Of a DNA stretch of 64,000 nucleotides, positions 1 to 64,000 are shown piece after piece. Every line of letters begins with the position of its first letter. Positions within the stretch are counted from its first letter, which is position 1. The DNA comes from Planctomycetota bacterium. GTDB lineage: Bacteria; Planctomycetota; UBA11346. The notes under the pieces were generated by a model. It saw nothing but the letters and a program-made list of their open reading frames with translations. It did no database searches and was not told the DNA's origin. The stretch lies in the NCBI GenBank assembly GCA_038231435.1, contig JBBRLJ010000017.1:1-64000 (forward strand), read 5' to 3'. Made by a program: the position numbers and the translations under genes.

Positions 1-243
1 CGGCGACATCGAACCGCGACAAAGCCCGTGGGGTAGGCCCGCAGGGCCGTAGGGGCGGAGCCCCTGAAAATGATGCCGTGCTTGGGGGCCCCATCGCTCC
101 GCGATGGGGCGGGCGCCGAGCGGTGGTCGGCGGATACAATGGGCGTAGCCCATCCGCCGACGATGTCGCCGGCATCCGGCGACATCGAACCGCGACAAAG
201 CCCGTGGGGTAGGCCCGCAGGGCCGTAGGGGCGGAGCCCCTGA
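1..243 (-). repeat. Structured REP-like element, family A (one partial copy cut by the window edge plus one full copy, 176-bp period)
   Basis: Positions 1-67 repeat at 177-243. Contains GTAG-GCCC-GCA-GGGC and GTAG-GGGC-GGA-GCCC hairpins. Homologous to copies at 3181, 22914, 23098 and 32041. Confidence 0.9.
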
Positions 244-249
244 AAAAAG

Positions 250-1143
250 CTAACTGCGCCAAGCATCATGGAACGCGACCCATTGGCTGGGCGCGGCGGC
301 GACGAAGCGGGTCAGGACGTTGGCGAGTTGCTCGGTGAGCGACACCACCTGGTGTTGCTTGGGCAGGGCGGGGTCGGCGTGGAGCGGCTTGTCGACGATC
401 AGTCCGAAGCTCGTCGGGCCGGTGCGGACGAGGTACATGGGGATGATCGGCGCGCCGGTCTGGGCGGCTAGCGCCGCCGGCCCGAGCGGGAGCACCATCG
501 AGTGTCCGGCGAACGGCACGCGCACGCCGTTGCCGGTGTAGTCGCGATCGGCGAGGATGCCCAGGATGCGTCCGGCCTTGAGCGCTCGCAGCGCCGCGAG
601 CGGGGCGCGGTCGAGCAGCAGGCTGCGGCAGCCGACCTGGCCGCGCTTGCGCTCGAACAGATGGTCGATGGCGGGATCGCCGTGGCTCAGCGAGATCGCC
701 TCGACCTGCTCGATCAGGCGCAGCCGGTGGGTGGCGGCGAGCATCAGCTCCCAATTGGAGTGGACGGTCACCAGGATCGCCGGACCCGCCAGCGGGCGGC
801 GCGCGAAGACCCGCCAGGGATCGATCAGCGCGAGTCGGTCGGCGGCAAGGTACCAGTCGGGCAGGCGGTCGATGCGCAGGCCTTCGCTGAGCTGCGCAGC
901 GAATGAGCGGTAGGCGTGCCGCACCGCGCGGCTGCGCGCCTCGGGGCACGACGCGGGGATGAAATGCGCGAGGTTGCACGCCACCGCCTTGCGGCCGCGC
1001 GGGTCGAGCGCCCACATCAGCGATGAGACGATCACCGAGAGGATGCGCGTGAACGGCATCGGCAGCCGGCCAGCGACGAACGCCATCGCCTTGTAGACCA
1101 GGCGGCGCAGCGCCGGGCGCTTGGACAAGACGTCGCGGCTCAT
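250..1143 (-). CDS. Lysophospholipid acyltransferase family protein (LpxL/HtrB or PIM acyltransferase-like)
   Basis: HSNWE (HxxxxE/D) motif, GILADRD, VPFAG and LAAQTGAPIIP blocks, C-terminal PSQW. Start placed at MSRDVLSK. Confidence 0.85.
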   Translation of the reverse strand: MSRDVLSKRPALRRLVYKAMAFVAGRLPMPFTRILSVIVSSLMWALDPRGRKAVACNLAHFIPASCPEARSRAVRHAYRSFAAQLSEGLRIDRLPDWYLAADRLALIDPWRVFARRPLAGPAILVTVHSNWELMLAATHRLRLIEQVEAISLSHGDPAIDHLFERKRGQVGCRSLLLDRAPLAALRALKAGRILGILADRDYTGNGVRVPFAGHSMVLPLGPAALAAQTGAPIIPMYLVRTGPTSFGLIVDKPLHADPALPKQHQVVSLTEQLANVLTRFVAAAPSQWVAFHDAWRS

Positions 1144-1275
1144 CGGGGGGAGCCAGTTGTTTGTCGTCCGTGGTCGGATTGCGGAGAGGACATCCGCTTC
1201 CGCGGTGCTCGCGCAGTCGCATGCAGCGGATCCGCTGGGCTCGTGGTCTGGACTGTTTCGCGTTCCTTGGCCGTC

Positions 1276-1310
1276 GACGACGGACGACCGACGACGGACG
1301 ACGGACCATC
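1276..1310. repeat. Heptamer tandem repeat (GACGACG-like, 5 units)
   Basis: GACGACG GACGACC GACGACG GACGACG GACCATC directly downstream of recJ. Confidence 0.8.
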
Positions 1311-1315
1311 CATCC

Positions 1316-3055
1316 TCAAACTGATTTCCCATCCACGTAGACCAGCCTGGGAGCGAGTTCGCCGCGCCAGCGGCTGGCCTCGGGGCGCACCAGCACATCG
1401 AAGCGCGAGCCGGTGGAGCTGAAGTCCATGAACTGCTTGCGCACGCGCCAGGCCAGGAGCTCGCGCATGCCGCCCCCGGGATCGGTCAGCGCGCCCTTGA
1501 GATGGTCGCCGTCCTTGCCGAAGAGCTTCGGCCGAGAGACGAACGACACCTGCTTCAGGTGCAGGATCGGCTCGGGGTTGGCGATGCCGAAGGGCGCCAT
1601 GTCCTCGAGCGTGCCGAAGAAATCCGCGTCGAGTTCGGCGATGGCCGCGTCGCCATCATAGTCGGTGCGCGGCACGCAGTGCCCGGCGGGCACCCGCGCG
1701 CCGACATGGCGCTCGAAGGCCGCGCTGAAATCGGCGATCCGCGCCGCGTCGATCGACACTCCCGCCGCCATCGCATGGCCGCCGCCCTTGAGCAGATGCT
1801 CGCGGCAGGCGTCCAGCGCCTGGCCGAGATGGATCTGCGGGATCGAACGCAGGCTGCCCTTGCCGACGCCATCGGCGATCGCGATCACCGCCGCGGGCTT
1901 GCCGAAGCGGTCGACCAGGCGGCTGGCGACGATGCCGACCACGCCCTGGTGCCAGCCTTCGCCGGCGAACACCAGCGTCGAGCGCGAGTTGGTGGCAGCG
2001 TCGCCCTCGGCGCGGGCGACCAGGTCCTCGGTGAGGATCTGGGTCAGGCGTCTGCGCTCGTCGTTCTCCATGACGATCTGGTTCATCTGTTCGATGGCCT
2101 CGATCGATGAGCGCGCGGTGAGCAGCCGGATGTTGGCCATCGCGCTGCCCACGCGTCCGGCGGCGTTCAGCAGGGGGCCCAGCTTCCAGCCGACATCGCC
2201 AGCGGTGACGGCCTGGGCCAGGCGCGCCTGCTCGAGTAGGGCGCGCAGCCCCGGGTTGACGGTCTTGGCCAACGCCTTGAGGCCGTGGTGGACGAGGATG
2301 CGGTTCTCGCCGGTGAGCGTGGCGCAATCGGCGACAGTGCCGACCGCGACCAGTGACAGGGCGTCGAGCATGAACTCACGCAGCCGCTGGGTGATCTTGT
2401 CGGACGCGCACAGCACCTTGGCGGTCGCCCACGCGAGCTTCCAGGCGACGCCGACTCCGGCGAGGCCCTTGTCCGGGTACGGGCAGCCGGCCTGGTTCGG
2501 ATTGCAGACGGCGGTGCAGCGCGGCGGTGGGCCCGAGGGCAGGTGGTGGTCGGTGATGATCACCGCGCAGCCGGTCTCGGCTTCGATGCGCGCGGCCCAA
2601 CCGTGGTCGGAGATGCCGCAGTCGACGGTCACCATCAGTTGCGAGGCGTGTTCCTTGGCAGCAGCCAGGCTCGCCTCGCCAAGACCGTAGCCGTCGATGC
2701 GCCGGTGCGGGATCCACGCCACCGCCTCGTGGCCGCACTCACGCACGAACAGCGCCAGCAGCGACGCCGAGGTCGAGCCGTCGACGTCGTAGTCGCCGTG
2801 GATGATGATGCGCTCGCGATCGTTGATGGCCTTGGCGAGGCGATGGGCCGCCACGTCCATGCCGAGCATCAGCTCGGGACGATGGAGATCCTGCAGTCGC
2901 TTGGCGAACCACGACTGCGCGTGCGCGGCGCCCTGCACGCCGCGCAGCGCCACCAGCCGTGCGGTGATGCGACTCAGGCGCAGCTCGTGCTCGAGCTCGG
3001 ACACCACGTCTTGCGGTGGTTCACGGCCCACCCATGGCCGCGCGGGCGCTAGCAT
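1316..3055 (-). CDS. recJ: ssDNA-specific exonuclease RecJ
   Basis: GDYDVDG, PHRRIDGYG, TVDCG, ITDHH (DHH), GTVAD, GSLRS and GGHAMAAG motifs. Confidence 0.97.
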   Translation of the reverse strand: MLAPARPWVGREPPQDVVSELEHELRLSRITARLVALRGVQGAAHAQSWFAKRLQDLHRPELMLGMDVAAHRLAKAINDRERIIIHGDYDVDGSTSASLLALFVRECGHEAVAWIPHRRIDGYGLGEASLAAAKEHASQLMVTVDCGISDHGWAARIEAETGCAVIITDHHLPSGPPPRCTAVCNPNQAGCPYPDKGLAGVGVAWKLAWATAKVLCASDKITQRLREFMLDALSLVAVGTVADCATLTGENRILVHHGLKALAKTVNPGLRALLEQARLAQAVTAGDVGWKLGPLLNAAGRVGSAMANIRLLTARSSIEAIEQMNQIVMENDERRRLTQILTEDLVARAEGDAATNSRSTLVFAGEGWHQGVVGIVASRLVDRFGKPAAVIAIADGVGKGSLRSIPQIHLGQALDACREHLLKGGGHAMAAGVSIDAARIADFSAAFERHVGARVPAGHCVPRTDYDGDAAIAELDADFFGTLEDMAPFGIANPEPILHLKQVSFVSRPKLFGKDGDHLKGALTDPGGGMRELLAWRVRKQFMDFSSTGSRFDVLVRPEASRWRGELAPRLVYVDGKSV

Positions 3056-3180
3056 GCGCCCCGGCCCGCGCCTTGGTGCCCAGCGCCGTGACCGTGGCCA
3101 GCGCCGCATCCGAGGAAGACCGAGGCGGATCCGTTCATCTCGGCACCGTACCCGCGCACCTGACCAGTCAAACTTTGCTC

Positions 3181-3647
3181 AGGGGCTTCGCCCCTACGGC
3201 CCGGTGGGCCTACCCCACGGGCTTTGTCGGGGCTCGATTTCTCCGCTGCGCTTCGAAATCGTGGGCGGATGGGCTTCGCCCATTGTATCCGCCCACCGTC
3301 CCTCGGCGCCCGCTGTTTGCACAGGGGCTTCGCCCCTACGGCCCGGTGGGCCTACCCCGCGGGCTTTGTCGGGGCTCGATTTCTCCGCTGCGCTTCGAAA
3401 TCGTGGGCGGATGGGCTTCACCCATTGTATCCGCCCACCGTCCCTCGGCGCCCGCTGTTTGCACAGGGGCTTCGCCCCTACGGCCCGGTGGGCCTACCCC
3501 ACGGGCTTTGTCGGGGCTCGATTTCTCCGCTGCGCTTCGAAATGGTGGGCGGATGGGCTTCGCCCATTGTATCCGCCCACCGTCCCTCGGCGCCCGCCCC
3601 ATCGCGGAGCGATGGGGCCCCCGGATCGCGGAGCGATGGGGCCCCCG
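3181..3647 (+). repeat. Three tandem 142-bp copies of structured REP-like family A, with a duplicated terminal hairpin
   Basis: Near-identical units start at 3181, 3323 and 3465 with no unique spacers. The array ends with CCCCATCGC-GGA-GCGATGGGG followed by a partial duplicate. Confidence 0.95.
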
Positions 3648-3667
3648 GCAAGTCGTCGGCGCAGCTG

Positions 3668-3787
3668 CCGGCCGCCGAGTCCTGGTTTGCGTGAATAATG
3701 GATGCAGCCCATCACGCAAACTTCTTGGCCGCCTCGCGGACACGAAGAGGGACGACAAGGGCGTGGGGGCCCGGGGGCGAAGCCCCC
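3668..3787 (-). repeat. Structured REP-like element, subfamily B
   Basis: Reverse-complement homolog of the units at 31658 and 31787. Confidence 0.85.
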
Positions 3788-3866
3788 GCACAGAGGGGGC
3801 TCAGACGGGGAAATCAGGTGCACGACGCGGCGGCCCTGGGAGCCTGTGCGCCCCCAGGAGTCCGCC

Positions 3867-6800
3867 GTGAACCGATCCATCCTCTCTGCCGGTATCCGTG
3901 TGTCGTTCCTTGCGCTCGGCGGAACCCTCGCTCGCGCAGTGATCGCGGTCGCCTGCGCGCTGGGGTCGTCGGCGATGGGCTGGGCGGCCGATGCGGCGCC
4001 CACCGCTCCGCAAGCAGCCGTACCGCCCTTCCCCCAGGATCATTCCGAGATCGCCCCGGATCCGGCGGTGGTCTGGGGCCGCCTCGAGAGCGGGCTGCGC
4101 TGGTGCGTGATGCGCAACCAGCAGCCGAAAGACAAGGTCACCATCCGCCTGCAGGTCGAGAACGGCAGCCTCGCCGAGAGCGAGCAGCAGCGCGGGCTCG
4201 CCCACTACCTCGAGCACATGGCCTTCAACGGCAGCACGCACTTCCCTCCTGGCAAGCTGGTCACCCTGCTCCAGGGCCTGGGCCTCGCGTTCGGCGCCCA
4301 CACCAACGCCCACACCAGCTTCGACGAAACGGTGTACAAGCTGGATCTGCCGGATGCGCAGGAGGGCACACTCGCCACCGGCCTGCGCGTGATGGCCGAC
4401 TGGGCTGGCGGCCTGTCGCTGCCGAGCGACGCGATCGACAAGGAGCGCGGCATCATCCTTGCCGAGATGCGCGACCGCAACACTCCGGGTTTCCGCGAGT
4501 TCATCGCCTTGTCCAAGGCGCGCTATCCTGGCCTGATCATCGGCGAGCGCGCGCCCATCGGTCTCGCCGAGACCGTGAAGAACGCCGATCGCGAGCTGCT
4601 GAAGTCGTACTACGACGATTGGTACCGTCCCGAACAGATGGTCCTCGCGGTGGTCGGCGCCATCGAGCCCGCGCAGGCCATCGAGGCGATCAAGTCCGCG
4701 TTCGCGGATGTCGCCGCGCGTTCTCCCAAGCGCGAGCGCCCGTCGTTCGGAACGCTGCGCGCGGGAGTGGACGTGCTCTGCCACCATGAAGCCGAGGACG
4801 ATGGCACCGAGGCCATCGTCGAGCTGGTCCGCCCACGGCCCCGTCCCCACGACTCGGCGCAGCTGCGCCACCTCTACCTGCTGCAGGATCTGGGCGAACG
4901 CGTATTCAATCGCCGCATCACCGACCTGGCGGAGCGCGATCCCCAGGGACCTATCCTGGGCGGTAGCCTGAGCTCCGGCCAATGGCTCGACCTCTTCATC
5001 GCCACCGCCAGCGCGCATGCGCGGCCCGGCAAGGCGCTCGAGGCGCTGCGGGTGCTCGACACCGAGCGACGCCGCCTGCTCGCCTTCGGTCCCACCGCGG
5101 CCGAACTGCAGGTCGCAGCGCGCACCCTCGGCGCTTCGCTCGACCAGGCGGTCGAGCAGGCAGGCACGCGCACCAATGTGGCCCTGGCCACCGGCATCTA
5201 CACCGCGGTCCACGAGGACGAGGTGTTCGTCAGCCCGCAGACCCAGCGCGACCTGCTGCGACCGTTCATCGCCACGGCGACGCCGGCCGATGTGCTCGCG
5301 GCCCTGAAGGAGGAATGGCTCGACGAGCACGCGCACCTGATGGTGGCGGTGGTCGGTCGCGACGATCTCGGCGCCGACGGGCTCGCCGCGGCGCGCGCCG
5401 CCTTCGACCAGGCCGAGGCCGCGCACCTCGATCCGCTCGAGGAACGCAAGGCGGTCGCCTGGGCGTATGGCCAGATCGCCGACACCGGAGCGGTGGCCAA
5501 GCAGGCCCTGGGCGCGCACGAGATCCACCAGCTGCGCTTCGCCAATCACGTCGTGGCCAACATCAAGCACACCGATTTCCAGCCCAACCAGGTGCTGGTC
5601 GAAGTGCGCCTGGCGGTGCCGCCGGTCGAGCGCCAGCCCGGGCTGAGCGACCTGGTGTCGATGGCCTTCCTCGATGGCGGGCTGGGCAAGCACCCCACGC
5701 AGGAACTGCGCGAGATCCTCGCTGGCACCAGCGTGCTCAACCACGTCGGCGGTCCCAGCTTCAGCGAGGATGGCGCGGCGTTCAGCGCGACCGTCCTGCC
5801 CAAGGATCTCGAGCTGTGCCTGCAGGAGCTGCGCGCCTACATCGTCGATCCGGGCTGGAGGCCCGAGGCCGAGGTGCGCGCCAAGGCCTCGTGGATCGAG
5901 GCGCTCGAGAGCATCGACACCGATCTCGACGCGCAGGTGTCGCGCGGCTTCGCATTCGCGGCGGTGGTCAACGCGCCCCAGCGCCGGCCAGTCGCCGTCG
6001 ACGAGGCCAAGGCCGCGACCTTCGCTGCTGCCCGACGCTGGTTCCAGCCGATCCTCGAGAGCGCGCCGTTGTCGCTGTCGATCGTCGGCGACATCGATCC
6101 GGCGGTCGCGGCCGGGTTGGCCAAGCAGTACCTGGGCAGCCTCGGCGAGCGCCGCGAGGCCCCGGTCATGACCGATCCGCACGCGCCCAACGTGCTCGCC
6201 AATTGCCCGCCGATCCCGGCGGACCTGCGGCATCTCGACGTGCCCGGAACCAATCCGCGCGCGCTGCTGATGTTGGGTTGGCCCACCGACGACTTCTACG
6301 ACATCGCGCAGACGCGCCGGCTGGGCATGCTCGCCGAGGCCTTCAGCGAGCGCCTGCGGGTGAAAGTGCGCGAGCAGCTCGGCCAGGCGTACAGCCCGCA
6401 CGCCTGGCGCGAGGCCAGCGAAGCCTATCGCGGCTACGGGTACCTCGGCGTGATGGTCGGCGTGGCGCCGGAGCGCATCGAGGACGCGCGCGCCGCGGTG
6501 CTGGCGATCGCCGCCGAGCTCGCCGACAAGGGCATCGACGACGAACTGCTCGGCCGCATCAAGGGGCCGCAAGTGAAGAACATGGCCGCCTACCGCCAGC
6601 AGAACCGCTATTGGCTGTCGTCGGTGCTCGAACGTTGCCAGGAGCAGCCGTTCCGGCTCGACTGGGCCGCATCGATGGAGGACGACTACGCGCGCATCAC
6701 TGTGGACGACGTCAACGCGCTGGCCAAGCGCTACCTCGACAACAGCAAGGTGCTGCAGGTGATCGGCGTCTGCGCCGGGCCGGCGAAGGGGGACGTGCCG

Positions 6801-6881
6801 AAGCTCGAGAAGGCGGAGGCACCGAAGGATCCGGCCGAGCAGCCCAAGCCGAAGGCGCCCGAGCAGCCGAAATCGCCCTGA
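3867..6881 (+). CDS. M16 family zinc metallopeptidase (PqqL/insulinase-like), probably exported
   Basis: Inverted zincin HYLEH, NAHTSFDETVY, hydrophobic N-terminal signal. GTG start has AGGAG at 3856-3860. Confidence 0.93.
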   Translation: MNRSILSAGIRVSFLALGGTLARAVIAVACALGSSAMGWAADAAPTAPQAAVPPFPQDHSEIAPDPAVVWGRLESGLRWCVMRNQQPKDKVTIRLQVENGSLAESEQQRGLAHYLEHMAFNGSTHFPPGKLVTLLQGLGLAFGAHTNAHTSFDETVYKLDLPDAQEGTLATGLRVMADWAGGLSLPSDAIDKERGIILAEMRDRNTPGFREFIALSKARYPGLIIGERAPIGLAETVKNADRELLKSYYDDWYRPEQMVLAVVGAIEPAQAIEAIKSAFADVAARSPKRERPSFGTLRAGVDVLCHHEAEDDGTEAIVELVRPRPRPHDSAQLRHLYLLQDLGERVFNRRITDLAERDPQGPILGGSLSSGQWLDLFIATASAHARPGKALEALRVLDTERRRLLAFGPTAAELQVAARTLGASLDQAVEQAGTRTNVALATGIYTAVHEDEVFVSPQTQRDLLRPFIATATPADVLAALKEEWLDEHAHLMVAVVGRDDLGADGLAAARAAFDQAEAAHLDPLEERKAVAWAYGQIADTGAVAKQALGAHEIHQLRFANHVVANIKHTDFQPNQVLVEVRLAVPPVERQPGLSDLVSMAFLDGGLGKHPTQELREILAGTSVLNHVGGPSFSEDGAAFSATVLPKDLELCLQELRAYIVDPGWRPEAEVRAKASWIEALESIDTDLDAQVSRGFAFAAVVNAPQRRPVAVDEAKAATFAAARRWFQPILESAPLSLSIVGDIDPAVAAGLAKQYLGSLGERREAPVMTDPHAPNVLANCPPIPADLRHLDVPGTNPRALLMLGWPTDDFYDIAQTRRLGMLAEAFSERLRVKVREQLGQAYSPHAWREASEAYRGYGYLGVMVGVAPERIEDARAAVLAIAAELADKGIDDELLGRIKGPQVKNMAAYRQQNRYWLSSVLERCQEQPFRLDWAASMEDDYARITVDDVNALAKRYLDNSKVLQVIGVCAGPAKGDVPKLEKAEAPKDPAEQPKPKAPEQPKSP

Positions 6882-7012
6882 TTCCCGCACGCCACGCCCG
6901 CGCGGTCAGCGGCGATCGAGCGGGAGTAGAGGCGAATGAGGGCAATGATGAGGGTAATGCAGGTCGATGCCAAGTCGACGAAGGGAGATGAAGCGGAACT
7001 GGCCGCCCCCTG

Positions 7013-9571
7013 CTACTCCCCCGTCGCAGCGGCCCAGGGATACAGGCGGTCGTCCACCGCCAAGCCCTCGCGCGTCGCCACGGGCGGATGCGCTCCACGC
7101 AAGGCTTCCGGAAGTTTGACCTCGATGGGGACGGACACCGACTTCGGATCGTGTCCGGCCTGATCTGCCGGCGGCGGATACATGAACGCGCGGTGATCAC
7201 CCAGCAGCACCAGCGCGGCATGTCGCCCCGGCAGCGGAACCATCCACAGCGCGGATCCGGGCAACGCCACCCGCGTCGCCACCGCCACGGGGGCCGCCGT
7301 GGTGAATCCACGCTCGGCACCGCCATCGCTCGACACCCTCGACGCGTCGAGCGCCGCATCGACCATGACCAGCTCGTCCGCCGCCGCGAACTGGCTCAGC
7401 ATCGCCAGCCGGGTGCGTGACAGCACGCGCGTCTGCGACGGCAGCAGATCGATGCCGCTCGAGATCGCGACCAGGCGTCGCTCTCCGGTGGCCGCGTCGA
7501 GCACCACCAATCGCGAGGGGCCCTCTGCCACCAGCGCGCAGCCATCGGTGATCGCCAGCGAACGGCTGTGCACGGTGGGATCGGCGGGCCAACGATGGCG
7601 CCAGCGCAGGCGCCTGGTGCCGGCGTCGCGGCAGGTGAGGCGCGTGAAACCCTGGCCGTGATCGAGCTGGATCAGGGTGCCGGCGTGCAGATGCGCTTGG
7701 CCGAGCTGTGGATCGAGGACTAGGGCATCCTCGGGATCGGCGGCCATCCCCGCCGGCATGGCGACAGGCGCATCGCGCACCAGCGACTCCCCGGTGCGGC
7801 CGACCGGGGCCCCGGCGAGCCAGCGCTCGAGCGCCAGGGCCAGCGTCGCGCCGTCCACCGCGTGCGACCACGATGCGCTCGGAGTTCCGATCTCGGCCGG
7901 TGACCAGGCGATCAGGGTGTCCGGGTGGGCGTGGAGGAATGACACCAACGCCTGTGCATGCGCGCGCGCGCGATCGGGCTCGCTAGGCCGTTCCGTGCTG
8001 AAATCAGCGCGGAAGCGCGCGTACCAGACGGCCGCCTGCTCGTCCGCGGACTGCGCCAACGCGGCGACCTCGTCGGCGCATCGCGCGACGTGCTCGGGCC
8101 CCATGCCGGCGTGGGCGGCGAAGGCCACCTGGCGGCCCTCGGCGGTCGCTGCATCGGCGGACGAGCGCGCCAGCTCGTCGAGGGCGTCCGACCAACGGCT
8201 GGCTTGGGTGAGCAGGCGCGCGCGCGCGACTGGTGCCGCCTCGGCGAGCTGCGTGGCGAATGGTTCGAGGCGCCATGCGGTGCCGTCAGTGGCGATGATG
8301 GTGGCGCTGATCCCGGCCGTGCCGCCGAGGCCATCGGCCGACAGCCGCCAACCGGGCTGCGCATCCAGGAAGTGGCGGATGCGATGCACCCGGGTCCCGA
8401 GTTCGAACAGCAGCAGCTCATCGCGCGTTAGCCACAGGCTGCGGCCGCCACGCACCAGCGGCGGGCAGAGCGGCTCGGCCCCGAGATCGAGCTGCAGCGG
8501 CGTCTCTCCAGGCGCACTTCGCTGTTCGGACAGCCGCTCGGACGTCGACACGGGAAAGGGCAGGCGCCATGCGCGTTCGCCGGTCGCGAACCAGGCTGCT
8601 CCGCCGGTGACCGACAGGCAGCGCGTATCTCCGGGAGGTGGCGTGAGCGTCGAGACCACTCCCTGCTCATCGATGGCGCGCAGGCCCGCGCTGTCGCGCA
8701 CCAGCGTCGCGCCGGCCCCGGGCACCACGTCCGCGCCCAGCTCGACGCGGTATTGCCACAGCACGCGTCCAGCGTCGTCGAGCGCGAGCAGCCAGCCGCG
8801 TTGGGTCGACCAGCCCACGGCCAAGCCACGGCATTTGGGCGCGGGAGCGGCGCTCGAGATCCGCACCGGCGTCCCCGGCTCGATGAGGCGCGCGAGCGCG
8901 TCGACCACTGGGCCTCGCGCGCTCAGCAGCAGGGCGGCCTCCGCGCGCTGAACTCCCGCGACGTCGCTTCCACCGTGGGAGGCGGGCGTCAGCAGCAGCT
9001 CGGCGAGCAGGACATCGGCGAACCGGCCGTGGTCGAAGGCGCGCGCGGAGGCGAGCGTGAGCTCGGCGATGGCGGTCGGAGCGGGCAGGAAATCCTCGGC
9101 GCGCAGCGCGCGCTCGCGCGCGTCGGAGGCCAGGGCGAGATCCTTGCGGCACAGCGCATCGAGCCCCGCGAGGGCGAGTCCACGCGCCGGGGAGGCGAGC
9201 CGCGCGATCGCGCGCGGCACCAGTTGCGACCAGCGTCTACCCAGGTCGCCATCGGCCCTATCGGGTACCGCGACATCGGCGTGGAAGAGGTCCGGCGAGA
9301 GTTGCCCAATGGCCTCGGCGTCGCCCGCGCTGATCACCATCAAGGCATGGATCACCTCGTCGGCCCGCCCGCCGCGCAGCGCCAGAGGCTGCGGCGTGCG
9401 ATCTGCGGTTTCCTCGGCTGGTCCGGACGCGGGCTCGGAAGCGGCTTCGCGGGGGGGGGCAGGCGCTGGTCGAGGAGCGACCAGCGGCGGCACGGCATCA
9501 GCGGCCACGGCTCCGGCAGCCGACAGAGCCGCCAGGAACGCCCAGGCCATCAGGCTCCGCATCGCACCCAT
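7013..9571 (-). CDS. Large exported hypothetical protein with PQQ-like beta-propeller repeats and helical (TPR-like) segments
   Basis: Signal peptide; 'LLALDDAGRVLWQY', 'CRDAGTRRLRW' and 'VLDAATGERR' propeller-like repeats. Confidence 0.6.
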   Translation of the reverse strand: MGAMRSLMAWAFLAALSAAGAVAADAVPPLVAPRPAPAPPREAASEPASGPAEETADRTPQPLALRGGRADEVIHALMVISAGDAEAIGQLSPDLFHADVAVPDRADGDLGRRWSQLVPRAIARLASPARGLALAGLDALCRKDLALASDARERALRAEDFLPAPTAIAELTLASARAFDHGRFADVLLAELLLTPASHGGSDVAGVQRAEAALLLSARGPVVDALARLIEPGTPVRISSAAPAPKCRGLAVGWSTQRGWLLALDDAGRVLWQYRVELGADVVPGAGATLVRDSAGLRAIDEQGVVSTLTPPPGDTRCLSVTGGAAWFATGERAWRLPFPVSTSERLSEQRSAPGETPLQLDLGAEPLCPPLVRGGRSLWLTRDELLLFELGTRVHRIRHFLDAQPGWRLSADGLGGTAGISATIIATDGTAWRLEPFATQLAEAAPVARARLLTQASRWSDALDELARSSADAATAEGRQVAFAAHAGMGPEHVARCADEVAALAQSADEQAAVWYARFRADFSTERPSEPDRARAHAQALVSFLHAHPDTLIAWSPAEIGTPSASWSHAVDGATLALALERWLAGAPVGRTGESLVRDAPVAMPAGMAADPEDALVLDPQLGQAHLHAGTLIQLDHGQGFTRLTCRDAGTRRLRWRHRWPADPTVHSRSLAITDGCALVAEGPSRLVVLDAATGERRLVAISSGIDLLPSQTRVLSRTRLAMLSQFAAADELVMVDAALDASRVSSDGGAERGFTTAAPVAVATRVALPGSALWMVPLPGRHAALVLLGDHRAFMYPPPADQAGHDPKSVSVPIEVKLPEALRGAHPPVATREGLAVDDRLYPWAAATGE

Positions 9572-9740
9572 GGGGACATCCTACCAGCGGGTGGCGACGG
9601 ACAATCCCGCCAGCCTGCCGCAGCGGCGCGCACCCCGGGCGGAGGCTGTCGGTGTTCTCACCACCCTGGCCCCACCCGGGCCCCGCCTAGCCTCGATCCA
9701 CCCGGCCTTGATCGCCCAGGGGCTGCGCCAACCTCGCGCC

Positions 9741-10589
9741 ATGACTCCCGCCGAGCTGCTCGATGACCACGCGCGCCGTCCGCGCAACATCGGCAAGCTG
9801 CTCAATGCGAGCGCGGTGGGGGATGTCGGTTCGATCGTCGCCGGCGATGCTCTGCGCTTCTACATATCTGTCGCCAAGGACGCGGACGGAGCCGAGCGCA
9901 TCACCGCGGCGAAGTACCAGGTGTTCAACTGCCAGGATCAGCTCGGTCCGGCATCGGTGGTCAGCGAGATCGCACAGGGATTGACGCTCGACGAAGCGAC
10001 CGCCCTCGGCCCCAAGGAGGTGTGCGCGAAGCTCGGCGGCCTCGACCATGCCGATCTGCCGCCGCGCCTGTGGGCCAGCGAGGGGCTGCGCGCCGCCATC
10101 GCGTCGTGGAGCGGCGACGAGCTCCCCGCCGACGCGGAACTAGATCCGCTCTTGTGCCGGTGCCTGGGCATCCCCGAGGAGACGGTGCGACAGGCGGTGT
10201 CGGTGCGCGGCCTGGCGACCGTGGACGCGGTGGTCGAGGCGACCGGCGCCGGCAGCGTCTGCGGCAGTTGCCGGACCGACATGCCGCGGCTGCTCGGCAC
10301 TGGCGAGAAGCCGTCCGCCGCCGCATCTGCCTCTTCAACCGGAAGCATGGCGCCGATGACGCGCATCCAGCTGATGCGTAGGATCCAGGCCGCGGCCGAG
10401 GAGAAGTTCCTACCCGCGCTGCGCGCCCAGGGCGGTGACCTCGAGCTGTGGGATTTCCGCGACGCGCGCGTCCTGGTGCGCGCCAAGGGCGCGCTCGCGG
10501 GTGACGACCACGCCCGCCGCGCGGCCCTCGCGGCGTTCGAGGCGCTGCTGAGGTCCGAGATCGATCCCACGCTCGGCGTGGCCGAATGA
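9741..10589 (+). CDS. NifU-like protein (IscU-like + BFD [2Fe-2S] + Nfu-like domains) with degenerate scaffold cysteines
   Basis: DHARRPRNIG and GDVGSI.GDALR N-terminus; CRC...CGSC BFD motif; 'PALRAQGGDLEL' Nfu-like C-terminus. Confidence 0.85.
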   Translation: MTPAELLDDHARRPRNIGKLLNASAVGDVGSIVAGDALRFYISVAKDADGAERITAAKYQVFNCQDQLGPASVVSEIAQGLTLDEATALGPKEVCAKLGGLDHADLPPRLWASEGLRAAIASWSGDELPADAELDPLLCRCLGIPEETVRQAVSVRGLATVDAVVEATGAGSVCGSCRTDMPRLLGTGEKPSAAASASSTGSMAPMTRIQLMRRIQAAAEEKFLPALRAQGGDLELWDFRDARVLVRAKGALAGDDHARRAALAAFEALLRSEIDPTLGVAE

Positions 10590-10596
10590 AGCTCGT

Positions 10597-12726
10597 CTAG
10601 CGCGCGGTGCGCGCGCGTCCATCGATGACCTCGCGCACCGTGCGCGCCAGGTCGTCGATGCTGAAGGGCTTGGTGATCACCGGCACGTTCACCAGATCCG
10701 CGTCGCCGACGAAAGCGTCGGCGGTGTAGCCGGACATGAACAGCAGGCGCACCCCCGGATGGATGCGCATCAGCTCGCGGGCGAGCGTCGGGCCGTTCAT
10801 CTGCGGCATCACCACGTCGCTGAGCACCAGGTCGATGTGCCCGCTGGTGCTCGCCATGCGCAGCGCCTGGGCGCCATCGTGGGCGGCGAGGACCCGGTAG
10901 CCGCGCCCGATCAGCGCTTCGCCGAGCAGTTCGCGCAGGGTGTCGTCGTCCTCGACCATCAGGATGGTCTCGGCGCCACCGCGGGCGGGGATGAGCTGGA
11001 CGCCGCCAGAAGGCGTGGATTCGCCGGCGAGGTCGAGCGGGAGATAGACCGAGAAGGTAGAGCCCTTGCCCAGACGGCTCTCGACGTGGATGCCGCCTCC
11101 GGCCGCATGGACGATGCCATAGACGCTCGACAATCCGAGTCCGGTGCCCTTGCCGAGCTCCTTGGTGGTGAAGAACGGCTCGAACAGGTGGCGCAGGGTC
11201 TCGGGATCCATGCCCACGCCGGTGTCAGACACCACGATGCATGCGTAGGTGCCCACGGCCAGGCGCAGCCGCGCCGCGCCATCGGCGTCGACCGCGCACA
11301 CCGAGGTGGTCATGGTGAGCGTGCCTCCGGCAATCATCGCGTCGCGCGCGTTGACCGCGAGGTTCACCAGCGCGAGCTCGAGCTGTCCTGGATCCATGCG
11401 CACCCGTCCGACATCGTGGCCGAGTCGCACCACCAGCTCGATGTTCTCGCCGATCAGCCGGCGCAGCAGGCTCTCGAGCTTGGAGACCAGGCCATTGAGG
11501 CCGATGCTCTTCGGCTTGAGCACCTGCTGGCGGCTGAACGACAGCAGCTGATGGGTGGTCGCGCTCGCGCGATTGGCGACCTGCAGGATGCCATCGACAT
11601 GGCGATGCAGAGGATGGTCAGGCGGCAGCTTGTCCTTCATCAGGTCGGCGTAGCCGATGATGGCGGTGAGCAGGTTGTTGAAATCGTGGGCGATGCCGCC
11701 GGCGAGCCGGCCTATCGCTTCCATCTTCTGCGACTGGCGCAGCTGCTCCTCGACCAGCGTGCGTTCGGCGACGATGCGGCGCTTCTGCAGCGCGAGATTC
11801 ACCTGGGTGGAGGCGGCCTCGACGAACACCACCTCGTCTGGGCGCCAGTGGCGCCGGCTGCTCACCTGGTTGAGCGCGATCATGAAGAAGCCGTCGACGC
11901 GGAAGCAGAATGGGTGCCAGAGCAGGCTGCGGATCTTGAGCTCGCCGTGGCAATAGGGCGCGGAGCCCTCCTTCACCAAAGGCTCCGACATGGCGTCGGC
12001 GTGGCTCACGATGGGCGTGCGCGTGTTCCAGAGATGCTTCCAGCTCTCGCGGAAGACCTCGAGCGGATAATCGCTGATGATCGAGAACGCCTCGGGGTTC
12101 GCCTGGTTGAGCCATTGGCTCACGCCGGCGGCGAGGTCCCGTTCGCGGTCGACGTCGAACAGCAGGCAGCGGTCGAGCCGCAGGGTCTCGCCCATCTCGC
12201 GCACCAGCATGTCCAGGACCGCGCGCGGTTCTTCGAGCGAGGCGATGGCGTCGGACATGCGCCGCAGCGATTGCGCGTAGCGCAGCTGGCGATCGAGATC
12301 GTCGCGTTGGGCCGCCAGCGCCGCCTCGGCGTGCTTGCGATCGGTGATATCGCGCGTCGAGACGATGATCGCGCCGATGGACGGATCGCCGAGCAGATTG
12401 GTGCCGGCGCTTTCGACCATGCGCCAGCTCGAGTCCTTGCAGCGCAGCCTGAACTCGACCGCGTAGCGCTGGCCGGGATGCGCCAGGCTGGCTGCGTAGG
12501 CGTTCCTCAGTCGTTCGAGATCGTCGGGGTGGATCAGGGCGAAGGCGTCGCCGCCGACGATCTCGTCGATCGGCCAGCCGAAGAGCCGCGTGAGCGCCGC
12601 ATTCGCCCAGCGGATGCGCCCGTCACCTGAAACCAGGCAGATGTAGTCGGTGTGCTCATCGAGCACGGTGCGCAGCATGCACTCGCTCACGCCACCTGGC
12701 GCCACCGGGTCCGCATCGGATTCCAT
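10597..12726 (-). CDS. Cytoplasmic hybrid histidine kinase, PAS-GAF-HisKA-HATPase-REC (CckA/NtrB-like)
   Basis: IHPDD PAS motif, [24 protein letters not shown]-box, N/G1/F/G2 boxes, C-terminal receiver (VEDD, SDVVMP, KP). Confidence 0.95.
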
Positions 12727-12813
12727 GCAGTCGATTCTGGAAGCCGCGGCTGACTACTCAACCCATGGTCGCGCGTGCATGGTTGGCGAAATCCCCGCGT
12801 GTCATTTGCGCGG

Positions 12814-13716
12814 TCATGGACGCGGTTTCCAGCCCAGGACCGCGGTCCGGAACGCCGCCAGGGCCGCCGAACGCGTCCGATCTTTGCGTTCAACCAGCGC
12901 CAGCTGACGCGACAGCGCCTTGTCGGCGGCGCGCAGACCGAGCCCCGCGCCATCGGCCAGGCTCGACACGAACCCCAGGCCGATGCCGGCCTCGACCATG
13001 CCGGCGATGGTCGCGATCGAGCGCAGTTCCATGACCACCGAAGGGGACACCGCATGCTCGGCCAGGCGGCGGTCGAGCAGTTGGCGCACCGCCGAGCCGC
13101 TCTCGAAGGCGATGAGCGGCTGGTTGTGCAGGTCGGCCCACTGGAAGCGGCGCTTGCGCCCATCCTTGGTTTTGGCGGCGAGCGGATGATGGCGCGGTAC
13201 CAGCAGCACCAGTTCGTCGACCAGCCACGGCTCGACGGCGAGCCGCGCGGCCGCGAGATTTGCCGGCACCGGCAGGGTGACGAAGCCGAGGTCGAGCTCG
13301 CCGCCGAGCACCGCCTCGACGATGGTGCGCGAGGGGGCTTCGCGAATGGTGAAGCGGATGCCGGGATGGCGGCGGTGGAAGTCCTTGATGATTCCCGGGA
13401 GCAGGCAGGTGGTGCTGGTCGCGCCGCCGCCGATCGCCAGCGTGCCGCTCGCGAGCGCGCCGAGTGAACCGAGCGCCTGGCGGCCGGCGGTCAATGCGTC
13501 GAGCGCGTCTCCGGCATGGCGCCGAAAGGTCTCTCCCGCCGGCGTGAGGGTCAGGCCACGTCCCTGGCGGTGGAAGAGCGTGGCACCGAGCTCGTCCTCG
13601 AGCCGCTTGAGCTGGCCCGAGAGCGCCGGCTGGGTGAGGTGCAGCGCTGCCGCGGCGCGGGTCATGTTGCCCGACTGCGCGAGGGTCAGGAAATTACGCA
13701 GCACGTCAGTGTCCAT
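12814..13716 (-). CDS. LysR-family transcriptional regulator, divergent from acnB
   Basis: HTH 'NMTRAAAALHLTQPALSGQLKRLEDELGATLF' plus a LysR substrate-binding domain. Confidence 0.95.
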   Translation of the reverse strand: MDTDVLRNFLTLAQSGNMTRAAAALHLTQPALSGQLKRLEDELGATLFHRQGRGLTLTPAGETFRRHAGDALDALTAGRQALGSLGALASGTLAIGGGATSTTCLLPGIIKDFHRRHPGIRFTIREAPSRTIVEAVLGGELDLGFVTLPVPANLAAARLAVEPWLVDELVLLVPRHHPLAAKTKDGRKRRFQWADLHNQPLIAFESGSAVRQLLDRRLAEHAVSPSVVMELRSIATIAGMVEAGIGLGFVSSLADGAGLGLRAADKALSRQLALVERKDRTRSAALAAFRTAVLGWKPRP

Positions 13717-13757
13717 TGCCAGTGTCCATGGCCGCATCATCTGATGATTCACGGAGC

Positions 13758-13780
13758 AGCCATAATGAATCCTTATGGCT
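13758..13780. promoter_or_regulatory. LysR-type operator (T-N11-A; ATAA-N7-TTAT dyad)
   Basis: Perfect dyad AGCCATAA-TGAATCC-TTATGGCT in the lysR/acnB divergent intergenic region. Confidence 0.75.
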
Positions 13781-13878
13781 CGCGGGCGCGCCGGGATTGG
13801 TGGGCCGGCGCCCAGCGCTATGCTGGGCGATGCCTTGACTCGCCGGATCCTGAGTCCCAGGGCATAGAGGAATACGCC

Positions 13879-16422
13879 ATGCTCTCCGCCTACCGTGCCG
13901 CCGCTGCCGAACGCCAGAAGCTCGGGATCCCGCCCCTGCCCCTGACCCCGGACCAGTGCGCGGAGCTCTGCAAGGTGCTCGAGAGCCCGCCCGCCGGCGA
14001 AGAGGCCTTCGCCAAGCAGCTGCTGGTCGACCGTGTGTCGCCCGGCGTCGATCCCGCCGCCAAGATCAAGGCCAAGTGGCTCGGAGCCGTCGCCCACGGC
14101 GATACCAAGAGCCCGGTGATCCCGCGCGAGGAAGCCATCCGCCTGCTCGGCACCATGCTCGGCGGCTTCAACATCCCGTTCCTGATGCGCGAGCTCGAAG
14201 GCCCCCACGCCGCGGCGGCGGCTCAGGCGCTCAAGCACACCATCCTGATCTTCGACAACTTCTCGGTGGTCGCGAAGCTCGCCGAAGGCGGCAACCCCTA
14301 TGCCAAGGCGGTCATCGCGAGCTGGGCAGAGGCCGAATGGTTCAGCGAGCGCAAGGCGCTGCCCGAGTCCATCATCGGCGTGATCATGAAGGTGCCTGGC
14401 GAGACCAACACCGACGACCTATCGCCGGCCCAGCAGGCGTCGAGCCGACCGGACATCCCGCTCCATGCGCTGGCGATGTACGAGCTGCGCGACAAGGAGT
14501 TCCAGGCCAAGGTGCGCGCGCAGCAGCACGGCGGTAAGCGCGTGATCATCGCTGGCGACGTCTACGGCACCGGTTCGAGCCGCAAGTCGGCCACCAACTC
14601 GGTGATGTGGGCGACCGGCGATGACATCCCGTTCATCCCCAACAAGCGTTCAGCGGCGGTGGTGCTCGGCAGCATCATCGCGCCGATCTTCCTGGACACC
14701 TTCCGCGACGCTGGCGGCCTGCCCATCGTGGTCGACGTCTCGAGGCTCGAGACCGGCGATCAGATCGAGATCAGGCCGCTCACCGGCGAGCTCTACAGGA
14801 ATGGCCAGAAGATCGCCGGCTTCACCCTGCGCTCGCCGTCGATCCCGGACGAGTTCCGCGCCGGCGGCCGCACCAATCTGATCATCGGCCGCGCGCTCAC
14901 CGCGCGCGCGCGCGCGTACCTGCGCCTGCCCGAGAGCACGCTCTTCAGCAAGCCGACGCTCGCTCAGGCGGGATCCACGGGCTACACCCTCGCGCAGAAG
15001 ATGGTTGGCAAGGCCTGCGGCGTAGCCGGCGTGGGCCCCGGCGCGAGCTGCGAGCCGAAGATGACCACCGTCGGTTCCCAGGACACCACCGGTCCGATGA
15101 CCGCGGACGAACTCAAGGAGCTCGCCTGCCTGCGCTTCTCGGCCGATCTGGTGATGCAGTCGTTCTGCCACACCGCCGCGTACCCGAAGGATGTCGACGC
15201 GAAGATGCATCGCTGGCTGCCCGAATTCATCGTCGAGCGCAACGGCGTCGCGCTGCGCCCGGGCGATGGCATCATCCACAGCTGGCTCAACCGCATGTGC
15301 ATGCCCGACACCGTCGGCACCGGTGGTGACAGCCATACCCGCTTCCCGATCGGCATCTCGTTCCCCGCCGGCTCGGGGCTGGTGGCGTTCGCCGCGGCGA
15401 TCGGCTTCATGCCGCTCGACATGCCCGAATCGGTGCTGGTGCGCTTCAAGGGCAAGCTGCAGCCCGGCATCACCCTGCGCGACCTGGTCAACGCCATCCC
15501 GTGGGTGGCGCTGAAATCCGGCGACCTGACGCTGGAGAAGAAGGGCAAGAAGAACGTCTTCAACGGCCGCATCCTCGAGATCGAGGGCCTCGAGCACCTC
15601 ACGGCCGAGCAGGCCTTCGAGCTCAGCGACGCCTCCGCAGAGCGCTCGGCTGCCGCCTGCGCGGTGAACCTGAGCGAGAAGTCGGTAGCGGACTATCTCT
15701 CGTCGAACGTCGAACTGCTCAAGGCGATGATCGCCGACGGCTACGGCGCGCGCGAAACCATCGAGCGGCGCATCGCCGACATGCAGGCGTGGATCGCGAA
15801 TCCGGTGCTGTTGCGCGCCGACCCGGGCGCCGAGTACGCGAAGGTGTTCGAGATCGATCTCGACACCATCACCGAGCCGCTGGTCGCGTGCCCCAACGAC
15901 CCAGACAAGATCAAGACCCTCAGCGAGATCGCCAACGAACCGATCGACGAGGTCTTCGTCGGATCGTGCATGACCAACATCGGCCACTTCCGCGCCCTCG
16001 CGAACGTCTACAAGCATTCGAAGGTCGAATACCTCAAGCCGACCACCTGGATCTGCCCGCCGACGCGCATGGATGAGGCGGTGCTGATGCAGGAGGGCCA
16101 TTACGGCCTGTTCGGCAAGATCGGCGCGCGTCGCGAGATCCCCGGCTGCTCGCTGTGCATGGGCAACCAGGCCCGCGTCCGTCCGGCCGCCAAGGTCTAC
16201 TCGACCTCGACGCGCAACTTCGACGGCCGCATGGGCCGCGACGCCCAGGTCTATCTCGGCTCCGCCGAACTCGCCGGCATCGTCTCGATCCTCGGCCGCT
16301 TCCCGACCAAGGACGAATACCTCGAGCAGATGCGCCGCTGCATCGATCCTTTCGAGGCATCGATCTACAAGTACCTCGACTTCACGCAGATGTCCGCGCG
16401 CATCCCCGATTTCAAGGCGTGA
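13879..16422 (+). CDS. acnB: Aconitate hydratase B
   Basis: GETNTDDLSPA, GTGSSRKSATNS, GSQDTTGPMT, QSFCHTAAY, GSCMTNIGHFR and PGCSLCMGNQARV motifs; SD GAGG. Confidence 0.98.
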   Translation: MLSAYRAAAAERQKLGIPPLPLTPDQCAELCKVLESPPAGEEAFAKQLLVDRVSPGVDPAAKIKAKWLGAVAHGDTKSPVIPREEAIRLLGTMLGGFNIPFLMRELEGPHAAAAAQALKHTILIFDNFSVVAKLAEGGNPYAKAVIASWAEAEWFSERKALPESIIGVIMKVPGETNTDDLSPAQQASSRPDIPLHALAMYELRDKEFQAKVRAQQHGGKRVIIAGDVYGTGSSRKSATNSVMWATGDDIPFIPNKRSAAVVLGSIIAPIFLDTFRDAGGLPIVVDVSRLETGDQIEIRPLTGELYRNGQKIAGFTLRSPSIPDEFRAGGRTNLIIGRALTARARAYLRLPESTLFSKPTLAQAGSTGYTLAQKMVGKACGVAGVGPGASCEPKMTTVGSQDTTGPMTADELKELACLRFSADLVMQSFCHTAAYPKDVDAKMHRWLPEFIVERNGVALRPGDGIIHSWLNRMCMPDTVGTGGDSHTRFPIGISFPAGSGLVAFAAAIGFMPLDMPESVLVRFKGKLQPGITLRDLVNAIPWVALKSGDLTLEKKGKKNVFNGRILEIEGLEHLTAEQAFELSDASAERSAAACAVNLSEKSVADYLSSNVELLKAMIADGYGARETIERRIADMQAWIANPVLLRADPGAEYAKVFEIDLDTITEPLVACPNDPDKIKTLSEIANEPIDEVFVGSCMTNIGHFRALANVYKHSKVEYLKPTTWICPPTRMDEAVLMQEGHYGLFGKIGARREIPGCSLCMGNQARVRPAAKVYSTSTRNFDGRMGRDAQVYLGSAELAGIVSILGRFPTKDEYLEQMRRCIDPFEASIYKYLDFTQMSARIPDFKA

Positions 16423-16428
16423 CTGTCG

Positions 16429-16579
16429 GTTGGGGGCTGCGGACCCCCAACATCGACCTCCGGCCTGTCCCCAGGAAGCAGGAGCCAGCCCGGTCATTGC
16501 CCAGTTCAGTTCTCCACCCCATGCATTGCTGCTTGGGGGCAGCGCGGAGCGCGATGTTGGGGGGCCGTAGTCCCCCAAC
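16429..16579. repeat. Inverted pair of family C hairpin repeats between convergent acnB and phyH
   Basis: GTTGGGGG..CCCCCAAC-ATC-N4-TCC-N4 occurs on + at 16429 and on - from 16579. Homologous to 34338, 46655 and 61839. Confidence 0.8.
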
Positions 16580-16585
16580 AAAAAG

Positions 16586-17500
16586 CTACCAGGTCATGCC
16601 GCCGGCCCACTGGAGCCACGTCCGTTCAGCGGTGGCGGGCTGCGACGAGCGGATCGACCAGGGCAGTGGGTAATCGCTGGTGCCGATCGCGTCGGTCAGG
16701 CTTTCGGGATGGAAGCGCAGGTCGATCGACCAGCGGATCCCGTCGGAGAGGTTCGGCAGCGAGCGGTGCCAGGTGAGATTGTTGAAGATCAGCGCGTCCC
16801 CCGGCGCCATCTGGCAGGTCACGACCACGTCCTCGCGCGGGTCGGCGCCGGTGATCTCGAGGAAGCCGCCTTCGCCGCTCTCGACGTGGTGCGGCATCAG
16901 CCCGTAGCGGTGCGACCCGGCAGCCACCTGCATGCAGCCGTTGTGCGCGTCGACTGCAACCAGCGGCAGCCAGGCGGTGGCGATCAGCTGGCGAGCGCTG
17001 CCTGCCCCGAAGTAGGCGCTGTCCTGATGCCAGGGCACGACGGTCAGCTGCTGGTGCGGCAGCTTGGGGCGGGCGTTGTAGACGGGATGGCCCATCACGC
17101 CCTCGCCGAACCAGCTCGCTAGCGCGTCGATCAGACGCGGGCTGCGGTGCAGGGCGAAGAGTTCGGGCGAGGCCACCTCTTTGCGCCAGCTGCGTCCGAA
17201 GCGCGCGGCGTGTGTCCCGGCGGCAACCGCCAGTCGCGTCTCGAGCGGCAGCTCTGGACGGGTGTCCGTGATCACGCCGCCCTGCCGCAGTTCCTCGAGC
17301 ATGCGCTCGCAGACTCGCGCGAAGGCGGCGCGCATGCCGGCGATGGCCTCGGGCGCGATCACGTTGCGCAGCACCACGAAGCCGTCGTCGCGCAGCGCGC
17401 GGAGCTGGCCCGGGTCCAAGCCGACCATGTCCAAGCCGGCGATGCCGCCACCGGTCTGGGCCGAGGTCGCCGAGCTGTCGATCACGCTGGTTCCGATCAT
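16586..17500 (-). CDS. Phytanoyl-CoA dioxygenase (PhyH) family Fe(II)/2-oxoglutarate dioxygenase
   Basis: DGFVVLRNV, WHQD, NGCMQVAAGSH, HRSLPN...IRWSIDLRF. Confidence 0.93.
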   Translation of the reverse strand: MIGTSVIDSSATSAQTGGGIAGLDMVGLDPGQLRALRDDGFVVLRNVIAPEAIAGMRAAFARVCERMLEELRQGGVITDTRPELPLETRLAVAAGTHAARFGRSWRKEVASPELFALHRSPRLIDALASWFGEGVMGHPVYNARPKLPHQQLTVVPWHQDSAYFGAGSARQLIATAWLPLVAVDAHNGCMQVAAGSHRYGLMPHHVESGEGGFLEITGADPREDVVVTCQMAPGDALIFNNLTWHRSLPNLSDGIRWSIDLRFHPESLTDAIGTSDYPLPWSIRSSQPATAERTWLQWAGGMTW

Positions 17501-17603
17501 GGATGGTCCTCCTGGCGGTGGCGGGCGGGAATGCGTTCATCATGCGGATTAACCTCGGGGATCGCAATTGCCCCGGCTCACTCGCATTGGTACATATTCA
17601 CCC

Positions 17604-18380
17604 ATGAGCTCCATCTTGGCCGCTGCTCCGCTGTATCCCGCGGGCCTGTCCGAGCCGCCGCGCATCGATCAGATCGCAGTGGCCGTGCACGGCGCGAACG
17701 AGCGCGAGCGTTACCACCTGCCCGGGCGCTGGTGCCTGCACTTCTACACCTACGAGGCCGAGATCAGCGTCGATGGGGTCGATCTGCCCATCCGTCCGGG
17801 ATACGTCGGCGTCTGCCCGGCTGGCGCCGACATGCGCTACCACTACCGCGGCCGCGGATCGATGCATGCGTACGCGCACTTCCGCATGTCAGCTGGTTCG
17901 GCGGCGGCCTCCTTGCCGGCGATGCAGGATCTCGGTCCGCGCTTCGCTGCGCTGAGCACCGCCTTTGGCGAAGCCATCGGCTGGCACGCGACCGCGCCGC
18001 GCCGCGCCGAGGCGCGGCTGTGGGACGTGCTGTGGGAACTGGCGGTGCGGCGCGATCCGGCCTGCCACGCGCTGGTCGAGCAGGCCCGTCACCATATCGA
18101 GATGCGCCTGTCGGACCGCCTGTCGGTGGCGGGGGTCGCAAGCGTGCTCGGCTGTTCGCACAATCACCTCACGCGGCTGTTCCAGCGCGACCTGCGCATC
18201 ACCGTGGTGGGCTACATCCGCAACCGGCGCGCCCAGCGCGCTCGCCATCTGCTCCGCCATTCGACCATGGCGATCGGCGCGATCGCCGCCGAGGTCGGCA
18301 TCCGCGATCCACACCTGTTCAACAAGGTGATCCGGCGCGAGCTGGGAAAATCGCCGCGCGGGGTGCGCGAGGCGGGGTGA
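17604..18380 (+). CDS. AraC-family transcriptional regulator, divergent from phyH
   Basis: C-terminal double HTH 'LSVAGVA...HLTRLF...IAAEVGIRDPHLFNKVIRRELGKSP' and a cupin-like N-terminus. Confidence 0.92.
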   Translation: MSSILAAAPLYPAGLSEPPRIDQIAVAVHGANERERYHLPGRWCLHFYTYEAEISVDGVDLPIRPGYVGVCPAGADMRYHYRGRGSMHAYAHFRMSAGSAAASLPAMQDLGPRFAALSTAFGEAIGWHATAPRRAEARLWDVLWELAVRRDPACHALVEQARHHIEMRLSDRLSVAGVASVLGCSHNHLTRLFQRDLRITVVGYIRNRRAQRARHLLRHSTMAIGAIAAEVGIRDPHLFNKVIRRELGKSPRGVREAG

Positions 18381-18404
18381 CGTCAGCTCAGACCGGGAAT
18401 CGGA

Positions 18405-18953
18405 TCAGGCCAGGCGCGCGCGCAACTCGGCGAGATCCATGACCTCGCCCGGAGTCGGCCGGTCCATCGCCACCATCGCCAGCAGGTTCGGCTCGCCCTG
18501 CAGCGGCGCCGGCCACGGCGGTGGCGCGTGCAGCCAGATCCCGTCGCGGCGCATGTGCGAGCGGTCGCTCGAGAGCGTGGCGTGGTATGCGGCACCGCCC
18601 ATGACGCGGAAGAGCGGACGCAGCTCGACGGGAATCGGTTCGGCGAACGCGGCGGCGAGGTAATCGCCGGCGGCGACAGGGGCGCCCAGCGTGCTGTCGA
18701 GATCCCACGCCTGCCATGGCGAGCCCGCGTGGCCGCGCGAGAACAGCAGGACATGGTAGTCCCAATCGACATGTTGACCGCCGGCGATGGTCTGGCGCTT
18801 CACGCGCACGCTGCCCGACAGAGACGAGACGATCGCCACCAGCACATCGCCCTTGGCCACCAGGGGATGGCGGCACAGCCGCCAGACGTTCTCCTCGCAG
18901 AAGAATGGCTGGTGGTCGAAGCCGAAGCCATGGCCTCCGCAGCCGACGCTCAC
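18405..18953 (-). CDS. Protein N-terminal glutamine amidohydrolase homolog (NTAQ1/WDYHV1 family)
   Basis: FCEENVWRL, WDYHV, DLDS, FRV, SDRSHM and PPPWP occur in the same order as in eukaryotic NTAQ1. Start uncertain; GTG at 18953 chosen. Confidence 0.9.
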   Translation of the reverse strand: MSVGCGGHGFGFDHQPFFCEENVWRLCRHPLVAKGDVLVAIVSSLSGSVRVKRQTIAGGQHVDWDYHVLLFSRGHAGSPWQAWDLDSTLGAPVAAGDYLAAAFAEPIPVELRPLFRVMGGAAYHATLSSDRSHMRRDGIWLHAPPPWPAPLQGEPNLLAMVAMDRPTPGEVMDLAELRARLA

Positions 18954-18972
18954 GCGGGTGTCCGAGCGATGA

Positions 18973-19719
18973 TCATGCTCGAGGCGCGGGCTTGCGGTCG
19001 AGCAGCTGGCCAAGCGGCTCACGGTTGACCCAGATGTACTCGACGATCGAGGCCACGCTCACGACCGCGCATACCCAGGTCGCCCAGAAGGCGTAGGTCA
19101 GCTGCCACGGGTAGCGGTGGTTCCAGAAGGCGGGCAGGGCCATGATCGAGATCAGGGCGATGCCTTGCAGCCAGGCCTTGAGCTTGCCCGAGGCGCGCGC
19201 GGCGAGCACCACGCCCTTGGTCGCGGCCATGGCGCGCAGCGCGCCCGCGATGATCTCGCGCAGCACCATCAGGAAGACCGGCAGCCAGGGCACCATCGCC
19301 GCGCCGAGTACTGCCTGGCCAGCGGAGGCGCCGACGACGTACACCGGCTGCATGCCGCGGATGGCTTCATAGGACACCGTCTCGGGGGCGGACATCGTCG
19401 CGCCCGCGGCCTGCTGCGCGGCGCCAATGACCACCTCGTACCCGATTCCACCGGCCGGCAGCAGGAAGGCGAGGAACACCGAGATGCGGTAGAGCACGTC
19501 GCAGAACGGATCGGCGAGCTTGCCGAAATCAGAGACCTCGCCCCGCCGGCGGGCGATCCGCCCGTCGGCCAGGTCGGTATATTCGGCGAGCGCGCACAGC
19601 AGGCCCGCTGCCCAGAAGCAGTAGTTACCCTCGATCGGCAGCAGCAGGTACGAGCACACGATGCATGGCATCAGCACCAGGCGCGAGAGCGTGATCTTGT
19701 CGGCGAGGGTGATGTACAT
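18973..19719 (-). CDS. pgsA: CDP-alcohol phosphatidyltransferase (PgsA-like)
   Basis: TDLADGRIARRRGEVSDFGKLADPFCD signature; several transmembrane segments. Confidence 0.85.
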   Translation of the reverse strand: MYITLADKITLSRLVLMPCIVCSYLLLPIEGNYCFWAAGLLCALAEYTDLADGRIARRRGEVSDFGKLADPFCDVLYRISVFLAFLLPAGGIGYEVVIGAAQQAAGATMSAPETVSYEAIRGMQPVYVVGASAGQAVLGAAMVPWLPVFLMVLREIIAGALRAMAATKGVVLAARASGKLKAWLQGIALISIMALPAFWNHRYPWQLTYAFWATWVCAVVSVASIVEYIWVNREPLGQLLDRKPAPRA

Positions 19720-19826
19720 GCGGAGCCGCAGAGAGACTACGTACGACCCGGTGCGCACCAACGGGCAACCAGGAGGAGAGCGGATACCGACAGCCGGAGG
19801 GCGGCCAGCGCCGCCCGGGCGAGCGT

Positions 19827-20702
19827 TCAGGGCAGCAGCTGGTGCTTACGCATGCACGCCAGCAGCGCATCCTTCTTCGCCGGGGTCATGGTGATCATCG
19901 GCAGGCGGAACTGCTCCTTGCAGAAGCCCAGCGCCGCGACCGCGGTCTTCACCGGGATCGGATTGGTCTCGCTGAAGGTGACCTTCTGCAGGTCGCACAC
20001 CAGCGCGTGCAGGCGTCGGGCCTCGGCGGGATCGGGCTTGGCGCAGGCGTCGACGTACTGGCGCATCAGCTTGGGCGCGAAGTTGGCCACCACGCTGATC
20101 ACGCCGATCGCGCCCAGGGCCATGAAGGGCAGCGTGTAATGATCGTCGCCGCTGATCACCGGGATGCCGCGCTCGACCATCTCCTGCACCTGCTCGCAGT
20201 TGCCGGTGGATTCCTTGACGCCGGCGAGGTTGCCGAGCGCCATGACGCGCGCAGTGGTCTCGGGCAGCAGGTTGACGCCGGTGCGCCCGGGGACGTTGTA
20301 GAGCACGTACGGGAGCTTGGTCGCCTCGCGCACCGCCTTGAAGTGCTGGAAGAGGCCTTCCTGCATCGGCTTGTTGTAGTACGGCGTGATGGTGAGGATG
20401 CCGTTGGCGCCGAGGCGCTCCGCCGCCTGGGCCAGGCTCACCGCTTCGCGCGTGCTGTTCGACCCCGCGCCGGCGATCACCGGCACGCGGCCCGCGGCCG
20501 TCTGCACCACCTCGCCGATCACCTGGTGCTGCTCGTCGTGCGAGAAAGTCGCGCTCTCGCCGGTGGTGCCGCAGGGCACGATGCCCTGGGTGCCTTGGGC
20601 GATGTGCCACTCGACCAGCTTCTTCAGCGCCTTGAAGTCCACGCGATCCCCGTCGAAGGGCGTGACGATGGCGACGATGGAGCCGGTGAATGGGGGGGCC
20701 AT
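19827..20702 (-). CDS. dapA: 4-hydroxy-tetrahydrodipicolinate synthase
   Basis: GTTGES, PYYNKP, LYNVPGRT, GVKE (Schiff-base Lys), NPIPVK. Confidence 0.96.
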   Translation of the reverse strand: MAPPFTGSIVAIVTPFDGDRVDFKALKKLVEWHIAQGTQGIVPCGTTGESATFSHDEQHQVIGEVVQTAAGRVPVIAGAGSNSTREAVSLAQAAERLGANGILTITPYYNKPMQEGLFQHFKAVREATKLPYVLYNVPGRTGVNLLPETTARVMALGNLAGVKESTGNCEQVQEMVERGIPVISGDDHYTLPFMALGAIGVISVVANFAPKLMRQYVDACAKPDPAEARRLHALVCDLQKVTFSETNPIPVKTAVAALGFCKEQFRLPMITMTPAKKDALLACMRKHQLLP

Positions 20703-20842
20703 GACATCCTCTTGTGGACGCGCAGACTCAAGCGGGCGTGGACGGGTGCCAGCGAAAAGGGCCGGTCGCTGCCAGGCAGGCGCCCGGATCCATGGCGGCG
20801 TCCGTTGCCCGTGATGGCGCTTCCGCCATGCTGCCGGCCCCG

Positions 20843-21583
20843 ATGACCGCCTTCAGCGCCAACCTCAACAAGATCGCCCTGCTGCGCAACACCCGCGACA
20901 ACGGCATCCCCGATCTCGAGCGCTTCGGCGAGCTGTGCATCGCTGCCGGAGCGGATGGCCTCACCGTGCATCCCCGGCCGGATCACCGCCACACCCGCCC
21001 CGCCGACGTCCACGCCCTGCGCGCGCTGACCGCGCGTCGCGGTGTCGAGTTCAACATCGAGGGCTATCCCACCGAGGACTTCCTGTCCCTGACGTGCGCG
21101 AGCCGGCCGCAGCAGTGCACGCTGGTGCCAGACTGGCCGGACCAGCGCACCTCTGACCACGGCTGGGACGCGGCGACCCACCGTGACCTGCTCACCCGGG
21201 TGGTGGCGCGGCTGAAGGCCTGCGGCATCCGCGTGTCGCTGTTCCTCGATCCGCAGCCAGCGCTGATCCCGCACGTCGTCGCCACCGGCGCAGACCGCAT
21301 CGAGCTCTATACCGAACCCTACGCCCGTGCCTTCGCCAGTAGCGAGCGCGCGGCGATGATCGCACGTTACGCGGAGACCGCGCGTCTGGCCCAGGTGGCG
21401 GGGCTCGGCGTCAACGCCGGACATGACCTCAACCTCGAGAACCTGCGGCCCTTCCTCGACGGCGTGCCGGAGGTGCTCGAGGTCTCGATCGGGCACGCGC
21501 TGGTGAGCGAGGCTCTCGAGCTCGGCATCGCCGAGACCGTGCGCCGGTACCACGGCATCTGTCACGCGCCGAGGTCTGCATGA
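20843..21583 (+). CDS. pdxJ: Pyridoxine 5'-phosphate synthase
   Basis: NLNKIALLRN, TVHPRPD.RH, TSDHGW, IELYT, NAGHDLN, EVSIGHAL. Confidence 0.96.
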   Translation: MTAFSANLNKIALLRNTRDNGIPDLERFGELCIAAGADGLTVHPRPDHRHTRPADVHALRALTARRGVEFNIEGYPTEDFLSLTCASRPQQCTLVPDWPDQRTSDHGWDAATHRDLLTRVVARLKACGIRVSLFLDPQPALIPHVVATGADRIELYTEPYARAFASSERAAMIARYAETARLAQVAGLGVNAGHDLNLENLRPFLDGVPEVLEVSIGHALVSEALELGIAETVRRYHGICHAPRSA

Positions 21584-21602
21584 GTGCGGACGCGGGCAGT
21601 TG

Positions 21603-22859
21603 ATGGGACACGAGCCGCCGCCGACTTGGGAGCAGATGCGCGCCAGCGTGCGCGCCGATCTCGACGCGTTGCAGGCCGCGGGCCGGCTGCGCCGCCGGCC
21701 GGTGATCGATTCGCCTGACGGCCGGGTGATCGTGCTGGCAGAGCTCGACGGCCCGGGCTCGGTGAACGGTCGGCGCAAGCTGGTGAACTGGGCGTCGAAC
21801 GACTACCTCGGCGCCGCCAACCGCCTGGCGGTGAAGAACGCGTCGGCGCGCGCGCTGCGCACCTACGGCGCGGGCGCGGGCGCGGCGCGCCTGCTCGCGG
21901 GTGGCCTGCGCTGCCACCGCCGGCTCGAGGAGCGGCTCGCGCACTGGCTCGGCACCGAGGACGCGCTGGTCACCACCACCGGCTTCCAGGCCAACCTCGC
22001 CGCGCTGGTCAGCCTATGCGCGCATCCCGAGGACGTCATCATCCTCGACCGCGCGTGCCACGCCTCGACCTATGACGGCGCGCGGCTCGCCGCCGCCACC
22101 ATGCTGCGCTTCGCGCACAACGACATCCAGGATCTCGCCAAGCAGCTCGAGCGCACCGTAGGTGCGCCGCGCCGCGTGGTGTGCGTCGAGTCGATCTATT
22201 CGATGGATGGCGACGAGGCGCCGGTCGCCGCCATCCACGCCCTGTGCCGCGCCCACGGTGCGCTGCTGGTGGTTGACGAGGCGCACGCGATCGGCGTGGT
22301 CGGCCCTGCCGGCCGCGGCCTGTGCGCCGAGGCCGGCGTTGCGCCCGACCTGCGCATCGGCACCTGCTCGAAGAGCCTCGGCTCGCAAGGCGGCTTCCTC
22401 GCCGGCGACAGCGACCTCATCGAGCTCGCGGTCAATCGCGGGCGCAGCTTCATCTTCTCCACCGCGCCGGTGCCCGCGGCGATGGGGGCGGCGGTCGCGT
22501 CGCTCGACCTCTTGCGCGAGCAGCCGGACCTGCCACGCCAGCTGATCGCCGCCGCCGCCGAGGTGCGCGCCGGCCTGCGCGCGCAGGGCTGGAATGTCCC
22601 CGAGGGCCGCTCACCGATCATCCCGGTGATCGTCGGCGACGAGGCCGCCGCGCTCGACCTGTCGGCGAAACTACGCCTCGCCGGCCATTTCGCCCCCGCG
22701 ATCCGCCCACCCACCGTCCCCACCGGCGCCTGCCGCCTGCGCCTGGCCGTGACCCTCGCCCACCAGGACAGCGACCGCCGCCGCCTGCTCGCCGTAATGG
22801 CCAAGATCCGCGCCGGCGAACCGATCCCCATGCCCGTGGTGAAGAAGAAAGACGATTAG
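21603..22859 (+). CDS. bioF: 8-amino-7-oxononanoate synthase (class II PLP-dependent)
   Basis: SNDYLG, HAS..DG, ESIYSMDGD, VDEAHA, GTCSKSLG, AIRPPTVP. Confidence 0.88.
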   Translation: MGHEPPPTWEQMRASVRADLDALQAAGRLRRRPVIDSPDGRVIVLAELDGPGSVNGRRKLVNWASNDYLGAANRLAVKNASARALRTYGAGAGAARLLAGGLRCHRRLEERLAHWLGTEDALVTTTGFQANLAALVSLCAHPEDVIILDRACHASTYDGARLAAATMLRFAHNDIQDLAKQLERTVGAPRRVVCVESIYSMDGDEAPVAAIHALCRAHGALLVVDEAHAIGVVGPAGRGLCAEAGVAPDLRIGTCSKSLGSQGGFLAGDSDLIELAVNRGRSFIFSTAPVPAAMGAAVASLDLLREQPDLPRQLIAAAAEVRAGLRAQGWNVPEGRSPIIPVIVGDEAAALDLSAKLRLAGHFAPAIRPPTVPTGACRLRLAVTLAHQDSDRRRLLAVMAKIRAGEPIPMPVVKKKDD

Positions 22860-22867
22860 CCCGAGAG

Positions 22868-23253
22868 GTAGGCCGCAGGCCGCAGAGACGAAGCCTCTGA
22901 CCAAACTCATACCCGGGGGCCCCATCGCTCCGCGATGGGGCGGGCGCCGAGGGGTGGTGGGCGGATACAATCGGCGCAGCCGATCCGCCCACGATCTCGC
23001 CGTCCGCGGCGAGATCGAACCCCGACAAAGCCCGTGGGGTAGGCCGCCAGGCCGTAGGGGCGAAGCCCCTGGAGGACGAAGCCTCTGATCATTCAACCGG
23101 GGGCCCCATCGCTCCGCGATGGGGCGGGCGCCGAGCTGCGGTCGGCGGATACAATGGGCGCAGCCCATCCGCCGATTTTTTCGCCGGTATGGCGAAAAAA
23201 AGCAGCGACAAAGCCCGTGGGGTAGGCCGCAGGCCGTAGGGGCGAAGCCCCTG
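22868..23253 (-). repeat. Family A structured REP-like elements (two full diverged copies plus a fragment) between convergent bioF and xerC
   Basis: Copies at about 22914-23072 and 23098-23253 share the family A scaffold but have different stem sequences. Confidence 0.9.
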
Positions 23254-23258
23254 GAGGA

Positions 23259-24194
23259 CTAAGCCCTTGGATGCGCCTTCCGATAGACCTCGCGCAGCGC
23301 CTCGATGGTCAGGTGCGTGTAGATTTGCGTGGTGTTCAGGCTCGCATGCCCGAGCAGCTCCTGCACCGCGCGGATGTCCGCTCCGGCGCGCAGCAGGTGG
23401 GTGGCGAAGCTATGGCGCAAGGTGTGCGGGCTGGTCTTGGGCGCGAGTCCCGCGAGCGCGATGTGCCGCGCGAGGATGCGCCGCACGTCGCGGTCGGCGA
23501 GACGCTTGCCGCCCTTGCGCTTGGCCGACTTGATGCTCAGGAAGGTGCCGCGCGCGTCGCTCGCGCGTCCGTGCGCCTGGTCGCGCGCGCGCTGGTAGCG
23601 CTCGAGTGCGCGCACCGCCGGCACGCCGAGCGGCGCGAGCCGCTGCTTGCGACCTTTGCCCTGTACGATCGCCACGCCGCCGATCAGGTCGATGCGCGCG
23701 TCGTCGAGCGCGACCAGTTCGCCGACGCGCATGCCGCTGCTGTAGAGCACCTCGAAGATCGCGCGGTCGCGGCAGGCGCATTCATCGTCGCCCTGGGGCG
23801 AGCCGAGCAGGCGCTCGACGTCCTCGGTCTCGAGATAGTGCGGCAGCTTCCGCCCGACGCGCGGCGCGCGCAGGAGCGCCGCGGGATTCGCCGCCAGGCG
23901 CTCGCTGGTCGCGAGATAGCGCCCGAATGCGCGCACGCACGCCACCGTGCGCGCCACGCTCGCCGCCGCCAACGCGCCGCTCGCGCGATCCGCGATGTAC
24001 GCGCGCAGCACCTGTGCCCCCAGTGCTTCGGCCGACGCCACCTCGGGAGCCTGTTTGGCGATCCACCCCAGCAGTTCGTCGAGCTCGCGTGCGTATGCCC
24101 GCAGCGTGTGCACGCTCGCCTGCCGCGCATCGCGCAGATGCGCGAGGAAAGCCGCCACCGCCTCGCCGAGCGTCTCCGCCATCGCCATCGCCAT
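23259..24194 (-). CDS. xerC: Tyrosine recombinase XerC/XerD
   Basis: R (LYSSGMR), K (GKGRKQR), [24 protein letters not shown]-terminal SAM-like domain. Confidence 0.88.
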
Positions 24195-24256
24195 AGCGTA
24201 CGACGGTAGCGGTGGGGAAACAGAGGAGCGGAGAGGTTGAGCGGGAAAGCGGAAGC

Positions 24257-24291
24257 GAAGAAGGGGGAAGATCGAAGCGGGAAGACAGAAG
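24257..24291. repeat. Degenerate heptamer repeat (GAAG with period 7)
   Basis: GAAG starts at 24260, 24267, 24274, 24281 and 24288. Confidence 0.6.
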
Positions 24292-24360
24292 GCCAAAGAC
24301 CGATACGTCACTGGCCGCGCCAACACGCGAGCTGAGTTCTACCTCCCCACGTCCCTCGAC

Positions 24361-24477
24361 GATCGGGTGGGGGCAGTCCCGGAGGGACTGGCGTTGGGGG
24401 GCGAAGCCCCCCAGTTGCAGGACATTCCCGATCGCGCAGCGATCAGAGCGGCCGCAGGCCGCGCCGCGCAGCGGCGC
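24361..24477 (+). repeat. Array of five short hairpins, each with a GNA triloop
   Basis: CAGTCCC-GGA-GGGACTG; TGGGGGGC-GAA-GCCCCCCA; GATCGC-GCA-GCGATC; GCGGCC-GCA-GGCCGC; GCGCCGC-GCA-GCGGCGC. Confidence 0.8.
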
Positions 24478-24485
24478 AGGGACCA

Positions 24486-25556
24486 TCAAGACAGCAGCGG
24501 GTCGATGGTGTTCAACTGCCCGCAGTGGACGCACACCACGCTGTATGCCTCGGGCTTGTTCACCACCGCGAACGTCTTGCCGCACGAGGCGCAGCCCACC
24601 GCGCGGCTGTTCTCCGGGTGTGCGGCGCCAGCCGGGGGATTGGTGCGGGTGATGCGCTCGGTGCCGGTGACGGTGCGGCGCAGGCGGGTGGTGACCGGAG
24701 CGAGCGGCTTGGAGGGGGGATTCGCCTGGCCGGGCGAGGCGTTGGGCCTGGGCACCGGGATGGCCTCGGGAGCGACCGGGATCGCGGCTGGCGGGCGCTG
24801 CTGGCGGTCGGTGGTCGGACGGGACTCGCGGCCGGTGCCGGGCCGGTATTCCGGCCCCGTCGGCGGCTTCTGTCCACTGGCAAGGGGGGCATCGCTGGAA
24901 TTGTGCGAGTACGACTGCACCTGGCGGCGGGGCAGGCGATCGGAGCCCTCGTCGAAGGGCAGCGGCGAGGGGTACTGCATGCTGGATGCCTCGGGCGCGG
25001 CTGGCGCAGTGGGTGGAGCATCGCGCCGCTCGAGCCCGGCGCTCATCGGCCCCGGTTCGCGGCGGATCGACGCGGTCTTCACATCGGCGGCGCGCACGGT
25101 GCGCGACGTGCCGAAGAACGGCTGTTCGGTCTTGCTGGTGCCGGGCGACGCGCGTTTGCGGCCGCGAGTGAGGGTGACGATCTCTTCCAGCTTCTGTAGG
25201 TCCGCCGGCTTGTCGACGATCGCCAGGCAGCCGACGCGGTCGGCATCCTGGCGCAGGGTGGGATGCATGGCTGCATAGGCGGTGCACACCACCACCTCGA
25301 TCGGCTCCTGCCGGCGCCGCAGCTCCTTGAAAAGCGTGAGGCCGTCCAGGCCCGGGACGTTGAGTTCGCTGATCACCAAGTCGTAGGGATCGTTGGCGGC
25401 GCGCCGGCGCACCACCGAGGCCAGCGCCTCCTTGCCATTGCCGATGGTGGCCACCCGATGCTTGCGCGAGAGCAGGAATTCGGTGAGGAACAGCACGCTC
25501 TCCGGGCGGTCGTCGACCACCAGGATATGCAGTGATGTTTGCAGGGAGGTGTCCAC
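24486..25556 (-). CDS. Atypical response regulator: receiver domain, long Pro-rich linker and C-terminal CxxC..CxxC zinc ribbon
   Basis: ILVVDD, LVISELNVPGLDG, CTAY and DKP; C-terminal CASC...CVHC. Confidence 0.85.
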   Translation of the reverse strand: MDTSLQTSLHILVVDDRPESVLFLTEFLLSRKHRVATIGNGKEALASVVRRRAANDPYDLVISELNVPGLDGLTLFKELRRRQEPIEVVVCTAYAAMHPTLRQDADRVGCLAIVDKPADLQKLEEIVTLTRGRKRASPGTSKTEQPFFGTSRTVRAADVKTASIRREPGPMSAGLERRDAPPTAPAAPEASSMQYPSPLPFDEGSDRLPRRQVQSYSHNSSDAPLASGQKPPTGPEYRPGTGRESRPTTDRQQRPPAAIPVAPEAIPVPRPNASPGQANPPSKPLAPVTTRLRRTVTGTERITRTNPPAGAAHPENSRAVGCASCGKTFAVVNKPEAYSVVCVHCGQLNTIDPLLS

Positions 25557-25670
25557 GGTCGTTGTCTTTCATTACCCCCGTTGGGGGGCAAAAGCCAGCG
25601 CCAGATAGCGGGTTTTGCGCTGGTCGAGCGCACGCGCTTGCACCGCGGCGCGCCGCGCGAACCATGCGCC

Positions 25671-26444
25671 ATGCCATCGCGTCGGGTGATCTTGGTGATC
25701 GTGGTGGGGGTGACCCTGCTGTTGGCGACCACCCACCTCGGATCGTGGGCCTGGGGCAAGCTGGCGCGTCTGGTCAGGCCAGTCCAGAGCGGCCTCGCCC
25801 CCCACCCCGGTCCGGCCGACGACGAGGAGATCGTCACCTTGCGTGAGCAGGTGATCCGGTTGAACGCCGAGAACGTGGTTCTGCGCACGCGGCTATCCGA
25901 ATACCTGTCCATCAAGGGTGAGGGCGGCGTGCCTCCGGACCAGGTGGTGGTGGTGCGCGCGCGCGTGATCGCACGCACCCAGCGCGCTGGCCGGCGTTAC
26001 TGCGAGCTCGACGCGGGCGCGATCGATGGCGTGGTCAAGGGCCTGCCGGCATGCAGTGGCTGGAGCCTGGTCGGGGTGGTCGCCGGCGTGCAGGACGGCC
26101 GCTGCCTGGTGCAAGAGATCTCGGACGTCGAGAGCCGCATCCCCGCCGCGATCATCGACGGCAAGCAGAAAGTCGCCGAAGGCGTCATCGCCGGCACCGG
26201 CAAGCCGCGTTCGCTCGCTCTGGACTTCGTCGAGGACCACGAGGGACTCGACATCACCACCGGCATGCAGGTGGTCACCGCGGGAGCCGACGGCCGCTTG
26301 CCGGCCGGCCTGGTGCTCGGCCAGATCACCTCCGCCACCCGCGCGGGGACGTCGGGGCATTGGCAGATCGGCGTCGAGCCGCTGCGCGATACCGCCAACG
26401 TCGAATCCCTGGTGCTCATCAAGTTCGCCGCCGCCACCCGCTGA
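25671..26444 (+). CDS. mreC: Rod shape-determining protein MreC
   Basis: N-terminal TM, coiled coil 'LNAENVVLR', ARVIAR, LDAG..DGV..G, VVTAGADGRLPAGLVLG. Confidence 0.85.
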   Translation: MPSRRVILVIVVGVTLLLATTHLGSWAWGKLARLVRPVQSGLAPHPGPADDEEIVTLREQVIRLNAENVVLRTRLSEYLSIKGEGGVPPDQVVVVRARVIARTQRAGRRYCELDAGAIDGVVKGLPACSGWSLVGVVAGVQDGRCLVQEISDVESRIPAAIIDGKQKVAEGVIAGTGKPRSLALDFVEDHEGLDITTGMQVVTAGADGRLPAGLVLGQITSATRAGTSGHWQIGVEPLRDTANVESLVLIKFAAATR

Positions 26445-26532
26445 TGCCCGCTGCGCGGCATTGCCGCGCCGGCAGGGACGTGGCGCTGAGGTCGTGGTTG
26501 CTCCCCAGGTAGGTAAACGTTACGGTGGAGGC

Positions 26533-28059
26533 ATGCGCCTGCCCATCCTCGCCGTGATGATCGTGTCCATCGCATCCATCGCGAGCGCGCCGCTGCACGC
26601 CGAGAGCCGCCCGGACACCCCGGTGCTGAAGGACGCGTACGCGGTACTGCGCATCGAGGACGCGAAGTGGCTCGACCGCCAGGCGACGCAGCTGGCCGCG
26701 TCCTGTGGCCAGGATCCGGCGCCCACGCGGGAGCGCATCGCGCGCGCCCTGTTCTGCAGCGCGTCGTTCGCCGGCGTCGATCTCCAGCGCGCTAGCCTGC
26801 TCGCTTGGAGACCAGGCAAGTCCGGGTTGGTGGCGGTGATCCCGGTGTCGAACCGCCGCGCCTTCGTCGACAACTTCGGCGCGATGCCCCCCGGCGAACC
26901 GCCGCTGGTGCGCGTCGGCGACCGCGAAGGCACGGTGATCTATTCGCAGAACCGCATAGGCGGCAAGGAGGAGTATCGCCTTTTGGTCAGCGATAACACC
27001 GCGTACCTGGCGCGCAGCAGCGACGAGTGCCGCCAGCTCGCCTCGCATCCGCTGACCTCGTCTGGCGACGACTGCGCCGTCGGTTTCACCGCCTGGGGTC
27101 CCTTCGCGACCGATCTGCCGATGGGCGTGAACCTCGAGTTCCCAGCCATCGAGCGCCTGCGACCGTCCGCGCTCGCGCGTTCGGTCACCGACGCGATCGT
27201 CGAGCAGGCGCGCGCGGGGCTGCTTGGCCAGGTGTCATCATGGTCGTGGCAGCTGCGTTCCGCCGGCACCGGCGGAACTTTCTCGGCGACGCTGAAAGCA
27301 GTGCCGGATTCACCCTTGGCGGAATGGATGCGCGCGCAGGCGAACCAGGGCAGCCGAGTCGCCGCCGCGCTGACCACCGCGGACACCGCCTTCGTGGTCT
27401 CGGGACAGCTGGCGTGGCAGGGTCAGTGCGACGCGTTGGGGCAGCAGCTCGCGACGACGCTCAAGCCCGCCCACGCCGCCGCGTGGACGCCGGCCATCGA
27501 CGAGTCGTGGCGGTCGTGCTGGAGCATGCTCGATCGCACCGGGGCGTTCGCCTGGGGCGTCGACCTTCGTGGCGATGGCAGCTCGGTGTCGTCGCTGGTG
27601 ATCGAACAGCCCCAGGCCGAGAGCTTCACCGACCACGCGGCGGCATTGCAATCGGCGTTGGGGGATCGCACGGCGCAGAGCGAGCCGGCGTTGCCGGGGT
27701 TCGTCCTGCGTGGCACGGAGACGCCGCCGCGCACGCTCGCGCTCGCGAGCGCAGACCGCTATGTGATCGAGGTCGAGAGCGCCGATGCCGATGCGTCGGC
27801 GGCGGCGGCAGCGGTGGCTGGCCGGCTCGGCGGCGCGAGCGCGCCGAGCGGGCCGACCGGCGTGCTGGTGGCGACGCTCGACCTGACGCGCATCGTGCGC
27901 GATGTGTTCAAGGATCGCCTTGAGCCGGATGGAACGCTGCCCATGGTCGCGATCTCGGCGGTGGTCAAGGTGGGGCACGATCAGATCCATCTCGACGCGA
28001 GCCTGCCCGTGACCGATGCGTCGCAGCTCCTGAACAAGGTGGGCTGGAACCTCAAGTGA
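26533..28059 (+). CDS. Exported hypothetical protein
   Basis: Signal peptide MRLPILAVMIVSIASIASAPLHA; long open frame; no recognised motif. Confidence 0.7.
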   Translation: MRLPILAVMIVSIASIASAPLHAESRPDTPVLKDAYAVLRIEDAKWLDRQATQLAASCGQDPAPTRERIARALFCSASFAGVDLQRASLLAWRPGKSGLVAVIPVSNRRAFVDNFGAMPPGEPPLVRVGDREGTVIYSQNRIGGKEEYRLLVSDNTAYLARSSDECRQLASHPLTSSGDDCAVGFTAWGPFATDLPMGVNLEFPAIERLRPSALARSVTDAIVEQARAGLLGQVSSWSWQLRSAGTGGTFSATLKAVPDSPLAEWMRAQANQGSRVAAALTTADTAFVVSGQLAWQGQCDALGQQLATTLKPAHAAAWTPAIDESWRSCWSMLDRTGAFAWGVDLRGDGSSVSSLVIEQPQAESFTDHAAALQSALGDRTAQSEPALPGFVLRGTETPPRTLALASADRYVIEVESADADASAAAAAVAGRLGGASAPSGPTGVLVATLDLTRIVRDVFKDRLEPDGTLPMVAISAVVKVGHDQIHLDASLPVTDASQLLNKVGWNLK

Positions 28060-28208
28060 TGCGCGAGTAAGCTCGCTCCGAGCTCAAGACGGCGTGGTCA
28101 CGGCTTCTAGATCAGCGAGTCGCCTCCGCCGGCAGGATCTTTTCGATTGGCGTGATCCCATCGTCTGGCTATGACCCCGCTCGCCCGCGCTGGGCCCGGA
28201 GGTGGATC

Positions 28209-29453
28209 ATGTCCAAGACCAAGCACAAGGTGGCGATGCTGACGGCCGGCGGGCTCGCGCCGTGCCTGTCCTCGGCGGTGGGCGGCCTGATCGAACGCTA
28301 TGACGAGATGGCGCCTGAGGTCGAGATCGTCGGCTACCTCGGCGGCTACAAGGGTCTGCTGCTGGGCGAGAGCATTGTCGCCGGCGCCGAGGTGCGCGCA
28401 CACGCGGGGGTCCTCCACGCGCACGGCGGATCGCCGCTGGGCAACAGCCGGGTGAAGCTGACCAACGTCGCCGATTGCGTGAAGCGTGGACTGGTGAAGG
28501 AAGGCCAGGATCCGCTCAAGGTGGCCGCCGAGCGCCTGACCAGCGATGGCATCACCATCCTGCACACCATCGGTGGCGACGACACCAACACCACCGCGGC
28601 CGACCTGGCGAAATATCTCGCGGCCAACGGCTACCAGCTGACCGTGGTCGGGCTGCCCAAGACCATCGACAACGATGTGGTGCCGATCCGCCAATCGCTC
28701 GGGGCGTGGACCGCCGCCGAGCAGGGCGCGCGTTTCTTCGCCAACGTCGTCAACGAGCAGTCGGCGAATCCGCGCATGCTGATCGTCCACGAGGTCATGG
28801 GCCGCAACTGCGGGTGGCTCACCGCCGCCACCGCGCGCGAGTACCGCACCTCGCTCTCCGGCCAGCACTTCCTGCCGGGCTTCAACCTCACGCGCCTGCA
28901 CATGGACATCGACGCGGTCTACATCCCCGAGATGGAACTCGACGTGCAGGCCGAGGCGAAGCGCCTCAAGCAGGTCATGGACCGCAAGGATTGCGTCAAC
29001 ATCTTCGTCGCCGAAGGCGCGGGCGTCGAGAACATCGTGCTCGAGATGCAGTCGCGCGGCGAGGCCGTCGACAAGGATGCCTTCGGGCACGTCAGGCTCG
29101 ACAAGGTCAATGTCGGCGGCTGGTTCTCGAAGCAATTCGCCAAGCTGCTCGGCGCCGAGAAGACGCTGGTGCAGAAGAGCGGTTACTACGCGCGCGCCGC
29201 CGCCTCGAACCCCGAGGACCTGGGCCTGATCAAGAGCATGGTCGACCTCGCGGTCGATTGCGGTCTGCGCGGCGAGAGCGGCGTGATCGGTCACGACGAG
29301 GGCCGCGGCGGCATGCTGCGCGCCATCGAGTTTCCGCGCATCAAGGGCGGCAAGCCGTTCGACTTCACCGTGGCGTGGTTCGACGAGCTGCTCAAGGGCA
29401 TCGGCCAGCCAGCCGGCCGCAAGGTGGTGGTGAAGCACGGGGACGCGGAGTAG
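28209..29453 (+). CDS. pfp: PPi-dependent phosphofructokinase (Propionibacterium/clade P type)
   Basis: LTAGGLAPCLSS, GGDDT, PKTIDND, MGRNCGWLTA. Confidence 0.95.
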   Translation: MSKTKHKVAMLTAGGLAPCLSSAVGGLIERYDEMAPEVEIVGYLGGYKGLLLGESIVAGAEVRAHAGVLHAHGGSPLGNSRVKLTNVADCVKRGLVKEGQDPLKVAAERLTSDGITILHTIGGDDTNTTAADLAKYLAANGYQLTVVGLPKTIDNDVVPIRQSLGAWTAAEQGARFFANVVNEQSANPRMLIVHEVMGRNCGWLTAATAREYRTSLSGQHFLPGFNLTRLHMDIDAVYIPEMELDVQAEAKRLKQVMDRKDCVNIFVAEGAGVENIVLEMQSRGEAVDKDAFGHVRLDKVNVGGWFSKQFAKLLGAEKTLVQKSGYYARAAASNPEDLGLIKSMVDLAVDCGLRGESGVIGHDEGRGGMLRAIEFPRIKGGKPFDFTVAWFDELLKGIGQPAGRKVVVKHGDAE

Positions 29454-29533
29454 GCACGAGCCGAGCCTTGTCGGGTCGGGCTCGGCGGTGATCATGCCGC
29501 CGGTCCGCCAGCCCCACCCGTCCAGGAGCCCCC

Positions 29534-30754
29534 ATGCCAACCCCCGGCGCCGTCGTCATCGGTCAATCTGGCGGCCCCACCGCCGTCATCAACCAGACCC
29601 TGATCGGCGTGGTGAAGGCGTGCCTGGCGCAGCCGCAGACCTTCACCCGCGTGCTCGGCGCCATCCACGGCATCCAGGGCATCATCGATGGCGCGTTCTG
29701 CGATTTCGGCCAAGAGGATGCGGCGAACCTCGAAGTGGTCGCGGGCACGCCTTCGGCCGCGTTGAAATCGGTGCGGCTTAAGCCCACGCCCGAGGTGTGC
29801 GCGAAGGTATTCGAGCGCTTCAAGCAGTTCGGCGTGCGTTCATTCTTCTATATCGGCGGCAACGACACCGCCGAAACCACCAACATCATCAACGAGATGG
29901 CGCACCAGGACGGCTACGACCTGGTGTGCTTCCACTGCCCCAAGACCATCGACAACGATCTGATGGTCACCGACCACTGCCCGGGCTACGGCTCGGCGGC
30001 CAAGTTCGTCATCCAGGCGTTCATGGGCGACAATCTCGACAATCGTTCGCTCAGCGGCATCAAGGTGAACGTGGTGATGGGTCGCAACGCCGGCTGGCTG
30101 ACCGCAGCGGCGGCGCTCGCGCGCGTCTTCCCCGACGATGGCCCGCACCTCATCTACTGCCCCGAGGCGGATTTCTCGCTCGAACGATTCGGCGCCGACG
30201 TGCTCGCGGTATACAAGCGGCTCGGGCGCTGCGTCATCGCCGTCTCCGAAGGCATCCACGGACCCGGCGGCAAGGAGATCATTGACCTCGGCGAAGTCGA
30301 TTCGCACGGCAACAAGCAGCTCTCGGGATCCGGTGCGCTCGGAGATTTCCTCGCCGGCAGGCTGAAGGAATATTTGGGTAAGGCGTGGCCAGAGAAGAAG
30401 CACCGCATCCGCGCCGACACCTTCGGCTACCTGCAGCGCTGCTTCCCTGGCGTGGTCAGCGACGTCGACGCGGCTGAGGCACGGCGCGCTGGCGAGGCGG
30501 CGGTCGCGGCCGCCCTCGCGGGCACGCGCAGCGGTTCGATCGCGTTCCGTCGCGCCGCCGGAGCCTCCTACGCCGTCGAGACTTTCGTGACGCCGCTGCC
30601 GACGGTCGCGAAGGATACCAAGCCGATGCCGCGCGATTGGCTGAACGCAGACGGCAACGACGTGGTGGCGACGAAGCTGGTGCCATACCTGCGGCCGCTG
30701 GTGGGGACGCTGCCTGCCATCGGCCAGTTGTCTCTCACGGTCGCGAAGACGTGA
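29534..30754 (+). CDS. Second phosphofructokinase, predicted PPi-dependent (QSGGPT type)
   Basis: GQSGGPTAVIN, GGNDT, PKTIDND, MGRNAGWL, GYLQR. Confidence 0.92.
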   Translation: MPTPGAVVIGQSGGPTAVINQTLIGVVKACLAQPQTFTRVLGAIHGIQGIIDGAFCDFGQEDAANLEVVAGTPSAALKSVRLKPTPEVCAKVFERFKQFGVRSFFYIGGNDTAETTNIINEMAHQDGYDLVCFHCPKTIDNDLMVTDHCPGYGSAAKFVIQAFMGDNLDNRSLSGIKVNVVMGRNAGWLTAAAALARVFPDDGPHLIYCPEADFSLERFGADVLAVYKRLGRCVIAVSEGIHGPGGKEIIDLGEVDSHGNKQLSGSGALGDFLAGRLKEYLGKAWPEKKHRIRADTFGYLQRCFPGVVSDVDAAEARRAGEAAVAAALAGTRSGSIAFRRAAGASYAVETFVTPLPTVAKDTKPMPRDWLNADGNDVVATKLVPYLRPLVGTLPAIGQLSLTVAKT

Positions 30755-30860
30755 GCCAGGGCGCTCGGGTAACGCGCATCACTCCGCCTGCCTGAGGATT
30801 TCAGGCAGGTAATTGCCCGCCGGGGGCATTCCCGGGTCGGCCCGGGCGTATGCTGTGGGC

Positions 30861-31646
30861 ATGAGCACCATGGCCCGAACCACGCAGCCCTCCGTAGTTC
30901 CAGTTCCTGTCAGCGTCTCGAGCGCTCGCGCCGAGTACGAGCGCATCGGGCATCATGTGGTTCGCGGCCTGCTGCCGCTCGCCGAGGTCGAATCCCTGCG
31001 CGAGCATTTCATGCGTCGTCGCGCCGAGGGCGCCAAGCCCGGCGACATGGGCGGCGATCCGGCCAAGGGCGCCAGTGATCCGCTGAACCGCTATCCACGC
31101 ATGATCAACATGCACGACTGGGACGCCCGCACCGATTCATGGCGTAAGGATCCCCGCCTGTTGGCGGCCGCCAGGGATCTGGTGGGCGCCGAACTCGCGC
31201 AGTGCCAGACCATGCTCTACTTCAAGCCCCCGGGCGCGCGCGGGCAGGCCCTCCACCAGGACAATCAGTACATCCGCAAGACGCCCCTGATCGGCTGCTG
31301 GCTGGCGCTCGACCGCTGCGACCAGGCCAACGGCTTCATGACCGTGGTGCCGGAATCCCATCGCCTGGGCGTGCTGCCGGTCGAGGAGGCCGATACCAGC
31401 ATCTCGTTCACGGGCGGCGGATCGGTGCTCCCGGCCGGAGCCAGGCAGGTAGGCATCGACATGGAGCCGGGAGACGTGCTGTTCTTCCACGGCATGACCA
31501 TCCACGGATCCTATCCGAACCGCACCGCCGACCGCTTCCGCCGGGCGCTGATCGTGCATTACCTGGGCGCCTGCGCGGTGGATCTGCCCGAGGACCCGGC
31601 CACCAGCATGGCCGGGCTCGAGGCGCGCAAACGCGGCGCCAACTGA
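30861..31646 (+). CDS. PhyH-family Fe(II)/2-oxoglutarate dioxygenase
   Basis: YFKPPGARGQALHQDN, NGFMTVVPESH, IHGSYPN...FRR. Confidence 0.92.
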   Translation: MSTMARTTQPSVVPVPVSVSSARAEYERIGHHVVRGLLPLAEVESLREHFMRRRAEGAKPGDMGGDPAKGASDPLNRYPRMINMHDWDARTDSWRKDPRLLAAARDLVGAELAQCQTMLYFKPPGARGQALHQDNQYIRKTPLIGCWLALDRCDQANGFMTVVPESHRLGVLPVEEADTSISFTGGGSVLPAGARQVGIDMEPGDVLFFHGMTIHGSYPNRTADRFRRALIVHYLGACAVDLPEDPATSMAGLEARKRGAN

Positions 31647-31657
31647 CGGTTTGTTTC

Positions 31658-31905
31658 GGGGGCTCCGCCCCCGGGCCCCCACGGCCTTTGTCGTCCTTCG
31701 TTCTGCCCCTTCGGGTCAGAACGTTTGCGTGATGGGCTGCGCCCATTGTTCACGCAAACCAGGACTCGGCGGCCGGCTTTTTTGTCGGGGGCTGTGCCCC
31801 CGGGCCCCCACGGCCTTTGTCGTCCTTCGTTCTGTCCCTTCGGGTCAGAACGTTTGCGTGATGGGCTGCGCCCATTGTTCACGCAAACCAGGACTCGGCG
31901 GCCGG
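31658..31905 (+). repeat. Two tandem 129-bp copies of structured REP-like subfamily B (a degenerate third copy follows to about 32010)
   Basis: Near-identical units start at 31658 and 31787. Confidence 0.9.
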
Positions 31906-32040
31906 TGGCTTCGCCACGGCTCAGGCGGGGCTTTGCCCCGTGCCCCGACGGCCTTTGTTGTCCTTCTCTTTTCTGACCGCCGGGCGGCGCCGCGATGGTT
32001 CTCAGGCCGCAGTGGCGAAGCCCTCAGCACGCCCATACTC

Positions 32041-32195
32041 GGGGGCCCCATCGGCAGGCGATGGGGCGGCGCCGAGTGGCGGTCGGCGAAAAAATGGCGT
32101 AGCCATCCGCCGACGATTCCGCCGGCCCCCGGCGGAATCGAGCCACGACAAAGCCGTGGGGTAGGCCCGCAGGGCCGTAGGGGCGGAGCCCCTGA
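32041..32195 (-). repeat. Family A structured REP-like element upstream of the tRNA promoter
   Basis: Same scaffold as 84-243 with compensated stems. Confidence 0.85.
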
Positions 32196-32223
32196 ATGTC
32201 GGAAGCACGTGCTCCTTCCCAAC

Positions 32224-32251
32224 TTGACACCTCGGGGGCCCTATCTATCCT
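32224..32251 (+). promoter_or_regulatory. Sigma70-type promoter of the tRNA-tuf operon
   Basis: TTGACA-N16-TATCCT followed by a C-rich discriminator, about 30 nt before tRNA-Thr. Confidence 0.75.
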
Positions 32252-32282
32252 CCCCATCCCTTCTCGTCCGGGGGAGGGGTCT

Positions 32283-32358
32283 GCCACCTTAGCTCAGTTG
32301 GTAGAGCTACTGTTTTGTAAACAGTAGGTCGCCGGTTCGAGTCCGGCAGGTGGCTCCA
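32283..32358 (+). tRNA. tRNA-Thr(TGT)
   Basis: Cloverleaf with GCCACCT/AGGTGGC acceptor, anticodon loop TT-TGT-AA, GGTTCGA, encoded CCA. Confidence 0.97.
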
Positions 32359-32418
32359 GCCACATTCCGGGGTCTTTCGACGCTCTTTGATATCATGGAT
32401 GTTGTCGGTCGTGCACAC

Positions 32419-32503
32419 GGGTGGATACCGAAGTGGTCAAACGGGGTAGACTGTAAATCTACTGGCTCTGCCTTCGAAGGTTCGAATCCTTCTCCACCCA
32501 CCA
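32419..32503 (+). tRNA. tRNA-Tyr(GTA)
   Basis: GGGTGGA/TCCACCC acceptor, CT-GTA-AA loop, long variable arm, CCA. Confidence 0.97.
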
Positions 32504-32598
32504 CACCCGTGGGCACCTGTCCCTACTCAGGGAGGCACGCCTTCCTGGCTGTTCGAGATCCCGTGCCCACCAAGGCATAGGAGCGAGAGCAGGCACAA

Positions 32599-32672
32599 GC
32601 GGGTGTAGCTCAATGGTAGAGCAGCAGCCTTCCAAGCTGAATACGAGGGTTCGATTCCCTTCACCCGCTCCA
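32599..32672 (+). tRNA. tRNA-Gly(TCC)
   Basis: GCGGGTG/CACCCGC acceptor, CT-TCC-AA loop, CCA. Confidence 0.97.
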
Positions 32673-32706
32673 CCGCACACGCCCGTCCGACGACTCGGGG
32701 CATCAT

Positions 32707-32782
<76 letters not shown>

Positions 32783-32854
32783 CTCGACCCCCATCCAGCC
32801 TTTCTTCTTCTTTTCACCGCCGGCCCTGCAGCCGGCCTCTCAGCGGAGCCTCCC

Positions 32855-34057
<1,203 letters not shown>

Positions 34058-34071
34058 GCGCTCGGCTTGAC

Positions 34072-34105
34072 GCCGGTCCGGGGCAGCCGCCTCGGGCCGG
34101 CTTTT
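34072..34105 (+). terminator. Putative intrinsic terminator/stem after tuf
   Basis: GCCGGTCCGGGGC-AGCC-GCCTCGGGCCGGC followed by TTTT. Confidence 0.55.
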
Positions 34106-34169
34106 GCGTCTCAGTAGATGTCCGAAAGAAGCGGATCGAAGCATCCGAAGCAGAGAGAAAGGGTAGCAC

Positions 34170-34331
34170 ATGGCCAAAGACAAACGCGAGCACGTCATGC
34201 TGGTCTGCGTGGAGACCGGGGATGTGAACTATTACACCAGCCGGTCGAAGACCGCCCAGAAGCTGGAGCTCAAGAAGTACCATCCCAAGCTGCGCAAGCA
34301 CACGCTCCACAAGGAGAAGAAGCGCAAATGA
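34170..34331 (+). CDS. rpmG: 50S ribosomal protein L33 (53 aa; too short for the supplied ORF track)
   Basis: Hand translation gives [53 protein letters not shown]; canonical position between tuf and secE. Confidence 0.95.
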
Positions 34332-34337
34332 TTTTCG

Positions 34338-34394
34338 GTTGGGGGGCTACGGCCCCCCAACATCGGCCTCCGGCCTGCCCCCCAGACAGCAGGG
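34338..34394 (+). repeat. Family C hairpin repeat just after the rpmG stop
   Basis: GTTGGGGGGC-TACG-GCCCCCCAAC ATC GGCC-TCC-GGCC. Confidence 0.8.
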
Positions 34395-34429
34395 ACACAG
34401 GGTGAGTCAGAGGGAAGCCTTTCACCCAT

Positions 34430-34505
34430 ACGGGGGTAGCTCAGCTGGTAGAGCAGTGGATTCCAAATCCACCGGTCGGGGGTTCAAATCCCTCCTCCCG
34501 TGCCA
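34430..34505 (+). tRNA. tRNA-Trp(CCA)
   Basis: ACGGGGG/CTCCCGT acceptor, GTGGA-TTCCAAA-TCCAC anticodon arm, CCA end; upstream of secE. Confidence 0.96.
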
Positions 34506-34524
34506 TCTCTGGTAGCGTCGATCC

Positions 34525-34941
34525 ATGTATAAATGGCCTCAAGGGCGGGTAATCCGCACCATCTGCCTGATTCTCGCATTGGTCATCGCGGCCGATCTGG
34601 GCTATACCGGCGCATGGGCGAAGTTCACCGCTCCGCTCGATCCCCAGCATGCTTCCGCCCACTATCGTCAGCTGATCCTCGCGGTGCTGTTCACGATCGC
34701 CTCGGTCGGCGCCTTGGTCTCTGGCCTGGTCGCGGCGGGATTCCACCACCGTTCGGTCGAGTTCCTGATCGAAGTCGAGCAAGAGATGGTGAAGGTCGAA
34801 TGGCCGGCGCCGAACACGCTCGTGCGCAGCACCATCGTGATCGCGATCGCGATCGCCATCCTCGCCGGGCTCATCTTCCTCGCCGACTTCGTCTTGTTGC
34901 ATGTGTTGAAATACCTTCTGTCCCTTGGAGCGAATTTCTAA
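34525..34941 (+). CDS. secE: Preprotein translocase subunit SecE (3-TM form)
   Basis: FLIEVEQEMVKVEWP motif; located before nusG. Confidence 0.93.
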   Translation: MYKWPQGRVIRTICLILALVIAADLGYTGAWAKFTAPLDPQHASAHYRQLILAVLFTIASVGALVSGLVAAGFHHRSVEFLIEVEQEMVKVEWPAPNTLVRSTIVIAIAIAILAGLIFLADFVLLHVLKYLLSLGANF

Positions 34942-35483
34942 TGCGGTGGTACGTGCTGAAGGCCGTTTCCGGCCGTGAAAATTCTTGTCGGGACATGATC
35001 CAAACCCAATTGAAGGGGAAGAAGCTCGAGCCGCACGTCGGCCAGATGCTCATCCCCGCCGAGCGCGTGACCGAGGTCAAGCGCGGCAAGAAGGTATCGA
35101 CCGAGCGCAAGCTGTACCCCGGGTACATCTACGTCGAGATGGACCTCAACTTCGACGTGCTCGAGACCATCAACGCCGTCGACGGCGTGACCGGTTTCTT
35201 GGGTGCGGATCCGCGCAATCCGGATCCGTTGACCAAGGACGAAGCCGAGCGCATCGTGCGCATCGCCACCGCCCAGTCGCCCGACGAGCAGCGCAAGGAG
35301 CTGGTCCAGATCCCGTTCAAGGTCGACGATCGGGTCAAGGTCAAGGAAGGTACCTTCGCGGGCATGGAGGGCGTGGTCGCCGAGATCAACGCCACCAAGG
35401 GCGAGCTGCGCGTCATGATCACCGTCTTCGGTCGCCAGACCCCCGTCTGGCTCGAGGTCTGGCAGGTCGAAGCCGCCGTCTAG
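34941..35483 (+). CDS. nusG: Transcription termination/antitermination factor NusG
   Basis: WYVL, YPGYIYVEM, VTGFLG, KOW motif, VFGRQTPV; overlaps the secE stop (TAATG). Confidence 0.97.
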   Translation: MRWYVLKAVSGRENSCRDMIQTQLKGKKLEPHVGQMLIPAERVTEVKRGKKVSTERKLYPGYIYVEMDLNFDVLETINAVDGVTGFLGADPRNPDPLTKDEAERIVRIATAQSPDEQRKELVQIPFKVDDRVKVKEGTFAGMEGVVAEINATKGELRVMITVFGRQTPVWLEVWQVEAAV

Positions 35484-35739
35484 CTGCGGCCGTTCTCGTT
35501 CGCGATGCCGGCATGCCTCGCCTGACCGTGGATGATCCGGCTGGCGGCTTCGGCGCCTTGGCCTCGCAAACGATGACGGTCCTCGCGTGCGGGATGGCGT
35601 GTACAGAGGATGGATAGGGCTTTCCGCTAAATTCCCCTTTGATTTCGGAGTACGCACCTAGACTCCGCGACCCTAATTTCCGGTTCTGCATGGCTGCCGC
35701 CATGACGAATCGACATAAGCGACTGCACTAGAGCGAGTT

Positions 35740-36174
35740 ATGGCCAAGCAAAAAGAAATCGTAGGCACGATCAACCTGGTCATCCCCGGCGGCGGGGCGA
35801 CTCCGGCTCCTCCGGTCGGCCCGGCGCTCGGCGCCAAGGGCGTCAACATCGGCGCCTTCGTCAAGCAGTTCAACGACGCTACGGCGAACTTGAAGGGTGA
35901 GATCATCCCCGTGGTGATCACCGTCTTCAAGGACAAGACCTTCACCTTCATCATGAAGCAGCCACCGGTCAGCGCCCAGGTGCGCAAGGCCGCGGGCATC
36001 GAGAAGGGCGCCGGCAACGCTGGTCCCCTGACCTCGGTCGGCAAGATCACCAAGGCTCAGGTCAAGATGATCGCCGAGAAGAAGATTGCCGAGATGACCG
36101 CGGGCTCGCTCGAGGCCGCCATGAAGACCGTCGCCGGCACCGCTCGCTCGATGGGCGTCACGATCGAAGGCTGA
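35740..36174 (+). CDS. rplK: 50S ribosomal protein L11
   Basis: ATPAPPVGPALG, GTARSMG. Confidence 0.98.
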   Translation: MAKQKEIVGTINLVIPGGGATPAPPVGPALGAKGVNIGAFVKQFNDATANLKGEIIPVVITVFKDKTFTFIMKQPPVSAQVRKAAGIEKGAGNAGPLTSVGKITKAQVKMIAEKKIAEMTAGSLEAAMKTVAGTARSMGVTIEG

Positions 36175-36223
36175 TTCAGCACTTTCCGTTCTTTTCATTC
36201 GGACGTCAGAACATTTTGGACAC

Positions 36224-36262
36224 GTGGGAGACTGGCGGCGCAAGCCCGGTCGTTCGGACCAC
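36224..36262 (+). promoter_or_regulatory. Putative L1-binding autoregulatory mRNA element before rplA
   Basis: GTGG-GAG-[inner hairpin]-...-ACCAC stem with an asymmetric loop, directly before the rplA SD. Confidence 0.6.
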
Positions 36263-36272
36263 AGGAGCATCC

Positions 36273-36986
36273 ATGAGACATCGCAGCAAGCGGTACCGCC
36301 AGCTCGTCGAGGCGACCACCAAGGGTGGTGCCAATCTCCAGGAGCCGCAAGGCGTTCCGACCGCGGTCGGCCTGGTCAAGAAGATGGCCAAGGCCAAATT
36401 CACCGAGTCGATCGACCTCTCGGTCCACCTGAACCTAGACACCAAGAAGGCGGACCAGCAGTTCCGCGGCAGCTTCAGCCTCCCGCACGGGACCGGCAAG
36501 AGCATGCGCGTGATCGTGTTCTGCGATGACGGCGACAAGGTCCAGGCGGCTCTCGCCGGCGGCGCGGTCAAGGCCGGCGGCGAGGACGTGGTCACCGCGG
36601 TCAACGACGGCTTCATGGATTTCGACGTCGCCATCGCGACCCCGAAGATGATGCGCTTCGTCAGCAAGCTCGGCAAGGTCCTCGGACCCCGCGGCCTGAT
36701 GCCGTCGCCCAAGTCCGGCACCGTCACCGACGATGTCGCCACCGCCGTGAAGGAGTTCAAGGGCGGCAAGATCGAATACCGCTCGGACGCCGCCGGCAAC
36801 GTGCACGTCCGCGTCGGCAACTCGACCTTCGAGGAAGCCAAGCTCGCCGATAACATCAGCTCGGTCCTCACCCATGTCAGCGAGCACCGTCCGTCGTCCG
36901 TGAAGGGCGATTTCGTGAAGAACGTCGTCGTCTCGTCGACCATGGGCCCCGGCGTCCGCATCGCCTTCATCCAGAGCCAGGAGTAG
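36273..36986 (+). CDS. rplA: 50S ribosomal protein L1
   Basis: LPHGTGK, LGPRGLMPSPKSGTVT, SSTMGPG; SD AGGAG. Confidence 0.98.
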   Translation: MRHRSKRYRQLVEATTKGGANLQEPQGVPTAVGLVKKMAKAKFTESIDLSVHLNLDTKKADQQFRGSFSLPHGTGKSMRVIVFCDDGDKVQAALAGGAVKAGGEDVVTAVNDGFMDFDVAIATPKMMRFVSKLGKVLGPRGLMPSPKSGTVTDDVATAVKEFKGGKIEYRSDAAGNVHVRVGNSTFEEAKLADNISSVLTHVSEHRPSSVKGDFVKNVVVSSTMGPGVRIAFIQSQE

Positions 36987-36990
36987 TCCC

Positions 36991-37485
36991 ATGCCCAGTG
37001 CCATCAATCAGATGATGCTCGTCGAGGTGAAGGCCTTCATGGGCGACAGCGCCTCGATGATCCTGGTCGACGCCTCGCGCCTCAAGAGCAACGAGAACCT
37101 CAAGATGCGCAAGGATCTGCGCGGTATCGGCGCGAAGTTCAAGGTCGCGAAGGTCGCGATCCTGCAGCGCGCGGTGCCCGCTGGCGCCGCCAAGATGTGC
37201 GAGGGCACGCGCTCCTCGCTCGGCGTGGTGCTCGCCCCCGACATGGTCGCCGCCGCGAAGATCGTCGCCGATCTCGCCAAGGAGGACAAGGTCGCCGTGC
37301 GCGGCGGCCTGATGGATGGCGCTGCGCTCACCGCGGCGCAGATCACCCAGATCAGCCAGCTGCCGAGCAAGCAGCAGCTGCGCGGCATGCTCGTCAACAT
37401 CCTCGCCTCGCCGATGTCGCGGCTGGCGCGCGTGCTGGCTGCCATCGCCGAGAAGAAGCAGGCCGGCCCCGGCACCGCGGCCTGA
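36991..37485 (+). CDS. rplJ: 50S ribosomal protein L10
   Basis: Position in rplKAJL; MRKDLR..FKVAK and LPSKQQLRGML. Confidence 0.92.
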   Translation: MPSAINQMMLVEVKAFMGDSASMILVDASRLKSNENLKMRKDLRGIGAKFKVAKVAILQRAVPAGAAKMCEGTRSSLGVVLAPDMVAAAKIVADLAKEDKVAVRGGLMDGAALTAAQITQISQLPSKQQLRGMLVNILASPMSRLARVLAAIAEKKQAGPGTAA

Positions 37486-37557
37486 TTCCGATTACCGACA
37501 CCCCCTGACACCCAACACCAACATTCACCGCGGCCATCGCCGCACCCGGAGTATCTC

Positions 37558-37935
37558 ATGAGCAAGTTCGATCAGTTCCTTTCGGACGTGGACGGCTGCA
37601 CCGTCATGGAGCTCGCCGAGCTCGTCAAGTCCCTCGAAACCAAGTGGGGCGTGAGCGCGGCCGCCGCGGCCGCTCCCGCTGGCGGCGGTGCCGCCCCCGC
37701 GGCCGCCGAGGAGGCTCCGACCTCCTTCAAGGTCACCCTCGTCGCCGGCGGACCGAACAAGATCCAGGTCATCAAGGTCATCCGCGAGATCTCCGGGCTC
37801 GGCCTCGCCGACGCCAAGGCGTTCGTCGAAGGTGCGCCCAAGATGGTCAAGGATGGCCTCGAGAAGCCGGCCGCCGAGGAGCTGGCCAAGAAGATCAAGG
37901 ACACCGGCGCCGACGTGAAGGTCGAGGGCGCGTAA
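37558..37935 (+). CDS. rplL: 50S ribosomal protein L7/L12
   Basis: Ala-rich hinge; KIQVIKVIREISGLGLADAK. Confidence 0.98.
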   Translation: MSKFDQFLSDVDGCTVMELAELVKSLETKWGVSAAAAAAPAGGGAAPAAAEEAPTSFKVTLVAGGPNKIQVIKVIREISGLGLADAKAFVEGAPKMVKDGLEKPAAEELAKKIKDTGADVKVEGA

Positions 37936-38165
37936 AGGGGGGTCCGGGGCTCGTGCCCCTGCTCCTAAGCCCTTGCCAAGGGCCCCTTACCGGACACTCC
38001 TCGCGCAGGAGTCAACCGGTTGGGGGCCTTGTCTTCGCTATCCAGGTCGCTACCCTCTGATCCCCTTTTGGAGCGCCCCTCCCAGGCCTACCGGCCACGG
38101 ATGAGCGCCCCACGTTCCAGTCGATGCCGGCAAGCGCTGCCGGGGTCGGCCATGAAGAGGTATCC

Positions 38166-42002
<3,837 letters not shown>

Positions 42003-42113
42003 AGTCCACCGGGCCGACGGAGCTCACTGCTCCCCGGCCCGGCCCGGCCCTTCCCTCCCTCACTTTTTCTCAACGGCTGACACGGAAGCATCTTCCGAAG
42101 AAAGCGCCCACTC

Positions 42114-46272
<4,159 letters not shown>

Positions 46273-46286
<14 letters not shown>

Positions 46287-46653
46287 TCAGCTGATCCGCA
46301 AGGGCCGCCAGGCCGCGAAGAACAAGACCAAGAGCCCCCAGCTCGAGAAGAACCCGTTCAAGCGCGGCGTGTGCCTGCAGGTCAAGACCATGACCCCGAA
46401 GAAGCCGAATTCGGCGCTGCGCAAGATCGCACGCGTGCGGCTCTCGAACGGCAAGGAGATCACCGCGTACATCGGTGGCGAGAAGCACAACCTGCAGGAG
46501 CATTCGCTCGTGCTGGTGCGCGGCGGTCGCGTCCACGATCTGCCCGGCGTTCGCTACCACATCATCCGCGGCAAGCTCGACTGCCAGGGCGTCCAGGGAC
46601 GCATGCAGAGCCGCAGCTGCTACGGCGCCAAGCGTCCGAAGAAGAAGGCCTAA
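46273..46653 (+). CDS. rpsL: 30S ribosomal protein S12
   Basis: (M)[28 protein letters not shown] start with AAGGAG SD inside the rpoC 3' end. Confidence 0.98.
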
Positions 46654-46654
46654 A

Positions 46655-46706
46655 GTTGGGGGCTTCTGCCCCCGACATCGCGCTCCGCGCTGCCCCGCAG
46701 GCAGCA
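46655..46706 (+). repeat. Family C hairpin repeat just after the rpsL stop
   Basis: GTTGGGGGC-TTCT-GCCCCCGAC ATC GCGC-TCC-GCGC. Confidence 0.75.
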
Positions 46707-46823
46707 AGGGATGCTGGGTTTAGACATCAGAGATTTTCCGTCATCTTCCACTTACCACATCCCAGCGGCACTGCCGCAGTACCTCCGGTCATCTGACCGG
46801 GACCAGGGAACGAAGGATAGAAC

Positions 46824-47462
<639 letters not shown>

Positions 47463-47487
47463 TCTGCCTCCATCCGTAAAGGATGCG

Positions 47488-47518
47488 AAAGACCCCGGCT
47501 TTTGGCCGGGGTTTTTTT
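47488..47518 (+). terminator. Intrinsic terminator after rpsG (possibly bidirectional)
   Basis: AAAG-ACCCCGGC-TTTTG-GCCGGGGT-TTTTTT. Confidence 0.88.
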
Positions 47519-47582
47519 ATTGGTTGGCCGCCTGGCGCGCCGAGGCATGAGAACCTGGAAGCTGAAGCGTTGAAGATGTTCC

Positions 47583-48278
47583 CTATCGCCACTCCGAACT
47601 CTTCCACCGCACCGCGTTCCTCCAATCACCATTCCCCGGCGTGGCCCTCTTCCCCAATCCATGGCCATCGCAGAAGAGGATGTTCACCCTTCCCCGATGC
47701 CGGGAATCATCGACGCCTGAATACACCGCGTGACCCCACTGGCCCATCCCGGTCTCCTTGGCGATCGCGTCGATGAAGAGCACGAGCTCTGATTGATCGC
47801 TCGCAGAGCCCAGGCAGTAATGCCGCGGCCGTCCATCGGCATCGAGATAGCTGTTCATCTTGAAACTCTTCGGCATGGCGTTGGTGAAGACCTCGGCTGG
47901 ATGGCCATGGAAGCCCGCGCATTGGAAGATGCCGGTGCGGGCGCCGGATCGCTCGGAGTCGATGTAGGGCGGTAGCCGGCAGAACCATGCCGGGCTGCGC
48001 TGCGGGTCGTCGACGCCGAAGTTGGCCTCGGCGGGTAGACACTCGTTCCATTCCTCGGCATAGGTAAGCGCGGCCATGCCTACCTGGCGCAGATTGCCCA
48101 TGCAGCAGGTGGCGATGGCGTAGCGCTGGATGGGAGCGAGCGCCGAGCCCAGGAGGGAGCCCAACAGGGCCAAGACCACCAAGACCACCAACAGCTCAAT
48201 GAGCGTAAACGCCGTCCGACCGGTGGGTCCGGGGTACGACGAGCTAGCACACGAGCAATAACGCATCGAATGATTCAT
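47583..48278 (-). CDS. Prepilin-type N-methylation domain protein with H-X9-DG C-terminal motif (DUF1559-like)
   Basis: AFTLIELLVV, CMGNLRQVG, RHRGRVNILFCDGH. Confidence 0.88.
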   Translation of the reverse strand: MNHSMRYCSCASSSYPGPTGRTAFTLIELLVVLVVLALLGSLLGSALAPIQRYAIATCCMGNLRQVGMAALTYAEEWNECLPAEANFGVDDPQRSPAWFCRLPPYIDSERSGARTGIFQCAGFHGHPAEVFTNAMPKSFKMNSYLDADGRPRHYCLGSASDQSELVLFIDAIAKETGMGQWGHAVYSGVDDSRHRGRVNILFCDGHGLGKRATPGNGDWRNAVRWKSSEWR

Positions 48279-48313
48279 TCGATGCGAGATGTAATGAACG
48301 ATTCAACCGTTAC

Positions 48314-48337
48314 AAGTGAACCTTCATAGGTTCACTT
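48314..48337. promoter_or_regulatory. Perfect dyad, possible operator, upstream of the prepilin-like gene
   Basis: AAGTGAACCT-TCAT-AGGTTCACTT in an AT-rich intergenic patch. Confidence 0.5.
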
Positions 48338-48354
48338 AGACCCATGGGCAGGGA

Positions 48355-50829
48355 TCAGGACACCGCTCGTTCGAGACCGGAACTGGGTCCGCTGCTGGAC
48401 CTGGATCCCCGCCTTACCGAGTCTCCGGCCCGCCGTGGTGACGCGGATGGGGCCGTGGGGATCGTGAAGGTGAAGGTCGCTCCAGCGCCGGAGGTCGATT
48501 CCACCCAGATGCGTCCGCCGTGGCGGTCGACGATCTTGCGGCAGATGGCGAGCCCGATGCCCGTGCCGGGATACTCCTCGCGCGTGTGCAGGCGCTGGAA
48601 CACCTCGAAGATCCGCTGCGATTGCGCCGGATCGATGCCGATGCCGTTGTCGCGCACCGAGAACTGCCAGGCGTCTCCCACCCGGGCGGCGCCGACCTCG
48701 ACACGCGGCGTGACGCCGCCCCGGAACTTGAGCGCATTGCTGATCAGGTTCTGGAACAGCTGCATGAGCTGCATGCGGTCGAAGGCCACCCGCGGCAATG
48801 TCCCGCGGACGATGGCGGCTCCGGACTCGTCGATGCTGCGCTTGAGGTTCGCCAGCGCCTCGTCGAGCACGGAATCGGCATCGATCTCCTCGATCGAGTG
48901 GCCGGTGTCGCGTCCGGCTCGCGAGAACATCAGCAGATCCTTGATCAGCTCCTGCATGCGCTTGGCTCCACCGTAGACCTGCGCCATGTATTCCGCGGCC
49001 GTGCCCTCGAAGCGATCTGGGTAGCGGCGGCGCAGCAGGTCGACGTAGTTGGTGATCATGCGCAGGGGTTCCTGCAGATCGTGCGATGCCACGTAGGCGA
49101 ACTGCTCGAGCTCGGAATTCGAGCGGCTCAGCTCCGCCGCGTGCTCGGACAGCGCTGCCGAAGCCCGTTCCACCTCGGCGCGGGCGCGCTTCTCGGCTTC
49201 GACCAGGTCGCTGGTCTCGCGGAACAGGCGGGCGTGATCTATGGCCGAGCCCGATCGCCGAGCGACGTCCTCGGCGACCGACAGATCGGCCTGGTCGTAG
49301 CGCCGTGCGGTGGTGGACGGCCCGGCGGTGAGGAAGCTGAGCGCACCGAGCACGCGCCCGCGCGACAGCAGCGGAACCACGATCAGCGACCTCAGCCCCA
49401 GGCCGCGCAGGGTGGCAAGGTGGGCCTCGTCCCGAGCCGCGCTCACCAGCCTGGCGTCGGGAATCTCGCTCAAGAGCAGCGGCTCGCCAGAGGCGATGAC
49501 CGAGGCGGGCGGTTCGTCCGGCTTCTGTGGGAAGTGACGTTCGAGCTTGCGGGCAAGTTCGAGGCCGGCGGGGCCGATGGTGGCCACCGCAAGCCGCTCG
49601 AGCGATCCGTCCGGCCGGACCACGTCGACGGCGGACCAGTCGGCGAAGCCCGGGACGGCCAGCGACGCGACGTTGGCGAGGGTGCGTTCGTACTCCAGCG
49701 ACGTGCCGAGCACCGAGCTCGCGTCGGCGACGAAGCGCAGGCGCTCCTCGCCGCGCTTGAGTGCGTGCTCCGAGACGCGCAAGCCGGCGGCCGCATCCTC
49801 GGCGCGCTCGCGCGCCCTCGCCAGAAACCAGGAAGCGAGGAACAGCAAGGCGCTGGACATGATCCCGCCGAGCAGGACCAACGCCACCAGGCCACGGCTG
49901 GCCAGCATCTCTGGACGCGATTGGAAGTGGATGGCCCAGCGATGGCCGCAGATCTCGAATGCCTGGATCGACTCGTATGCCGGCGCAGCGGATGGTGCGT
50001 GATCGGTCGTGGCGGCGGATGATATGGAGGAGTCGTACATCAGCGCAGGCGCCGAGACGCGTTCGCCATCATAGATCTGGAAGTCGATCGGCGTGTCCAG
50101 GCCCTTGAGGATATTTGAGATGAGATCGCTGCTGCGGAACGGGGCGGTGACGAAACCGACGAGAGCTTTGCGGCGGTCATCGATGGTAGTCGGGATGTCG
50201 CCGCCGCGATACAGCGGCAGGAAGATGATGAATCCCGTCTGCTTGCCGGGGGTGGCATCCTGGATCAGGACGACCTTACCCGACGCCACGGGGGTGGCCC
50301 GGTCGCGAGCCGATTCCAGGGCGTCGCGCCGCACCGGCTCCGACGACAGGTCGAAGCCGATAGCGCGCGCATTGCCCCGATCCGTGGGTTCGACGTACGC
50401 CACGGGGAACCGTTCGTGCGATGCGCCTTCGGGGAAGATCACGAACGACGGCGACTCGCGGCGCAGACGTTCGACGAAGGACTGCTCATTCGCCGGCCCA
50501 AGCGCTGGCACGTAGCAGATCGCCTGCATGCCGGGATAACGCTGGCGCAGATCGAGCCGAGCTACGAAGGCCGCGAACTGCGCGCGCGTGGTAAGCGGAT
50601 CCGCTGAGAACAACCCGGCCGTCCCGCGCAGCAGCGCGACATAGGTGTCCACCTGGTGATCGAGGGTCGACTCGATCTGATCGACGGATTTGCGGAAGCG
50701 GATCGCATCGCGGGCGTGCAGTTCGCGCAGGGCGATGCTCGCGCCGAATGCGGTCAGCCCCAGCGATACCAGCAGGATCAGCAACGGGATCTGCTTCCAC
50801 CGGAGCGGATTGAGGCGTCGGCGTGGCAT
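48355..50829 (-). CDS. Membrane sensor histidine kinase, CHASE-GAF-HisKA-HATPase
   Basis: Two TMs flank a CHASE domain (AIGFDLSSEPVRRDALESARD); GAF; LEQFAYVASHDLQEPLR; GTGIGLAIC. Confidence 0.93.
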   Translation of the reverse strand: MPRRRLNPLRWKQIPLLILLVSLGLTAFGASIALRELHARDAIRFRKSVDQIESTLDHQVDTYVALLRGTAGLFSADPLTTRAQFAAFVARLDLRQRYPGMQAICYVPALGPANEQSFVERLRRESPSFVIFPEGASHERFPVAYVEPTDRGNARAIGFDLSSEPVRRDALESARDRATPVASGKVVLIQDATPGKQTGFIIFLPLYRGGDIPTTIDDRRKALVGFVTAPFRSSDLISNILKGLDTPIDFQIYDGERVSAPALMYDSSISSAATTDHAPSAAPAYESIQAFEICGHRWAIHFQSRPEMLASRGLVALVLLGGIMSSALLFLASWFLARARERAEDAAAGLRVSEHALKRGEERLRFVADASSVLGTSLEYERTLANVASLAVPGFADWSAVDVVRPDGSLERLAVATIGPAGLELARKLERHFPQKPDEPPASVIASGEPLLLSEIPDARLVSAARDEAHLATLRGLGLRSLIVVPLLSRGRVLGALSFLTAGPSTTARRYDQADLSVAEDVARRSGSAIDHARLFRETSDLVEAEKRARAEVERASAALSEHAAELSRSNSELEQFAYVASHDLQEPLRMITNYVDLLRRRYPDRFEGTAAEYMAQVYGGAKRMQELIKDLLMFSRAGRDTGHSIEEIDADSVLDEALANLKRSIDESGAAIVRGTLPRVAFDRMQLMQLFQNLISNALKFRGGVTPRVEVGAARVGDAWQFSVRDNGIGIDPAQSQRIFEVFQRLHTREEYPGTGIGLAICRKIVDRHGGRIWVESTSGAGATFTFTIPTAPSASPRRAGDSVRRGSRSSSGPSSGLERAVS

Positions 50830-50951
50830 CGACCCGCAACTCTCGTCGGGGAGGGGGCTTGCCCTAGCATGAAGCGTTCAGGGTTACTCGCAGAGCTCCC
50901 ACCTGGCAGCGCCATCCGCGAGGGGATGACGCATGGAGGCGCTGATGCTGG

Positions 50952-51509
50952 CTACTTGCCCTCGGCCGGCGGCTTGGACACCACCACCTGCGCTGTGCGC
51001 ACCAGCTGGTCCTTGAGCCGGAAGCCCTTGCGATGCACCTGGGTGATGTGGCCGCGGGGCAGATCCGCGCGCTCCTCCTCGGCGATCGCCTCGTGCAGCG
51101 CCGGGTCGAAGGCGCCCTCGGCGGGAATCGGCTCGATGCCGGCGTTGGCCAGGGCGGCGAGGAGGTTCTCGCGGATCATGCTCACGCCCTGCGCGAACTC
51201 GCTGAAGGACTCCGGCTTCGCGGCCGTCAAGGCGCGCTCCAGATTGTCGAGCTGATCGAGGATCGGCTTCACGAATCGTACCACCGCGCGCGTTCCAGCC
51301 TCGTCGGCCTCCTTGCGCAGGCGTTTGCGGACATTGTCGAATTCGGCCTGCCCACGGACGCAGCGCTCCTTCCATTCCCCGACCTCGCGGCGCAGGGCCT
51401 CGAATTCGTTGGCCGGCACGGTGACGGTCTCGCCCTCGGCGCGCGGGCCATCGGCTTCGGCGCCGGCGGAATCGTCCTCGCTGGCATCGTCGATCTGGTC
51501 GGTGGTCAT
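50952..51509 (-). CDS. grpE: Nucleotide exchange factor GrpE
   Basis: AEFDNVRKR, DNLERAL, FDPALHEA, KGFRLKDQLVRTAQV. Confidence 0.96.
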   Translation of the reverse strand: MTTDQIDDASEDDSAGAEADGPRAEGETVTVPANEFEALRREVGEWKERCVRGQAEFDNVRKRLRKEADEAGTRAVVRFVKPILDQLDNLERALTAAKPESFSEFAQGVSMIRENLLAALANAGIEPIPAEGAFDPALHEAIAEEERADLPRGHITQVHRKGFRLKDQLVRTAQVVVSKPPAEGK

Positions 51510-51577
51510 GTGCGGCTCTCGTTCTCGTTCGGCGTACTGCGGTCCGCGGTCGGTGCGGAGGGCGGATGAAGGCGGGC

Positions 51578-52705
51578 CTATTTTTCGCTGAACATGCTCT
51601 TGATGCGCTCGAAGAAATTACGCTGTTCCCCGCTCGCTTCCTCGATCTCCCCGAGCTCCTTCAACAGCTCCTGCTGGCGGCCGTTGGTGCGCTTCGGTAC
51701 CTTGACCTCGACCACCACCAGCTGATCGCCGCGATGCGAGCCGCGGCCGGTGGGGATGCCCTGGCCGCGCATGCGCAGCACCTCGTTCGGCTGGGTCCCG
51801 GCGGCGATCTTGAGTTTCGCCGAGCCGTCGAGCGTGGGCACGTCGATCTCGGCGCCGAGCGCCGCCTGCGCGTAGCTGATCGGCACCTTGCACACCACGT
51901 CGTTCTCGTGGCGCTCGAAGAAGGCGTCGGCCTTGACGGTGACGTAAACGTAGAGATCGCCGCGGGCGCCGCTCTGGCGACCGGGCTCGCCTTCGCCCGC
52001 GACGCGCAGCCGCGAGCCGTCCTCGATGCCGGCGGGGATACGCACCTTGATGGTGACCTTCTTGGGCACGCCGCCGGCGCCGCGGCAAGTCGGGCACGGA
52101 TCGGCGATGGTCTTACCGGCGCCATGGCACTGCGGACAGGTGGTCTGCACCACGAAGAAACCCTGCCCCTGGCGGACGATGCCGGCGCCGCCGCAGAGGC
52201 GGCACGATACCGGCTTGGTTCCTGCCTTGGCGCCGCTGCCGGCGCAGGTCTCGCAATGCTCGTTGCGTTTCAGGTCGATGGTCTTGGTCGAGCCGAAAAC
52301 AGCCTCGCGGAAACCGATCTCGAGCCCGAGCTTGAGGCTCGCGCCCTGGTTGCGATCGCCGCGACCGCCCCCGTTGCCGCCGAAGAACTGGTCGAAGATC
52401 GAGCCGCCGCCGAAGACGTCGCCGAAGGCGGCGAAGATGTCCTCCATGGAATTGAAGCCCTGGCCGGCATGCCCCATGCCCTCGACGCCGGCATGGCCGT
52501 ACTGGTCGTAGCGGCCGCGCTTCTGCTCGTCGGAGAGGACCTCGTAGGCCTCGGCGGCTTCCTTGAACTTGGTCTCGGCGTCTTTGTTACCGGGATTGCG
52601 GTCCGGGTGGTGCTTCATCGCCAGCTTGCGATAGGCCTTCTTGATATCGTCCTCGCTGGCCCCTTTGGCCAATCCGAGCACTTCGTAATAGTCGCGTTTG
52701 GCCAT
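51578..52705 (-). CDS. dnaJ: Chaperone DnaJ
   Basis: J-domain HPD, G/F-rich region, four CxxCxGxG repeats. Confidence 0.98.
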
Positions 52706-52790
52706 CGCAGAACCCATCGTAGTCAGAAAGACCCGGAATCAGCGGGAAAGCACATACCGGGCCATGCCAGAGCACAAACTAGAGACATAG

Positions 52791-53381
52791 CTACCGCTCG
52801 AGGATCTCCGCTGGAGCCGTTGCAGGGGGGGCCTCGGACCGGGGCGCGATGGCCTGACCGGTGGCGTGGGAGGGATCGGTCCTGGTCTCGTCCAAGGGAT
52901 TGTAGACATCCTGGGCCAAGAGCGCCGTCGACAGCGCCGTGAGCTGGGCGGAGGCTTTGCGGTAGCGCTCGCCGAGCTTCGCGCGCTGGTCGACGGGCAC
53001 GCCCAGGAGCTTCTTGCCGGCGTCCAGGTAGCGCTCGCCCGCCTTCATCGCATCGCCCTGGTCGAGCAGGGTCTTGGTTTCGAGCAGTAGGAGTTCGGCG
53101 TCGGCCAGGGCGGTGAGCGCATCGGCGGAGGCGGGAACCTTGTTGGCCTCTTCGTGATCGAGGTATTCCTGGGCGGCTTTCTCGGCCCGGCGCGCGGTGG
53201 CGGCGTCCAAGGGCATGGTCGGAGGGGCTCCGGCGGGGGCCACGGGTTGCGTACTCCTGGGCGCGGCCGGCGTCACCGACGGGCCACCCGAGGGCGCCGC
53301 GCCCTCGGCAGCTGACAGGGACGCTTCGGGGACCGATGCCGCCATGAGGGCGATGAGGGCGATGGCGGCGATCAGGCGCAT
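52791..53381 (-). CDS. Exported hypothetical protein (helical)
   Basis: Signal-peptide-like MRLIAAIALIALMAA; biased codon usage; lies between hisF and dnaJ. Confidence 0.65.
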   Translation of the reverse strand: MRLIAAIALIALMAASVPEASLSAAEGAAPSGGPSVTPAAPRSTQPVAPAGAPPTMPLDAATARRAEKAAQEYLDHEEANKVPASADALTALADAELLLLETKTLLDQGDAMKAGERYLDAGKKLLGVPVDQRAKLGERYRKASAQLTALSTALLAQDVYNPLDETRTDPSHATGQAIAPRSEAPPATAPAEILER

Positions 53382-53443
53382 GCCCACATCAAAGCCATCC
53401 CCTGGCCCAAGCAAGCCGGCTCCAGCTGACGGCCGCTCCACCG

Positions 53444-54214
53444 CTAACGTACCGCCACGCCTGCCGCGCGCATCTCGGCCTTGATCGCGCCGATCGTGTA
53501 GTCGCCATAGTGCACCATGCTCGCCACCAGCGCCGCGTCGGCGCCGCCGGTCGAGACCGCGTCGACGAGATGCCGCGGCAGCCCGCCTCCGCCCGAGGCG
53601 ATCACCGGGATGCGCACCGCGTCGGCCACCAGCCGGGTGAGCGTCAGCTCGTAGCCCTGGCGCACGCCGTCGGTGTCGATCGCGTTCAGGCAGATCTCGC
53701 CGGCGCCCAGGGACTCGGCCTCGCGCGCCCAGGCGATCGCGTCGCGGCCGGTGGGCGTGCGGCCGCCGTCGATCACCACCTCGTAGCCGCTGGGGACGGC
53801 CGAAGATGGCGCGACCTTCTTCGCGTCCATGCCCAGCACCACGCACTGCGCGCCGAAGGCGCGCGCGCCCGCGGTAATGAGCGCAGGATCGCGCACCGCC
53901 GGCGAATTGACGCTGACCTTCTCGGCTCCGGCGAGCAGCACCTCGCGCATCGCCTCGACCGAGCGGATGCCGCCGCCGACCGCGAAGGGGATGAAGATCG
54001 CCTCGGCCACGCGGCGCACCACGTCGATGAACACCCCGCGCTTCTCGGCTGAGGCGGTGATGTCGTAGAACACCAACTCGTCCGCGCCCTGTTCGTAGTA
54101 CCGCCGCGCGTAGTCGACCGGATCGCCGAGATCCTGGTTGCCTGTGAACTTCACGCCCTTGGTCACCTGCCCATTGCGGACATCGAGGCAGACGATGACG
54201 CGCTTGGTGAGCAT
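53444..54214 (-). CDS. hisF: Imidazole glycerol phosphate synthase cyclase subunit
   Basis: [45 protein letters not shown]. Confidence 0.97.
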
Positions 54215-54260
54215 GGAGACGACAGCTTGGCTCGGGCGCAGGGGGAGCAAGAAGCGGGGA

Positions 54261-54316
54261 GAATGGGGAAGGGGGAAGAGCGATGCTCGAAGGAAGAAGC
54301 TCGAAGCTGGAAGAGG
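54261..54316. repeat. Degenerate heptamer repeat (GAAGnnn-like, 8 units)
   Basis: GAATGGG GAAGGGG GAAGAGC GATGCTC GAAGGAA GAAGCTC GAAGCTG GAAGAGG; complementary CTTC-type units near 54394-54414. Confidence 0.7.
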
Positions 54317-54445
54317 AAGAGGGGGCGAAGGTCGCGCGCTACACCACGGCGGATGCCGATGATCGGGATCACCGCTCCACGTCGATCGTCCCCCTTCGCC
54401 ATTCTCCCTTCTCCATGCCAGGCGTACTCCGACACTGCGACACCC

Positions 54446-54832
54446 ATGGGCACCAAGAGCCACTCCCGCGCCCCGAAGGCCTTCCGCCATCGCACCCTGG
54501 TCGCCGCCGAGGCGGTGCTGCTGGTGGGCGTCGCCCAGCAGCTCTTGTCGCAGCAGGTCGCCAACGCGGCGGTCCCCAATGTCGCGAAGATCCTCTTCAC
54601 CATGATCGGTGTGCTCGGCGTGCTCGGCGGCATGGTGCTGCTCGCGCGCGCGTTCGCGATCAAAGGTGTCGCGCAGACCCACAACGTGATCAAGGCGCTG
54701 CCGATTCCCGCCGCCACCTGGCTGCTGCACCTCGCCGCCTTCGCCGGGCTGTTCCTGCTCTACGCCATCGTCTGGCAGCTGCCCGTCCAGGTACCGATCC
54801 TCGGCACCGTCGGCACCGCACCCTCGCACTGA
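54446..54832 (+). CDS. Small membrane hypothetical protein (about 3 TM)
   Basis: Three hydrophobic segments; GC3-biased frame. Confidence 0.65.
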
Positions 54833-54868
54833 GGGCAGTCCGCTGATTCCTCGGCTGGGGATCCGGCG

Positions 54869-56323
54869 TCAGCGGCGGAGACGTACGAGGAAGCTGCGGT
54901 TGTCGCGCAGCACCTGCAAGGTGACTTCCTTACGCTTGGCGAGCGCCGCAGCATCGTCGAGCGTGCGCAGTTCGCGCAGCGTCCGCTCGTGCAGCAGGCG
55001 GTCACCGACCGCGAATTCCGCGACGCCCGCCGGACTGTCCGGCTCCACTCCGGTGACCACCAGGCCGGGGCCGTCGTCGGTGCCGACGCGCAGGCCGAAA
55101 CCCTTGAGCTCGACATCCTGCTCCTGCGAGCGTTGCTTGAGGATCTCATCGCGATCGACGGGCAGGATCTTCTCCTCGACTTCCTTGCCGGCGCGCCAGA
55201 TGCGCAGCGCCATCGGCTCGCCGATGCGGCAGCTGGCGACGCGCGCGCGGAAGTTCATCAGGCTCTGGATGCGCATGGTGTTCACCGCCAGGACGATGTC
55301 GTTCTTCTGCAGGCCGCCTTCGGACGCGGGGGACTTCGGCAGCACGCGGGTGATGCGCACCGTCTGCACCGCCGGCAGGCCGAGCTGCTGCGCCTGCTCG
55401 GCGGTGAGCAGATCCATGTCCACGCCGATGCCGGGCCAGCGCACGTGGCCGTTCGCGACGATGTCCTCGGCGACGTGGCGGGCGAGATTCGACGGGATGG
55501 CGAAGCCGATGCCGATGTTGACGTGGGTGCTGCTGAGGATGTTGGCGTTCACACCGATGATCTTGCCCTCGATCGAGACCAGCGGTCCGCCGCTGTTGCC
55601 GGGATTGATCGCGGCGTCGGTCTGGATGAAGGACTCGAGCCCGCGCATCGCCTCGTAGATGCCGGTCGAACGGTCGGTGGCCGAGACGATACCCGAGGTG
55701 GCGCTGTAGCCGACGCCCAGAGGATACCCGAGCGCGAGCACCCAATCGCCGACGTGCACCGCGTCCGAATTGCCCCAATCGATGGTGGGGAGATGCGGCA
55801 CGGGGATCTTGATCACCGCGAGATCCGTGCTCAGGTCGAAGCCAACGTATTCGGCCTCGACCTGGCGGTTGTCGTTCAGCTGCACCACCAGGCGGTCGTA
55901 ACCCACCGGCTGGTTGTTGCGCCCGCGCACGAACTCCTGCTCGTGGTTGGTCTGCAGCACGACGTGCGAATTGGTGAGGATGAAGCTGAACTTGTCGTCG
56001 GTGTGGAAGACGAAGCCCGAACCCTCGCCGACCTCGACCTCGCGGCTGGTGGTGTCGCCGGACCAGGAATAGGCGGCGGACATCTCTTCGCGCGTCTTGA
56101 TCGCGACCACGCTCGGCGCGACCACCTCATCGACCAGGTTGAAGGCCCGCGACAGCACCGCGATCTCCTTGCCCAGCGCCGCGAGCTCGTCCTTGGCCTT
56201 CGCCCGGGCGGATTCATCCAGCGCGTGCGCGTGCGGCGCGGCGAGCGCGCACGCCGCGATCAGCGCGACCCGAGCTGGCCACCACGTCGGCGATCGAGCG
56301 AGGATTCTGGAAGCGATTGGCAT
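54869..56323 (-). CDS. HtrA/DegP-family trypsin-like serine protease with PDZ domains
   Basis: LTNSHVV (His), TDLAVIK (Asp), INPGNSGGPL (Ser); two PDZ-like domains; signal peptide. Confidence 0.95.
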   Translation of the reverse strand: MPIASRILARSPTWWPARVALIAACALAAPHAHALDESARAKAKDELAALGKEIAVLSRAFNLVDEVVAPSVVAIKTREEMSAAYSWSGDTTSREVEVGEGSGFVFHTDDKFSFILTNSHVVLQTNHEQEFVRGRNNQPVGYDRLVVQLNDNRQVEAEYVGFDLSTDLAVIKIPVPHLPTIDWGNSDAVHVGDWVLALGYPLGVGYSATSGIVSATDRSTGIYEAMRGLESFIQTDAAINPGNSGGPLVSIEGKIIGVNANILSSTHVNIGIGFAIPSNLARHVAEDIVANGHVRWPGIGVDMDLLTAEQAQQLGLPAVQTVRITRVLPKSPASEGGLQKNDIVLAVNTMRIQSLMNFRARVASCRIGEPMALRIWRAGKEVEEKILPVDRDEILKQRSQEQDVELKGFGLRVGTDDGPGLVVTGVEPDSPAGVAEFAVGDRLLHERTLRELRTLDDAAALAKRKEVTLQVLRDNRSFLVRLRR

Positions 56324-56488
56324 GGGATTCTCCACGTGTGACCACTACCCTGGACGGTCCGGGGCGATGGATCCTACATGGGAACAGCACAGGGGAATCG
56401 CGGCCGGGCGGAGGGCGTTGGATCCGGTGGGCCGGACGGACGGGGTTCTTTACGGCGGAGAGCTACCGCGGGAAGCTACCGCGGACCG

Positions 56489-57073
56489 CTATTGCGGAGG
56501 GCACCAGAAGGTCTGGTCATCGCGGTAGGCGCCGACCGGCTGGGCCGGGATGGTCTCGGTGCCCGAGCCGCGGAACGGGAAGGGCCCGCGTTCGCCGTCA
56601 CCGACTGGGATCAGGCCGATCGGCTCGCGCGCGCCGCGCTCGATCGGATCGCCAGGGACGCCGACCGGATAGTCCTTCTGTGGGGGATAAGCGGCGCCCG
56701 GGAAAGGGCCCTTGTCCAGGGCGCCGACCGCCACCACGTCTGCGGTTTCCGGATGCAGCCCCGGATCCTGGATGCCGAGCATCGTCTGGCCTTTGAACTT
56801 CTGCCCGGGCGTCTTGCAGTCCACGCGTTGGCGATGCAGCGTGTCGATCGCGGGCGGATTCGCCGGCAGCTCGTAGACTTCCTTGTCGCCCGACCAGGTC
56901 ATGCGCTCGTGCAGCGAGAAGGAGTCGTCCGCGGACACGGGGATGTAGCGCGTCTGGTAATACATGTCGCCGCAGCCGGTGACCGCGAGGAGCATCGCGG
57001 ACAGCACGACCACCAGCAGTGGACCTCGCCGCGGCGGGACCAGCAACCGGAGCGCCGACAGGGGCTTGCGCAT
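56489..57073 (-). CDS. Putative lipoprotein, unknown function
   Basis: Basic N-region, hydrophobic stretch and lipobox-like AVTG-C; Pro/Gly-rich C-terminal half. Confidence 0.6.
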   Translation of the reverse strand: MRKPLSALRLLVPPRRGPLLVVVLSAMLLAVTGCGDMYYQTRYIPVSADDSFSLHERMTWSGDKEVYELPANPPAIDTLHRQRVDCKTPGQKFKGQTMLGIQDPGLHPETADVVAVGALDKGPFPGAAYPPQKDYPVGVPGDPIERGAREPIGLIPVGDGERGPFPFRGSGTETIPAQPVGAYRDDQTFWCPPQ

Positions 57074-57364
57074 GCGGGCATGACAGCCGTGGCAGGGCCC
57101 GGCTCAACCGGAAATCTGGCGTCGCGAGGGGGGTGAGTGGTGTACCAGGCGATCGCAGGTCCATCCACGGAGCCCATCCACGGAACCCATCCCCCTTCCC
57201 GGGCCGCGGTCGCCGGGCCGGGTGATGGCCGAGCGGTGGGCCGGCGTCCCCGCTTTGGGCGGACCTCGGAGCCTCGTCCCGCCATCGCGGCGATTGCGTC
57301 AGCAGGCAATGCCGTTCCGGGCCTGCCCCCTAGCCGCGGCGCATGCCTGACTAGAGTCTCGGCC

Positions 57365-58300
57365 ATGCCCGACGACGCGGTGTTGCGCACGGTGCACCTC
57401 ACCAAGGTGTACGCCGATTTCTGGGGCCGTCCGCGGGTGACGGCGCTCGACGACCTGTCGCTCGAGGTACGGCCCGGCGAGGTCTTCGGCCTGCTCGGTC
57501 CCAACGGTTCGGGCAAGACCACCACCATCAAGCTGCTGCTCGGCCTGATTCGTCCAAGCAAAGGCGACGCATTCGTCTTCGGTCGCGATCCGGGCGACCG
57601 CGCGGTCAAGGAGCGGGTCGGCTACCTGCCCGAGGAGACCTATCTCTACAAGTTCCTCGACGCCGAGGAGACGCTGCGCTTCTTCGGCCGCCTGTTCTCG
57701 CTGCCGAGCGCGGTGATCGCCAAGCGCTCCGCCGAGCTCATCGAGCTGGTCGGCCTGTCCGGCGCCCGAAAACGGCGGCTCGGCGAATATTCGAAGGGCA
57801 TGGCGCGGCGGCTCGGGTTGGCCCAGGCATTGATCAACGATCCCAGCTTGGTGGTGCTCGACGAGCCGACCTCCGGCCTCGACCCGATCGGCTCGGCCGA
57901 GGTCAAGGACCTGATCGTACGCCTGAAGAGTCAGGGCAAGACCGTGCTGCTGTGCAGCCATCTGCTGGCCGACGTCGAGGACGTCTGCGACCGCATCGCC
58001 ATCCTGCACCAGGGCGTGCTGCGCGAGTGCGGCCCGGTCGGCGAGCTGCTGCGTGCGGACCACCGCGTCACCGTCGAGCTCGATCGCCCGTCGCCGGAGC
58101 GCCTCGAGGCGGTGAAGAACGCGGCGGGCGACTCGCTGATCGGCGTCGCCCCGCCGCGCGAACGCCTCGAGGCGCATTTCCGCCGCATCATCGCCGGATC
58201 TCGCGCGGGCGCCGGTCAGGCGGCGGGTCAGACGGAGAAGCCCTCTGCGCCCTCCGCGCCATCGCAACCAGCGGCCGATGAGCGGAGCGCATCGCCGTGA
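57365..58300 (+). CDS. ABC-2 type transporter ATP-binding protein
   Basis: Walker A GPNGSGKT, YSKGM signature, LDEPTSGLD, SH switch. Confidence 0.95.
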   Translation: MPDDAVLRTVHLTKVYADFWGRPRVTALDDLSLEVRPGEVFGLLGPNGSGKTTTIKLLLGLIRPSKGDAFVFGRDPGDRAVKERVGYLPEETYLYKFLDAEETLRFFGRLFSLPSAVIAKRSAELIELVGLSGARKRRLGEYSKGMARRLGLAQALINDPSLVVLDEPTSGLDPIGSAEVKDLIVRLKSQGKTVLLCSHLLADVEDVCDRIAILHQGVLRECGPVGELLRADHRVTVELDRPSPERLEAVKNAAGDSLIGVAPPRERLEAHFRRIIAGSRAGAGQAAGQTEKPSAPSAPSQPAADERSASP

Positions 58301-59619
58301 ACGCCCTCATTGGCGGCCTGCGCGCCGCGGCCGCCCTCGCCGGCGTGACCGTGCGCGAGGCCGCGCGCCAGCACCTGTGGATCGTCTTCGCCGGGGTCGC
58401 CCTGGTGCTCTGCGTCGCCCTGGGAAACCTCTCGGCCGTCGACCCGTCGGCGCGGCTCAAGCTCGCGGTGGTGGTGGTCACCACTGGGCTCGGCTTCGCG
58501 GTGACGCTGCTGGCGATGCTGGTCGGGCCGAGCCAGCTGCGCCGCGATCTCGATGCTCGCGTCGGCATGATGCTGTTCTCGAAACCGCTGACCAGGCTCG
58601 CCTATCTCGGCGGTCGCTGGTTCGGGGTGATCGCCGGACTGGCGATGGGATCGCTGGCGTTGGCGGCCATCGGCTCGGCGCTGATCGCCTGGCGTGTCGC
58701 CGGCCTGCCCGAGATGCACCGCATCGAGCGCGCGAGCTCGTGGCAGGAGATCAGCAGCCTCGGCGAGGTGATCGCGGTCAAGGAGGGCCGCAAGCACGTG
58801 GTGCTCGGCGGCGCGCCGGGAAACGCCGTGCGCTTTCATCTCGAGCGGCTCCCGCACGCGGGACCCGAGGGCCTCGAGGTGCTGGTGCGCGTCGACCTGC
58901 GCAGCTTCGATCCGAACGAGGCAGTCGAGTATGCCGGCGCCGAGATCGTCGCCTCCGCTTCCGCGGCGTTCACCGCGCCGACGGTGCTCGCGCTCGATCC
59001 CGCGAGTCCCTACGGCCATGGCGGTGGAGATATGGTCGGCGACGGAGGCTCCGTGCAGCTGCGCTCGCGCGACGAATCGCACCAGGACCTGTCGCAGGAC
59101 TACTGCCGCCTGCGCCTGCCTGGCGCCTGCATCTCGCCGTCTGGCGATTCGTGGATCCAGGTGGTGCGCCTCGAGGGCCGCGCCGGATTCTCGATCGACC
59201 AGACCGGGACGGTGCTCGCCGCGGTACCCGGCGGCAATTTCCTGGTGAACCTCGTGCGCGGGTCATGCGTGCTGCTCGCCCAGGCCGGGCTGCTCACCGC
59301 GTTCGCCCTGCTCATCGCCTGCGTCAGCAACCTTGGCGTCACCCTGCTCGGCAGCATGACGCTGTTCTTCGCGGGCAACGCCCTCGACTCGCTGCGCGAC
59401 ACCCTGACCTACGATGACCCCAAGGCTCCGGTGCGCCGGATCATGGGACTGGCCCTGCATATCCTGCCCGATTTCGACCGTTTCGGCGTGGCGGCGCAGT
59501 TGGCCGCGGGCCAATCGATCGGCTGGGACATGGTGGCCGCCGCGTGGGTGTACTACGGAGCCTTCGCCGTGCTGTTCCTGATGATCGCATGGTTCACGCT
59601 CGCGCGGAGGGAGCTGTGA
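58297..59619 (+). CDS. ABC-2 type permease with a large extracytoplasmic insert
   Basis: TVREA.R start, 'SKPLTRLAYLGGRWFG', multiple TMs, C-terminal RREL; overlaps the ATPase (GTGA). Confidence 0.85.
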   Translation: MNALIGGLRAAAALAGVTVREAARQHLWIVFAGVALVLCVALGNLSAVDPSARLKLAVVVVTTGLGFAVTLLAMLVGPSQLRRDLDARVGMMLFSKPLTRLAYLGGRWFGVIAGLAMGSLALAAIGSALIAWRVAGLPEMHRIERASSWQEISSLGEVIAVKEGRKHVVLGGAPGNAVRFHLERLPHAGPEGLEVLVRVDLRSFDPNEAVEYAGAEIVASASAAFTAPTVLALDPASPYGHGGGDMVGDGGSVQLRSRDESHQDLSQDYCRLRLPGACISPSGDSWIQVVRLEGRAGFSIDQTGTVLAAVPGGNFLVNLVRGSCVLLAQAGLLTAFALLIACVSNLGVTLLGSMTLFFAGNALDSLRDTLTYDDPKAPVRRIMGLALHILPDFDRFGVAAQLAAGQSIGWDMVAAAWVYYGAFAVLFLMIAWFTLARREL

Positions 59620-59683
59620 ACGTCCGTAGCCCGTCCACTGTCCGCAAGGGCTCTCGAGGACGAAAGTTCCCGAGGCCGACGCG

Positions 59684-60754
59684 ATGAGATCCCGCACCTG
59701 CGTGATCGCGGGCGTCGCGTGCCTGGTGGCGGCGCAGCTGCTGGCCAGCTTCCCGCTGGCGCGGGCGCGCCAGTCGCTGGTGCCGAACCACGAGATCTAC
59801 GAGGCCCTCACCCCCGGCGAGTTCGCCGGCACGCTGATGCTGGGTGGTTTTCGCGGGCTCGCCTGCGACCTGCTGTGGATCCGCGCCGACAACGCCAAGG
59901 AGTTGGGCCACTACTACGAGAGCCTGGCGCTGTTCCAGGCGATCAGCCGCATCCAGCCGCGCTTCGAGCAGATCTGGACGTACATGTCATGGGACATGGC
60001 GTACAACATCGGCCACGAGGTCGAGGACGAAGATACCAAGTGGACGTGGATGCTCGCGGGCATCCAGACCAACGTGCGCGGCTGCCTGCGCAATCCCACC
60101 AGCGAACGCGTGCTGCGCCACCTCGCCTGGATGTTCAACCATCGCGGCGACCTCTTCAAGTCGCGCATCGAGGCGACGGCGTGGGAACCGCTGCTCGGTC
60201 CGGTGATTGACAATGTCAACCGCGAGCTGCCAGAGGCCAAGCGCGTGCCGCCGTTCCCGCGCGGGCCCGGCGCGAAGGGAGAGGGGCTGGGCAACTTCCG
60301 CATCTCCGCCGTGATCTATCGCGCAGCGGTTGCGCTCGCCGAGGCGCGCGGCATCGATCAGTCGCAATTCGTGCGGCGCATGGTGCCGCTCGCCATCGAG
60401 AGCGACGGCAATCTGGCGCGCAACGGCGGCCATCATCTGGCCGCGCTGCGGATCTGGATCGAGGCGCTCAAGGAATGGCAGCGGGTGCGTGCATACTACG
60501 ATGCCGTCACCGGCGATGATGAGGACAAGACGCGGCGTGAGTTCGGCATCGACAGCTACGAACGCAACGAAGGCCATCTGCGCCGCAAGACCGCCGAACT
60601 CGCCCGCCAGCTGGCTCCTGATCCCGCCGAGGGCGAGCGGTTCGCCTCGGCGGTGCTGGAGCGGCGATTCACCGAAGCCCTGGGCATGCTCGAACATCAG
60701 GGCTGGCTGGCCAGCGCGCGGCACGGGCACATCCACTGGCTCGACGAGCGATGA
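59684..60754 (+). CDS. Membrane-anchored helical/TPR-like protein associated with the ABC-2 module
   Basis: N-terminal TM, LGGFRGLACDLLW, QPRF..W....W..AYN. Confidence 0.7.
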   Translation: MRSRTCVIAGVACLVAAQLLASFPLARARQSLVPNHEIYEALTPGEFAGTLMLGGFRGLACDLLWIRADNAKELGHYYESLALFQAISRIQPRFEQIWTYMSWDMAYNIGHEVEDEDTKWTWMLAGIQTNVRGCLRNPTSERVLRHLAWMFNHRGDLFKSRIEATAWEPLLGPVIDNVNRELPEAKRVPPFPRGPGAKGEGLGNFRISAVIYRAAVALAEARGIDQSQFVRRMVPLAIESDGNLARNGGHHLAALRIWIEALKEWQRVRAYYDAVTGDDEDKTRREFGIDSYERNEGHLRRKTAELARQLAPDPAEGERFASAVLERRFTEALGMLEHQGWLASARHGHIHWLDER

Positions 60755-61677
60755 CGACGGGCAATTCCGCCGGCGCCTCCCAGGTCAACGGACAGGCCCT
60801 GGCGATCGGCAAATTCGACGCGCTGCATCTCGGTCACCGCGCGCTCGCCGAGCGTGCGACGACCTTCGGGCCCGCGCTGCTGCTCGGCTTCACCGGCATG
60901 GCCGAGGTGCTGGGCTGGCCGCCACGGCGCCCATTGATCGCCCCGTCCGACCGTCCGCGCGTGCTGGGGTTGTGGTCGCGCGAGCTGGGCGCGCCGATCA
61001 GCCATGCGGCGCTCGCCTTCCCCGAGATCCAGCCGCTATCGGCCGGGGAATTCCTCGATCTCGTGCGCGCGCGCTTCGCCGCCACGGCGGTGGTCGTCGG
61101 CGAGGATTTCCGCGGCGGTCGCGGGCGCTCCGCCGGCGTCGCGGAACTGCGCGAGCTCGCTGTGGTGCGCGGTCTGGCATTCGCAGCGGTGCCACCGGTC
61201 ATGCATCAGGGCGCGCCGATCTCGTCGAGCCGCGTGCGCGAGGCGCTCGCCGCCGGCGATGTCGCGTCGGCGCGGGTCCTCCTCGGCCGGCCCCATCGCC
61301 TGGTCGGCACCGTGGTGCGCGGCGACGGCCGTGGGCGCTCGATCGGCGTACCCACCGCCAATTGCGGCGAACGCGAGAACCAGGAACCCGCGACCGGCGT
61401 CTACGCCGCCATGGTCGGGGTCGGCGGTGGTGGCGAGCGCCATCCCGCGGCGGTCAACGTCGGGCGCGCGCCGACGGTGGGCCCCGATCGCCCGCTGACC
61501 GTCGAGGCGCACCTGATCGGCGCGCAGCGCGATTGCTACGGCGAGCGCATCGCGATCGACTTCATCGCCAGGCTGCGCGAGGAACGCCGTTTCCCCTCCC
61601 TGGACTCCTTGAAGACGCAGCTGGCCCTCGACATCGCCGCCGCCACGGTTGCCGTACGCTCATCAGCCGACGGTTAA
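60751..61677 (+). CDS. ribF: Bifunctional riboflavin kinase/FMN adenylyltransferase
   Basis: GKFDALHLGH, ISSSRVRE, GRSIGVPTAN, VEAHL, LREERRF. Confidence 0.93.
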   Translation: MTTGNSAGASQVNGQALAIGKFDALHLGHRALAERATTFGPALLLGFTGMAEVLGWPPRRPLIAPSDRPRVLGLWSRELGAPISHAALAFPEIQPLSAGEFLDLVRARFAATAVVVGEDFRGGRGRSAGVAELRELAVVRGLAFAAVPPVMHQGAPISSSRVREALAAGDVASARVLLGRPHRLVGTVVRGDGRGRSIGVPTANCGERENQEPATGVYAAMVGVGGGGERHPAAVNVGRAPTVGPDRPLTVEAHLIGAQRDCYGERIAIDFIARLREERRFPSLDSLKTQLALDIAAATVAVRSSADG

Positions 61678-61809
61678 CGCGCAGATACGTCACCGGATCG
61701 CCCATCACTGTTCACGCAGGGCACGAATCTCCAACGCTCCTCCCCATCGCTCGGGGCAGGCCGGTGTGAGGCTCCGGCCGATCCCGGTCAGTCCCGGTTG
61801 GTGATGCCA

Positions 61810-61839
61810 GGCCGATGTCAGGGGCCGAAGCCCCCCAAC
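61810..61839 (-). repeat. Family C hairpin repeat (partial)
   Basis: Minus strand reads GTTGGGGGGC-TTCG-GCCCCTGAC ATC GGCC. Confidence 0.65.
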
Positions 61840-61883
61840 CGAGAGCTTTGCTTGGCGCGCCGCATGGGGATGATGCTTCGCCG

Positions 61884-62957
61884 ATGAGCGAACACGCCGA
61901 TCTCGCCGCGTCCGTGCGCGAAGCGCTGCGCAGCGTGCAGGATCCCGATCTGCACAAGGATCTGGTCGCGCTCGACATGGTGCGCGACATCAGCGTGCGC
62001 GAGGGAGTGGCGCGCTTCCGGCTGGTGCTCACCACCGGCGCCTGCCCGGTGAAGCAGCAGCTCGAGGACCAGTGCCGCGCCGCGGCGCTGTCGGTGGCCG
62101 GAGTCGTGCGCGCCGAGATCGCGGTCTCGGCCGAGGTGCCGAAGGGCGCGACGATGAGCGACGTGCTTCCCGGCGTGCGTCATGTGATTGGCATCGGCTC
62201 GGGCAAGGGTGGCGTGGGCAAGAGCACGGTGACGGTGAACCTCGCCTGCGCCCTGGCCGCGGCGGGCGCGCGCGTCGGCCTGCTCGACGCCGACATCTAT
62301 GGCCCGTCGATCCCGATGATGATGGGCATCAACCAGCAGCCTTTTGTTATCAACAAGAAGCTGGTGCCGGTGGTCGGCCATGGCGTGCGCCTGATCTCGA
62401 TGGGCTTCCTGCTCGACGAGAAGCAGCCGGTGATCTGGCGCGGGCCGATGATCGTGGGCGCGCTCAAGCAGTTCATCACCGACGTCGACTGGGGCGAGCT
62501 CGACTACCTGCTGGTGGACCTGCCACCCGGCACCGGCGACATCCAGTTGACCCTGACCCAGACCGTCCCGCTCGCCGGCGCGGTGATCGTATCCACGCCC
62601 CAGGCGGTGGCGCTCATGGACGCGCGGCGCTCGGTGGCGATGTTCGCGAAGGTGAACGTGCCGATCTTCGGCATCGTCGAGAACATGAGCGAATTCGTCT
62701 GCCCGAGCTGCGGACACGTCGAATCGATCTTCGGCCGCGGTGGCGCTGAACGCGAGGCCGCGGCCCTGGCGGTGCCGTTCCTGGGCTCGGTGCCGCTCGA
62801 GCCCGGCGTTCGCGCCGCCGGCGACGACGGCACGCCGATCGTCATCAGCGCGCCGCACAGCCGCAGCGCGCTCGCCTTCCGCGCGGTCGCCGAGAAGGTC
62901 GCGCAGCGCGCGAGCATCGCGGCGCTGGAGCCGGCGAAGACCCAGCCCCTGGGATAG
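61884..62957 (+). CDS. mrp: Mrp/ApbC/NBP35 Fe-S cluster carrier ATPase
   Basis: DUF59 N-terminus (VQDPDL...CP), SGKGGVGKST, DADIYGPS, DLPPGTGD, ENMS...CPSC. Confidence 0.95.
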   Translation: MSEHADLAASVREALRSVQDPDLHKDLVALDMVRDISVREGVARFRLVLTTGACPVKQQLEDQCRAAALSVAGVVRAEIAVSAEVPKGATMSDVLPGVRHVIGIGSGKGGVGKSTVTVNLACALAAAGARVGLLDADIYGPSIPMMMGINQQPFVINKKLVPVVGHGVRLISMGFLLDEKQPVIWRGPMIVGALKQFITDVDWGELDYLLVDLPPGTGDIQLTLTQTVPLAGAVIVSTPQAVALMDARRSVAMFAKVNVPIFGIVENMSEFVCPSCGHVESIFGRGGAEREAAALAVPFLGSVPLEPGVRAAGDDGTPIVISAPHSRSALAFRAVAEKVAQRASIAALEPAKTQPLG

Positions 62958-62962
62958 ACGGA

Positions 62963-63045
62963 GAAGATGGAAGAGCGAAGAAGGAAGATGAGCATGCCCG
63001 CCAGGCTGCCTCGTCGAGCTTCCATCTTCTTCTTCTCCCGTCTCC
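62963..63045. repeat. Inverted heptamer arrays (GAAGnnn x4 followed by CTTCnnn-like units) between convergent genes
   Basis: GAAGATG GAAGAGC GAAGAAG GAAGATG, then CTTCCAT CTTCTTC and further units. Confidence 0.65.
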
Positions 63046-63050
63046 GGCAG

Positions 63051-63899
63051 TCACTCCCTGACTGCGACCTTGCACCCCGGCAGCACCAGGTCGAAGACCG
63101 CCGCGATATCCTCCTGCGCAAGCCGCACGCAACCGTGGCTGCTGCGCTTCTCCAGCCACGCGTCCGGGTGCTCGGCGGTGTAGCCATGGATGCCGATGCC
63201 CCGGAACGAAGCGTCCGGGAGCGGGTCGAAACCCATCCAGAATCCGCCGAGCACGTTTCCCGGATCCTTCGGTGCGAACAGCTTGTGGGTATCCGGATCC
63301 CGCCATTCGGGATCGCGCACGCTGACGGCGATGGTGGTGACGCCGAGCGGCGTCTCCTGCCCTGATTTCCCGACCGAGACCGGGAACGCGGCGACCAGCG
63401 TGCGGCCATGCCACACCAGCAGGCGGAACCGCGTCCGGCTCACTACCAGGGCCATGGGCACCGCCGCCGCGTCGATCAACTTGAGCGGCCGGCCGGGCAC
63501 GAGCTCGGGCCGACGATTCAGCCGCGCGATCATGCCCGCGCCGAGGCGATGCCGACGCGCGATCCCGGAGGCGGTCTCCTTCGCGGCGACCACGTGCAGT
63601 CCGACCCCGAGCCCTTCCATGCCTGGCACCAGTTCCGGCGACAGGAACACGCGGCGGCAATAGGGCGTGAGCCGATCGGCGAGCTTCGCCGCCCGCTCCG
63701 GCGTCGCCGCGATCACCACCTCGCTGCCCGCCACGATCAAGGGCACCACCCCAGCGGGATCGCGATCGGCGCGCGCGAACAGCGCCTCGAGCTCGGCTCC
63801 CGCCGCGTCCGCGCCCTCGACGAGGGAACCCGCGCCGACTCCAACGCCGATGAGGGAGCAGCCGATGAGCATAGCGATGATGACCGACGTCGCGCGCAC
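63051..63899 (-). CDS. L,D-transpeptidase (YkuD family) with a LysM-like domain
   Basis: GIHG...SSHGCVRL catalytic motif, FPVSVG..TPLG, LysM-like 'ETASGIARRH..MIARLN'; signal peptide. Confidence 0.92.
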   Translation of the reverse strand: MRATSVIIAMLIGCSLIGVGVGAGSLVEGADAAGAELEALFARADRDPAGVVPLIVAGSEVVIAATPERAAKLADRLTPYCRRVFLSPELVPGMEGLGVGLHVVAAKETASGIARRHRLGAGMIARLNRRPELVPGRPLKLIDAAAVPMALVVSRTRFRLLVWHGRTLVAAFPVSVGKSGQETPLGVTTIAVSVRDPEWRDPDTHKLFAPKDPGNVLGGFWMGFDPLPDASFRGIGIHGYTAEHPDAWLEKRSSHGCVRLAQEDIAAVFDLVLPGCKVAVRE

Positions 63900-64000
63900 G
63901 CGGCCATCCTAACGATGGATCACCTGCCCGGAAGCCGCTGGCCGCGCCAGCTAGTAGCGGTTGAGGCCGACCGGGTGCGCGAGCGGAGGTCGCGAACGGT

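Follow-up and report, generated by a model that had tools for sequence, protein, structure and literature searches.

The window analyzed here, a 64,000-nucleotide stretch of a Planctomycetota genome, encodes a real and intact bacterial member of the NTAQ1 family of N-terminal glutamine amidases. Judging from its residues, the product is very likely a cytoplasmic deamidase of N-terminal glutamine, and the enzyme has, in our estimate, an even chance of serving as an optional entry tier of an N-degron pathway in this organism. The gene and the codons of its predicted active site are positioned as follows.

18405..18953, minus strand: NTAQ1-family N-terminal glutamine amidase, 182 aa, GTG start (PF09764 and human 4W79 match)
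18894..18899, minus strand: codons of catalytic Cys19 and of Glu20 (human Cys28 and Glu29; alignment to human NTAQ1; PMC4214742, PMC11168063, accessible parts)
18750..18764, minus strand: WDYHV strand with Trp64, Asp65 and Tyr66 (human W78, D79 and Y80) and catalytic His67 (human H81)
18702..18704, minus strand: catalytic Asp84 (human D97; human alignment), kept in 265/265 homologues among the matches listed
18552..18569, minus strand: SDRSHM with His133 and Met134 (human H148 and M149; alpha-amino recognition; human alignment)

The reading frame runs from a GTG at 18953 to a TGA at 18405 and is the only NTAQ copy in the genome. The six motifs that a first-pass annotation had read as signatures of the NTAQ1 family were recovered in the claimed order (FCEENVW at residue 18, WDYHV at 64, WDLDS at 83, FRV at 115, SDRSHM at 129, and PPPWP at 144), and its family assignment held in a profile search, in which residues 14-179 aligned to positions 1-182 of the 184 in PF09764 (E 3.5e-32; 111.9 bits, cut-off 27). 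Because this match is full-length, the motifs are not a product of chance. PF09764 was the sole family matched in a Pfam scan of the product, none of the NCBIfam models matched it, and all 15 PDB sequence matches at E ≤1 were human NTAQ1 constructs, with 4W79 spanning residues 16-177 (E 7e-17). Codon GC was 0.74/0.51/0.87 at the three positions in a genome of 67% GC.

Human NTAQ1 uses Cys28, His81, and Asp97 for catalysis (PMC4214742); it grips the free alpha-amino group of its substrate via Glu29, Asp79, Tyr80, His148, and Met149 and chooses glutamine by the length of the side chain (PMC11168063; both papers, like the others below, are cited from their accessible parts). The Cys-His-Asp triad claimed for the planctomycete protein is complete, with C19/H67/D84 corresponding to human C28/H81/D97, and the triad aspartate is the first D of DLD, which refines the earlier reading of this motif. 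All five residues of the alpha-amino set (E20, D65, Y66, H133, and M134; human positions counted along the alignment) are kept, and the human alignment predicts that Trp64, Asp65, and Tyr66 bind the substrate backbone and alpha-amino group. Among the matches listed, E20 was conserved in 264/264, D65 in 264/265, Y66 in 262/265, H133 in 264/265, and M134 in 265/265 sequences, figures that are partly circular because the 265 distinct homologues (120 listed of 137, plus the best 150 of 3051) were picked by similarity. A departure is Lys52, at a site where most homologues listed have Trp, Leu, or Phe. The structural model (pLDDT 94.2, predicted with a 94-sequence alignment) superposed on human NTAQ1 with TM-scores of 0.84-0.87, which agrees with the kinship to the human enzyme first read from the motifs, and the top 15 structural matches were all human NTAQ1 entries. 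In 263 homologues, the median distance from the start to the catalytic cysteine is 15 residues; here the cysteine is residue 19, so near the N-terminus that there is no space for a signal peptide. By homology to the human enzyme, Cys19 would form a thioester through which the side-chain amide of an N-terminal glutamine is hydrolyzed to glutamate, its free alpha-amino group remaining bound, and the intact triad and alpha-amino residues argue for an N-terminal rather than an internal glutamine deamidase.

The gene stands next to the following features.

19827..20702, minus strand: dapA (dihydrodipicolinate synthase), first gene of the run (PF00701, E 1e-91)
18973..19719, minus strand: pgsA-like CDP-alcohol phosphatidyltransferase, upstream neighbor (PF01066; below the TIGR00560 cut-off)
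18950..18976, minus strand: 8-codon mini-ORF between the pgsA-like gene and NTAQ, overlapping by 4 bases at each end
17568..18380, plus strand: AraC-family regulator converging on NTAQ (PF12833)

The same-strand dapA-pgsA-ORF run described in the first-pass annotation stood in its order, with dapA first and NTAQ last; its middle gene can only be called pgsA-like (TIGR00560 score 90.8 vs 109.1). The ATG of the mini-ORF overlaps the upstream stop (ATGA) and its TGA overlaps the NTAQ start (GTGA), an arrangement that is possibly a bridge for translational coupling but may be due to chance. In the same-genus genome G002, pgsA and dapA lie upstream of NTAQ in the same order, the gap between the pgsA-like gene and NTAQ is smaller, and the mini-ORF is not seen as such. 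The two same-genus genomes likewise each have an AraC gene convergent with NTAQ. No sigma-70 promoter-like or terminator-like site was found in 18200-20900.

Neighborhoods elsewhere were drawn from our own ORF calls and Pfam scans, with the gammaproteobacterial loci inspected by eye. The 110 ORFs flanking 31 NTAQ loci (from 34 non-window loci, three same-genus loci being omitted) included no aat, no ATE, and no clpS, and the 54 ORFs at 15 myxobacterial loci included a single aat (G419), 3.1 kb off with three genes between. A conserved operon was considered and rejected: dapA-pgsA linkage recurred in G002 alone, neighbors varied by lineage, and no metabolic operon was common to the carriers. 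A NUDIX hydrolase lay at most two genes from NTAQ in 5/31 loci (L001, L004, L010, L014, L015), directly downstream in L014 and L015, which is probably lineage synteny. An FHA-domain gene was found directly upstream at L002:4363-4992; RNA 3'-phosphate cyclase genes adjoin or lie near NTAQ at two loci, and two further loci have a DNA polymerase X gene next to NTAQ (L078:2033-3088, L087:5692-6723, L008:5550-7109, and L076:1-1473 for the four).

Homologues in other genomes also showed several fusions. A PrmA/lysine-methyltransferase-like gene, which we take to be METTL20-like, is fused to NTAQ in P0167 and lies directly downstream of it in two myxobacterial genomes (L072:723-1340, L073:708-1451). 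A low-molecular-weight phosphatase domain is fused to NTAQ in P0175 and P0199, which fall in separate 50% clusters; arginine phosphatase has a link to ClpCP, and this fusion, if it carries an arginine phosphatase, would link NTAQ to protein quality control. The fusion was not recovered in metagenome DNA, where eight loci matched the NTAQ part only. NTAQ follows an MMACHC-like domain in P0230 (weak Pfam match, E 0.0013) and in P0278, a Myxococcota bacterium protein whose N-terminal part resembles that of P0230. An internal TGA follows codon 146 in the homologue of G627 (L155:1465-1902), which may be truncated. Neither the 11 longer representatives nor the 10 long homologues carried a fusion to aat, ATE, or clpS; for the latter, with 7999 candidates scored, this is weak evidence.

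The idea of a degron role had been tied to the presence of an ATE/Bpt-like transferase, Aat, and ClpS in the carrier genome, and the source genome has all three. The ATE/Bpt-like transferase (ATE_N and ATE_C; contig C36, L027:1210-1884) scores over the PRK01305 cut-off (NF002346), Aat (C14) scores over that of TIGR00667, and two ClpS-family proteins (C13 and C60) both fall under the NCBIfam cut-offs. The ClpS of C60 keeps N-D-D-x-T and the histidine, presumably the functional residues, and that of C13 has Asp at the position of E. coli His66. The Hsp100 unfoldase on C46 is nearest ClpC (968 bits vs 540 for ClpA), and a ClpA profile search of the genome gave nothing above the cut-off. Two genes upstream of clpC lies a stand-alone Clp N-domain protein (C46, L148:429-1124), possibly a ClpC2-like regulator. 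An NTAN1 search of the genome gave no match, a weak result since no control gave one either.

The donor pocket of the transferase bears on which amino acid it might attach. In yeast Ate1 the pocket is made up of S255/S273/E277/Y289, its counterpart in Vibrio Bpt reads A/A/Q/L, and an acidic residue 277 is required for arginylation (PMC9351520); the S. cerevisiae residue is given elsewhere as Asp277 (bioRxiv 2022.07.20.500667). Our C36 transferase reads S158/M176/E180/L192, with K207 equivalent to K304, so that the acidic residue and the lysine are kept and two sites are hydrophobic, and three gammaproteobacterial control sequences read exactly A/A/Q/L, the Bpt pattern. Glutamate occupied the 277 position in 68/91 bacterial ATE-like sequences, several of which read S/S/E/Y (a fetched subset of the matches; loci L027, L040-L069, and L088-L147). 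These pocket residues suggest that the C36 transferase may add arginine, and the retained acidic donor residue suggests the order Gln>Glu>Arg>Leu>ClpS for the source genome; they also lead to the prediction that many non-gammaproteobacterial "Bpt" homologues transfer Arg, not Leu. The acidic pocket occurred in 24/32 NTAQ carriers and 44/59 non-carriers, and is a lineage trait that gives no evidence of coupling to NTAQ, because it is equally common without NTAQ and also occurs in Aat-negative genomes. The rule that an Arg-type ATE implies Aat was rejected, with an acidic pocket in 11/13 sequences from Aat-negative non-carriers. In the host-phylum family f4 (e.g., L088-L092), an ATE-like gene was found in 10/24 genomes and aat in 0/24, and the five sequences read have the acidic pocket; an Arg tag would have no known ClpS route there, because aat is missing.

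In the pathway that we propose, endoproteolytic fragments with an N-terminal glutamine would be converted by NTAQ into fragments beginning with glutamate, to which the C36 transferase would attach Arg or Leu. Arg-tagged fragments would be capped with Leu or Phe by the Aat of C14, and ClpS would pass the tagged protein to ClpC-ClpP for degradation. N-degron proteolysis through ClpS and ClpC1 has been reported in M. smegmatis (bioRxiv 2024.06.12.598358).

The distribution of NTAQ in bacteria is patchy. The gene was present in 9/41 relatives, 11/301 genomes (at least 90% complete) of the host phylum, 16/151 of Myxococcota (the phylum of a Myxococcales genome), and 5/230 of Gammaproteobacteria above the cut-off (one weak partial match dropped, one genome unscored), and a search of 14 control genomes gave no match. 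Each phylum or class sample contains its center genome, itself a carrier, and the gammaproteobacterial background, unlike any other tally, includes two unpublished genomes (G523, G601). Among the matches listed, named homologues came from Planctomycetota, Myxococcota, Bradymonadales, Gammaproteobacteria, and one Spirochaetaceae protein; the Atlas cluster of homologues was mostly bacterial, with Myxococcota most frequent, and none of the 15 pattern matches was a viral locus.

Across these samples, NTAQ is nested in Aat-ClpS genomes, and in two of three groups in ATE-positive ones, and ATE is not required. In the host phylum, ATE_C was found in 10/11 carriers vs 56/301 genomes of the background and Aat in 11/11 vs 115/301, with five of the 11 carriers belonging to one genus. 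Counted by family, ATE was present in carriers of 4/5 carrier families vs 19/83 families (p ~0.009, inflated by kinship) and Aat in 5/5 carrier families (p ~0.011, inflated by related families). Within the host's own family, ATE occurred in 8/9 carriers and 14/17 non-carriers. All five gammaproteobacterial carriers had Aat, and all five had ATE_C, vs 120/230 in the background, a weak contrast (p 0.06; 0.12 without the center genome). In Myxococcota, ATE_C was detected in 5/16 carriers, two of them on weak matches (E 4e-17, 3e-15), vs 30/135 non-carriers (p 0.53; 35/151 overall). A search for ATE_N gave no match in the remaining 11 myxobacterial carriers, for which completeness was not given, nor in G215 (93% complete), G325, or G327; distant ATE copies can escape such a search, because G419, with a divergent ATE_C, was missed. 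ClpS was present in 34/34 carriers tested (carriers alone counted). The first-pass proposal of a deamidation tier thus fared unevenly: the partner genes of the source genome and their frequency in host-phylum carriers speak for it, but 11/16 myxobacterial carriers have no detectable ATE/Bpt, NTAQ does not cluster with pathway genes, ATE is equally common in non-carriers of the host family, and the unfoldase is ClpC rather than ClpA. Such a tier is plausible in the source genome and not general in bacteria.

The myxobacterial carriers without ATE point to a second use of N-terminal glutamine deamidation, even if the degron role fails. NTAQ might deamidate N-terminal glutamine before pyroglutamate forms, keeping N-termini open to aminopeptidases for repair or peptide recycling with no part in degron recognition, a possibility that we regard as doubtful for this organism. 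It would explain the 15/54 carriers without detectable ATE/Bpt, the missing operon, and the patchy spread. The genome (~88% complete) also yielded no glutaminyl cyclase, which suggests that N-terminal glutamine is not deliberately cyclized here. However, such a repair function leaves unexplained why NTAQ is nested, in the host phylum, among genomes that have ATE and Aat, and the genome already has one pyroglutamyl peptidase C15.

Another reading keeps the degron and replaces the transferase: N-terminal glutamate could be read by some other component, such as an Aat with altered acceptor specificity or a divergent ClpS, with Aat-ClpS as the invariant partner. Among all 54 carriers, Aat was found in 53, including 16/16 from Myxococcota, and ATE in 39; a second ClpS-family protein, or a divergent one, is present in many carriers, and E. 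coli Aat has been reported with unexpected acceptor residues (bioRxiv 2021.07.26.453911). However, Aat is common in Myxococcota regardless of NTAQ (122/151), its enrichment in carriers there is weak (p 0.04; 0.08), and in the accessible literature, Aat and ClpS of E. coli disfavor acidic residues. We consider this reading improbable.

Action on internal glutamine or on a small-molecule amide, as in the protein-glutaminase of Chryseobacterium or effector deamidases, is very unlikely. Protein-glutaminase is a secreted enzyme with internal glutamine as its substrate. It shares the papain/transglutaminase-like triad and is the next fold after NTAQ1 among the structural neighbors of our model, but with TM-scores of 0.34-0.37 as against 0.84-0.87 for NTAQ1, and the planctomycete protein has an intact alpha-amino recognition set, no export signal, and no metabolic operon common to carriers.

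The bacterial origin of the gene was examined in an unrooted tree built from hand-selected rows, 51 from bacteria and 26 from eukaryotes, in which one branch split the eukaryotic from the bacterial sequences (support 99/87, the bootstrap not being fully settled) and the bacterial branches were at least as long as the eukaryotic ones. The NTAQ of the same-phylum genome G061 formed a 99/99 clade with seven Planctomycetota sequences and one record labeled Deltaproteobacteria. This clade gives indirect support to a planctomycete host, as does a PSCyt2/DUF1549 domain of a named Planctomycetota MAG, which matched the source genome at 53% identity (E 6e-69). Several acquisitions within the host family were not supported, as a single clade of nine sequences was not rejected (p-AU 0.87). 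Both same-genus genomes have orthologues, and dN was lower than dS in 9/9 ortholog pairs, with dS compressed by high GC3. Eukaryotic contamination, or a recent and decaying transfer from a eukaryote, is largely refuted and hardly credible: although the assembly is incomplete (87.6%, contamination 3.35%) and NTAQ has a patchy distribution and a faster divergence than the ATE-like gene (54-55% vs 79% identity to the same-genus copies), the gene lies on a contig of 108,675 bases amid bacterial housekeeping genes, has a matching codon bias and same-genus orthologues under dN < dS, and is parted from eukaryotes by the 99/87 branch.

Our proposed scheme could have a wider reading, in which conversion to glutamate by NTAQ, Ate1-type arginine transfer, capping by Aat, and delivery to ClpS-ClpCP constitute the eukaryotic Arg/N-degron front end in Planctomycetes and some other bacteria, and eukaryotes may have inherited NTAQ1 and Arg-type transfer from bacteria, since the bacterial NTAQ branch is equally deep. 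We regard this extension as unlikely, and the tree gives no direction of origin because it is unrooted.

Described bacterial pathways comprise primary and secondary residues only (PMC3692480, bioRxiv 2021.07.26.453911), with Aat and Bpt as the only tiers in the accessible parts of PMC11441550, PMC3692480, and bioRxiv 2021.07.26.453911; they end at secondary residues, and deamidation tiers are presented as eukaryotic. The first-pass statement that no such tier had been described in bacteria was right in that our literature searches, largely without subscription papers, turned up no work on an NTAQ from bacteria, nor on a bacterial ATE that transfers Arg, but bacterial members of the family had already been counted: PF09764 is listed with 198 members from bacteria, 1 from archaea, and 1103 from eukaryotes in Table S1 of PMC10318531, the accessible main text of which mentions an N-end-rule role alone. 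The accessible portions of bioRxiv 2024.03.11.584350 and PMC8037982 do not mention bacterial NTAQ, and human NTAQ1 has been expressed in an E. coli reconstitution system (PMC13478464). An active bacterial NTAQ, if true, would add a third tier in which N-terminal glutamine is a lineage-specific degradation signal, and would bear on the origin of the eukaryotic pathway.

Comparison with known systems places the window protein closest to human and mouse NTAQ1 (WDYHV1, C8orf32; PDB 4W79, 3C9Q, 6KGJ, and 8JJF-8JK2), with which it shares a full-length family match at 29-30% identity (structural alignment), the predicted fold, the triad, and the alpha-amino recognition residues. It differs in falling in the bacterial branch, in its length (182 vs 205 aa), and in having Lys at human Trp65, and the bacterium has ClpS/ClpC instead of a ubiquitin N-recognin. 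The protein-glutaminase of Chryseobacterium (PDB 2ZK9, 3A54) is likewise a bacterial glutamine deamidase with a Cys-His-Asp triad, but aligns at only 14-19% identity (TM-score 0.34-0.37). [quoted passage not shown] In the eukaryotic Arg/N-degron front end formed by NTAQ1 and Ate1, no NTAN1 counterpart was matched in our genome (a weak search) and two of the four pocket residues are hydrophobic in the planctomycete transferase, yet the likeness extends to a putative deamidase paired with a transferase that has equivalents of the acidic Glu/Asp277 and of Lys304.
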